Below are positions 1 through 64,000 of a stretch of 64,000 bases of DNA, one piece after another. The notes under the pieces are model-generated. The model ran no database searches and was not told the DNA's origin. It saw only the letters and a list, made by a program, of their open reading frames with translations. Source of the stretch: Gekko japonicus (lineage: Eukaryota); assembly GCF_001447785.1 (NCBI RefSeq), contig NW_015172604.1, positions 334,140 through 398,139 on the forward strand, in the 5' to 3' direction. Both the position numbers and the translations under genes were made by a program. Each line of letters starts with the position of its first letter. Position 1 is the stretch's first letter.

Positions 1-81
1 ACAGCTCCCACCATGGCTCTGCGTTTTTTCCTGTCCCACCAGCCCACTCCCTGCTCTTGCTCACTACGGAACCATCCTCAC

Positions 82-330
82 CTGTAATGCCATTCTGGGC
101 TCCGCTCCCATTCCCCCCAGCAGCAGCCGGCCTGCGGGCACCGGATGCAACACTGACCCCAGGCCCTGACTTCTTGGCATTCGCTGCTGTTGGCTTAGCC
201 TGTGCTCTGAAGGCGTCAGTGACTGCCGGCTTGCCCGGAGGGGCACCTCCCACGCCCTGGGCCTGCTGCTTCAACTTCTTTCTTTTCTTCTTCTTCTTCG
301 GCTGAGCATCGTCCTCCCCTGACCCAGGTC
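82..330 (-). CDS. SURF6: SURF6 coding exon 2 (Lys-rich nucleolar protein; gene continues left of the window)
   Basis: Acceptor cttccccAG at 332-331; reads (G)GPGSGEDDAQPKKKKKRKKLKQQ...QNGIT; donor GTGAGG at 81; phase matches the upstream exon. Confidence 0.8.
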
Positions 331-1268
331 CTGGGGAAGTGGGAAGGCAGAGAAGTGAGTTGCATTTCCTGCGAGGGAAACAATCTAAGCCTGTCTCTGG
401 CATGCCAGGAAGGACAGGACAGGGAGAATCTGCCTCCAGGACTAAAGGGACCCCCCAACAGCCCAGAAGACCTCCACCGATCGGGGTGGCCCTTTCCCTG
501 TGCCCTGAAAAGAAGACAGGAGACCAACTGGACCAGGCTGCTTAGACTACCCAAAACAGCCAAATGCCCAAGACAATTGTCTGTCGCTTGCTGTTTTTTT
601 GGAATTAAACTACAAACTATTTTTTGGCAACTAAAGAGAAAGAGTGGTATATACTTGCATTAAATGCAGAAATAAATGCCCCAAATTCTGGACAAATTAA
701 TTTACTATAATTTCAAAGAGTTTCACACCAACGAGAGTGGGAATTACCTGGAGGAGGAGTTTTCCTTAAATCTGCTTTCTGAGACAGGTTTTTTTAAATG
801 TGAAAGATATATATACTTATGTATTTCTATCAAATTATATTCTGCCCTCCCTGCGAGCGGGCTCAGGGCGGATCACAAACAAATTTTGAGCCACTCAGCT
901 CATCCCAATGAGCACACAATTCCTGTGAACCTCACCACGAGATGCTTTTCTTTAAAAAGAAGGGCAGCAAATAAGCCTATGAATGAATAAATATTCACTC
1001 AGGAAGAATTCAAGTGGCTAGCCCTCATGATCCTCGATGTCACAGCAGCTTCAGAATTCCACAAATCACCCAGTTTTGGAGCAACAGCTCTGTTTCCAGA
1101 GGGCACTGTGCAACTGTGTTTGCTGGAAATGAGCTTGAAGGCCAAAGAAATTCATTTGTCCCAAGTTGCAGTATAACCACTTGTGCCTAGAGGAGCTTAC
1201 AGCCTAAGAGGCAGCACATTTGGTAATACAACATCCATGAAGACCAATGTGAATCTCAGAAACTGTAC

Positions 1269-1362
1269 CGAATTTTCTTTTTCGTGGCTCCTGCACTTCC
1301 TGGGCGCAAATCTTCTTAGCCAGTTGCTGTAAATAAGAGTCTTTGTTGGCTAAACTGGCCAT
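1269..1362 (-). CDS. SURF6: SURF6 first coding exon
   Basis: MASLANKDSYLQQLAKKICAQEVQEPRKRKF resembles the SURF6 N-terminus (MASLLAKDAYLQSLAKKIC in human); 94 nt; GT donor at 1268. Confidence 0.92.
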
Positions 1363-1931
1363 TTCTGAACAAGGCCTTGTGAAGGGGTAACCCACAGTTT
1401 GTAAGAAAAGCACACGGAAAGATAACAGCCCTCAGGGCCAAACGCCTCAAGGAGACTCTTCCTGCAGCAAGGAGGCCACCGCACGGTACTTATCTGTCTC
1501 TCATCACGAACGTGGACATTAACCCTAGAGAACAAGAAACAAAAATAAATGTCAGCAGAAGGACACGTGTTGTGTGGCAGGTCTTCAGTGGCAGCGCAAG
1601 GAGAAAAGCAACAAGAAAGGAAAGGTGCCAAAAGGCCTTCAAAATGAGTGAACCAGAGGCAGAAACTCCAGCTGCCTCCTGATCTCAGGTACACTGAGGC
1701 AGAAAGACTGGGGGGTGGGGGGGGGGTCTGAAGCAGAAAAACAAGGTTTGAGTCCAGGGCACCTTGACGACCAAAAAAGTTTCGTTCTGGGTATGAGCTT
1801 CTGTGTGCACTCAAGCAGGGGCGTAAAGGCGCCCCTGGACTCCTTTAGGCAGGAAGGCCACTCCAAGCCGGAGGGCACCCCGTTGCGTTGCCAGGAGCTG
1901 GCCCGAGGCGATCTATCGGCAGAGTTACGAC

Positions 1932-2137
1932 CAGTGTTCCCTCTAAGCTGAGTGAGTGTGAGCTAGCTCACCGTTTTTTAGCCTCCGGCTCACACATTTT
2001 TGTCTTAGCTCAGGAACGATGGCTCCAGAGCACACTAATGTATGCAGTAGCCAAATTGCTCGCTCACAACTTTAATGCCAGCCGCTCACAAAGTAGGATT
2101 TCTGCTCACAAGACTCCACAGCTTAGAGGGAGCATTG
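1932..2137. mobile_element. hAT-type MITE, family A (TIR CA(G/A)TGTTCCCTCTAAGCTG)
   Basis: TIRs plus an exact 8-bp TSD GTTACGAC. Confidence 0.9.
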
Positions 2138-2389
2138 GTTACGACCTCGTGAGCCCTCTGCCGAACAGCGCTGCTCTCCGCCCGCTTGGGCTCACGCACA
2201 CTCAAGAACCCACGCCCAGTGCCCTTCCCAACTGGATTCTATGGTGTGAACGGGCCAAACCCAGTTGGGAAATGCCCAGGCTGAGAGTGCGTGTGACGGC
2301 AGCCGTGCTCAGCGCGCCACGCGGCCCGCCTGGAAGCACCCGCGAATCCGTTCCGCTTCCCTCCAAGCAGACACGCAGAGGGTCGGGAC

Positions 2390-3446
2390 CAGTGTTCCCT
2401 CTAAGCTGAGTTAGTGTGAGCTAGCTCACAGTTTTTTATCCTCCGGCTCACATATTTTTATCCTAGCTCAGGAAGGATGGCTCCAGAGGAAACCGATTTA
2501 TGCAGCAGCCACATTGCTCACTCACAGCTTTAATGCCCGTAGCTCACAAAGTAGAATAAGAACATAAGAGACGCCAATGTTAGATCAGGCCAAAGGCCCA
2601 TCCGGTCCAACACTCTGTGTCACACAGTGGCCAGAAATACCAGTGCCATCAGGAGGTTCACCAGTGGGGCCAGGACACTAGAAGCCCTCCCACTGTTGCC
2701 CCCCCCCCAGCACCAAGAATACAGAGCATCACTTGGCCCTAGACCGAGAGTTCCTATAAGAGCATAAGAGAAGCCAATGTTTGATCAGGCCAATTGGCCA
2801 TCTAGTCCAACACTCTGTCACACAGTGGCCAAAAATACCAGGTGCCATCCGGAGGTCCACCAGTGGGGCCAGGACATTAGAAGCCCTCCCACTGTTGACC
2901 CCCCCCCAAAAAAACACCAAGAAGACAGAGCATCACTTGCCCCAGAGCCCCTATCTATACCTTGTGGCTAATAGCCACTGATGGACCTCTGCTCCAAATG
3001 CTTATCTAATTCCCTTTTGAAGCCATCCATGCTTGTAGCCGCCTCCACCTCCTGTGGCAGTGAATTCCATGTGTTCTTGAAAAAGAGCAGTTTCTGTCAA
3101 AGGTCTCTCAGCCCCGCCTGCCTCACAGGGTGTCTGTTGTGGGGAGAGGAAGGGAAAGGAGACTGTAAACCGCTCTGAGACTCCCTTGGATAGTGAAGGG
3201 CGGGGTATAAATCCAATCTCTTCTTCTTAATTGGCATATTTATGGAATTTAAAGGTATAAATGCTCAGTTGTCTACAAGCAAAATTTCAAATACACCCAA
3301 TACTAAAGCGAGAGCAAGCTGCAAACTGCTGTACTCTATGCTATTTTAGCATGGTTCATTCATTTCAAAATGGCTCAGGCCCAAAGTCTGCAAGCCTACT
3401 AGCGGCCTGTGGCTCACAAGACCCCCACAGCTTAGAGGGAGCATTG
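2390..3446. mobile_element. hAT MITE family A with nested CR1-like and SINE fragments
   Basis: TSD GTCGGGAC on both sides; ~860 bp of other sequence inserted at ~2557-3410. Confidence 0.85.
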
Positions 3447-4050
3447 GTCGGGACCGCGACGGAATCCAGAGGACGCCTTTCCCCCGCTTCCCTGCCCGCC
3501 TGCAGACTACCGACCCGCCGGGACCTGTGCTGGGGCTCCGCCGGCAGGCAGGGAAGAGAGCGGGCAAGATCCCTCCGGGGTGGGGTGGGAGGCCGTGTGC
3601 CTGTGCCCGCCCAGGGCCGGGGAAGCCCCGCCAGCCGCCGCAGTCCTTGCCCGGCGCGTCGCGCCAAACCCACGAGGCGCCCCGACCGGCTGGGCTCGCG
3701 AGGAGGAGGTAGGCTTACCAAATTCCGGCGGGGGGACGGCTGCACGTGCTGCACCCGCCGTCGCCAGGATGTGACGCTCCGCGTCGCTCTGGCAACGGGA
3801 CGTTTAAGGCTAATCCGGGGTGGAGATTCCAGGATGGGCCCGGGGCTCGCCCACGCTGGTCAGAGCTGGGAAGCCGAACAGGGCCTCGGGCCCCGGTCGG
3901 TATTTGGAAGGGAAGCCACCGGCCGCGACAGCAGAGGCTGCCCGCGGGCCCAGCTGCAGCTCTGGACGCCGCTTGCCGGGCGGGTTTTGCATCGAACTGG
4001 CCGCGACTTGGATCGCGAAAGAGGGAAGGGTTTAAAGGGGGAGGGTAAAA
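3447..4050 (-). promoter_or_regulatory. SURF6: CpG island: probable SURF6 promoter with a non-coding first exon ending near 3719
   Basis: Very CpG-rich; minus-strand donor TG|GTAAGC at 3718; pyrimidine-rich acceptor just upstream of the ATG at 1362. Confidence 0.6.
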
Positions 4051-4077
4051 AGGTGTTCCCTGGAGGGTTAGGGCTGG

Positions 4078-4639
4078 CAATGTTCCCTCTAAGCTGTAGA
4101 GTCTCGTGAGCAGAAATTCTACTTTGTGAGCTTAAAAAGGTAAAGGTTCCCTTGCTCGAAAGCCAGTCGAGTCCGACTCTAGGGTTGCGGTGCTCATCTC
4201 CGTTTCAAAGCCGAAGAGCCAGCGCTGTCCGAAGACGTTTCCGTGGTCATGTGGCCGGCATGACTAAACACCGAGGCGCACGGAACGCTGTTACCTTCCC
4301 ACCAAAGTGGTCCCTATTTATCTACTTGCAATTTCTTGCTTTCGAACTGCTAGGTTGGCAGGAGCTGGAACTAGAGATGGGAGCTCACCCCGTCTTGCGG
4401 CACCCGGGTCTTGAACCGCTGAACTACTGACCTTCCACAGCCTGCAGTTCAGCGTCTTAACCACTTGAGCCACCGCAGCTCCAGGTTACCGGCCTTAAAA
4501 CTCTGAGCGAGCCATTTGGCTGCTGCGTAAATTAGTCTGCCCCGGAGCCATCCCTTCCCGAGCGGAGACAAAAATCTGTGAGCTGGAGGCTAAAAAACTG
4601 TGAGCTAGCTCACACTAACTCAGCTTAGAGGGGACACTG
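4078..4639. mobile_element. hAT MITE family A with a nested Sauria-type SINE (~4135-4483, minus)
   Basis: Both TIRs present; the internal SINE has a tRNA-like head and an ACCTTT tail. Confidence 0.85.
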
Positions 4640-4800
4640 GTTAGGGGAGAATCACTGGAGTCTGGCCCCGCCGGAGGACCTCCTGATGGGCCCCTGGGCT
4701 TTGGCCACCGAGTGTCATAGAGGCTTGGACGGGAGGGGCCACAGACCTGATCCAACGTGGCTTTTCTGATGTTCTGAGTCATAGCTGGGCCAGCCACTTA

Positions 4801-5376
4801 GAAGAAGAAAAAGAGAAGAGATTGGGTTTATACCCCATGGCCCTTCACTACCTGAAGGCGTCTCAGAGCGGCTCACAAACTCCTTTCCCTTCCCCTCCCC
4901 GCATCAGACACCCTGGGAGGCAGGTGGGGCTGAGAGAGCTNNNNNNNNNNNNNNNNNNNNNNNNNNNNNNNNNNNNNNNNNNNNNNNNNNNNNNNNNCCA
5001 AGGGAGTCTCAGAGCGGCTTGCAAACTCCTTTCCCTTCCCCTCCCCACAACAGACACCCTGTGAGGTAGAAGAAGAGGAGATTGGATTTATACCCCGCCC
5101 TTCACTACCCAAGGGAGTCTCAGAGCAGCTTGCAAACTCCTTTCCCTTCCCCTCCCCACAACAGACACCCTGTGAGGCAGGTGGGGCTGAGAGAGCTCTG
5201 ACAGAAACGGCTGTTTTTCAAGAACAGCTGTGAGAGAACTTGTCACTGAAGAAGAGGAGATTGGATTTATACCCAATGGCCCTTCACTACCCAAAGGTGT
5301 CTCAGAGTGTCTTACAAACTTCTTCCCCTCCCCACAGCAGACAGACACCCTGTGAGGTAGGTGGGGCTGAGAGACT
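4801..5376 (-). mobile_element. Cluster of 3' fragments of the (TCT)n-tailed SINE, spanning an N gap at 4941-4997
   Basis: Repeated GAAGAAGAGGAGATTGGATTTATACCC units. Confidence 0.7.
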
Positions 5377-6560
5377 TAACTACGACAGCAAACTGGGGTT
5401 TCTCTAGGGTGGGGGCAGATAGGAAATGGCAGTTCATAATTGTCAATTCAACTGGGAGGTCTGGCCCCCGCTGATGGACCTCCTGATGGCCCCTGGGTGA
5501 CACAGGGTGCTGGACTGGATGGGCCACTGACCTAATCCAACATGGCTCCTCTACTGTTCTTATGACGTGAGAGACACCCAGTAATGTGCCTGGATGTTAG
5601 GGTCTTTCATAGAATCTTCAAGATTGACACGACACAGGTAGGGTTGCCTCAAGATCTCCCAGAATTCTCCCATGATCTCCCGGTGGGGCCTCAAGACCTC
5701 CCAGAATTTAAACTAATTTCCTGAGGACAAAGTTCCGTTCCCCTGGAGGAAAGAACTGCTTTGGAGGGTGCATGATGCCCCACTGAAGTCCATTCCCTTC
5801 CCAAACCCTGCCCTCCGCAGGCTCCATGCCCAGATCTCCAGGAATCTCTGTACCCAGAGTTGATCACCTGAAAGGATGATGTAGTTACTTATTAGGCTTC
5901 AGCTAGGGCTATCTGAAGGAAATCATGTCTGGTGATCCCAGGCCCCCGGAAGGTAAAGCTTGCTGCGACCAGGGCCAGATCCTTCTCAGTGGCAGCCCCC
6001 ACCTGGTGGAACGAGCTCCCAGAGATCAGGGCCCTGCGGGACCTTATGCAGTTCCGCAGGGCCTGCAAGACGGAGCTCTTCCACCAGGACTTTGATTAGG
6101 AGCCGCCGCTGCCACCACCACCACCAATGGTGGCGATACCATCGGGATTAGGAATCACCCTTGGAAGTTCCACCATAAATTGCATGGCACTGATAATGTG
6201 GGATTTGGCTTGAACTATCTACTGGACAGTGTCACCCCAATGGGGAGGATTTGAGAATGCCATCAAAACCACTCAAGACCATCTTGTTTACAGAAAGCAC
6301 TTTATTATTGTATTGTTATTATTATTCATGGTTTTATTGTCTTATCTGGTTTTATGTATGGGCTCATGCCCCTTGTAAGCTGCCCTGAGCCCGCTAGCGG
6401 GGAGGGCAGGGTAAAAAATGCCTAAATAAATAAAATAAATGTCTGTCCGGATGAAAATCTGTGGCAAGTGTCACTGAATCCTTTTAGCTCAAACTTGAAT
6501 ACTAAAGTTATAAACCCAGGTAGTCAGCTGTGTTGGCCTGAAGCAGCAGAACAAGTGTAG

Positions 6561-6743
6561 AGTCCCGTGGCACCTTTAAGACCATCAAAGGTTTATCCAA
6601 GGTATGAGCTTTCATTTGCCTGCACACTTTTTCAAATACAAATATCTTACCCCCCATTCCAATCTATTTGAAAAAGTGTGCCATGCACACAAAAGCTCAT
6701 ACCCTGATTAAACCTTTGCTGGTCTTAAAGGTGCCATGGGACT
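6561..6743. repeat. Inverted repeat, probably Penelope-derived
   Basis: Arms of ~75 bp (GGCACCTTTAAGACC...TTTTTCAAATA and its reverse complement); related fragments at ~1750, ~18640 and ~18960. Confidence 0.6.
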
Positions 6744-7527
6744 TTAAATTTGTTCTAGTTATAAACGTTATGTTGTTTCATTTAATAAATCCTTTACTTT
6801 TGAGTATTTGTGTGGAATCTACAGAAAATCTGCTGACTGCCCTCAGGAAAACAGTCCAAGTACAATTTGACTCAGAGATAGCATCAGAAAGCAAGGTAGA
6901 TGGTTTCTAGAGAGAAGACCTTTTTGAAGAAGCCCTCAGTAAGCAAGAGAGAAATTGCTAGGCTAGGACACAGATCGGAGAAAATGAGTTTTCTCCCCAT
7001 GGTAATTAACAGAGACTGGGTGACTGAATCCTGCAAGGTCCAACAATCTGCATATTTTTCTGTCAGAGACTGTCTTAGACTGCCCAGAAAAAGGTCCAGG
7101 TCAGGTTTTCTCACAAACAGCCATCCAAATTGAGGATGGTATTTAAGGTTGTACCCCCACAGAGCAGACAGTACTGGCATCTGTTTTCTTGGTAGGCATG
7201 GGGACATAAGATGCATTTTCCCATGCAACCTAAATTAGGGCTGTGCCCTTAACTCTTATGGCCTAGATTTCTTTTGTACAGGTGTCAGCCAAGTCTTGAA
7301 CCTTGAAACAGAGGGGTTTTCTTTCTCTGACAACCCTGCCTTGGTTTACTTATTTTTTATCTTCACTATCTTACAACCCACCTTTCTCACCAAGATGCCA
7401 GGTGGATGACCCAGAGTAATGCAGTGCCATCAACAGCATGAGACAGTGCAACAGGACTAGGCTCACGACATTAGAAGCCTCGCACTCCAGAAAGAAGCAA
7501 GCCCAAAACACTGACTGACCTAGTGTA

Positions 7528-7983
7528 GCAACTTCCATTTCACATACTGTGGCAGACGCCAATTTTCTAAATACGGGATACACATCTCCACTGGATCTCC
7601 ATTGCTTGCATAAACTTCTTGCTTTCTTGGGCCACACTATGACTGAAGATGGAAGTTTTCATCTCATTAGGCATCCAGTGCCATGGCTGCCAGCTGAGGA
7701 CCATTTCCGTGGACATTTCCGCACTCATTTTCCTCGCTTGCATGTGCCTGTTGCCGCATCTTCCATTTCACATACTGTGGTAGACGCCAATTTTCTAAAT
7801 ACGGGATACACATCTCCACTGGATCTCCATTGCTTGCATAAACTTCTTGCTTTCTTGGGCCACACTATGACTGAAGATGGAAGTTTTCATCTCATTAGGC
7901 ATCCAGTGCCATGGCTGCCAGCTGAGGACCATTTCCGTGGACATTTCCGCACTCATTTTCCTCGCTTGCATGTGCCTGTTGCC
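7528..7983. repeat. 228-bp direct tandem duplication
   Basis: Units 7528-7755 and 7756-7983 differ at only about 2 positions. Confidence 0.95.
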
Positions 7984-8435
7984 ATGTATGTGTCACTTCT
8001 AGAGATGTAAAATTTCTGGAAATTTTGAAGCCCGGAAAAAGACCCGGGTTTTTTCCATTTTTTTGAGGTGGTGGTGGTGGAAATTTTTGGAAAAATTGAA
8101 AAAATGCTACATTAGCATTTCTTTTGTCTTTTCTAGATTGAAAGTCATTCTGTTACTTTAGGAACATAAAATATGACTATGGACATTTTTACTTGGCATG
8201 AAATTATCACAACTAGCATATTAAAAATAAGTGTATCCAAACAATTATTACAAACAGAATACCCACCCACATGCAAAAACAAAACTGAAACCTTTTTATT
8301 GTCTTCTGACAATAGCACCTCCTAAAGGAAGAAATGCATCTTGTTCTTGCATTGGAGAGTTCAGTTTGTAACCTACAGCTTGCTTGTCCTCAGTGCACAG
8401 AAATTAGATCAATCTGATACCATATATATATATAT

Positions 8436-8823
8436 NNNNNNNNNNNNNNNNNNNNNNNNNNNNNNNNNNNNNNNNNNNNNNNNNNNNNNNNNNNNNNNNN
8501 NNNNNNNNNNNNNNNNNNNNNNNNNNNNNNNNNNNNNNNNNNNNNNNNNNNNNNNNNNNNNNNNNNNNNNNNNNNNNNNNNNNNNNNNNNNNNNNNNNNN
8601 NNNNNNNNNNNNNNNNNNNNNNNNNNNNNNNNNNNNNNNNNNNNNNNNNNNNNNNNNNNNNNNNNNNNNNNNNNNNNNNNNNNNNNNNNNNNNNNNNNNN
8701 NNNNNNNNNNNNNNNNNNNNNNNNNNNNNNNNNNNNNNNNNNNNNNNNNNNNNNNNNNNNNNNNNNNNNNNNNNNNNNNNNNNNNNNNNNNNNNNNNNNN
8801 NNNNNNNNNNNNNNNNNNNNNNN
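8436..8823. other. Assembly gap (other gaps at 4941-4997 and 61457-61482)
   Basis: Runs of N. Confidence 1.
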
Positions 8824-8978
8824 CCCCCTGTGAAATGAAAGAGGATGTGGACAAATACTTTGACCGGGGGGGAGTTGTCTTCTCCTTCCGGCTTTTGTCT
8901 TGTCCCTCTGCAATCTGTCCAATCCCAGCGAACAAAAGTCCCGTACATACCTTTGTAGCAATGCAAAACTCAGTGGGC

Positions 8979-8984
8979 TTTATT
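8979..8984 (-). terminator. MED22: Candidate polyadenylation signal for the long MED22 isoform
   Basis: AATAAA on the minus strand with a downstream GU-rich tract. Confidence 0.4.
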
Positions 8985-10877
8985 CATCCATCTGCTTACA
9001 TTTAGAAAAACATTTTGCCCTACATGCAAACCACAACACACTGAAATGTTTATGGCCCCGGTTGCCAGCTTCTCTTATTGGCCTTGCTCCTGGGCCTCTG
9101 GCAGCAAGAACAGGCAGAGATAGGAAGGCAGCAGAGCTGCTGTCGACAGAAACCAGGGGGAGAAATGCTTCTGTAGCTTAACGGCTGCGTGCAGTCCTGC
9201 CGTTAGAGGCCCAGGAGCAAGACCGCGAAATCCGGGGGCACCTCAACAGTTCCACAATTGCTTCCGATGGCCCAGTCCATTGCATGCATGCCACAACCCC
9301 TAGCTTATACCGCAGCTGATGGACATTTTTTATTCTTGGAAGAGGAAGGAGGGAGGTGATTTCTGCTGAGCCCTTCCCACTGCAACTCCCCCCCGCCATG
9401 ATGTTCATAAATGGGGGAGGAGAGGAAGAGAAGTCCCGCTTTAGAAACTCCGCTTGCAGATCTCCTAGGATACAAAACCATATCCCAAAATGCTTGGAGA
9501 CCAATTCTAAGGTCTACTCAGCATTTAAGCCAATGGCACCTACTTCTAGCAAAGCATGCTTGGAACTGCAGCTCCTGAGAAAAAGAAGAAACAGTGTGTG
9601 GTGATGAGTCTTTCACCAGTCTCAAGGAGAGGCCAGGAGAGGCCCTGAGACTGGGAGATGGTCGGGGGGGGGGTTAGAATGTGCAATAAGCATCTGTGGG
9701 ATGGGGAGGGCAGTGCTGGTTTAGCTGACACATCTGATCTGGAGGAAGAACACTGAAAATGAGACACCCAAGTATTTTGGGCCAAGCACCATGGAATGAC
9801 GGATAGGAGCACCTTCCAAAACTAACGGAAAAATGCAGGCAGGGCTTTCTCCCTCATTTTGTCTCCATGCCCAGAAAACTTCACCTGCTTTTATGTGCCA
9901 GGCTTCTCAAAAGGGACAGGGGCAGAAGAAAAAATTAAAAGGTGGCAGACCCTTCAAGGGGCTGAGTGGAAAGCAGGGGCGTCGATCTCTGCTTGGGGGT
10001 TGGACTAGGTGACCTGCAAGGTCCCTTCCAACTCTAACATTCTATGATTCTACTGACCCTGTGCCTTTGAAAGCCGGACAAACATGCAGAAACTCAACAG
10101 ACAAAAGCCCTCCAGAGCCAAGGCGGGTGATATGAAACACTTCACCTGCTTCCTGCCCGTCAGAAGGCAAAGGAGTGGGGTGGGGGGTGGGGGGGAGGCA
10201 AGACAACTCCTCCCTACAAAGAACACTTAACACCAAACAGGTATGGAGCAGGTGTTCATGAAGCTTAATTCCCTTGGGGTCCAGAGAATAAAATGTAAAA
10301 TATAAAAACCCGTTCCGAAATTCCTACTGAGGTAATACGAGCATCACACTATATGAACATCTGTTTTTCAAAGAGAAATTCCATCAGAGGAATAGCTGGA
10401 TTCGAGGCATCTTAGACAGCAGCAAGATGTTCGGGGTGGCAACTTCTTAGAGTCAGAGCTCTCTTTATCAGACACGAGGCGCAAAGGGAGCGTCGGCTCT
10501 CATAAACTCGTCCCCCCCCCCCCCCCCCGCCCCCCCCCCCCCCCCGTTGGTCTCTAAAGTGTGACTGGACTCTCACTGTTCCACTGCAGACCAAAACACC
10601 TCCCCAGAGAGAAATAACCCCGGACGGTCCTGTCTTTAAGCCTTCGGGCAGTCATATTAAACTGTCTCCCAAAGAAGCCGGAGTCCTATCAAAACTACCA
10701 GCTCTTTTGCCTGTAGCTTGCCAGCCTCCCTTCGTACTTCTCCTCTACCGTTTTCGTGAGATGCAGCCGAGAAGGGTCCCTGGCGAATGCAGCAGACCTC
10801 CTCAGAGGCAGAAGCTGCTGGGCTCAACCCAAGCGCCGAGACCTTGCAGCCTCAGCATGCGGCCAGAGGGGTCCCTC

Positions 10878-11079
10878 TCAGGCATGCTCCGTGGGGGCTG
10901 CTCCGTGTCCGTTGACGTGGGGGTGCGAGGGGGCAGGCCCCTGCTGGGGGGCTGGGATGGCTTGCTCCAGCATGGCAGCCGCCAGAGGCAGAGGGAGGCC
11001 TTCGGGGGAGCCCGCGGCAGGTTCTTGTCTCCAGTAGGCCTCACACAGTGGAAGGTCGTTGGCATCACACAGGCTGTAG
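10878..11079 (-). CDS. MED22: MED22 terminal exon of the long isoform
   Basis: SYSLCDANDLPLCEAYW...GAAPTEHA*; similar to the C-terminus of the human long isoform (LCEANDLPLCEAY...PTEHA). Confidence 0.9.
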
Positions 11080-12162
11080 CTTCCCAGCCGAAGAGAGGCA
11101 GGAAGGAGACGAAAGCAGAAGGGAGCAGCAGAGGGAGAGAGAGAGGGAGAAAAGCAAGAGAGGCAAGCGTTAAGAAAACAGCAAACTGTTGTTGGACGCA
11201 ACAATAAGTTTCTCCCACCCCTTCCTTTTAGGCTTAGCAGCTTATCTTGAAGTAGACATGGCGATGGGGCAGTCTTAAATAACCTCTTTGGGTAAAACCC
11301 AGTTAAGTTGATTGTGCCTGTCAAGCTTGTTGTTTGTTTTTGGGCTAGGAAAGGTAAGAACTCTGAAAAGGCTTTGTCCTATGGGAAGAATCAGGAGTCC
11401 ATGGAGTTGGACAAAAATTAATAAAATACTCAAAATACAGGATACAGGGCAGTGTCTTTGGCAATTAGATATGAGACCTTGAAGAAAATCATGCTTATTT
11501 ATAACCCATCTTCATCTTGCTTTTTAACCAAAAAGCCAACATGGTTCAGGAACTAATTTTCCTGGAGGGTTGATCCCCTGAAAAGGGGGTGGGGCCCAGG
11601 AAAGGCCAAGGGGAATGAAAACGGCCGCCCCATACTCCTTAGGGGGCTGGAGTTGGCCTCCTTTGCCTGACCTCCCCAAATTGCTTTCAGAGCCAAAGAC
11701 TAATTTTCGAGCCTTCTCACAGGCGGATGTCTCCGGGAAAGTGAGGACACTGCGGATGCAGATCTCCAATTTCACAGCAGGAGAAGAGGGGGCACAAATC
11801 TAATAAATAAATATAAATAAATAAAATGCTGTACTGGCACACTGGGCAATCTCTGCACATGCCATGAACACCCAGGGCCAAACTGGGGCACGGCCTGCCA
11901 AAGAATTTTCAAAGAGCAGGCTGAACGACTGGCACCATCTCTCAGTCCTCGTCCCAGGCCGGAGCCCCCCTCTGAAGTGCACAGGAGATGCAAAAGGAAG
12001 TAGAGGAGATACTGAAAGGCTGAGAAACAAAGAGAGGCAGAGAAGCAGGCTGTGCATGGAAAGGAGGGTAAAGGAGCCGCTTGCCCAAAGGCTGGGCGGC
12101 TTTGGAAGAAATATCAAATAAAACCAGTCCAGGACCGCCATGGCGGTTTGGTTCACGGCTGT

Positions 12163-12168
12163 TTTATT
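12163..12168 (-). terminator. MED22: Probable intronic polyadenylation signal for the short MED22 isoform
   Basis: AATAAA on the minus strand, followed by a U/GU-rich element, after an AU-rich UTR-like stretch. Confidence 0.55.
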
Positions 12169-13853
12169 TAGAATAATATGCAGAGATTCTTGTGGGAGAT
12201 ATTTTACGTATAAGTAGAGGCTACACATATATATTTTAGCTATATATATGTGTGTGTATATATAGATACATCAAAGCATGACTCAGTGCTTTAAGGTAAA
12301 TATTTTAAACTATTATGTAATAGCATCGTAACCTGTCAGCATTAGATCCAGTCACTATGGTGGGCCACGCAGAAAAAAACAAATTACACTTGAAACCCGA
12401 AGTGCGAGAAGTGGCACGAGGCCTGGGAAGTGGGGGGGGCCCTGGGAGGATGAACACACTCAGGGTCCAACCACAGCATGTAATTCCCACCCCCACCCCA
12501 CTGGGCAGCCTGAAGCCTCTGGCTCCTCCAGGCTCCAGCACCAAAAGCCTGGCCTTCCACGCCGGCCTGGTCAACGAAGAAGGATGCACTGCCTGCTGCA
12601 GGCCACTCCCCACCCACTGGCTGCAGGGAAGCTGTGCTGGAGACCCCGTGGACCAGAGAGACACTTCCACCCAGATCCCAGGCTTCATCCCAACACGGCA
12701 GGAGTTTGGTTTCTTTGGTGCACATGACACAAAATGCCACTATAAACCTGAAGCCAGAAGGATGCAGGAAGGAAAAGGCTGAGCAGGAGGGCCAGCGGGG
12801 AACAGGTACACTGCCTCCAAGCATGGACTAGTGCTACTTTTGAACAGACTTCAGCTGCCATAAATATGTCATTGTTTTAAAAGCCAGACTACGGAAATCA
12901 CTAAAAAGTTCAATTTTCTCTCTCAACAGCTAAAGAAACCTCTTTGGATAACTCTCACACGCACATGGAGGAGTCGAATGAAACCTCACAGAGGCAAAAG
13001 GATTTGGCCCGCCAGCCAAACAGCTTCCCCTGCCTGTGACAGCCACTGCCACCGCACTGGTCTTTGGCAACAAGAAGGAGCCGGCCAGGTGTTGCTGAGT
13101 TTAAATAGCTGATTCCTGTTTCAGGCACTTCTTAATTCCATACGTGTGACTACCTTATGGTAAAAAAAAAACAAGCCAGCTCTGAAGGTGAGCAACTTCT
13201 GTTGATGCAGCTACAAGATGGACACGGACTGCAGAGAGATCCCATTAGAATCAAACACCGCTGTCAACGTCTCGCTCTTTTAAAGCATCTTGATCTCCAG
13301 TTCCCCACCTCATCAAAAGCAATTAGTTGTTTTACATTACACACGCAGAATAAAAATATCCATGCTGTAATGCAACACCAAAGTGCAGAAAAGCTGTTCA
13401 CCTGTATCAAGCCATCTGGGGAGCTGGAAGTGTGGGTAAAATTACTATAAAAGGCTTCTTGGGAATCATATTAAATATTTCTTTTCTGGTCTTGGAATAA
13501 AGACAAGTATATCCACCCCCACCCCCAAACAAATGACAGCTGATAACATCTGGGGCAGAAGCAATACACTGACAGTGGCTGGCAAAACCTGGAGATGCCA
13601 TCTTGGGAAGATGCTCTGACCCTGCATCTCCATGAAGCAAGCCCCGATTTGTATCGCACGGTTTTGCGACCTAACTGGAGGTGCTGAATTGCAAGCAGAA
13701 AGTGCTCATCCAATTGCATTGGGGCTGGACCCCGCCCTCCGGTGCAGATTCAGCAGCCCAGGCATCGATGCTTCAGGGGGTCTACCAGGGCAGCTGCAGT
13801 CTGAGGGTCAGAGACAGGCCGGGGTGTGAGGTGAGTCTGGGTCACCCAGGGCT

Positions 13854-14072
13854 TTATTTATACCTGGAAGAGTAATATTCTTCTTCCAACTCGTAGAGGT
13901 CGATGGAGATCTCATCCCGCAGCGCGATCAGCTTCTTGTCGCACTCCTCCTGCAGGCCGTGCAGCTGTTGGCTACGCTGGTTGATGGCCTCGTTGACAGA
14001 GGGGAAGTCATTGAGGATCAGGAACTGCTTCAGGTCAGAGACGAGTTTCATGAGCGATTCTCCGGCTCGGAC
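13854..14072 (-). CDS. MED22: MED22 coding exon 3 (donor after 13864 for the long isoform; read-through RYK* to 13854 for the short isoform)
   Basis: [30 protein letters not shown]...[11 protein letters not shown]. Confidence 0.96.
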
Positions 14073-15076
14073 CTACTTGGGACAGTCGGAAATTTAAACA
14101 ATACAGCTGCTCTCTCCCAAAGGCAATGGCCGTCTGTTTTGTTTTTTGCCATCAAGTCAGAGCTGACTTATGGCAACCCCACAGAGTTTCCAAGGCAAGA
14201 AGCATCTGAGGCAAACAGACGTTTGCCATCGCCTGTTTTTGCGTAGTCAGCCCGGACTTCCTTGGTGGCCTCCCATCCAAGAACTAACTAGGGCCGAACC
14301 TGCTTAGTTTCTGAGATCTGTCCAGGTCAGGGTAAAGACAAAAAATATACATGTTGAGTTATAAGCCAAAGGGGACAGAGAACACCTTTTTTGTTTGCAT
14401 GGTTTTTCGAAGAGCTGCAAACACAGATGGCAGGAGGAGGAGAGATTTGATTTATACCCCGCCCTTCACTCAAGAGTGGCTTACAATCTCCTTTCCTTCC
14501 TCTCCCCACAACAGGTACCTTGTGAGGTAGGTGGGGCTGAGAGAGCTCTGAGACAACAGTTATCAGAAAACTTTGACTGACCCAAGGTCACCCAGCAGCT
14601 GCATGTGGACAAGTGGGGAATCAAACCCAATTCTCTAGATTAGAGTCCGCCACTCTTAACCACTGCACCAAACCGATAAATTTTCTACAACAATGTATCT
14701 CGCACAGGTGAGCTTGTTTGCTCACCTCCTCCAACTTTACCAGTACCCTCCTGACAGCTCAGAGGGAGGGAAGGAGAAGAGTCTTAACTCTGGGGAGCGT
14801 GAAACCCCTCAGGTGAGGAGTGGCCCTCGGATGCCCTTCCTCCTGCGACTTGCAGAGGGCAGTACCACTCCTTTAGACAGGCCCCAGTCCCTGCCTCACA
14901 GGGTACTGATGCGGCAGGAACCCACCTTGGTCCTCCTGGCCCATGTTCTCCTTCCCCATCTGCCAGGGGGCAGAATTAATCCCACTTGCCTTAGCAAACA
15001 GACCAGGGAGCAAGAGCAACAGACCACAGAAGGAAGAGGGAGGAAATCCATCACTGCGGCTAAAGGTGGAATTTGG

Positions 15077-15360
15077 GAGCCAGTTTGGTGTAGTGGTTAA
15101 GTGTATGGACTCTTATCTGGGAGAACCGGGTTTGATTCCCCACTCCTCCACCTGCACCTGCTGGATGACCTTGGGCAAGCCGTAGTTCTGGTAAGAGCTG
15201 TCCTTGAAAAAGAGCAGTTTGTGTCAGAGCTCTCTCAGCCCCACCCACCTCACAGGGTGCCTTTTGTGGGGAGGGGAAGGGAAAGGAGTTTGTAAGCCGC
15301 TCTGAGACTTCCTTGGGTAGTGAAGGGCGGGGTATAAATCCAATCTCTTCTTCTTCTTCT
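15077..15360 (+). mobile_element. tRNA-derived SINE with a (TCT)n tail (Squam3-like)
   Basis: GCCAGTTTGGTGTAGTGGTTAAG head, GGTTTGATTCCC B box, TCT tail; many copies in the window. Confidence 0.8.
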
Positions 15361-15438
15361 AAACCAGGTTAGGAACCCACCACAATGGGACCGGCCGCCC
15401 AGCATCCCCTTCCAGGGGCTCAGGCCACCCCGACTCAC

Positions 15439-15519
15439 GATGTTTGCTGCTCTGACGTGCATCTCATAGTTGTCTTGCTCGCCTTGGGTTGCCCGAGACA
15501 CCTGGGTTTCTTCTTCAAT
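15439..15519 (-). CDS. MED22: MED22 coding exon 2
   Basis: IEEETQVSRATQGEQDNYEMHVRAANI; 81 nt, AG/GT flanks. Confidence 0.96.
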
Positions 15520-15540
15520 CTGCAGAAGGAAGTGGAACAC

Positions 15541-15824
15541 GGCCAGTTTGGTGTCGTGGTGAAGTGCGTGGACTCTCTAATCTGGGAGAACCGGGTTTGA
15601 TTCCCCACTCCTCTACTTGCACCTGGCTGGATGACCTTGGGCAAGCCGTAGCTCTGATAAGAGCTGTTCTTGAAAAAGAGCAGTTTCTGTCAGAGTTTTC
15701 TCAGCCTCACCTACCTCACAGGGTGTCTGTTGTGGGGAGGGGAAGGGAAAGGAGTTTGTAAGCCGCTCTGAGACTCCTTCAGGTAGTGAAGGGCGGGGTA
15801 TAAATCCAATCTCTTCTTCTTCTT
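15541..15824 (+). mobile_element. tRNA-derived SINE with a (TCT)n tail (Squam3-like)
   Basis: Second copy, abutting a MED22 exon acceptor. Confidence 0.8.
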
Positions 15825-16444
15825 GTGAACTTTCTAAATGGTAACTTCTTCATTTATTTTGTTTATACCCCACCTTTCTCCTCAACAGGAACCCAAAGCA
15901 GCTCACATTAGTCTCCTCTCCTCCATTTTAGCCTCACAATTACCCTGTGAGGTAGGTTAGAGTGACAAACCCAGCCAGCTTCCATGGCAGAGTGGGGATC
16001 TGAACCCGGGTCTCCAAGATCTGGTCTGACACTCTAACCGCTGCGCCCCACTGGCCTGCTTTCCATTCTACAGCAGGGTTTCCATTGCACTCAGAGGTTT
16101 TAGCTTTTATACAATTTTTCTTTGCACCTGTCACTGCTTTGCGAAGAACACCAACTGGTTTGGCATAACACCCATCAGCAAATGCTATTCCTTGTGCCGG
16201 GGATTTTAATGCCCCAGCTCTTAAAAAGGGTTCTGAATCTTCCCCCCGTCAGACTGGCTGGCAACCCCGACATTTCCCACCCTCCCTGCAGCACCTGTCT
16301 CGGCTCACTGAGTTGAGCTGCCTGAGTTATTTTAAAGCACTGCTGATAAAGAGTCAGGTCTGCAAAAACTGGGGAGCTCTAGCAGGGGAAAGAGGGGAAA
16401 CAAAAAGAAGTGACTTTGTGAGGTTGTCTCCCCCAAACACACAC

Positions 16445-16567
16445 CTTTGCGGTCTTGATGATCTCTGTGAAGTTGTCCATGATGGACTTGATATCGTCTT
16501 TCAGTCTTTTGTTAAAGGACTGAAGGAGAGTTTCTTTACTCTGAGGGAGGACACGTTGTTGTGACAT
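16445..16567 (-). CDS. MED22: MED22 first coding exon (exon acceptor at 16590)
   Basis: [41 protein letters not shown]; 123 nt. Confidence 0.96.
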
Positions 16568-17686
16568 TATGGGAGAGGAGATACTTTAGCTGCAAACAAA
16601 GGGGGGGGGAGGACACAAGGTGTTAGAAGGCAGAACCATCAAGGGCTGTATTTTCAAAATCTGTGTGTTGCAAAGCCAGTCATCTATCTACATAAAGGAT
16701 TTACTTTGTTACTTCCCTTTCCTCCACCTATTCCCCCCGAGACTGATGCCAGATTACAGGAACACACATATATAAGCTTCAGCCCCCAAACAGCCTGGAA
16801 CCGAAATTCAAAGAGCAGAATTTTTATTACCATGCCCTTTCTTGGCTCCATCTCCCAAACATGCAAACCAAAGATGTGGAAGTGAAAACCAACATCTCAG
16901 TCCTTCTTGAAACAACAGTGGCAGTTATTCATCTGGCAAACTGATCTTTCAACAGAAAAACCTCACCTTCTTAGCACACTTCATTTAATGGGAGTTTGTA
17001 GCATCCAGCTTGAGTCCCATTTTTTTAATAGCCTGTGCCATCCTAAACAGAGCCCACTGAAGGCTTAGAAAGGTGTGATTCTACTGAGGCCTGCACTGTC
17101 TTTTCCCACCAACACATGCAGTCCATAGCTTTACTCATTCTAGGCAGCAGAAGAAAACTGTAGGGAGAGGCAATGAACCACGGGAACCCCCAACAACAAC
17201 GGCTGCATAACAGGTCGTTTTCCAACAAAGACCAACACCCCCCAAAATTTCAGCTTGGCTAAAACTAAGGGAAAAGCAGAAGTCCGAGGAGTGTAGTCCC
17301 GGGCCTCTCACTTGAAGCAGGCCAACCCAAAGTAGCCCGGAGAGAAAAAACCCGAAAGAGGCGGCAGAACAGCCAGATCGCCCTCGCCTGCTGGAAGCAC
17401 CCACAGCTGCCCTGATGGCTTAACAATGAGGACTAGAACCCTCATTGCAGATTTAAACCATGCAGTTCCAAAAGAGGGCTTGAAAACCACAGAGGGGCGC
17501 CTTAAGTTGTGCTTCAACAGCAGCTAACTTGCATGAACCCTCCCCTCCGGAAAGAGTTGCCACCTCTGAATTAAGAAATTCACGGATATTTGAAGGTGGG
17601 GCCTAAGGAGGTCGGGGGGGGGGGAATCTCAGTGCGACCATTTTCTCCAGGGGACCTAACCTCTGCCGTCTGGAATCAGTTATAAC

Positions 17687-18180
17687 CAGTGTTCCCTCTA
17701 AGCTGAGTTAGTGTGAGCAGGCCTCTAGTCGGGGGGGAGCTCTCAGGTACGGAGCTCCGGAAGAGAACCTCTAGACAAGACTCCACAGCTTAGAGGGAAC
17801 ATTGGTTACAACCAATGTTCCCTCTAAGCTGTGGAGTCTTGTGAGCAAAAATTGGTTGTAACCAATTGGTTGTAACCAAACTGGTTGTAACCAATGTTCC
17901 CTCTAAGCTGTGGAGTCTTGTGAGCAAAAATTCTACTTTGTGAGCTGCTGGTATTAAAGTTGTGAGCGATCTATTTGGTTATAACCAATGTTCCCTCTAA
18001 GCTGTGGAGTCCTGTGAGCAAAAATTCTACTTTGTGAGCTACTGGCATTACAGTTGTGAGCTACTGCATTAAATGAGTCTGCTCTGGAGCCCTCCTTCCT
18101 GAGCGAAGACAAAAACGTGTGAGCCGGAGGCTAAAAAACTGTGAGCTAGCTCACACTAACTCAGCTTAGAGGGAACACTG
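17687..18180. mobile_element. Composite array of hAT MITE family A termini
   Basis: Outer TSD GTTATAAC; six TIR copies, separated in places by GTTA(T/C)AAC or GTTGTAAC. Confidence 0.85.
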
Positions 18181-18354
18181 GTTATAACTCCGGGGGAACT
18201 CCAGCCCCCGCCTGGAAGTTGGGAACCCTATAAAACCAGGCTCCAGCTCCTCCAAACGAGGCCATTCCACCTGCAAAGCCCAGAATCATGGCCCTCCCCA
18301 CTTTACCCTTGGATCATGGGCCGCTTCCTGCCTGGACCCGCCGCTGGACCTCAC

Positions 18355-18490
18355 CTCGCTCTCATCAAGAGCACACGGGGAGCCTCAGGAAGTGACGTTC
18401 GGGGTAAGCCTCCATCACTTCCTTTTTCGTTTTCCCTCCGCCCCGGAAGACCTTGCCCCCGCTTCCGGTTTGAGTTGGCATGCCTGTTCC
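18355..18490 (-). promoter_or_regulatory. MED22: Probable MED22 promoter and non-coding exon 1
   Basis: Donor GAG|GTGAGG at 18354; ETS/CRE-like GGAAGTGACG at 18388-18397; further CCGGAAG motifs at 18443 and 18462; locally CpG-rich. Confidence 0.6.
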
Positions 18491-18679
18491 GGGCTTTTAT
18501 AGAGAGAAATAGGGACACCTCATACCTGCTTTCGTAATTATTTAAAAAAAATCCTTATAATATGATAGAGAAATCTCAACGGGGACAATTCCAGAAATAA
18601 AAATGCATCACAAAGTCTGACTCCAGACTGGGCCCCTTCAAGACCAACAAAGTTTAATCCCGGGTCTAACCTTTTGTGT

Positions 18680-18899
18680 TAGGGTTGCCAACTGCAGATT
18701 GAGAAATTCCTGGAGACTTGGGGGTGGAGCCTGATGAAAGCAGGGTTTGGGAAGGGGGAGGCCCCACAGTGGGGCAGAATGCCATAGAGTCCACCCTCCA
18801 GAGGAGCCATTTCCTCCAGGGGAAGTGATCTCTGTTTTCTGGAGACCATTTGTAATTCCAGGAGATCTCCAGGTCCCACCTGGAGGCTGGCAACCCTGG
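18680..18899. mobile_element. hAT-type MITE (TAGGGTTGCCA...TGGCAACCCT)
   Basis: TIRs and 8-bp TSD TTTTGTGT; related pieces at ~5640-5870 and ~30370-31210. Confidence 0.8.
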
Positions 18900-19149
18900 T
18901 TTTGTGTGCGTGCACTTTGAAGACGTGTGCTTTGCACGGGAAACGTTTTACCTTGAATGAAACTCTGTGGGCCTTAAAGGTGGCCCTGGACTCAGACTTT
19001 ATCCTGCTGCTTCTGACCGACACGGCGACCCACCGGAAATCCAAATACCATTTTAAAAAAGTGATTCCTTCCTCCCCTTGTTTCATTGCGCTGCAAATCC
19101 ACATCGGCTCCAGCTTTTGGCCACCATGGTGCAAAAGTCCTAGAGACAC

Positions 19150-19770
19150 CCCCCTTCCCCCTTCAGCGTTTCCTCGGGTGAGCTGGCGCTTTTGTCTCGC
19201 GTGCGACAGAAGGACAAAAAGGAGGAGGGGTATCGAAGCAAGCCCGGAAGTAGAGGGCGGTCGTTAGTCTGCCCCTACCTCTACGGCCTCCTACCGCCGC
19301 TTCCCGCGCGATTTGCGTCGGCGCTCTCGCGGGAGCTGGCGCCGCTCGGGTTATATTACCCGGCATGCCTTGCGCTCCTCCTTTTTCCTCCCGCGAGACA
19401 AGATGGTGAGGGGCGGCCGGGATCGGGTTTAATGGCGGGGCTGCGGGAGGCTCTCAATCCATCGCCATCCGCCCTTGGGCCGGGGGCCGACTGGGCTGCG
19501 GCCGGTGGGCGAGAGACGGGGCAGGCTGGCGCCTCTTTCGGGGTTGATATCTGTGGGGCGGGGGCGGTTAAGCGTCTCGCAGGGGCCGGTCCCGGCCGAG
19601 GCCTTGGCCGGAGTGTTTCCCCCCTTGGGCACCGCCGGGGACGTGTCTGCCCTTGCGCTGCGTGGCTGCTTCCGGGCCGCGTTCGCATCGGAGCCGGTGC
19701 TCGTGGCCAGGAGGGCCCCCCGAACGCAGGAGAGGGAGGCGCCTTCGCGGGGTTTGCTCTGCCGACGGGG
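19150..19770 (+). promoter_or_regulatory. RPL7A: RPL7A CpG-island promoter with a 5' terminal oligopyrimidine (TOP) tract
   Basis: CCGGAAGT (ETS/GABP-type) at 19244; CTCCTCCTTTTTCCTCCC just before the ATG at 19403. Confidence 0.85.
19403..19405 (+). CDS. RPL7A: RPL7A exon 1 coding part (ATG only)
   Basis: caagATG|gtgag directly after the TOP tract. Confidence 0.9.
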
Positions 19771-19771
19771 G

Positions 19772-20072
19772 CAATGTCGCTCACAACGTTAATACCAGCA
19801 GCTCACAAAGTAGAATTTTTGCTCACAAGACTCCATAGCTTAGAGGGAACATTGGTTATAACCAATGTTCCCTCTAAGCTATGGAGCCCTGTGAGCAAAG
19901 ATTCTACTCTGTGAGCTGCTGGCATTAACATATTGAGCAGGAGATTTGGCTGCTGCATAAAATGAGTTTGCTCTGGAGCCCCCATCCTTCCTGAGCTGAG
20001 ACGAAACGGTGTGAGCCAGAGGCTAATAACCTGTGAGCTAGCGCACACTAACTCAGCTTAGAGGGAACACTG
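19772..20072. mobile_element. hAT MITE family A with an internal head-to-head palindrome
   Basis: TIR-GTTATAAC-TIR junction near 19836-19881; degenerate TSD GACGGGGG/GTTGGGGG. Confidence 0.8.
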
Positions 20073-20128
20073 GTTGGGGGAGCTCTGGAGGGGTTCACGT
20101 TTGCGGCTGGATTCGGGGCTGCACCGGG

Positions 20129-20346
20129 CAGGGCCGGCTCACTCACTAGGCGAACTAGGCAATCGCCTAGAGCCGGAGGGCCCTTAGGTGCTCCAAACTG
20201 CACCTGGCCCCCTACTCTGGGAGTTTCTTGATTATTTGTGTTTTTCATTCTTCCTAAAATGCATTTATTTTTGAAAATTGGTGGGCGCAGGGGGGCCCCA
20301 GAAGGGATCCTCGCCCAGGGTGCAAAATAAGCTGGGGCCGGTCCTG
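20129..20346. mobile_element. hAT-type MITE (CAGGGCCGG TIR)
   Basis: Exact 8-bp TSD GCACCGGG. Confidence 0.85.
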
Positions 20347-21157
20347 GCACCGGGTGGGCAGAGAAGGCAATCTGGAGCGTTGCGGCCGGAGGTGGACTGA
20401 CTCTCGTCTCTAGGACGACCTTTAGCAGGGCCCAGGTCTCTTAGGCTTCTAAGGGTGGTGGATGTAAATTCTTGTGTTGCAGTTATGGTCGGTATAACGT
20501 TGCTCTTTGTGCCAGAGTGTTCTTCCCTTGCGGGGGGGGGGGTACTTTGAGAGTTTGGCGGCTTCACATGAGCAGGTGAAGCTGCCTTATACTGAATCAG
20601 CTGATCGGTCCATCAAGATCAGTCTTCTCTACTCGGACTGGCAGCAGCTTTCCAGGGTCGCGGGCAGAGGTTTTTCATATCATCTACCACCTGGGCCCTT
20701 TTAACTGGAGTCAGATGCCCTTGATTGAACCTGGGATCTTTCGCATGCCGAGCAGAGGCATGGCTCTCAGGCAGAGGTCTTTCAGATCACCTACTGCCTG
20801 GTCCTTTTACCAGGAGATGCTGGGGATTCAACCTGGAACCTTCTGCATACCGAGCCGATGCACTGCCACTGAGCCACAGCCCTTCCCCCTTTGGATGCTG
20901 AGGTTTCTTTTAATTGCTCTCTCCTTCCAGAGGTTTGTAATCTGTAGAATTAATTGCTTTGCCATTTCTTAATATAGGAATAGAGGTTTCCCTTTCGGGA
21001 AGAAGAGATAAATGCTACTTCCCCCCCTTAGTGTATCCTTGTCTACTGCCGTGTGATTCTGGCTCTTTGGTTAGAAAGTGGCCATCCCAGAATTAAGACA
21101 CTTAGAATACTTTGCCTTGGCTTCTGGTTGTTCTGTGAGTTTCAGGGGGGAGGTAGC

Positions 21158-21509
21158 TCTGGATCTTTGTGTACCTCTTTTGGGGGGGGCTCCTCCCCCC
21201 ACCATGTGTTATTAAGATAATAAATTTATTGGGTTTAGAAGCATCAGATATGACTACTAAAGTGCAGTTTGATGGATCTTGTGTACCTGGCAGGGAGCTG
21301 CTGTTCCATTCCAAAAGCAAAGTTATTGTGGCTGGGTTCTGGCTCTTTGTGTACCTCTTTTTTTGGGGGGCCTCCTCCCCCCACCATGTGTTATTAAGAT
21401 AATAAATTTATTGCGTTTAGAAGCATCAGATAAGAGTGCAGTTTGATGGATCTTGTGTACCTGCAGGGAGCTGCTGTTTCATTCCAAAAGCAAAGTTATT
21501 GTGGCTGGG
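21158..21509. repeat. ~175-bp tandem duplication in RPL7A intron 1
   Basis: Two diverged units beginning CTGG(A/C)TCTTTGTGTACCTC and ending GTTATTGTGGCTGGG. Confidence 0.88.
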
Positions 21510-21695
21510 GAAGACTGAAGGCTTCTGACATTTCAGAGTCCTTGAGAATTTTCTGATTCTTCTCATGTGCTGTTAAAGGTTCCATTGTTGGTACAGATCG
21601 TTGAGAAAAATATTTATGAATCTGCCTTGCCATAAAGGTGTAATGGTCGGGGGGGGGGACCTAGTTTCTAACTGGGATTGATTCTCTGCTTGGGG

Positions 21696-21795
21696 GGGAA
21701 GAAGGTGGCCCCGGCCCCTGCTGTAGTCAAGAAGCAGGAGGCCAAGAAGGTGGTCAACCCTCTCTTTGAGAAGAGGCCCAAGAACTTTGGCATTG
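21696..21795 (+). CDS. RPL7A: RPL7A exon 2 (5' end missing in this sequence)
   Basis: [33 protein letters not shown](G)|gtgag. Confidence 0.9.
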
Positions 21796-22313
21796 GTGAG
21801 CATGTGGAGAGGCAGGGGAACAAGGGGGCGCGGGGATAAAGTGGGTTTATACCAAGTGACACTTAATAACTGATACGTTCTTCAGTAGTGGACAACTGCA
21901 AACCTATCATTCCCAGTAAGGGAAGAAAGTTAATACTGAAATGAGGGAAAATATAGAGTCTAGCTGTTTGGGAACGTAGTTGGATTCTTTATATTGCATC
22001 CCTTAATATATATTTTTTTAAATTTGAGTTTCGTTTTCATAAAGCACCTCAAACTATGGCGGAGGCATGCAGTGCTATTTGTAAGGTAAAATGTGTACGT
22101 GGAATTTATTCAGTCATCTGAATATGGCACATGGTCTCCAGAACTAACTTGCCTAAAGCTCTACGTTCTCCAGCTTGGAAACTTGGTGGTGGTTTAAAGT
22201 GAGGTGTTTGCTTAATTATAGGCATCTTTCCCATCTGGCTATCATGCAGTGGCAATTGCAGAAAAACTTTTTCGGTTTTCAGCTAGGCTAGAGGTGCTGA
22301 GAGGGTGGATGGC

Positions 22314-22675
<362 letters not shown>

Positions 22676-23612
22676 TGATATGCAATTTTAAAGGAGTGTG
22701 GGAGTTCGGAAGGTGAAACTTGGGGTGATGGGGTGGGCGGTATTGATGCAAATACTGTCAATAGCTCAGGCAGCAGACTCCCCAAACTGGATTTTTAAAC
22801 ATTCAGGGTCCTGTTTGGCCTGCTGCAGGGGGTTAGTAACAGGTGCAACTTTAGGAGTCTTTGTAGGCCATGTGCCTTTGCTTTGTGCCTGTGGGCTAGA
22901 TCCTGACTCCTAGGACAGTTGTGTCACCTATGTGGGCACACATTCAACTGGCGCTACGCCAATTGCACTGGCTATCGATTATCAGATCCGCTTCAAGGTA
23001 TTGGTACTGACTTAAAGCTTTGCGCGGCCAGGGACCAACATACCTAAGGGATCGCCTCTCCCCATATGTGCTTTTTCTGGCCTGAACAAGCTCCCACTTG
23101 AGATCAGGGCCCTGCGGGACCTACCACCCTTCCGCAGGGGTTATAAAACTGAGCTTTTCCACCAGGCCTTTGGATGAGGTGGCTGGCCTTCCATTTTCAC
23201 GCAGCCCAGATCAAGAAGACCTAGGGATCTAGCGGCACCAGTCTTGGAGTCTGTACACTTAAATTGCTAGTACTATGTATTTTAAATTATACTGTTTTTA
23301 ACTGTTCTTAAATATTGTATTAATGTATTTATTTATTCACCCATTGTAACGAGCTGTAGGCTTGTGAGGAGGGTGAAATACACGTCTAAATAAATAAGTT
23401 AGTGTTTCTACTGGAAGGTCCCTAGTACAAATCCAGCTGCTAACCAGCACCTTTGACTTGTGGGCAGAAGTTGCTTAGGGTTCATTACTGTTAGCTGGAA
23501 GTTAGGGACTTGAAAAAAATTATCTTAAGCAAAATGCAGATGAAAAGCTAGTGGAACTCAGGTAACTGGTACCAAGCAAAGGCCCATCCCAAAAAAGAGC
23601 AGCTTTCCTTAA

Positions 23613-23688
23613 TGTGCAGATGATGCTACCAAATATTTGCTATCTGAGTTTCTTGATGACTCCCAACCACCAAGATCGCTGATGCACA
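23613..23688 (+). ncRNA. SNORD24: Box C/D snoRNA U24, copy 2 (RPL7A intron 3)
   Basis: Same two guides; boxes C, D', C' (TGATGA) and D; terminal stem TGTGCA/TGCACA. Confidence 0.92.
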
Positions 23689-23760
23689 AAGATCTCTCGT
23701 GGGGGTGGGGTGCAATAAGGCATTGACTGTCTTTTAACAGAATCTGCACTGTTTTAACAG

Positions 23761-23901
23761 CTACTCAGCTTCTGAAGTTGGCCCACAAGTACAGGCCTGA
23801 GACCAAGCAAGAGAAGAAACAGCGGCTGCTCGCTCGGGCAGAGCAGAAAGCTGCAGGAAAGGGAGATGTCCCTACCAAGAGGCCCCCAGTGCTGAGAGCA
23901 G
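23761..23901 (+). CDS. RPL7A: RPL7A exon 4
   Basis: [47 protein letters not shown]. Confidence 0.97.
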
Positions 23902-23999
23902 GTAACGTCCTAGAATCTACATGGTGAAGCTTGAGTGACCAGGAAGGTCAGTCTTGTGTGTGCATCTTTCTCGGAAGAGTGTTGGAGGCTGAACAACAG

Positions 24000-24083
24000 G
24001 CTATTGCTATGATGTATGAATTTCTTCACCTGAGCTGCAGACTGAAGAGCAAAAACACGAGCTTTTTAACCCTGAGCTTTAGC
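24000..24083 (+). ncRNA. SNORD36: Box C/D snoRNA U36 (RPL7A intron 4)
   Basis: Box C ATGATG at 24009; guide GAATTTCTTCAC (28S) with D'; guide CGAGCTTTTTAAC (18S) with D CTGA at 24072-24075. Confidence 0.92.
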
Positions 24084-24195
24084 AGGTTGTTTCCCTCCTG
24101 TTTTTTACTATGCCCAGCAACAGTTTTGATGGCTGGGTGTTGTGCATTAATACCTCTTGGACTATAATATAAGCCAGCCTTTCTAGGGAGAGTGA

Positions 24196-24414
<219 letters not shown>

Positions 24415-25844
24415 TGATATGTATCGAAAAATACGTAGTGCTTATTGCCATACACACGTCATGTTTCACACAACAGAAAAGAAATAGAGAGGCTTTCCCA
24501 TCCTCCCTGCTATATAGCCCTCCAAACAGTGGCTTCCTGAATGGTTCTTTGCAGAAGCACTGGGGGTAGGTGGGAGAGGGATTGGTTGACTTCTGGGTTC
24601 TGTCCACAGCAGAACTAAAAGCACAGTTGCCGGTGGGGGGGATCACTACATCCACTGGCAGCAAATGCTATGATTTAATGAACTGTTGAACAAGTTTCTC
24701 CTTTTGTCCTGAATCCATTGCCTATCAGGCTCGTCGTGTGCCCCAATATACAGTGCAGTGGGAGAAAACGTTCTGTGTCCACTCTTGAGAAGCCCCAGAC
24801 TCTTCACCTTTCCTCATAGGAGAGTTGCTCCAGCTGCCTTAATCTTCTTGATTGTCCTCTTCTGCACTTTTTACAGCTCTGGAACATCTTTTTTAGGTGT
24901 AGAATCCAGGGCTAGCCTGGTCTGGTCAGATCTCGGAAGCTAGGTAGGGTCGGCCTGAGAAGTCCAAGGTTGCTATGCAGTCGGTGGCAAACCACCTCTG
25001 AACGTCTCTAGCTTTGGAATCCCTCTGAGGGGGTCCCCATGTCAGCTGCTGCTTGACGGCACTTTCCCACCACCACACTCAGAGCTGTCCCATAGTATTC
25101 CAAACGTGGCTGCATCGTAGATCCATGCAAGGTCATTATAGTACTGGCCGTCTTGTTTTTAATCCCTAGCATGAAGTTTACCTTCTTCGCTATCGCTGTG
25201 CACTGACTTGAGATTGCCATTGAGTTATTCGTCAGTTCAGACGCCGTTGCCATATGTACGTCACCTTGCACTTACATTGGACATCATTTGCCGTGTTGCT
25301 GCCCACTCACCAAGTTTGTAGCAATCACTTGTAGCTCTTCATAGTCTATTTCGGTTTTCGAGAGCCTAAACTTCATAGCATCTGCAAGTTGGCCACTACT
25401 CTTCTCAAATGTTCCCTTGATAAACTGTTTACAAACCAGGTAAGTAGCATTCCATCAGTGGCTGCTACCAGCAAGGTTTAGATGGAACACTATGTCTGGG
25501 GCTGTGATGCTCTGTATTCTTGGTGCCTGGGGGGAGGGCAACAGTGGGAAGGCTTTTGGATTTCTGGCCCCACTGGTGGGCCTCCTAATGGTACGTGGGT
25601 TTTGGCTACTGTGTGACGCAGAATGTTAGACTGTATTGGCCATTGGCCTGATGCAACATGGCTTCTCATGTTCGTTCTTCGATCATCTACAGATGGTTGA
25701 TAAAACAGGATTTCCCTTTGCAGGAGCCAAGCCAATATTAGGTTTTACTGATTTACACAGAACAGATGTTATGCTAACTGCCCTGTAATTTCTTCGCTCT
25801 CCCCTCGATCCCTTTGTAAAAAATCTGCTCACAAAGCAGGGTGT

Positions 25845-25933
25845 GGCTATTGCAATGATGTTTGAATTTCTTCACCTGAAAAATACTCATGAAGAGCAAA
25901 ATGATACGAGCTTTTTAACCCTGAGCAGTGGCC
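25845..25933 (+). ncRNA. SNORD36: Box C/D snoRNA U36 (RPL7A intron 5)
   Basis: Same boxes and both guides; terminal stem GGCTATTGC/GCAGTGGCC. Confidence 0.93.
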
Positions 25934-26002
25934 TACCCAAAAAGAAATTAGCAAGCTTGTTGCAAAGACCCCAAAACCGTTGGCTCCTGCACGTGTTAGT
26001 AA

Positions 26003-26161
<159 letters not shown>

Positions 26162-26610
26162 TGAGTAACCTGTAAAGACCTTAGAAGAAACCCATTTGGG
26201 GGGTGGGGTCAGGCAACAGCTGAGCACTGGGCTTCTGGCAGTCTTGTAAGCGCCTGTCTCTCGTGACATTTGCAATATTCAGTCTGATAACAAAGCAGGA
26301 TGCCAGTGGTATCTTCAAACCTAACTTGGCTTCCTGTTTGCTGCAACAGATCAACATAGTTGCTATAATTACGCTCTGATAAATGTAGGACTCCAGAATC
26401 CCAAATGGCCAACCCTCAGCAAGTACCCATGCCCACAGCTTTGCACAGAAAGCTGAAAGAATGCCGTTACGCTAAGACCTCTTCTGCACTGAAAAGCTAT
26501 GCTTTTAATGGTTCTGTTTAGGAAGGTCCCTTGTCAGTGAAGACTGGTACCGGCATGTGGTTCTCCTTCAAAGCTGTTCTTGCTTTGCAATTGTGTTTTT
26601 TCCTCCATAG

Positions 26611-26680
26611 GGAAGACAAAGGAGCCCTGGCTAAACTGGTGGAAGCTGTGAAGACCAACTACAATGAGAGATATGATGAG
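26611..26680 (+). CDS. RPL7A: RPL7A exon 7
   Basis: [23 protein letters not shown]. Confidence 0.97.
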
Positions 26681-26964
26681 GTAAGCGTGTGCTGATTTGG
26701 TTCCTTAGGGCTAGCTATAGGGCTGTCTTCCAGTTCGTAAATGCTGGAAAAGCTGTTTCCCCATGCTTCTTTTGGTGCAACGTGGGCCACTGTCTGGTTT
26801 TATTAAGCTCACAGCAAGTAGATGAATAAGGATTAATTTTGGGGGCTGGGACTCTGCCCCAGACTGTGTGTAGATGTCATGGCACTATGTGGACCAAAAG
26901 CGATGGAAAGGAACACAAGGCAGTAGTCGTCATAAATCCAGCTTGTTGGTTTTAACCTGGGTAA

Positions 26965-27150
<186 letters not shown>

Positions 27151-27186
27151 ATGGATCAGATTTTCCTCAAATTTTTCTGTACATAA

Positions 27187-27192
27187 AATAAA
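27187..27192 (+). terminator. RPL7A: RPL7A polyadenylation signal
   Basis: AATAAA 36 nt after the stop codon. Confidence 0.85.
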
Positions 27193-27484
27193 ATTGTAAA
27201 CAAAAATGGAGTCTTTTATAGAAGTTATTATCCCTTGTAATGGCCAAAATGACTGTACCGTGTAAGAGGATGGTGTTATTGACTAGTACATACACACACA
27301 CACATTCTACCGGCCCAGCTGGAGGGGCTTTGACTACCTCCCCCTTTAGGAGCTGTCTGTTGTTGCACAGTATCCTGGTTTCAGGTGTCCTGCACGTTCT
27401 TCCAGGAAGGAGCTCCGCTAGATAAAAAAGACACTCAGTTCACTATAAACTTCTTGCATTCTGTCTTTGTAACTGCCCTTGTTT

Positions 27485-27490
27485 TTTATT
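27485..27490 (-). terminator. SURF1: Probable SURF1 polyadenylation signal
   Basis: AATAAA on the minus strand ~545 nt after the stop codon; convergent with the RPL7A 3' end. Confidence 0.6.
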
Positions 27491-28033
27491 GCAGAGGAAG
27501 GTAGGGAAAAATGCAGCCAACCCCATCTTCAAACTTCTTACATGATGTAGTACAAAAACAGTCGCAGGGCTTCAGTCTTGGTAACCAGAAAAATGACAAA
27601 AAGCTGAAAACCATCTTATGATTTATTAACCAGTCCCATATTTCAAGAAATCTGATGGCTTGGGTCACAGTTCTGGCATTCTGCCCCAAACTTTCCTCAA
27701 ACTGCTGTACAGTCACTGATTTTTTCCATTTGCTTCTGAAGCTGAAGAACAAGAACCTTCGTGCCAAGAGTGGCATCCTGTTTTCTCCCCTTTCAGCTCT
27801 GCCTTCTGCATTTAATGAACCCTGATTGGTAAACCTTTGATCCAAGTAACCTCCTGGCCCTCCCAAGATTAATTTGTGCTTACGACACCTGTAGCCAGCT
27901 TCCAGCAGAACACCTAGACACTGCCTTCTAGCCATGATCAGTGAGTGACCTGTGAAATAGTCAGCTGCTTTGTGACTATTCTGGCTGAACAAGACAGCTG
28001 CTCTTACAAGCCACTGCATTAAGGAACTGAATC

Positions 28034-28100
28034 TCAGAGGTGCACTTTCTGGATGAACTTCTTGTACCACATGTACGATGTGGCTGCACACAAGCCATAC
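28034..28100 (-). CDS. SURF1: SURF1 exon 9
   Basis: (W)YGLCAATSYMWYKKFIQKVHL*. Confidence 0.95.
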
Positions 28101-29100
28101 CTGTGGAGAATGAAGAAACAAAAAGTTCAGGAGAATCCACCAGGCTAAACTTTATGTACATACGGTTCAGGGCACACAGTTAAATAAGTTCATGATCCTG
28201 TTCTCTGGCACAAACCCAAAACTAGAGCTCGGCAGTGTACATGATTCTTCACGTTTTATAACAATCCTGTGAGGCAGATTAGGGGAAGACAGTGTCATTG
28301 GCCCAAGGGTACCCAACAAGCTTCATGGTGCAGTGAGAATTTAATGATACAGCTCTGTCAGCCTAAAGACCATGAGCTGCATCACACTCATTTTGTATCA
28401 ATACTCTAGAAACAAATTTTGCCACTGATATGGTTGCATTAGGATACGACCCAGCCAGCAGGGATTTCAATTTGTTGTGTCTGTCTGCCTGATGCAAACA
28501 ACAATGTCCTATCAGAATAAGGCCCACTACTGTGTCAACCATATAATCAGAGAGGTTTGAACCTGGCTCATCCTAAACACAATGGCTTGTGATTAATCAG
28601 GGGTGCCAGGGTTTTCTACACCCAATGATATAGTTGATAGTTTCACAAGCCCAGACCTGCATGACTTGCAGGGAGGTATCGTGCCTGACTAGCTTCACCA
28701 TCCCACCTTCTTCCTAGCCTGCCCACCCACCCAACACTCGCTTCAATGGCCCAGCCACAGTGGAAAAGCAGGAGCTTTATTCAGTGCTTGGGCAGACGAC
28801 AGTCTTTTATTTTGGGGGATTTAAACTCCCACTCCCTTATTTTCAGTTTGTAAATTTTATTGAAAAACCTTGGGAGAGGGGGGTCCCCAAGTTTACTGTC
28901 AGTGTGGCCCTAATCCACAGATGGGGCCACACTTCACTATTGAAGTATATGATGATGCCCTGCTTCTTCTCCCCAGAGGAGGACCCTAAAGGAGCTTTGC
29001 CGCCTACAGCAATTCTGTGAAGGTAAGCTGAGAGAGTGAGGATCCAAGCCTGGGTCTCCTTGACCCTCATCCAGCACTCTTAACTGTTCCATCATGCTTA

Positions 29101-29459
29101 AAGGTAAAGGTTCCCTTGCTCGAAAGCCAGTTGAATCCGACTCTAAGGTCTAGGGTTGCGGTGCTCATCTCCATTTCAAAGCCAAAGAGCCAGCGCTGTC
29201 CGAAGACGTTTCCGTGGTCATGTGGCCGGCGTGACTAAACACCAAGGCGCACGGAACGCTGTTCCCTTCCCACCGAAGCAGTACCTATTTATCTACTTGC
29301 AATTTCTTGCTTTCGAACTGCTAGGTTGGCAGGAGCTGGAACTAGAGACGGGAGCTCACTCCATCATGCGGCACACTCGGGTCTCGAACTGCTGAACTAC
29401 TGACCTTCCACAGCCTGCAGTTTAGCGTCTTCACCACTTGAGCCACCGCAGCTCCTCCT
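29101..29459 (-). mobile_element. Sauria-type SINE, full length
   Basis: tRNA-like A and B boxes, ACCTTT tail, TSD TCATGCTTAA. Confidence 0.88.
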
Positions 29460-30110
29460 TCATGCTTAACAGTTCCTTATTTCTCATAGGCCACTAAGAA
29501 TGCAGAACATGGGCCAAGATCCTTGCAAGCAAGTCCTGCTACTGCAGCTACCGCTTTCTCCACACTTCTCGGTTTTGCCCTAGGCTGCCAGTTGCTGACT
29601 CCACTGACAGATTCTCCACTGGTTGTGAAGGTTAACCCTCCCACTAGATACAGCCATGCGAAGTGGGCGGCATCCATCAGCTCTCTCCTGTTGCTTCCAC
29701 TGTGGCCAAAACCAGGAGCAGGTGGACAGGTAGGATATCTGTCACCCACACAGGCACATGGCATCTTTCATCCCTTTAGGTCCCAGCAGACAGGTAGAAG
29801 CCTGGCTTCCCAGAAAGTGCCTATGCTAAAAAAACCAGTCAGACATGACATCCATACCAGCCCTGAAGAGCTGGGTGCTGGAGCAGCAGAGATTCATCTG
29901 GGATGCTGAGTCTGCTGATGACCATTCATCACCAGGATACCCTCCATCCATTAAAGGAGGACAAAACACGGGATTTGCCACTAGAGGATTTGTATCAGTG
30001 GACGGGAGGTAGTCAGGAGCCTCACCTACATTCAGCCCTGGGAACGTGGTAAAGCCCAGTGGTGTATGACCCCCCCCCCGACTCCCTGCAAAGAGAGAAG
30101 GCTTACTCAC

Positions 30111-30192
30111 CAGGTAATAATATACTGCATGTGCTCATTTCTCAAGGTCACTCTTGTCTGGCCTCCAATTGGCCCCCCTGGGACTGTGCTCT
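30111..30192 (-). CDS. SURF1: SURF1 exon 8
   Basis: [26 protein letters not shown](W). Confidence 0.96.
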
Positions 30193-31561
30193 CTATGGAT
30201 ACAGGAGGGAAACAGAAATGACTCGTAACTATACAGGAAAAGAAGACATGCATTTATTTGAGAAACTAGTAATAAGGCCTGTTGTGGAAATAAACACGAG
30301 CTCTAGAAAGAGACTTGGGTACTCAGCGTCAATATGCTGTACTGACCTCAGCATAGAATGATGACGGAGCCCACCACTTTCTTCAGGGGAACTGATCTCT
30401 GCCATCTGAAAAGCAGCTGTAGTTCTGAGTGATCTCCACTCCTCACCTGGAGATTGGCAGCAGTGGTTCCCCAGGAAGAAATGGCTGGTTTGGAGGGCAT
30501 TGTAGCTGTCTGAGGTCCCAACCCTCCTCAAACTCCACCCTCTCCAGGGTCCACCCCTCAAATCTCCAGGAGTTTCCCAACCTGGAGCTGGCAATCCTAT
30601 CTCCTTCCCAGCCAATCATCAACCTACCTTTATTTGCCCCTCTGACTTCGGCTTTCCATCTCTCCCCCCACCTGCAGCCTCTACCCTGTCGTAGGGGGGC
30701 CATCTCACCAGGGTATAAGGACACAGAGTCCACCATTTTCTCCAGGGGAACTGATCTCTGCCAACTGGAGAACAGTTGTAATTCTGAGTGATCTTCAGCC
30801 ACAACCTGGAGATTGGCAACAGTGGTTCCCCAGGAGAATAGCACAGTCTTTCTCCACAGTGGCTTACATCATTCTCCTCTCCCCCTTTTGATCTGCACAA
30901 CAACCCTGTGAAGCACATTAGGCTGAAAGTCTGTGACTGGTCCGAAATCACCCACTCAGCTTCCATGGCAAGAACCTGGGTCTGCTCTGAAGTGCTAACT
31001 TCTATGCCACACTGCCTGTGGTATTGCCTCATATCACAACTGAACTACAGACAATAGATCTCTCTCGCCCCCTGGAGAAAATAGCTGCTTTGAAGGGTGG
31101 ACTCTATGGCATTGCATTCAGCTGAGGCCTCTCCCCTCCCCAAACCCTGGCTTCCGTAGACCACCACAAAATCTCCAGGAATTTCCCAACCTGGAGCAGG
31201 CAACCCTAGTCAGGACTGGCCCCAATGAGTTCCCTACAAAGGCCTGGAAAGGGCCTCCTGTCTTTGCCTTTTTACTGACACAACCAAGCCCAGTTGCCTA
31301 GTAACAGTCACTGAGGGAAAAGTTAGTCCCACGGGAGCCAAGCAGGAGAAGTGTCTTTGTTAGGAGAGACAGCCGTTTTGACAGTTTATTCTGTGAGGGA
31401 AGAGTGTCCAGGCTAAGAGTGGGCAGGGGAGAGGAGCAGACCCAGCACCCAGCCAATGGCACACGAGTAATCTTGAAGGGCAATTGATGGGCCAATGGCT
31501 GATGGAGTGCACAGCACAGCCAATTCTCCAATGCATTACTGGAATTATACACACACACACA

Positions 31562-32868
31562 CTAGGAATAAAGCCCGTTGCGGAATGAAATGAAACGGTC
31601 TCTAGTAAGAGGGCCTGGGAGAGTGCTGCAGCCTGCATCAGCCCCCCCCCCCCACCCGGCAACTACTGGATGCAGGGTTGGCCCTCACCGAAGCCGGAGG
31701 CAGGAGTTAGGTGCTGTGGCCGCTCCTGACCTCTCCAGAAGAAGGGGCGTCATCGTCCTGGTTGTCCAGGCCCACCAGCGGTTAGAGCAGTGGCCTGCTG
31801 CCAGCCGTGTCCTGGTTCCTGCTCACGGGATCGGCAAGTAGGAGGTGGTTTGTGCATCGGCACATCTGCAGCGGTGAGGGGTGGTGGTGGGTGCGGGGCC
31901 CGTAACAGAGCGCCAGCAGAGGCGCCTTGCCGGAGGATGATAGGGCGGCTGGCAGAGGGGCGGCCTCCCGCCGCAGAGGCAGGCACTGCCCCACTGCTGC
32001 TTCATCCTCGGCTGCTTCAGAGTAGAGCCGCGGCCCTCTGCCGCCGCCTGCGTCCCAGTTCCCACTTGTGGGGTCGGCGAGGAGGTGGTTGGTGCGGCGG
32101 TGCCTCTGCAGCAGTGAGGGCTTGTGGTGGCCCCAGGAGGGGCTGTAATGGAGTGTCTGGAGAGTCGCCTCGCTGGAGGACAACAGGGCGGCTGGCGGAG
32201 GGGCACTCTCCCGTCGCAACCACTGCTGCCGCCACCACTTCCGAGTTCGGTGGCGGCTAAGCAGCAGCACCACAGACCGTGAAGTGGTTGTAAAAGCGGG
32301 CTGGGGGCCGTCTCAGCAGCATAGCCAGGCGAGGAGAGGCGGTAGCATCCTCTGGGCTGAGGCGCCGCTGCTGCCGTCTTCCACTCGCTCACACAGGCCT
32401 CCAGCGGGGCTTCTGAACCGCCTGGCCCGACCTCCCCGCAGCCCAGTGAGCGCCCTCAGAGGGCAGGCGGTGATGTGGCTTGGGGGCCCCAGGGCGGGTC
32501 AGACGGAGCTCCCCCAAGGCGCTTCCAGATACTCGCTAACTTGCCCAGGCAGCCATCGGCGTATGAGTACCCTGCGCTCCCCCCTCCACCTAGCCACCAC
32601 AGATTTGTTAAGTTTTCTGGCCTCTTGCCCCGCTCCCGGCCTTCGTGCCAGTTGGTCTGGTGACCCTCTGCCTGCCGGAAGGTCCATCCCGTCAGTCAGC
32701 TGACAGCAGACTGAGGTCGAGAGAATTGCCACCGCTGCCATGGGCAGGACTCAGCAACGCAGCCAGCCAACGGAGGCAGTACTTTCTGATTGGCAGCTGA
32801 GGGAGCCAACTGATTTTGGCACGAATAGAACTTTGCCACCCCAAATCGCTTTTATTAATAAGGAGAGA
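31562..32868 (-). mobile_element. Non-autonomous Helitron-like element
   Basis: On the minus strand starts a|TCTCTCCTTATTAATAAAAG and ends with a CCGTT...AACGG hairpin followed by CTTTATTCCTAG|t; inserted between A and T with no TSD; GC-rich internal repeats. Confidence 0.72.
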
Positions 32869-33354
32869 TAGGATACAATGCAGCACAGACTGGGGGCCGA
32901 ATGATGTGAAAGGGATCCCCTTCCCCGTCCTCTGCCAACACCCGGAGGCTCCTCCTGTGCTCTTGGGAGAAACCCCTCTCCTTTCCATTAACAGCCATGT
33001 GTTATTTATCACCCTTGTTAACTGAGCTGTCCCACAAAGCACTAAGAATGCTTGCAAATGTTCTATGCAGCACAGCTACTGAACTCATTCAGCCTGTTCA
33101 TGTAGGCTCTACAGTGGTCATAGGCAACCCACCAGACACCTCTCTCCTGAATTGTCCTGCTTTAAATTGGCCTCCTGCAACCCAAAAAGCAAGTCATTGC
33201 CAGCTCCCACAGAACTTGATCTTAGTAACTGTGACACTGCAGAACCCAGGGACCTCAGAGGAAAACAAAGTCAGGTCCCCACTCTTTGTAGTCCTCCGCA
33301 CTGCCCTCATTATCAGTCCCAAAATTAGGAAGGGGAAAGTGGGGGGAGGCTTAC

Positions 33355-33517
33355 TGTAATCCGCATCGATAAAAATGGGCTCAGCTCCGGTCACTCTTGC
33401 CATGGCTTCCAGGTCTCGGTAATGCCAGCGGTTCTGCTCCACGTTGTTCTCTGGGACAAAGGGCTTGCGGGTTTCAGACAGCCTCACCACTCCGGTGAGC
33501 TCCACTTCTTCCTGGAT
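33355..33517 (-). CDS. SURF1: SURF1 exon 7
   Basis: [54 protein letters not shown]. Confidence 0.96.
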
Positions 33518-34277
33518 CTGAAACACAGAGAGTCAGATAGCGGCTCCCTTCTGCTTTTGCAAAACCCACTCAAAGATTCCAGCATTTCCAAGACCTCATC
33601 AGAGAATTCGGCAAGTATGCTGGCTGCCATTCTGTGAGACTACTTGTGGTGTTTCGCTATACAGTATTTGGTGTGTATTTTATCTCTGTGATTTAATGTG
33701 GGGTTTTATATGTCTGTTGCTGTGAGTTTAAAATGTAGGGCTGAAGAGTAAGAAAGGGGTGGCTGGATAAGTGACTGAAGTGGTTTATGACTGGATGGTA
33801 GCTGCACCTGAGGGGGTGGAGTTGACTGGTTTGTAGAGGGGGTGTTTGTTCAAAATGTGTACAGAAGGAGAATGAGAGCGGAAAGTGCAGAGAGAGAGGA
33901 AAAACAGGTTGCTTACCCCAGTAACTGGTGATCTTTGAGTGGTCATCTGTGCATTCACACCCATGGGATTCAGTGCGCATGCGCATGCGTTGGATCGATC
34001 GGTGCTGTAGCAAGCTCTATTTTAATGGATTTTTGTGCCCAGTCCCTCTGGGTATGCGCAGGAACCCCACCACACATGCCCAGAGGGGTGGGCACGGACA
34101 TCCCACCAGTTCCTTCAAAGTACCGCCTCAATCAACCCACACGCAAAAACGCGTAGAAGCTGACAGCAGCGGGGAAGGAGGGCGGGTGGTGTTTATCTTC
34201 AACGTGGTCTCTGTGCTTCACGCCCATGGGAGACTAGCGAGCAGTAGCCTACCTAGAGGTGGGTGCTGACAGGTCAG

Positions 34278-35217
34278 TTACTGTGTGGCCGAAGACAGAA
34301 TTTGACGTCCCATGTTGGTATTGGTGTTCTTGCGGACGTCTAGGGCGTAGTGCCTGATGAAAGTGTTAGGCGTGGCCCAGGTAGTGGCTTTGCAAATGTC
34401 CAGCAATGGCACTCCCTGGAGGAAGGCAGTGGAAGTCGCGACAGCCCTGGTGGAATGTGCCCTGATAGGGCCAGGCAAATGGCTGCTTCGCGAGTAGGTA
34501 GCAGAGTTGGATCAGACCAACGATCCACTTTGACAGGTGTTGCGCCGTGATGTGACTGCCTAGCCGTGCTGAAGCGTACGAGACGAACAGCTGTGGGTCT
34601 CGTCTAGTTGGATGTGTCCTCTGTAGCTAGAACAAAAGAGCCCTCTTGACATCCAGAGTGTGAAGCAATCTGTCCTCCTCTGACACGGGGTTCGGAAAGA
34701 AGTCTGGGAGGAAGACCTCCGCCTGCAGGTGGAACTCCGACACCACCTTTGGCAGGAAGGAAATGTCTGGCACTTAGCATACTCCATCTGGCAGAAGTGA
34801 CAGGTAGGGTGTGTCGTGACGGAAAGCCAGAATCTCTCCCACTCGCCTAGCTGAGGTGATGGCAATTAAAAAGGCCATTTTCCAAGCCAGGAGTTTGAGC
34901 TCACACGTTGCGAGTGGCTCAAAAGGCTTCCTCGTCAACTGGCGTAGAACTAGTGGAAGGTCCCCTGGAGCAGCCGGAGTTTTGAGAGAAGGGTAGAGAT
35001 GAAGCAAACCCTTTAAAAACCGTTTTGAAAGTGGATGTGAAAACAAGGTACATCCGTCAACTGGAACATGGTAGGCCGATAATGCGGCCAAATAAACTTT
35101 TAACAAGGAATGGGAAAGTCCAGAGTCAGCTAATGAGAGAAGAATACTAAAAACTCTATCAAGGCCAGCCGAGGTGGCATGAGTCCATCGCCCAGAAAAG
35201 AACAGAACTTCCTCCAT
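34278..35217 (-). pseudogene. DIRS tyrosine recombinase remnant (frameshifted)
   Basis: AFLIAITSARRVGE, AHSTRAVATS and ATWATPNTFIRHY motifs split across frames. Confidence 0.88.
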
Positions 35218-35270
35218 TTATAGTCATACGACTTCCGTGTGGTTGGCATTCTAGAATTCAGGAGGACTAA

Positions 35271-36330
35271 CTACACGGGAAGAGAAGTCTGTGGTGTTAT
35301 GCGCCATGCCGTCAGTTTCAGCTGAGGGATATTATTGAGTAGAGGGAGGAAGGAGGTGACAGCGTTTTTTATGGCCAGGAGTACGAGGAAGTTTATGTGC
35401 TTTCTCCTTGTCTGTGCTTCCCATCTGTCTCCTACAGACAGCCCCATGGAGTGTGCACCCCATCCCGTCATGGAGGCATCGGTAGTCATGGTGACCTCTG
35501 GCGACGGAGGGTGGAAGGGCGCTCCCTGTAAAATATTTGAAGGAACAGTCCACCAAAGTAAAGAGTCCTGAATACTGGGAGGAGGGGATAGGACGACTGA
35601 ATGTGTGTTGAGCGACATGTTGTAATGGTGGAGAAACCAAAGTTGCAAGGGACGCATCCTGAGTCTGGCGAAGACCAGAACCGACGTAGTTGCTGCCATT
35701 AACCCCAGCAACCTCTGGCTCTGAAAGGCGGTGACGGAAGGGTGGGTGCGGATGATGGTGGCGAGGGAGATTGTATCTGCTGCCCGGTCGTTGGGCAAGT
35801 AAGCCATGCATGCCTGTGAATCCAGCATAGCGCCGATGTATTGAATGCACTGGACTGGACACAAGTGAGATTTTTGCCTGTTGACCCGAAGGCCCAGGTT
35901 TTCCAGCAACGACAGAGTCTCTGTGACGTTTGAGACTAGGGCGGTTTCTGAAGGTGCCACCAGAAGCCAATCGTCTATGTAGGAGTAGATAAAGATACCC
36001 CGGAGGCGGAGGAAAGCAGCAACCACAATCATGGTCTTCGTAAAAACCTTTGGTGCGCTGGAGAGGCCGAATGGGAGTGCCATATACTGAAAATGGCGAC
36101 AACCAATCATAAAGCGTAGGTATTGGCGGTGGGAGGGATGGATAGTGATATGGAAATATGCATCCTGGAGGTCGAGGGTGGCCATTGAGACGTTTCTGCG
36201 AAGGAGTGGCAGGATCTGTTGAAGCGACACCATGCGGAAGCGGTGATAAGCCACCTAACAGTTCAACTCCCTGAGATCTAAGATGGGTCAAACGCCCCCA
36301 TCTCTCTTCGGGACTGTAAAATATCGGGAA
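35271..36330 (-). pseudogene. DIRS reverse transcriptase / RNase H remnant
   Basis: LDLQDAYFH, LPFGLSSAP, YIDDWL and TTDASMTGWGAH motifs; interrupted upstream by stops or frameshifts. Confidence 0.9.
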
Positions 36331-36499
36331 TAGAACCCCGTCCAGTGGAGGTGTAATGGTACATGTTCGATGGCTCCCTTCTGCAGAAGGACGGACACCT
36401 CCTGGAGAAGACGCGGGGAAGGGGGTGTGGACATGACGACTGACGCATTGGGGTTCTGAATGAATTCGATTTTGTATCCTCGGGTCAAGAGGTGATGCA

Positions 36500-38519
36500 A
36501 TGCCAGGTATTCAGAAAAGGTGACAGACGGGTAATTGCTGACTCGGTGACAGGTGCTTTTGTCTAGCTCTTGCAGAGCGGAATCGGTCGTGGTATGAAAC
36601 AACCCTAGGCTGTCAAAGGGTAGGTCTTCTACATAGGCTCTAGTATCCACTGGCAAATTAGTGCCTCTGAGCCAAGAATGCCTCCTGAGAGCTACTGCAG
36701 AGGCCATTTTTCTTGAAGATGCTTCAAGGACGTGCTTGGTGGTACTGAGTTGCTGCTTCGACAATACCATGCCCTCCGTCTGTATGACCCTGGCCTCTCG
36801 TAGTTTGTCATCTGGTAGGTGACTGAGTAGATTTGAGAACCGTTCCCACAGGGTATATTGGTACCGACTCATACAGGCTAGGTAGTTGGAGGCTTTAACT
36901 GCCAGCGCTCCCGTGGAATAAACTCTCCTGCCAAAGGCATCCAATTTCTTTCCTTCCTTATCTGAAGGGGCAGAATGTCACCTTTTGGACTTGGAGGATG
37001 ACGTAACAACCATAGAATTCGGTTGAGGATGGGAAAAAAGGAATTCTGCTTCCGTATCTTGAACTCTATACATGTGGTCCAGCTTTTTCGTAGAAACTGG
37101 CGCAGAAGACGGTTTCGTCGATGGCGACTTAGCTGCTTGGAGCAGAACAGAAGACATTGGTAATGCAAGTGTGGAAGAGACATCAAGTTGGACAATGTCA
37201 TAAGCAGTGTCTGATGTTGTTGCTGGACTACCGAGAGCCCCAGGGAGTGAGCCATTCTCTTTACGAGATCTGTGTAAGACGTTAGGTTATCTGAAGGTGA
37301 TATAGGTATGTCTTCAGTAACATTCTGTGTAGGGGACTCATGGTTGGGAGAGGTGTGAACCTCCGAAGGCTTGGTATCAGAATCGGCGTCGACATCCTCC
37401 GATGAGTCTTGATGTACCATTTGGTCAGATGTGTCCTGCTTAGGTGGGATGACGGGAGTCACAAGGCTTGGAACGACAGGAGGGTTGAGCGGACGATTTT
37501 GCTCCAACGAATGGTGGGGCGGATAGACAGTAGGTGATAGAGAAGCAGACGGTTTTGCTCTATGCGGCGATCTCGACCGATGGACGGACCGGACGGAGTA
37601 ACGGTCCCAATCGGAGTAATCAGCCGGCGTTAAAGGTATCGCAGCTGACGCTCATCCCATGACATCGGTGGTGGTGGGGGTAGAAAGACTCTTGGAGATC
37701 GACTTCTAGACCGTGGACGTCTGGGCGAATAAACAGCAGCTCATCCACTAGAGCGGTCTGTATAGCCATGAGCATCGGTATCAATGGTCCCAGTACGGAG
37801 ACATGGAGGGTGGCTATATTTAATAGAAGCAGTGTATTGGTGTCGAGGAAGTTCAACGTCGGGAGCTTCAGACACCGTCGATGTTGACGACTGCGAAGGT
37901 GACGGGGAATGCTCTGCACCCAGCTGGTGACTAACGAGTTCCACCGTTTCGACATCGAAGTAAGGACGGTCTGTGGGACGTACAGGGGAGTCCAACACAT
38001 GGATCGTCTGTATCGATGGGGGCGCCTCAGCCTCCGGTATCGATACTACCGTTGAAGCAGGAGGTACTATTGGGACATCACCCAGTACCGGTACCGGCTC
38101 CTTCCCCTTTTTCGTCGTCTTAAGGCCTTTGGAGGAACCCTTCTTCACGGACTTTTGGTCCATACCTGCCTTAGCCTTCTTCTTGACCGGCGTAGAGGCG
38201 GAGGATCGAATTTTTGACGTTGAGTGTTTCGATGTCAGATGGTCGATCGGACACCGGTCTCATCACCGGAGCTGTCGATGTGGATGGCCCTTCATCCATG
38301 GCTGAGGCTGGAGCGAGGGCAGACTCAAGCAAAGCTACTTTTAGTCGCGCAGCCCAGTTCTTCCACGTTTGGTTCGAGAATTGAGCACAATGCCGACAGG
38401 ACTCCGGTTTATGCGCCTCGCCCAGGCAAAAAATACAACGTTTATGTCCGTCCAGAGGAGCAAGTTTGCTTCCATGGCGACGACAGCGATTAAAAAAAAT
38501 CCCACTTCTTCTTCACCAT
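36500..38519 (-). pseudogene. DIRS ORF1 (gag-like) remnant
   Basis: N-terminal DGHKRCIFCLGEAH...C..C and C-terminal MASAVALRRHSWLR...EDLPFDS..LF, typical of vertebrate DIRS ORF1; frameshifted. Confidence 0.75.
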
Positions 38520-40962
38520 AAGAAGTGGAAGCGACTATTAGGGGGGGGGGGCAGCCTGAAGGCCTGAGGTAAATTTCTCTCAGAAAATAAAGTCCTCCTC
38601 TACTCCTTTTTTTTTTTTTTTTGAGAAAAGAACGAAAATAATAAAAAAACGAAAAGAGGATATAGTCCTAGAGCTAGAAGTTTTTTGTTAAACTGCTAAC
38701 AGAGATTCCGATCAGACGAAGAAACAATAGGTCTTTCCAACGCGGCGGTAAGAAAGGAACTGACGGGATGTCCACGCCCACCCCTCTGGGCATGCGCAGT
38801 GGGGTTCCTGCGCATGCCCAGAGGGACTGAGTGCGAAAATCCGTTAAAATAGAGCTTGCTACAGCACCAATCGATCCAGCGCATGTGCACTGAATCCCAT
38901 GGGTGTGAAGCATAGAGACCACGTTGAAGATCTGTGGTTCTGTGTGGAAGTTATGAGCCTTTGAGGCTAGGTCTATTTAAGGAACTTTAGAGAAAGAAGA
39001 ACTGTACATATCTGAAACCATTACATATATGAACTTTATTGAAACCATTACGCATCATACTTCTAAATAAACTCAATGTATGTTTAAGAAAAAAACTTTT
39101 TATAGGGAATACAAAGGATCCCCTTTTACCTCTGAGCCAGCCACACACACTGACCGTTCCACCATTCTACCAATACCTCTACAACCCATGAGGGCCATAT
39201 ACATTTTGAATTTAAAAAAAAGCAGCACATAGGAAACTAGGGGCTTTGCAGGTTGCACATGGCAGTTACATCAACAGAAAGCCACGCTCCAATGAGGAAA
39301 GGAGTGTGATCAAACTGAGATATCTTGCCAGATTTAGACATGACGTAATACAGCCAAGGAAACATGGTACTACAGGACATGGCTTGTTTCTCGCTCACCA
39401 GCTCTAAACAAAGAACTTGTACCCCAGCATTCTCTTCTCCTGGGATGGATGCTCTGGCCTCTGCCACTCGACAGAGGAAAGGAAGAGAAGGGAGATCAGT
39501 TTGCCAGTTCAAGACCTAAGAGGTGAGTTGCTGACTGGCCCTGGTATCCCGAGGCTGGTCTGGGTTATGTATTTTATCTGTATCGTAAGCAGCCTTGAGC
39601 TTCATAAGGAAGAAAGATGGCTAATAAATGTTTTAAATAGATACATAAAATAATTATGGTACAAATTCACTTACATAGAGAGGGAAAAGAACTTTGCATG
39701 CTGTGCTGTATTTTGTACCTCCACCTCCAAAGAATGCACAGAAAAGCACACAAAACACAGGTTCCTAAGCATAACAGCTTCCATTTTAAAAAAGCAAGCT
39801 TCTAGCCCTTATGGTGGCAATGCTGACGGAGATGCCCAATATTCAAAGGGCTCTGGATCAAGCCCACTAATTGAGCAATTCTTCCTACAACAAGGAAGAG
39901 ACAAGGCAACCTACAAAGCACAACTGAAAGCGCAGCTCCTGCCCCTCCCCCACCTGGCTCCTTGAGGCAAAATGTGTGTGTGTGTGCAGTGTCATCAAGT
40001 CGTTTCCCTATGAATTAATGTCCTCCAAAACGTCCTGTCATTAACAGTCATTCTCAGGTCTTGCAAACTGAGGACCCTCATGGCTTCCTCGACTGAGTCA
40101 ATCCATCCAACACTATATCTTTCTTCGTTCTGGATTGTCTCGTCATAGGGTTTTCAAGGTAAGAGTTCGTCAGAAGTGGTTTACCATGGCCGCCTTCTGC
40201 ACGGTACTAACCGGGGTTAGCTGAAGTATCCACTGCCGTTGTCTACGAAAAATCCTCTGCCAGGTCCCCTTCCACTACTGCTGCTGCCTAGTAGCTAACA
40301 CCCCTCAAGGTTTCCTCCACCTTCCTCCTTCCGTCACCATGGGAACTGTCCCTTCTCTTTGGCGGATGTGGCCGTTGATCCCCCAAGGGGGTGGGGGTGC
40401 ATCTTAGTCTGGTGTCCCAGCTGTGACCATTCTGCCTCGGATCGGCTCTGCAGGGAGTTTAGACCCCTTACAGTATTGCTCTCAGCTTCACTGACACACA
40501 CAAACTCCCTCACTGCCTTAAGGTGTGCATCCCAGAGGGGGGTGAGGCAGAATAAGTTCTAAAGAAACACTTACATTTTGCTTCGCTGGGAGAGGCTGCA
40601 GAAATCAGCTACTTAGTAACACCCAGCCCTGCTTATATGTCATGCGAGGCAGCAGTTATAAATCCAGTGACTCTAGGCCCTACCCATCCAATCACATTGC
40701 TCCTGTCCAGTGGAAAATTGCCTCAGTTTATCTGGCAGGTTGGGGGGTGGGTGGGTTTATTTTTTACCAACTGGCAACTGGGACCACAACTACCCTGTTA
40801 GCAAAATCATGACACGGCTGTCTAACCCTACAGACCTAAACAGAGTTGTGCCCTTCCAAGTCCAATAAAGTCAACGGGCTTAGGAAGGCCCTGATTCTGT
40901 TTATGACTGCACTGCAGCGACAGCACCAGGTGCCGTCATAGTGTAGTTGTATCTGCCTTCAC

Positions 40963-41035
40963 CTGTCCTTGCAGCCTGGTCTCTGGCTTCACCTTCTTTC
41001 TTGGAACGAAGCCCCTGTTGACGAGAATTGTGATT
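40963..41035 (-). CDS. SURF1: SURF1 exon 6
   Basis: [24 protein letters not shown]. Confidence 0.96.
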
Positions 41036-41415
41036 CTGTGAAGAGCAAGAGGGAGAGACAGGAAGAAATACTTCAGTTAGGACATTAAGACTCCCAACGC
41101 CTGAAGTGGATCTTTTTCCAAACAGAGGAAGATTTTTAAAAGATAAGAACAGAAACCACCAACGTCCCCTTGCCTGGATATCGGATGTCTTCATATCCAG
41201 CAACCTGCTGCTCCACCTGCACGCTTACCGTTCTGCCAAAATGATGCCAGAATGATTTCCCCCACCCACTTTCTCAGGGATCTCTCTCTGTTTATTGGAG
41301 ATGGACTGTATTCCACCCAAACTTATAGTGCAATGTATTTGCTGGACTTGAGGATGCCACACAATTCTTTGTTGTTTAGGATATATTACAAAAGTGGGGG
41401 AAAGAGGCTAACCAG

Positions 41416-41980
41416 CAATGCTCCCCATAAGCTGCGAAGTCTTGTGAGCAAAAATTCTACTTTGGGAGCTACCGGCATTAAAGTTGTGAGCGAGCACTTT
41501 GGCTACTGCATAAATTAGTTTGCTCTGGAGCCCCATCCTTCCTGAGCGAAGACAAAAATGTGTGAGCCGGAGGCTAAAAAACTGTGAACTAGCTCACACT
41601 AACTCAGCTTAGAGAGAAAACTGCTAACTAGCGATGTGTTGATAACAACTCCAAGACCGGAAGTGAAATAATGGACACTACAGAAATGGCCTGCTTGGAA
41701 GAAGGGGAAGGAAAAAATCAGTAGACTGAGATGAGGAGTCCTGTGTTAGCCAGATTTAACGTATCGCCATCGGCAATGTTCCCTCTAAGCTGTGGGGTCT
41801 TGTGAGCAAAAATTCTACTTTGTGAGCTACTGGCATTAAAATTGTGAGCAAGCAATATGGCTACTGCAGAAATTAGCTTGCTCTGGAGCCATCCTTCCTG
41901 AGCTAAGACAAAAAATGTGTGAGCCGGAGGCTGAAAATTTGTGAGCTAGCTCACACTAACTCAGCTTAGAGGGAACACCG
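41416..41980. mobile_element. Two hAT MITE family A copies (~41416-41623 and ~41774-41980)
   Basis: TIRs; near-TSDs CTAACCAG/CTAACTAG and GCCATCGG/GCCATCTT. Confidence 0.82.
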
Positions 41981-42330
41981 GCCATCTTCTCTGGAAGATG
42001 CCAAAAAATCCCCTATGAACTTAGGCAATGCCCCTGCAGTCAGTCAGGGTGCTATCGAATCCGTTTCTCATGTCCTTTTAAATTGTCCATTTTATACTAA
42101 GATTTGAGGAAAATTTCTGGACACCCTTCTTTTTACATGGCGTGGCCCTTCCTGAGAATATCAAGGTCCAGTTGCTACTCTCTGGGCAAAACGCTTCTAT
42201 AACTTTTAATGTTGCTTGTTTTCTTCAATCTGTAATTCGAACCAGGGAAACTATTAATTGATCAGTTCTTTTTTTGTTGGCTGTTTGACCTTTGATGTAT
42301 TCCTAAATTTTAATGTTATCTTATCTCTTA

Positions 42331-42684
42331 AAGGTAAAGGTAAAGGTTCCCTTGCTCGAAAGCCAGTCGAATCCGACTCTAGGGTTGCGGTGCTCATCTC
42401 TGTTTCAAAGCCGAAGAGCCAGCGCTGTCCGAAGACGTCTCCGTGGTCATGTGGCCGGCATGACTAAACACCAAGGCGCACGGAACGCTGTTACCTTCCC
42501 ACCGAAGCGGTACCTATTTATCTACTTGCAATTTCTTGCTTTCGAACTGCTAGGTTGGCAGGAGCTGGAACTAGAGACGGGAGCTCACTCCGTCATGCGG
42601 CACACTCAGTTCTCAAACTGCTGAACTACCGACCTTCCACAGCCTGCAGTTTAGCGTCTTAACCACTTGAGCCACCGCAGCTCC
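42331..42684 (-). mobile_element. Sauria-type SINE, full length
   Basis: Same family; TSD TCTTATCTCTTA. Confidence 0.88.
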
Positions 42685-43027
42685 TTCTTATCTCTTACAT
42701 GCCAATAAAAGTTGTCAGTCTGAGTCCTATGTGCCTGTCATGAGAACAGTCAGAAGCTGTCACTGGAATGCTTGGAAGCTCTTTTCATCCTTGGAACATG
42801 GCGGCCTGCTCACAGGAGTACGGGAGAAAGGCGGCAGGGGCTTTGTGGAGACTCAAGGAGACCCATTCTGGCAATACTTTTTCTGGCTGACCTCTTCTCA
42901 CTGTTCCTTTTCTGACTACTCCTCTCCCCCCTCATGTTAACATCATTTTATTGAACACTCTAAACTGGAAAAAAATATTTCATAAAACTCCCCCCCCCCC
43001 AAAAAAAAACTTGTTCTGAAAATGCCA

Positions 43028-43367
43028 TAAAGGCAAAGGTAAAGGTTCCCTTGCTCGAAAGCCAGTCGAATCCGACTCTAGGGTTGCGGTGCTCATCTCC
43101 GTTTCCAAGCCAAAGAGCCAGCGCTGTCTGAAGACGTTTCTGTGGTCATGTGGCCGGCATGACTAAACAGCAAGGCACACGGAACGCTGTTCCCTTCCCA
43201 CCAAAGCGGTCCCTATTTATCTACTTGCAATTTCTTGCTTTCGAACTGCTAGGTTGGCAGGAGCTGGAACTAGAGACGGGAGCTCACTCCATCATGCGGC
43301 ACACTCGGGTCTCGAACTGCTGAACTACTGACCTTCCACAGCCTGCAGTTCAGTGTCTTAACCACTT
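43028..43367 (-). mobile_element. Sauria-type SINE
   Basis: Same family; slightly truncated at the 5' end. Confidence 0.85.
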
Positions 43368-44110
43368 ATCAGGTCTCAAAAAAGTAAACACAAAACTACT
43401 TCCCTGCCCTTGCCCTGGCTTTGCTGTGCATCTTTGCCACTGCAGCACACGTACAGCTTCAACCTTCCATAAGGGCATCCAGCGAGGCACCCCCTCCAAA
43501 ACGTTCATAGGTTGCGCTACGTTTTTGATGTGCTGTCCTCTGAATTCTGTGACTGCTGCCAAAATCTGAGTGAAATCCTCCGAGCAGCTGAAAAGGCACT
43601 TCTGAGTATTTACCAGCATCCCAGCTGGCCACAAACATGATGCGCAACTGCGCTGCCTTCCACCTTTGCTCATGGAATCTGCCCCAGTTAAGAGGCAGAG
43701 AATGGTTGGGTGCCTCCATGGGGGAAGTGCAAATTCCTGAAGCCCAGGAGTCTTATTAGTCACAGGCACAAGAGGCAGCAACTTCAACCCAGAAGACAGA
43801 GCACTGCCAGCTCCTACAGCCAGAGGGGATCACACAGAGAAGCCCTCAAGCACTCTTGCACTGCAGTCAGAAGCAAAACCAAAGGCAGAAACTGTACAAT
43901 GGATGCTAGGCCGGCTGGCTGCTACTGGCTACTCAGGGGTCTTGACTACACTGTGAGTCACACAACACAGCCTCAGAAAGAGATACTCCAGAGTCAAACA
44001 TTACTTTCATAAGCAGAACAAGTTTTTAGTCTTCTAGTTTGTATAGCACTTGGCTCATCTATGAGACAGTAGCATTCCTTTCTAAGCCTTCTAGCTCCTA
44101 ACCAACTTAC

Positions 44111-44302
44111 CCAAGATCCGTGCAGTAAAAGGGTGTGATCACGTTCGCACCACTCTCTGGATTCGACATCAGCTGGCCGGCGGCCCTGGCCTCTTTCTTT
44201 GCATCTACCAGGGAACGTGGAAGTATGTACAACTCCTTTGTATGGTCAAAATATCCGCGGACTCTGACTGGCTTGTACTCCAACTCCTTCAACTCCAGGA
44301 GG
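44111..44302 (-). CDS. SURF1: SURF1 exon 5
   Basis: [31 protein letters not shown]...TPFYCTDL(G). Confidence 0.96.
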
Positions 44303-44860
44303 CTGCAGAAGAACGGGAAATGGTAGCGCTGGCTAAGTTGCAGCCAACAGCAAAAGCGGAGAGGCGTGATACCGTCTCAGTTTCTTTGCTAAGGCAAATA
44401 CTTCACACACAATGGATGTGATAACGACTTGTGTGGCAGAACGTGCCTGCTCTGGCCTGTGGGCCCCGTTCCACCCTTGGGGTTCCCAACACCCTGAAGG
44501 GACTTCTCCTTTACTCTCCAGTACCACCACCTGATCAACACAGGGGATTCCCACTGAAGGGATCAGGACCCTCAGCTCCCTGTTCAAGCTCAGCGGCCTC
44601 AAGCCTCGCTCCCAGCTCCTTCGGCCAGCTGCATGGTCCAAAATGGCTGCCCGCCCCCAACCTCAGGCAAGAGGTCTGTTTCGCTCAGCATCCCAACAAA
44701 AAGAGACCCACTTCCTCTTGCAAGGAAGTTTTATTAAGTTTTATTCATTTTCTGTCTCCATACCCTTGATCAGGTCACGCCAGGTCAATGAAGCATTTCT
44801 CCAGTCCATTCCTGGAGACTATATCTGGGGCTGGTCTAGCCTAAAGCCCTCCAAACTCTA

Positions 44861-45185
44861 CATAAGAACATAAGAGACGCCAATGTTGGATCAGGCCAAA
44901 GGCCCATCCAGCCCAACACTCTATATCACACAGTGGCCAGAATACCAGTGCCATCAGGAGGTCCACCAGTGGGGCCAGGACATTAGACGTCCTCCCACTG
45001 TTGACCCCCCAAGCACCAAGAAGACAGAGCATCCCTTGCCCCAGAGTCCCTATCTATACCTTGTGGCTAACAGCCACTGATGGACCTCTGCTCCATATGC
45101 TTATCTAATTCCCTTTTGAAGCCGTCCATGCTTGTAGCCGCCACCACTTCCTGTGGCAGTGAATTCCATGTGTTAATCACTCTCT
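44861..45185 (-). mobile_element. CR1-like LINE 3' end
   Basis: CATAAGAACATAAGA tail; near-identical to 2557-3075. Confidence 0.7.
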
Positions 45186-45913
45186 GTTTCCTGCCTGTGG
45201 GAGGGGGGAGGGAGAAGGGGGAAGTTTGATCATCCCATCGTCTCTAGCCAGTCCCATTAGCATTTCTTAAGAGGTGCGCCTGGAAAGCCACTGATGGACA
45301 CCCTCCCTCCCAGCCTGCAGAGAAAAAAAGATTATTTTTTTAAATGCCAAGTGGACGCTTCCTGCTTGCTGGCCTCCCTCCAGGAGAAAATGCATTTCTT
45401 CACAACTTATACCCAACAAAACCAGCTAGCTGCCTCTCATGAGACTGAAGGAAAGTGCAAATGACAAGACAAGGTGGTTGGGATCTGCAGATCCATGCCG
45501 CTCACCTACCACAGAGCTTTCTTCTAACGTAAAAAACCTTTTTCCTAAGGCAAGAGGCTCTTCCCTCCTCAGCTGCAAGGACCCTTCTTCACCTGACCTT
45601 GATGGCCCAGGATGATCTGATCTTCTCAGATCTCAGAAGCGAAGCAGGGTCGGCTCTGGTCATACCATCAAGGAAGCCCAGGGTTGCTACACAGAGGCAG
45701 GCCATGGAAAACCACCTCTGAGCATCTCTTGCCTTGGAGACCCCAAGAGGGGTCACCATGAACCAGCTGCAACTTGACAGCACTCCCTGCTGCCACCAAG
45801 GACCCTTCTTACAGGGAGGAAAGCACCACCCCTGGTAGAACTGATCTGGGATCAAACCAGGCTCTGATATATTTGCACCAATGATGCAAAGGGGAGACAA
45901 GGAAAGGTAAAAG

Positions 45914-46515
45914 GAAGAAGAAGAAGAGAAGAAGAGATTGGGTTTATACCCCGCCCTTCACTTGGAGTCTCAGAGCGGCTTACAAACCCCTTTCCCTTCC
46001 CCTCCCCACAACAGACACCCTGTGAGGTGGGTGGGGCTGAGAGAACTCGGACACAAACTGCTCTTTTTCAAGGACAGCTGTGCCAGAGCTTGTGACTGAC
46101 CCAAGGTCACATCAGCAGGTGCAAGTGGAGGAGTGGGGGAATCAAACCCGGTTCTCCCAGATTAGAGTCCGCGCACTTAACCACTACACCAAACTGGACA
46201 GAGAGGAGAAGCAGAAAAGGTACAAAGGGAACACTTGTGGCAGGGCCAGGGCCAAAGACTGCCTGGGGAAGAAACAGAGGGGGGGTGGAAGATGAAGAGT
46301 TGGCTTTCATACCCTGCTTTTCTCTGCCTCCGGGAGTCTCAAAGCGACCTACAATCGCCTTCCCTTCCTCTCCCCACAACAGTTACCTTGTGAGGGAGGT
46401 GGGGCTGAGAGAGCTCTCGAGAGAACAGCTCTGAGAGAACTGTGACTGGCCCAAGGAGTGGAAAACCAAACCTGATTCTCTAGATTAGAGTCCGCCGCTC
46501 TTCACTACTGTACCA
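45914..46515 (-). mobile_element. Two (TCT)n-tailed tRNA-derived SINE copies
   Basis: Reverse complement of the 15077 family; another copy at ~14434-14675. Confidence 0.75.
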
Positions 46516-47032
46516 TGCGTGGCTCACCACACTGGAATAATAGGAAAGGCCGCAGACTGGGAAGAAGCAAAAGAGGGGAAGCAAGAAGAGGGGAGGGAGG
46601 GAGGGAGTGGGGAAATGAAATTCTCCTCAACAGGTCCCCCACTTGATTAAAACTATTAACAGTCTCTATCTCAACAGCAGGTTCATTACTGTCCTTATCT
46701 GCACAATGCCATTAATGGACACAGCCGCATAAGAGGCCCTAATCCCACAGCACTTTCAGTCTAAAGCCCGGCAGGGATCCAATAGAGGAAGGGGAGGTCC
46801 ATAAAGGGTGAATGAGCGAAAGGAAGACCTGCGGCCTCTCTGCTGGCCCCACTCCTGTGCCACTGACAGAAGCCCAAGAGGCTGGGTGAAGCCTCTCCCC
46901 ACACTTCCTTTGTATTGACAGAAAAACTTCACCCATTCCAATTCAGGAGCACAGCCAAGGAAAGAAATCGCAACTACTTGCAGATCACAAACCCCCATTT
47001 TCAGTGGATGATGAGCCAGCTCGCAGACTTAC

Positions 47033-47115
47033 TCAAATGGCAGCGGGACTGGCTCTGCTGCAACTCGGGCCTCCAAGTCGGCAATCAGCTTCAGTTTCCA
47101 TTTCCGCCGCTGAAC
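47033..47115 (-). CDS. SURF1: SURF1 exon 4
   Basis: [27 protein letters not shown]. Confidence 0.96.
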
Positions 47116-47920
47116 CTGATAAGCACACAAGAACCTAAGAGGCCTTATGGAACAATGTGGCACGAGAAGAGTATCCCAGCCAGCTGGACCCGTGTATTTC
47201 TGGACCAGATCCAACATCACGCCTGGTAAACCATACAGGCTCACATTGACAGCAAAATGAAATTACTGTTCCCCTCTCAGAACTTAGCAAGACTAGCATC
47301 CAGGTACCTGGTGAAGGGACAGTTGACTCTCGAAAACTCGTACCCCAAAAATATTGTCTCTAAAGTGCTACTGGACTCAAATCTAGCTCACATCTACGAT
47401 TCACCAAGTAGCTTGGCAAGAAGGGACAGGAAACCCTAAATAGTAGGTGAGGAACCTGCAGCAGGAGGAAGAAATCCCAAAGCGCACAGAGCAGAATCAC
47501 GGTGGAAGAGGGGCAGCAGGCGTTCAGCGCCCCCCTCCTGTGCCACAGCCGCCCCAAGTTGTTTATCTGAACAAACATGATCTCTGCCTGCCAACGCACG
47601 GCAACAGCTTGGGAAAGCAGATGGAGGAAGATGCTGGCTTTGCAGCTGATTATAAAGGATTGCCCTGGCAAGGCTTCCGTAGAAACAGTAGCAACAAAAA
47701 AGCATCAACTGAACGCCAATTATGAGTGTTCAAAGAGCTTCAGGCAGATTAACTCGGTAATTCTAACAAAACTGATTCAGGTGGGCTGGTGTCACCATCA
47801 CCCCCAGACTCCAGGAGGGGCTCACTTTAGGCCGCACGATGAGCTTGGAAACCAGGATCCTCCTCTTAACTGCACCTGCTGTCCACTAAGCACCCCCCGA
47901 CAACCGAGCCTCAGATTCAC

Positions 47921-48048
47921 CTGCCACATGCCGAGGCACAATGTAACCACAGGGATAGTGAGGAGGCCCCATTTGAGCACTGCATCCTCTCCAGACTTGG
48001 CAGCTGCCGCAGTGGAAACTCCAGATGTGCGAGGCCTCCAGGAAGTCT
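47921..48048 (-). CDS. SURF1: SURF1 exon 3
   Basis: TSWRPRTSG...GEDAVLKWGLLTIPVVTLCLGMWQ (first TM helix); phase-1 acceptor ttcccccAG. Confidence 0.9.
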
Positions 48049-48339
48049 CTGGGGGAACAAAGCAAGATATAAAGTGCCAACTGCAGAAAAACCAAAAGAT
48101 ACCTGGCACTGGATGCAGCACACCATGGATTTTTTGTTCAATCATACAGTCGAGTCCAACTCTTCACAACCCCATGGACCACATCACGCCAGGCCCTCCT
48201 GTCTTCCATTGTGCTCCGGAGTTTGCTCAACTTCATGTTTGCATTGATAACACTGTCTAACCACCATGGATACTCAATGACTATTCAACAATAATGTACA
48301 CAACTGTGCACCCCAGAATAGGAGCATCTTTTTTTAATG

Positions 48340-48373
<34 letters not shown>

Positions 48374-48984
48374 GCTGCCTTATACTGTATCAGACCCCTG
48401 GTCCATCAAGATCAGTATTGTCTATGCAGACTGGCAGAGGCTCTCCAGGGTCTCAGGCAGAGGTCTGTCACATCATTGAAGGCCAGATACTTTAGGCATT
48501 GAGACTGGGGACTTCTGCACACAAAGGAGAGGCGAAGTACTGAGCCAAAGCCCCTCCCCACAGTGGTGGAGGCAGCCCAAAGCCAAGGAGCCCCTATGTC
48601 ATTAACACTCACCCTGCCCTACAGAAAAGGGCAGGAGTACCAACTCCTTCTCCACCTTCACACAGTCCCCAGGGAGCAGAGAAACTAGCCAGTAGGGAAA
48701 AGCCTGGGCAGTGAAGGACTGTAGCCAGTGACCTGCTGGGCTGGAAGCCTTGTAGCACCCCTCAGGCTCCTTTTATGGGACAGGTGGTATCTCAATGTCT
48801 GGGTATAAGAAGAACAGACAGTTAGAACCACCATCAGCTAAACCAGAAATAGGTCTACTTTTTCCACTCCAGTCTCTGTATGCCAGGTTCCACGCTGCCC
48901 TCTTCCTCTGCTAGGATAGGTTCCAAACAGGATCCAGCACACAAAATATCATCATAGCCTTCTCAAAAGCCTCCCACTGCTCAC

Positions 48985-49066
48985 CTTTTCGCAGCCATAT
49001 CAAGTTGGAGATAGCTTTAGAGTGGGGGCATCCAAAGAATGTCCTTCTGTCCAAGCAGTTTGGTAG
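48985..49066 (-). CDS. SURF1: SURF1 exon 2
   Basis: LPNCLDRRTFFGCPHSKAISNLIWLRK; acceptor ttttgcttttAG, donor G|GTGAGC; phase 0 to phase 1 fits both neighbours. Confidence 0.8.
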
Positions 49067-49180
49067 CTAAAAGCAAAATAGAGAAACCTCCTGTATTACC
49101 ACCCTTCATTTTAAACATAAGTTAATTCAGATCTCCTTTTAGGAAACATGAGAAACAGCTTCCCGGTGCAAAAGCTATAG

Positions 49181-49341
49181 TAAAGGTAAAGGTAAAGGTT
49201 CCCTTGCTCGAAAGCCAGTCGAATCCGACTCTAGGGTTGCGGTGCTCATCTCCATTTCAAAGCCGAAGAGCCAGCGCTGTCCGAAGACGTTTCCGTGGTC
49301 ATGTGGCCGGCATGACTAAACACCAAGGCGCACGGAACGTT
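49181..49341 (-). mobile_element. Sauria-type SINE, 3' half
   Basis: ACCTTT tail and 3' body only. Confidence 0.8.
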
Positions 49342-49642
49342 GTTGTTCTATACTGGAATCCAAATGCCACTGTCACAAAATTCACCTGGATCTCTCAGTT
49401 GCATTTTCCAACATGGCATCAAATAAGACAGATGCTTGGCTGACATGCAGAACCACAATACTAGACTATGGTGACAAAGAGGGTGGGAAGCAGGAGGTCC
49501 TGTCTTGGAAGCTGTGCCACACACTGCAAGTAAGCAAGTCCCCATGTCACATCAAGGACAGTGAGCCATGTGACAGCACCCTGGCCCAGGCCTAAATAGG
49601 GTGGACATGTAGCTACTTTCAAAAGGCCCAAACAGGGTTAGG

Positions 49643-50155
49643 TTCAGTGATTTCCTTCTATTTTTAACACAGGCAACATTTCTACAATGGTCCCGTTCAC
49701 ATGAGGGGATTTGGGCCAGTAGCGGGACGGTTCGGGGGCGGAGCAAATGGCCGCGATCACACCACAACATCTGGGAAGCGTAGTGCTTCCGTCCCCGAAC
49801 TGGCCCATCCACGCGATAAACCGCTCCAAATTGGAACCACCTACCAAGGTGGTTCATCTCAATGGTGTGCTGCAAACTGGGAGTCTGATCGCCGGCGCAT
49901 CCTTGCGCCGGCGCGTCCCCGGCTCCTAGGCGAACTGCGCATGCTCTGACATGCGCAGTTCGGCTGGCTCGCCGTCCGATCTGTGTTTTCTCCCCGGCGT
50001 CTGATCATGCCGGGGAGAAAGGCGGCGCGGCCAGGGGATCTGCGCCGTTTCAACTTTGGCGCGGCTTTTAAAAGCCACGCTTTTTGGCTGCTTTTCCTCT
50101 GCCGTGTGGCAGGGGCCAAAGTTGCCTATGTTAAAAATAGAAGAAAATCACTGAA
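49643..50155. mobile_element. MITE-like element with ~35-bp inverted termini and a CpG-rich core
   Basis: TTCAGTGATTTCCTTCTATTTTTAACACAGGCAAC ... GTTGCCTATGTTAAAAATAGAAGAAAATCACTGAA. Confidence 0.7.
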
Positions 50156-51321
50156 TTATTTAGTTCAGTTTCTTTTTATAGATAACTATTATTTTATAGA
50201 TAACAACATTTAAATCTCAAGCTCCATAAAAGCAACATCTATTGTGGATCTTTCAGATCTATTAAAGGTAAAACAACGAGAGATGATCTACTAGGGCAGC
50301 AGTCATGCTGGTATATCTAAATGAGGGGGTGACTGAGGGAGAAAAACCAGTACCACGAGCATTCATGTGACATAGAAAGTGTGTCCCCCCCCCAAAGTTG
50401 GTTAAATTCATACTGCCACGATCAGCATAATTCCTCATGTACCTGGGTTCTTCAAAAAGGTGTTGGTGTATATAGCCTCTCTTCAACTTAATTGTGTTAT
50501 TGTTGTAAATAAAGAGCCAACAACCTATGACATCATCAGCCAGGAAAACATCATTGAGAATTCATCAGATTAGGATCAGGAACATCCGGGCTACAATCTT
50601 CACTCTGCCATGACGGTCACTAGACAACTGTAGGCCAGTGTCTTTCTCTACCTCACAGGGTTCTTCTGAGGATTAAATGGGGAGGGGGAACGATAGCGTC
50701 ACGTACACTGCCCTGAGCTACCAGGAGGAAAGACATGATGAAATGCCTAAAATTTACTCACAGGGTGGGGGGGTGGAACGTGATGTCAAGTTGCAGCCAA
50801 TTTACGGCAAGTCTATAGGGTTTTCAAGGCAAGAGACGTTCAGAGGTGGTCTCCCATCCAAATACGAACTAGGGTCAACCCTGTTTAACTTCCAAGATCT
50901 GACAAGATCAGGCTAGCCTGGGCAATCATAGGATAAAGCAAACTTCCAGTTTCACAAAAAAAAACGGCGCGGGGGGGGGGGGGGGGGGGGGGGAGGCCAG
51001 CAGCAAGCCCAAATCAGCTACTAGTTTTCTAAAAGCCACAGAAAAGGTAGGCCCAGATGGAAGACCAAAGCCCACTCCCTCCCACCCAACTGCTGACCCT
51101 GCAAAACCTGGCCCACTGCCTCCAGCTGCTCTCTACTGGAAAGGGACTGTGTCGGCCCTAGTCCTACAGTTTGGTGTAGTGGTTAAGTGCATGGACTCTA
51201 GAGCCAGATTGGTTAAGTGGTTAAAGTGCACAGACTCTAATCTGGGAGAACCAGGTTTGATTCCCCACTCCTCCACTCACAGCTGCTGGATTACCTTGGG
51301 CAAGCCATAGTCCTGTCCAAG

Positions 51322-51517
51322 GCTCCCTCCAAGCTGCGGAGTCTGGTGAGCAAAAATTCTACCTTGTGAGCTACCAGCATTAAAGTGGTGAGCGAGCGAT
51401 TTGGCTGCTGCATAAACTAGTTCACCTTGGAGCCGTCCTTCCTGAGCTGAGACAAAAATGTGTGAGCTGGAGGCTAAAAAACTGTGAGCTAGCTCACGCT
51501 AACTCAGCTTAGAGGGA
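51322..51517. mobile_element. hAT MITE family A (partial) within a tRNA-derived SINE
   Basis: Same internal sequence and right TIR as the other family A copies. Confidence 0.7.
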
Positions 51518-51752
51518 AGGGAAAGGAGTTTGTAAACCGCTCTGAGACTCTGAGTGAAGGGTGGGGTATAAATCCAATCTGTTCTCTCTCTCCCCAGCTG
51601 ATTGACAGGCATAAATTACACAAGTCAAACTTCCCTTGACATAAAGATGGGGAGAGGTAAGAAATGTAATGTCTCTTAAGGGCACAACAGCAGAGTTACC
51701 AAAAAAGTGAGCAAACTCCCTCTCTCAGCCCCAGTCCTTTTTTGTAAAAAGG

Positions 51753-52770
51753 CCAATCCAATCCAAATACTTTTACTGGCATAAAAAGAAAAAAAGGTAG
51801 AACACGGCCAATTTACAGAGAATTTCAATGATAAAAACCATCAAGCATCACATAGAAAAGCTAGACTTTTGTTCCCTGATTGTTATGGCAGCCAAGAGGT
51901 ACCTTGCAACTGAACTTGTAATGTGGGAACATCGGTCAGATAGTAAGAGAGATACTAACTTCGCCTCGGCTCAGATAGACTGTGAAAGTTAGACACAATA
52001 GGTCTAATTATAAAGTCCCACACTTCCCTATAAAAATCACAATGAAGTAAAACATGGGTTACTGTTTCAAGGTGCCTTCCTTTACATGAACAAAGTCTTT
52101 CTTGATAGGGCGTGTTTGCAAACCTCCCAGACAATACCACTGAGGGTAAAACATTGAGTATTGCTAACATAAAAGAGCAGCGTAACTGGGGAGAGGTAAT
52201 CTGGGAAAGGTAAGCAGCAGGCAGTCCATATTCTGGAAAGATACCGAATGCTTAAGGAGAGCAAGTTCTGTGTTCAAGAGAACAGATAGTCTTTTTCTCA
52301 ATATCTAGAATCCACTGTTTCAAAATTCTAAATGTCTGCGTTTCACTTAACATGCAGAGGTTGTCCAAAGAGACACCTATAGAATGTATTTTCTTCTGGA
52401 TCCAACAATACCAGTTGGAAACAAAAGAATCAAAAAGCATCATATGGATACAGCTAGCAGGTTCTGCCCTGAAGTGTAGGCGTAGCCAACACTTTGACGT
52501 TAATAGCCATGCCCTAGTCCCAATCAGATGCATTCCAGTCTCTAAGCACATTGTAGCATAGCTAGCACAGTTGGGGAACCCCCAAAATGCGGCATAAGAA
52601 CGTTGCCTGGATTTGCTCAAGCTGGGTATTAAAGGCGCTAACCCAAATGGGGATCCCGTATAAAAGCTGAGAAATTGTTTTGGCATTCAAGACACAAATG
52701 GCAGCTGGGACAAATTGATTGCCCTTCTTATAAAAGAAACTAACCACCACAGATGAACTGCACCTTGCTA
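51753..52770 (-). mobile_element. Non-LTR retrotransposon 3' fragment (RTE-X-like)
   Basis: Degenerate ORF with a C-terminal CSC...ETVTHVLLHC zinc knuckle; (TTGGA)n tail. Confidence 0.7.
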
Positions 52771-53118
52771 AGATCGTAAAAAGGCAATATCAGCAAACTA
52801 CCTCATGGGGTTGTTCTGCAGCTAGACCCCTTCAGGCTCTCAAGAGCTTTGAAAACTTATGCATTAAGGAGTCTGAGGCGCTTCAGTTCAGGCAAAAGGC
52901 AACCATAGAAAGAAGCGCATAAAATTAAATATAGCTTAGAGACAATGGACAGAGAGAGAACTTCTCTGCATCTCCCCAAATACTGGAACTGGAGGGCATC
53001 TAATAAAGCCGGGAGGCCACAGATTCAGGACAGACAAAAGGAAGTGCCTTTTTTCACACAATACAGCTTTATAGACTTGACTGCCCCCAGAGGCAGCCAC
53101 GGCCAGCCGCTTAGATGG

Positions 53119-53251
53119 CACCTATAGAATGTATTTTCTTCTGGATCCAACAATACCAGTTGGAAACAAAAGAATCAAAAAGCATCATATGGATACAGCT
53201 AGCAGGTTCTGCCCTGAAGTGTAGGCGTAGCCAACACTTTGACGTTAATAG
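53119..53251 (+). repeat. 133-bp copy of 52374-52506
   Basis: Appears identical by eye: CACCTATAGAATG...GACGTTAATAG. Confidence 0.92.
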
Positions 53252-53252
53252 G

Positions 53253-53523
53253 GTGCCGCATGACGGAGTGAGCTCCCGTCTCTAGTTCCAGCTCCTGCCA
53301 ACCTAGCAGTTCGAAAGGAAGAAGTTGCAAGTAGATAAATAGGTACCACTTCGGTGGGAAGGTCACAGCGTTCCGTGCGCCTCGGTGTTTAGTCATGCCG
53401 GCCACACGACCACGGAAACGTCTTCGGACAGCGCTGGCTCTTCGGCTTGGAAACGGAGATGAGCACCGCAACCCTAGAGTCGGACTCGACTGGCTTTCGA
53501 GCAAGGGAACCTTTACCTTTAAA
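53253..53523 (+). mobile_element. Sauria-type SINE body lacking its tRNA head
   Basis: Starts at GTGCCGCATGAC and ends ACCTTTACCTTT. Confidence 0.85.
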
Positions 53524-53892
53524 AGGTAAATGGAGACACTCATGGAGCAAGAAAAGCCCATAAGCAGTAAAACAGCCATAATGGCTCCACGATCCAGAGC
53601 AGTCTATCCCCAGAAACAGGACGGGGTCCCCGCCAGGGCGGCTACCTCCGCCTCAGACCGTTCCTGGGCAGGGCCCCGAGCCCTCTTTTCTCCTCCAGGA
53701 GCTCCTCGGCTAGCGCGGTTGCCAAGCGCTCCAGGTGGGCCCTGGAAATCTCCCCGTGGGAGAGGCGAGAGATCGGCCCCACTGAAAAAAGAGGCCTGGG
53801 AAGGGGAGTCCAGCGCCGCCCCCGCCTCCCAAGCACAGGCGCCCTGCGAGCGGGGAGAAGCCGTATCCGGGGCCGCCCCTCCGGCCTCCTAC

Positions 53893-53964
53893 CTGCCCTC
53901 TGCCCCAAACGCGGCCCCACAGACGACCATCGCCTAGCAACCGCAGACAGCCCGCCATTCTCAT
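53893..53964 (-). CDS. SURF1: SURF1 exon 1, copy A (probable original)
   Basis: MRMAGCLRLLGDGRLWGRVWGRGQ|GTAGG; Arg-rich, like a mitochondrial targeting peptide; phase 0; in a CpG island. Confidence 0.75.
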
Positions 53965-54609
53965 TGCTTCCGCCGGCGGCCGGATGTGACCCGGAGGCAC
54001 TTTCTGGGAAGGGCTGGACTCGTGGGGAAAGGAAAAGGCGGGAGTCGCCACCGCCGACGGCGCACTCATGTTGGGGTGCCGCTCTACCCTCAAGATCTCG
54101 ATGGTACTTTGCACACAAACGCGGACACTCTCGGGGTCCCCGCCAGGGCGGCTACCTCCGGCTCAGACCGTTCCTGGGCAGGGAGGAGGCTGGGGAAAGG
54201 GGCCGTGGAGCTCGGCAGGGGACGGGATGCCTCCCCCGAGCCCAAAACTTGGTTGGTCTTAAAGGCGCCACTTCGGATTTGGACTGTTCACCTTTTCATC
54301 GACATTCTTGGGGGGGGGGCAGAGGAGGGATAGAGGACCCCCACATCACCGAGAGTGGCGTGAAAAGGCCACACGCACGCATACTTTACTTTTCTCCTCC
54401 AGGAGCTCCTCGGCTAGCGCGGTTGCCAAGCGCTCCAGGTGGGCCCTGGAAATCTCCCCGTGGGAGAGGCGAGAGATCGGCCCCACTGGAGAAAACGGCT
54501 GCCTCGGAGGGTGGGCTCTGCAGGGGCCGAGGCCTGGGAAGGGGACCCCCCCCCTCGAGGCAGTCCAGCGCCGCCCCCGCCTCCCGGGACCGCCCCTCCG
54601 GCCTCCTAC

Positions 54610-54681
54610 CTGCCCTCTGCCCCAAACGCGGCCCCACAGACGACCATCGCCTAGCAACCGCAGACAGCCCGCCATTCTCAT
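54610..54681 (-). CDS. SURF1: SURF1 exon 1, duplicate copy B
   Basis: Same coding sequence and donor as copy A, 717 nt upstream. Confidence 0.55.
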
Positions 54682-54744
54682 TGCTTCCGCCGGCGGCCGG
54701 ATGTGACCCGGAGGCACTTTCTGGGAAGGGCTGGACTCGTGGGG

Positions 54745-54839
54745 GTCATGCGGCACACTCAGGTCTTGAACTGCTGAACTACCGACCTTCCACAGCCTGC
54801 AGCTCAGCGTCTTCACCGCTTGAGCCACCGCAGCTCCTT
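54745..54839 (-). mobile_element. Sauria-type SINE tRNA-like head only
   Basis: A box TGGCTCAAGCGG and B box GTTCAAGACC on the minus strand; ends at GTGCCGCATGAC. Confidence 0.85.
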
Positions 54840-55102
54840 CATACTTTACGTTACTGTCTGGTTTATCTTTGGTTCCAGGGAGCGGAAGTGAGGAATGCGT
54901 GAGGGGGGCGCGTTTCCTGTTCCCGACGGGCCGCGAAGGGGGCGGGGCAGCCCAGAGAGACCCGAGGGGGCCGGACACCGGAAGTGAGGTTGCGGCGCGC
55001 GGGGGCCGGCCGAGGCGCCCGGATTGGCTCCTCGCTCCATGCGCGCGCGCCCGTAGCCACGCCCCCTGCCGGAGCGGGCCCAGAAGCGCGCGGAGCCGGG
55101 CC

Positions 55103-55183
55103 ATGAGCGGGCCGTCCGCGGAGGCGCTGGAGGGGTTCCTGGCGCAGCATCCGTCCCTGCGCGTCCTCCCGCCGGGGAACCGG
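55103..55183 (+). CDS. SURF2: SURF2 exon 1
   Basis: MSGPSAEALEGFLAQHPSLRVLPPGNR|gtgagg (FL..HPSLR motif). Confidence 0.9.
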
Positions 55184-58100
55184 GTGAGGCGGCTGGCTGG
55201 GCCGCGGGCGGAGGGTCGCGGGGAGGCCGCTGTCGTTGGGTAGCAGAGGGAAGGTCGCTCCTCTTTCACTGCCGATCCTCCTGCCTCGTGGATGACTTCG
55301 ATTGAGTGCATTTAGGGAGGAAGCGAGGTCTTGTCTGTGTACTTTTATTTATTTTAGATATACCCCCCCCCCTTTTCTCCCCAATATCGGCCCAAAGATT
55401 TATTTTCCCTCCATTTTCATTTATTTATTATTTATTTAATTTTATTTATACCCCGCCCTCCCCGCGTGCGGGCTCAGGGCGGCTTACAACCATATGGCAC
55501 ATAGTGCAATAAAATACAATAAAACAGTTTAAAACAATTTATACATGGGCCACGCCCAAGGATCCTGCGTGACTAAAACCCTCTCTCCATATTGCACGGT
55601 GGAATTTTACCCTCACAGCAACCCCGTGAGGTAGGCGAGGCTGAGAGTGTGTGAGTGGCCCAAGGTCACCCAGCAAGCTTCCACGCGGAGTGGGGATTTG
55701 AGCCTGGATCTGTCAATCCCACTCTAGGCGCTGCCCCACACTGGCTGTTGATGCTTGTGAAGAGATGCGTTTTTTCTCCTGCGAGGCTGGCATGCAGCAA
55801 ATACTCCATGCTGTGTTTTAGCAGTTTTTTTCCTCTAGACGGAGGTGGGAGTCAGTCGGCTTGTTGTACCTCAGCCCACCTTCGTGGGTATAGACAAAAG
55901 GGAAGGTCAGGCTTCCCCCTTCTCTCTCTCCCCCCCCCCTTCAAGCAGAGAACAGAGAGTTGGGGGTGATAAACTCTAATCTAGAGAGGCTTGAGGAAGG
56001 AACGTCCTGGAGACAACAGGAAAAGCTGCCTTGAACTGGGCTGACCAGGGTCAGGTGGAAGGAAAGACAGAAATGATAAAATCTCCTTGCAAGGGGAAGG
56101 GCCCCCCCTCTTTTTCTTGGGTGCTGCAGCCAGGAGTGCGCACAGACCTCTCCTCTGGAAAAGGCAGCAGTTTTGACCATGTGCTCACCTGGAGATCTGA
56201 GGGAAACTTCAAGGTAATGGTCATCCTGTAGGGATTTGTAACTTCTTAAGTTAAATGGGCCAGTCCTGTTTTAACATCAGACAGGGACAGAGAATGTGTG
56301 TGTTACCCCATTTCTTTTGGATTCCTTGCTCAATTATGCTTGTAAGCATTTTCTTTCTATTAAATACTTGATAACTTTTGATGCTGGGAGCAATTCTGTG
56401 TACCAGATAGGCCTCCACTGTCTCAAACACACTATCTGAAGGGGCGTGGCCCGGGGAAGGCAGGCAGTTGGCAAGTGGCTATTCCTTCAGGGGCGCCCTA
56501 GGCAGTAAGCTGTCCCGGCGGTGACCAGGTGCCGGGCAGCGGAAGATACTGAGGCCCTCCCAGTCTTGCCCTGCTTTAATAGTTATTCCTTCTGTCCAAG
56601 GAATTCTTGACTGTAATTTGTCTGGGTGTTCACAGAGGGAATCTCTTAATAAAATTCTGATCACCCTGAGCAGACCACAGTTCTGTCGGGAAAGCCATTA
56701 CATGACCTGGCATGAAACTGATACACTTGTCGTGCTGATTGTGCACTCTAGCTGGCCCTATAGAAAGTGGTTTAGCTTGGTTTGAGGTTCATGCTAGAGT
56801 TACTGTTGTCTTCGTTCATCTGGTCTGGCACTTCTCTCTTATGTATTTTTTATTCTGCCCTTCATCCAAGGAATTCTGAGGCTTACGGTGTGATGATGTT
56901 GGTTCTTCCCAACCCTCCTCAAAGTTCCAGAGCAACTGCTCCCAAAATCCTGGAGTGCTAGAAGGCAGAATCTTTTGGGATAAAATATGTATTTGAGCAA
57001 ACCAAGTTACAGTGGAATAAAATTTATTCCTCTAGTTTTACCACCATATTGGTACAGCTTTTCCCAATTTATGCAGTAAATTCAGATATTTCAGATACCC
57101 TCTTGTGGCAGAATTATAAGCAAGATAGGGCAGTTCTGTAAAGCAGCCTGAATTATCTTAGGCCTCTCTGTTTTGTTTCTCTCTCATAAGGCTTTGCAAG
57201 GCTTAGCTATTGTCATCTCTCAAGTCTCTCTCTAAGCCTGACAATGCATTCTCCTCTAAAAGAACTGTTTACATTTCTGAGTTCCAGCCTCTAAGCCAAA
57301 ACATCTAGATATGAGGACCTGTGACTCCAAGCTCCTGCCTTGATAGGGAGGGTGTTTTTATAATACCACGACTCTGGTCAGAGTGTTCTGGTTAGAAAAG
57401 AGAGGGGCCATCCGATTTCTTCATTGACAGCTAATCTGGATTCTAAAGGTATTTAACACCAGTGTTTGAGATCCTAAGGGCCCTCTGCCAACACTTTGGT
57501 TTAGGTCTTGCCTGAGCAGCCAGATGTCAGACTTTCAGTTTCACTTCTCTTCGGTTTGCTTCACTGCTTGCCATACATCTGGGGGTGGGGGGGCTGTTAG
57601 GGGGAGAGTGTGTGGAATGAATGCCTGCTTGTAGCCATAACCATCTTTTAAGCTTTGCCCCTCAGCCGGTTCACATGGCTTTGAAGATTCCTTAGCCTGG
57701 CTAGAAAGATAAGACACCATATATCTGTCAAGGAGCCATGGTAACACTAGGGCTGACTGCTGGCGTATGTGTGGGGTGTTAGGGGGTGTATTGGATCTCA
57801 CCTATAACCTTTGGTTTTTGTGCACTTTCTTCAGTCCTGACAAAAGTTCCAGAGCCTGAATAAACAAATCTCTAATAAAGCATTTACTGCCAAAAATGAT
57901 TGTGGAGAGTGTCTTAATGGGATCTGACATCAGAATGCATTCCTAATTAGATAATAATTTCTAAATGAATAATAAGTGCACTATTTGTTTATAAGTACTG
58001 ATTTGTCTGCTCTCTTGAATACTGAAATTGCCACTTGCTTGAAAATTTGTGCTGTGTGGTTTATTTTCAGTAAATGGTTTTAATTTTGGAACAGGTTCTC

Positions 58101-58503
58101 TCTGTGTGTGTCTCTCTCAAACTATGGGCTCCTGCCAGGTTCAACCCCCCCCCCCCCATCGAGCCGGGTGGGAATGGGATTCCTAGGAAAATCTGAACTC
58201 TTAATTCCTCCAACACCTCTGAAAGGATGCTCATTTGCAGGTATAGCATGAGACTGGGCACTATTCTTTTGAAGCCATGTGGAGGGCAGTTCAGCCCAAG
58301 ATAAGTAACTCTGAGCCCCAGTGATTTCAAGGGAAGAGATTTCAGCACACACCCAGTCCAAAGAAAATTACAAAGGTGGATTCTCCTTTCCACCACTCTG
58401 CACGTTCCCCCCCCCCATCCTTGCCCAAGGGAGGACGGGGGGGGGGGGTGGTCGTAGGGAGCTGTACGTTTTTTTAAAAAAGGGCCCTAGGGTAGAAATG
58501 TGA

Positions 58504-58809
<306 letters not shown>

Positions 58810-58915
58810 TAGGTGTTGCCCTTGCAGCTCAGCCCTGCGCGGTTGGACTGCTCTCTCCCCCGAGGGGATCCTCTCAGGTAGCGCTTTGGAATAATGGGTT
58901 TCCTAATGTGAGGCA

Positions 58916-59255
58916 TTGGAGCTTCGGTGGCTCAAGTGGTTAAAACACCGAACTGCAGGCTGTGGAAGGTCAGTAGTTCAGCAGTTCGAGACCAGAGCTG
59001 CCGCATGACGGAGTGAGCTCCCGTCTCTAGTTCCAGCTCCTGCCAACCTAGCAGTTCAAGAGCAAGAAATTGCAAGTAGATAAATAGGTACCACTTCGGT
59101 GGGAAGGTAACAGCGTTCCGTGCGCCTTGGTGTTTAGTCATGCCGGCCACATGACCACGGAAACGTCTTCGGACAGCGCTGGCTCTTTGGCTTTGAAACG
59201 GAGATGAGCCTAGAGTCGGACTTGACTGGCTTTTGAGCAAGGGAACCTTTACCTT
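58916..59255 (+). mobile_element. Sauria-type SINE, full length
   Basis: TSD TAATGTGAGGCA; head, body and tail present. Confidence 0.9.
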
Positions 59256-60672
59256 TAATGTGAGGCAAAATGTTCTTTTTATTTCAAAATACTTAGGTTA
59301 AAAGGAGCAACAGAATAATTTTATTCTTCTTTTCCAAAGGATTTAAATGTTGTCAGAAGCACAGTGAACAGATCACAAAGTAACACTTCGGCTCAGGCTG
59401 ACCTAAAATATCTTCTTCCCAAATTACAGTGTGAGAGAATGGTGTGTACAAATTAACTTAATAATTCACAGAAACTTACAGCTAACTTCCCACATTTGAA
59501 GGAATGAGTTGAAACAGATTTATTTAAAACATTCATTAGCTGGCTTTCTTCCTTACAGAACTCAAAAGGACTTACAATACTATACAAAAATACATAAAAC
59601 CAAATTTAAATGCTGTTTCTCGCATGCCTACCAGATGAGCTTCAGGGGGCAGTCAGGGATCTTAATCCCCAGGCAGGAACATGTTTGGCTGTCAGGCAGT
59701 CTCTCAGATGCCCCGGCCCCAAGCCTGCAGGACTTTAAAGGACAACACCAAACCCTGAATCAGGCTTGGGAGCAGATCAGCAGTTGGTTACTCAAACTCC
59801 ATTTGTTCTGGGCTGTTTTCTGGGCCCAGTTTAGAACGCTATAAATCCCTAAGCAGTTTGGATATGTCCTTCCTTTTATTGTTATGCTCTTCTGACTGAA
59901 GGTCTTGAGCAAAGTCAGTACATATACAAGATAAAATACAGAGCAGTGCACATTTTAATACACCATGGCAGGTTAAAACCCATCTCTGTAATTGCATAAA
60001 GAAACTATAAGCGCTAAGAATTTGGCAACAAATCGTATTTCCCCATTAGTGTCTGCCAGCAAAAAAGAGATCACATGTGATTCAACAGGTAGCTGATGCT
60101 GACTCAAGATCGATGTATTCCAGAGGTCTCTTAATGGTGTCCATTGATCACAAAATAAGATGAAGTCATCTAGGATCTCTATTACTCCAGATGCACAGAA
60201 GCAGTAGCAGTTAGAACGTAGCGTTTGGGCGAAGTACCTCCTGAGCTCTGGAGCGGGCAGGACATTCAGTCTGCCTAATATAAAAATGTGCTGATGGCCA
60301 GCAGTTGGAAGGAGGAAGGATACCAGGGGGTTGGATATGTGCAGAAAGGATTGACTTGCAGCCGTGTGCCTCCACTGGCTGTCGTATGGAGGCAGGGGCT
60401 TCTTTACAGGGGCTTTCAGACTGTGGAACTCCTTGCCTAGGGAAGCCCAACAATTTCTGGCTTTGGTTATCAGGGAGCAGGTGAAGGTGGTGCTTTTTCA
60501 CAAAGCATTCGGAATGTACTGAGTGCTATTTGTTATTTTAAGATTGAGGCATGTGGTTTATGCTGGTCTAGTTTGCTGTTTTAGATTTGTGATTGTGTAT
60601 TAGTGATAGAATGGCTTTTAATGGATTTTGTTAACTGCCCTGTGGATTGATAGGCTTGATGTTTTAACATGA

Positions 60673-60852
<180 letters not shown>

Positions 60853-61535
60853 TAATAAATTAATTTACAGCATTTTAGTCTCTTTCTCCAGAAGCAGATT
60901 CAAGGTGGGCTACAATAGTAATATGATTTAAAAACCCACAAAGACCAACAAGCGTATATAATTCACCACTCAACGGCAGGGTCAAAAGCCCTCCAGAATA
61001 ATTCCATCTTGGGCAACTTCTGAAATGGCCATGGAGGCTGTTTGGAGAAGGAAACTTCCCCAGAGGCATTTGATTCCAGGCAAGGCACTCCAAGATAAAA
61101 TTCTCCCTCCTCAGTCTTTACAGTTCTAAGCTGACACCTGAACTCAGCTCCTAGAATGTCCATCCAGGAAAGTGCTGCTGGGGAATATTGAGGCGACAGA
61201 AACACCCTGCTGCTGGGTAATTTGGCCACCCCAAGAGCTGGGGCAAAGGCCACAGCCCCTTCTGAAGGCAGGTTAAAGGGGACAGCAGTGGTGCATTTCT
61301 GATGTGTGCGCCCCGCCCAGGCCACAGGAGCTGGGCTTGGAAGTGGGGGCAGTGAAGAAGCCATTCCCAGCTTCAGCACAGTTTCTGGGTTGGATGGGAA
61401 GGATTCCTTAGCCCCTTGTTCTCAGGCCCTAGAGGCCATGTCTGCTCTTGGGGGGGNNNNNNNNNNNNNNNNNNNNNNNNNNCTCCTTGTCATGTCGTGG
61501 CAACGGCTTTGGGGACGAGCTGATGTCCTCTCTGA

Positions 61536-61790
<255 letters not shown>

Positions 61791-62329
61791 TAGAGTAGAG
61801 GAGGTGGTGGGGGTGGGGTCTCAGTGTAACCCAGAAGAGGAGCTGTGAGTTGCCCAAAGAGCTTGACTCAGGTGTCGTCGTCCCCCCCCCCCCCCCAAGA
61901 AACGCAGAGTTGTAGTCCTCGGGGCTTTGGTGGTGGGCTTCGAAGTGTGTGGGCAGGCCTGCTGAAGCAGAGCAGTGGAATAGCAGAGCCAGGACTGAGT
62001 GGTGATCCCCACTGGCTTCCTTCCCTGTGGTCAGCTGCTGTGCCACACTGGAAAAGCAAGATGGCGTGGTGGTGGTTATTCATTTATTTAATTTATACCC
62101 CGCCCTGTCCCATGATTGGGATCTCTTAATGTGTTAACTGATCCTAACAGTTACTGGATCAGACCCTCAGCCCCCCCCTAATTCAGAGGGTTTTTCCTGA
62201 GAATCACAGCAATCAGTTGGAGTGAGGTGGTCCACGATGGACTACAGCCTTCTGAGGAGGCGAACCATCTGGAAGCGTAGAAGCTTTTTCGCAGAATCCC
62301 CAATTATGTTATGGTTTTTCAAAACAGTT

Positions 62330-62983
62330 TATTCTGTCTTTGGGACACAATCAGGCTAGATCAGTTCTAAAACAAAGAATATTAGATGTCGAACGACAGA
62401 TGGACGTGAGCAGGATTAGGAGCCCTGTATTTGATGTAAGTTCACTTAACAAGATAGCTGTGAGACCTTACATCAAATATTTAGATATCAGCAATCATAG
62501 AAGAATTTTTACCCTATTAAGATACAACGCCTTACCCTCAGCCATAATGGAGGCCAGATTTACTAGATCATTGAGGAAAAGTTGTATTTGTGGGATGGGA
62601 TCTGATGAAACATTGGAACATGTAATTTTCGATTGTCTTATATATCATAATACCAGGGAAGTTTTGATCAAGCCTATAGTTAATTCCTTTCCAGGTCGTG
62701 ATAGAAGGATACTTTTGTCAATTATGCTGGCAGGAGATAATCAAAAGTTGACTAGGATGGTTGCCAAATTTGGTTGGTTGGCATACCAAACTAGGAAAGA
62801 GATAAAGGACAGATAGGCCTAAACCTAATTTTTAATCAAAATTCTGATTCTATTATTTCTGTATTTTAACGTTTTTAGATCCTATTTATAATTTTAGATG
62901 CCAATATATTTTATAATTTTACTGCTCCTGTAACTGTATTCTATTATACTGGTCTATAACCGTAATAAACTTGAATTGAATTG
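62330..62983 (+). mobile_element. Non-LTR retrotransposon 3' fragment (RTE-X-like)
   Basis: ORF 62340-62816 with CICG...ETLEHVIFDC; AT-rich UTR, AATAAA and (TTGAA)n tail. Confidence 0.75.
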
Positions 62984-63259
62984 TATAAAATGTATACAAG
63001 TTGAGAGGTTAGTTAGTCCAGGTGATTGCAGGCATCATCTCTCAAATACAGACAGGCCTTCTTGTACCTTTAAAATGTTTCTGCATAATGATCTCCTTTT
63101 CCTTCCAAATAAATAAATTTCAATTCTCAAAAAAAAAAAGGAAAAAAAAGAATCACCAATTCTCCACATTTCCCAGTTAAGGGAAGAGGCTGTTCAAACA
63201 AATCTTATATACAAAAATATAGATGTAGGGACATCTCACACATGACCTATTCATGTAGG

Positions 63260-63634
63260 CAGGGGTCATTTCGTAGAAAAAGAGGTACAGGAGATCATTA
63301 GCATAACTTATTTGCGTATGCCATGCCCCCTGACATCAGTGGAAGTGTGTCAGAAGGCAACATCCACCACTCAGGCTCCACTGGACTGTTTTGGATTGCT
63401 AGCTATTGTGGGGGGGGGACGTGCAGATCTGTCCTCACAAAGGAGGGAGAGCTTGTACCTGAATAAAACTTGGTCTTAAAGGTGTCACTGGACTGTTTTG
63501 GATTGTTAGCTAATGGGGGGGGGGATGTGCAGATCTGTCCTCGCAGAGGAGGGAGAGCTTGTACCTGAATAAACTTGGTCTTAAAGGTGCCCCAGAGCTC
63601 TGCTCCTGTGCGCTCCCGCAGGAAATGACCCCTG
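63260..63634. mobile_element. hAT-type MITE with an internal ~110-bp tandem duplication
   Basis: TIR CAGGGGTCATTTC/GAAATGACCCCTG; exact TSD CATGTAGG. Confidence 0.88.
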
Positions 63635-64000
63635 CATGTAGGTACTTTTAACTTATTGTGAAACGATTAGCTTCAGAAAGTTGTAATTTGCTACAGTTCC
63701 AAGCCCAGGTAAGAGAGAGAAGAAGAGAGGTCCTATATAAGTTAAATCAGAAGGCAAAAGCAGTGGCCAAAGAGGCCCAGCAGCTAAGTGATGGGGGGGG
63801 GGACCAACTGCCCAAGTGTACCCCAGTGAGAGAATCCTCTCAGCCCTTTCCCTCCCAGATCCTCTCGCATGCAGGGTTACAATATCCAACACTTTCAGAG
63901 GGTGCAGCATTCTTGTGTAGCATCTAGGGTCAGGGAAGAGACATCAACTCAGCACTGAGGATTAGAAGTTAACATTAATGGATGTGGGGGTCAAATCACC

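What the first reader, a model, noticed from the sequence alone, without database searches (positions are those of the whole stretch)
54380..54849. TSD-flanked chimeric cassette: SINE Pol III head fused to a second SURF1 exon 1, inside the SURF1/SURF2 bidirectional promoter
Seen: the 10-mer CATACTTTAC occurs at 54380-54389 and again at 54840-54849. Between them, read on the minus strand, lie a Sauria-SINE tRNA-like head with A and B boxes (54839-54745) joined directly to a sense copy of the SURF1 5' region (54744-54390, matching 54027-53686). The copy contains the whole coding exon 1 and its GT donor and ends in a short A-rich stretch (GGAGAAAA). The two coding exons look identical, while the intronic parts differ by three indels. 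Established: LINE reverse transcriptases can switch templates and produce small-RNA/mRNA chimeras flanked by TSDs (U6-L1 type). Inference: either such a chimera, made from SURF1 pre-mRNA plus SINE RNA, landed in the gene's own promoter, or a SINE inserted here and its body was later replaced by local DNA. Either way SURF1 would have two functional-looking first exons, one with a Pol III/TFIIIC element right upstream and lying closer to the SURF2-side ETS sites.
Basis: partly seen in the sequence, partly recalled or inferred. Interest (0 to 1): 0.8.

Follow-up and report, generated by a model that had tools for sequence, protein, structure and literature searches.

The report
Split SINE with duplicated SURF1 exon
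A lizard's SURF1/SURF2 shared promoter holds a real second copy of SURF1 exon 1 fused to the front 93 bases of a SINE, but it is one piece of a larger, recent patchwork of local copies that differs between animals, and it is not a clean RNA-derived chimera.

Summary
CATACTTTAC occurs only at 54380-54389 and 54840-54849. Between the two copies, on the minus strand, lie Sauria-SINE positions 1-93 joined bluntly to a 355-nt copy of the SURF1 5' leader, exon 1 and part of intron 1. The two coding exons are identical.

The U6/L1-type reading is only partly supported. Four findings argue against it:
- The homology to the original resumes outside the repeat. The 64 nt that follow copy A reappear 150 nt beyond copy B (X', 54132-54243).
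- The missing SINE body (positions 79-350, 12-15 nt overlap with the head) lies 1.2 kb away on the other strand. It abuts a 133-nt, 100% copy of DNA from 745 nt further on.
- That 133-nt copy is antisense to SURF1, so a DNA template is the likelier source.
- The cassette has neither the SINE/Bov-B 3' end nor poly(A) on which a reverse transcriptase would start.

Contigs from other animals lack X' and carry the B-type intron at the A position. One DNA run holds the promoter/SINE-head junction at half depth.

My best reading (about 0.45) is one aberrant SINE integration resolved by local DNA-templated repair, with later changes. Which exon 1 is used cannot be told.

The parts
54840..54849 (.). 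T, promoter-side copy of the direct repeat (minus strand GTAAAGTATG)
   Evidence: only two copies in the window. It directly precedes the SINE 5' end.
54745..54839 (-). S1: Sauria-SINE head, SINE positions 1-93 at 54837-54745, preceded by AA. A-box-like motif at 54827-54816, B-box-like motif at 54772-54762.
   Evidence: 6/93 differences from the local consensus. A DNA contig of run X1 covers 54812-54980 without differences at about half depth (record 6).
54389..54744 (-). Copy B of the SURF1 5' region. U (54744-54584) is the leader, exon 1 and 26 nt of intron. Mb (54583-54489) is the middle. R (54488-54389) is the last part. Exon-1 coding is 54681-54610.
   Evidence: The junction with SINE position 93 is blunt. 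X1 record 5 covers 54393-54545 exactly.
54380..54389 (.). T, second copy of the direct repeat. Its G at 54389 is also the last base shared with copy A.
54244..54379 (-). W2, unique promoter-side DNA between copy B and X'. It is transcribed in other animals.
   Evidence: X3 record 12 and X4 record 19 join 54389-54244 to 54131-53893. Part of W2 resembles an old repeat.
54132..54243 (-). X': a templated insertion that copies X (10 nt plus 52 nt, 51/52 identical) with 50 extra nt in between.
   Evidence: Contigs of X3 and X4 lack exactly this stretch and have 4 other letters in its place.
54028..54131 (-). W1, unique DNA just upstream of copy A.
   Evidence: Its similarity to the SINE head is not significant (p about 0.11).
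53685..54027 (-). Copy A of the SURF1 5' region. U is 54027-53867, Ma is 53866-53785, R is 53784-53685. Exon-1 coding is 53964-53893.
   Evidence: RNA-type contigs stop aligning exactly at 53893, the last exon base.
53622..53684 (-). X, intron-1 sequence that directly follows copy A. It is the source of X'.
53250..53521 (+). S2: Sauria-SINE body and (ACCTTT)n tail, SINE positions 79-350, on the strand opposite to the head. It shares GTGCCGCATGAC with the head's end.
   Evidence: (inverted pair I1). 9/272 differences from the consensus.
53119..53251 (+). a': a 133-nt, 100% identical direct copy of 52374-52506, abutting the truncated SINE body (2 nt shared).
   Evidence: X1 record 3 follows the reference to 53118 and then departs.
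52374..52506 (+). a: the source of a', in SURF1 intron 1.
48985..49066 (-). SURF1 exon 2 (acceptor ttttag, donor gtgagc).
   Evidence: read directly. In frame with exon 1.
55103..55183 (+). Likely SURF2 exon 1 coding part (27 codons, GT donor).
   Evidence: The gene is confirmed by Pfam SURF2 on later exons. Exon 1 itself is assigned by position and reading frame only.

Best explanation
This is the scar of an aberrant Sauria-SINE integration, made by the Bov-B LINE machinery, in the SURF1/SURF2 promoter and first intron.

One SINE RNA was copied in two pieces, as in twin priming: positions 350 to 79 from a nick at about 53522, and positions 93 to 1 ending at the staggered cut at T (54840-54849). 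The free ends were not joined to each other. Each was instead extended on nearby DNA, by microhomology-poor template switching of the SDSA/MMBIR/theta-type, before ligation.

That produced [SINE 1-93][copy of the SURF1 leader, exon 1 and intron part] between the two T copies, and [copy of 52374-52506][SINE 79-350] 1.2 kb away on the other strand.

Further local templated changes followed or accompanied this: the X' insertion and the reshaped middle of copy A. They now differ between animals.

Shown: the structures, their near-identity, the two typical SINE junctions, and the differences between animals. Inferred: that the two halves come from one event, and that the local copies were templated by DNA.

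Consequence: this haplotype has two identical first exons. Copy B sits where the original exon used to lie relative to the SURF2-side promoter. Spliced mRNAs from either copy would be the same.
For: - The head (1-93, minus strand) and the body (79-350, plus strand) are complementary halves with a 12-15 nt overlap, 1.2 kb apart. They are two of only four partial SINE pieces in 64 kb. A chance fit of the break points is about 9%.
- Both outer SINE junctions look like normal integration ends. SINE position 1 sits next to a 9-10 nt repeat that starts T-A. The (ACCTTT)n tail sits next to T|AAAAGG. Intact copies in the window look the same, and PMC13295347 describes this pattern.
- Each half is fused at its broken end to a near-perfect copy of unique DNA from 0.7 kb away.
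- a' has plus-strand sense, antisense to SURF1 and 2.6 kb upstream of the SURF2 start. A DNA template is therefore the simplest source.
- X' continues copy B's homology outside the repeat and is bounded exactly.
- The local copies are 99-100% identical, while the SINE halves differ 3-6% from their consensus. Both halves share an AT>GC bias (11:3 against 30:37 in the other copies, p=0.037).
- Other animals differ. X' is absent, and the B-type middle is joined to X-Y, in the contigs of X3. X4 shows the X' absence directly and the second point only by inference. The V-T-SINE junction has half depth in X1.
Against: - In classical twin priming the two halves are adjacent and lie inside one target-site duplication. 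Here they are 1.2 kb apart and in the opposite relative order, so extra steps must be assumed.
- The second cassette (53119-53521) has no flanking repeat of 6 nt or more.
- The overlap of the halves is too short to prove a common origin, and the divergence of head and body does not differ significantly (p=0.22).
- The SINE-head/U junction itself (54744/54745) was not among the contig rows shown, so it is not independently confirmed.
- If X' and Ma arose later, several events are needed, which weakens a one-event story.
Confidence: 0.45

Rival explanations
1. First reader's model. A LINE reverse transcriptase started on SURF1 pre-mRNA at the A-rich stretch in intron 1, ran to the RNA's 5' end, switched to a SINE RNA at position 93 and ran to its 5' end. 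The product is a U6/L1-type chimera flanked by a target-site duplication. X', a' and the SINE body are unrelated events.
For: - A precise 9-10 nt repeat lies at both ends of the cassette.
- The SINE 5' end is intact.
- Both parts are in the sense orientation.
- The local part is unspliced, with a 5' end 63 nt upstream of the ATG, which could be a transcription start.
- Switching into an internal point of a small RNA is known for U5/U3 chimeras, and RTE-clade LINEs also make chimeras (PMC4476161).
Against: - There is no poly(A) tail and no Bov-B/SINE 3' tail at the point where reverse transcription would have to start.
- The sequence that follows the copied part in the source (X) reappears 150 nt beyond the repeat. 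A chance origin of that is not credible.
- The complementary SINE half lies nearby, fused to an antisense local copy.
- A Pol III read-through RNA would stop at the TTTT at 54495, before R.
Confidence: 0.2
2. Two or more steps without retrotransposition chemistry at the rearrangement. One ordinary full-length SINE inserted long ago. Later replication-based template switching (FoSTeS/MMBIR) or break repair in this GC-rich promoter broke it and scattered local copies (a', B, X'). T is then simply the start of a duplicated unit, or a filled-in staggered break.
For: - Three direct local copies each come from 0.5-0.75 kb back on the same strand.
- The junctions are blunt or share 1-2 nt.
- The copies are far younger than the SINE's own divergence.
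- X' is exactly missing in the contigs of other animals, so the changes need not all have arisen at once.
- A tandem duplication of T through R, followed by replacement of W2-W1 by the SINE head, would also give the observed order.
Against: - The head begins exactly at SINE position 1 beside T, and the tail sits at a different, typical target. A single old insertion cannot give both junctions.
- It must be chance that the duplication boundary lies only 10 nt from the SINE insertion point, and that T has the family's usual length and T-A start.
Confidence: 0.25
3. Assembly artefact. Two haplotypes of one exon-1 region, or mis-polished long reads, were stitched in tandem, and the animal has a single exon 1.
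For: - 100% identical segments.
- In X1 the exon-1 contig has about single-copy depth (58, against a baseline of 57-78), and contigs run across both homology boundaries without a break.
- In X3 the B-type middle runs into X-Y, as a single-copy locus would.
Against: - There is no gap nearby. The nearest N runs are at 8436-8823 and 61457-61482.
- The copies have non-homologous flanks and a precise short repeat, unlike haplotype duplications.
- The V-T-SINE-head junction is present in an independent DNA run (X1 record 6).
- Contigs of X3 and X4 begin or end exactly 30 letters (k-1) beyond T, as expected at a branch where R leads both to T and to X. This last point is an inference, because those letters were not shown.
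Confidence: 0.1

Closest known systems
U6/L1 and other snRNA/LINE or snRNA/mRNA chimeric retrocopies (template switching during target-primed reverse transcription; PMC4476161)
   Same: A small Pol III RNA with an intact 5' end lies at the 5' side and a second sequence at the 3' side, in the same orientation. The whole is flanked by a short target-site duplication. The small RNA is 3'-truncated, as in U5/U3 chimeras.
   Different: The 3' part is not a LINE 3' end or a polyadenylated mRNA. It is unspliced local DNA from 360 nt away, ending inside an intron. Its continuation lies outside the duplication, and the rest of the SINE is nearby and inverted.
Twin priming (5'-inverted L1/Alu insertions)
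   Same: One retroelement is present as a 5' part and a 3' part in opposite orientation, with a short overlap at the break (12-15 nt here).
   Different: The halves are not adjacent and not within one duplication. They are 1.2 kb apart, in the reverse relative order, and each is fused to a local copy.
Locally templated insertions and complex rearrangements from replication-based or polymerase-theta repair (FoSTeS/MMBIR/TMEJ). Named from general knowledge, not tested against a paper here.
   Same: Several short copies of sequence from within 1 kb are inserted at blunt or 1-2 nt microhomology junctions. One of them (X') replaces 4 nt. The structure differs between individuals.
   Different: Two of the insertions carry halves of a retroelement with normal-looking integration ends and a SINE-type target duplication.
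Ordinary Sauria SINE insertion mobilised by Bov-B LINE (PMC13295347)
   Same: The 5' end is intact, the tail is (ACCTTT)n, the TSD is about 10 nt and starts T-A, and the sequence is 93-97% identical to the family.
   Different: There is no contiguous element. The T site lacks the upstream T stretch of the Tn-TA signature, and the SINE body is replaced there by host sequence.

Membership tests
U6/L1-type template-switch chimera | Flanked by a target-site duplication | tested here: met
   A 10-nt (or 9 + 1) exact repeat lies at both ends, unique in the window.
U6/L1-type template-switch chimera | The 5' part is a small RNA with its own 5' end, in the same orientation as the 3' part | tested here: met
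   SINE positions 1-93 in sense, joined to the SURF1 5' region in sense.
U6/L1-type template-switch chimera | The 3' part ends in the LINE 3' end or a poly(A) tail, where reverse transcription starts (PMC4476161) | tested here: not met
   The cassette ends at GGAGAAAAG inside intron 1. That stretch is genomic, because copy A has the same letters. There is no (ACCTTT)n and no poly(A).
U6/L1-type template-switch chimera | The insert is self-contained, with no donor sequence outside the duplication | tested here: not met
   X' (54132-54243) continues the donor 150 nt beyond T.
Twin-priming insertion | 5' and 3' parts of one element in opposite orientation, with a small overlap or deletion at the break | tested here: met
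   1-93 on the minus strand and 79-350 on the plus strand, with GTGCCGCATGAC shared.
Twin-priming insertion | The two parts are adjacent and enclosed by one target-site duplication | tested here: not met
   1.2 kb of host DNA lies between them. T flanks only the head cassette, and the body cassette has no repeat of 6 nt or more.
Sauria SINE (Bov-B partner) | tRNA-related head with A and B boxes, and a 3' end with (ACCTTT)n | tested here: met
   Consensus of the copies in the window. Box-like motifs. Tail as in PMC13295347, Table 4. ARAGORN and Rfam give no tRNA call, so 'tRNA-related' rests on the boxes only.
Sauria SINE (Bov-B partner) | Tn-TA insertion signature at the target | tested here: inconclusive
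   T starts (G)T-A, but no T stretch lies about 10 nt upstream. This is a single site.
Functional alternative first exon of SURF1 | Transcripts start at copy B and splice from 54610 to 49066 | not testable with these tools
   The exons are identical over 161 nt. RNA raw reads had a depth of about 1. Contigs show only that RNA crosses T-W2-W1 into exon 1 A.

The most novel reading that the evidence does not exclude
The locus preserves, in a natural population, the full outcome of one failed RTE-clade (Bov-B/Sauria SINE) target-primed integration. Two nicks more than 1 kb apart each primed on the same SINE RNA, and both cDNA ends were rescued by DNA-templated copying of nearby sequence. The event duplicated a gene's first exon inside a bidirectional promoter. 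The alleles still differing between animals would then record the steps.
Probability: 0.3. Interest if true: 0.6.

Novelty: new variant of a known kind. Interest (0 to 1): 0.45.

Why it matters
The locus shows a route by which a SINE integration can duplicate a first exon and its proximal promoter without a processed RNA intermediate. It also warns that a tidy TSD-flanked 'chimera' can be one panel of a larger repair patchwork.

Because the pieces are 99-100% identical and differ between animals, long reads could reconstruct the order of events. That would bear on how RTE-clade integrations are resolved, which is much less studied than for L1.

The functional stakes are probably small. Both exons encode the same 24 residues with the same donor, so the mature mRNAs would be the same. 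What could change is the promoter spacing to the SURF2-side ETS-like sites (ACTTCCG at about 54885 and 54985), and possibly Pol III or TFIIIC occupancy.

Tried and rejected
- W1 as a decayed second SINE head, which would have made the unit a tandem duplication that included the SINE. The local alignment was no better than shuffles (p about 0.11).
- A target-site duplication round the second cassette (53119-53521). No shared word of 6 nt or more. A 6-of-7 match (TAGATGG/TAAATGG) seen by eye is too weak and is not at the junction.
- A simple inversion with one break in the SINE. It would put both exon-1 copies antisense to the rest of SURF1 before the inversion, and it does not place T next to the tail. 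Rejected by reasoning.
- A Pol III read-through transcript from the SINE head as the source of the cassette. A TTTT at 54495 lies before R.
- tRNA and Rfam calls for the head: none.
- A word search with the 321-residue open frame across the cassette found nothing. This says nothing, because such frames are not genes.
- Raw RNA reads (X21) were too thin at exon 1, with a depth of about 1.
Exons were checked one by one by reference.

Full report
**Observation**

CATACTTTAC occurs only at 54380-54389 and 54840-54849 in the window. Chance would give 0.09, and no shuffle gave two matches.

Read on the minus strand, the first copy is followed by AA and then by positions 1-93 of a ~350-nt SINE (54837-54745). 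The window holds four full-length copies of this SINE and four partial pieces. The family ends in (ACCTTT)n, and its intact copies here have 11-14 nt target duplications that begin T-A. Both features are described for Sauria SINEs mobilised by Bov-B LINEs (PMC13295347).

The head has A-box-like and B-box-like motifs. Neither ARAGORN nor Rfam calls it a tRNA.

At 54745/54744 the SINE stops, and a copy of 54027-53685 begins without shared letters. I divide this copy into three parts:
- U, 161 nt: 63 nt of leader, 72 nt of exon-1 coding sequence and 26 nt of intron. There is one mismatch, in the intron.
- M, a middle part with three indels. I call it Ma in copy A and Mb in copy B.
- R, 100 nt with no mismatch.

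Both coding exons and both donors are identical. SURF1 lies on the minus strand (Pfam on the exon at 30110-30253; exon 2 at 49066-48985). SURF2 lies on the plus strand.

Three further facts change the picture.

1. In the original, R is followed directly by X (53684-53622). Beyond copy B, the repeat T and 136 nt of unique DNA (W2) come first. Then X appears again as X' (54243-54132). It is 10 nt plus 52 nt at 51/52 identity, with 50 extra nt in between. So donor sequence lies outside the supposed target duplication.

2. The rest of the SINE, positions 79-350 with its tail, lies at 53250-53521 on the plus strand. It is inverted relative to the head and shares GTGCCGCATGAC with the head's end. 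An earlier first-stage note of this scan on the same stretch (s1-821745) pointed to the split SINE, and I verified it.

3. The broken end of that body abuts a 133-nt, 100% identical copy (53119-53251) of 52374-52506.

So each SINE half is fused at its break to a copy of unique DNA from about 0.7 kb away. The second copy has plus-strand sense. That makes it antisense to SURF1 and places it well upstream of the SURF2 start, so SURF1 RNA cannot have been its template.

**Evidence from other animals (the single read-laying run)**

Run X1 is deep DNA from another animal. It lacks 49175-49347 and 49689-50120.
- One X1 contig covers 54812-54980 (SINE head, T, promoter) without differences, at about half the usual depth.
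- Another covers R plus Mb exactly.
- A third follows the reference to 53118 and then departs.

Runs X3 and X4 come from two other studies and are RNA by the tool's guess.
- Each holds a contig that joins 54389-54244 to 54131-53893 with four other letters in place of X'. The alignment stops at the last base of exon 1. The X4 contig is 1852 nt long, so I take it for spliced mRNA. That is an inference, because the remaining pieces were not listed.
- Both contigs carry exactly 30 further letters (k-1) beyond T. This fits a branch where R leads both to T and to X, and so fits the presence of the R|T junction. The letters themselves were not shown.
- An X3 contig runs from exon 1 through Mb and R straight into X and Y. 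In that animal the copy at the A position therefore has the B-type middle. An X4 contig probably does the same.
- Mb also matches an old repeat at 18786-18895 where Ma has a gap. Mb is therefore the older state, and the reference's copy A is the altered one.

The head/U junction itself was not among the rows shown. Raw RNA reads were too thin to use.

**Interpretation**

The cassette is real and looks like an integration product at both ends. It fails two defining features of U6/L1-type chimeras:
- Reverse transcription in those chimeras starts on a LINE 3' end or a poly(A) tail (PMC4476161). Here the 3' end is an internal intron site with genomic GAGAAAAG.
- The insert is not self-contained, because X' lies outside it.

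A Pol III read-through RNA is also unlikely, since a TTTT at 54495 precedes R.

Twin priming explains the inverted halves with a short overlap. It does not explain their separation or their order.

My best reading (0.45) is one aberrant Sauria-SINE integration whose two cDNA ends were each extended on nearby DNA before joining, with X' and Ma arising in or after the event.

The main rival (0.25) is an old SINE later broken up by replication-based template switching.

Weak support for a shared history of the two halves:
- The break points fit, where chance would give about 9%.
- Both halves show an AT>GC bias (p=0.037).

The local copies (99-100% identical) are much younger than the SINE's own 3-6% distance from its consensus.

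**Function**

Copy B sits about 140 nt from the SURF2-side ETS-like sites. Copy A is pushed about 860 nt away. The mRNAs from either exon would be identical, and the data cannot say which is used. RNA does cross T-W2-W1 into exon 1 A in other animals.

**Limits**

- No lizard genomes other than this window were available.

Noticed in passing
window 49175-49347 and 49689-50120: A 5'-truncated Sauria-SINE piece (SINE positions 193-356, 97.6% identical to the full-length copy at 42329-42684) just upstream of SURF1 exon 2, and a further 432-nt stretch, are both skipped by a deep DNA contig of another animal (X1 record 1, depth 57). These look like insertions, or deletions, that differ between animals in intron 1.
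   Followed up: partly
window 51167-51590: A different, very abundant repeat with depths up to 10^7 in all runs. It shows many variant joints round 51185-51238, which suggests a variable internal stretch of about 45 nt in that family.
   Followed up: no
window 53512-53530: The SINE tail and its flank form a near-palindrome (CCTTTACCTTTAAAAGGTAAATGG). The target beside the tail resembles the reverse complement of the tail itself.
   Followed up: no
window 18614-18895, also 6567-6736 and 63470-63507: An old dispersed repeat, about 70-85% identical, shares sequence with R/Mb and with part of W2. The SURF1 leader and first intron therefore sit in old transposon debris.
   Followed up: partly
window 53785-53866 against 54489-54583: Copy A's middle carries a 35-nt stretch (TACGGC...GTGCTT) with no match elsewhere in the window. 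A DNA contig of X1 covers it with two differences. Its source is unknown.
   Followed up: partly
window 54184-54233: The 50 extra nt inside X' have no match elsewhere in the window. An X1 DNA contig nevertheless covers them at full depth with two differences, so a source copy may exist elsewhere or on another haplotype.
   Followed up: no
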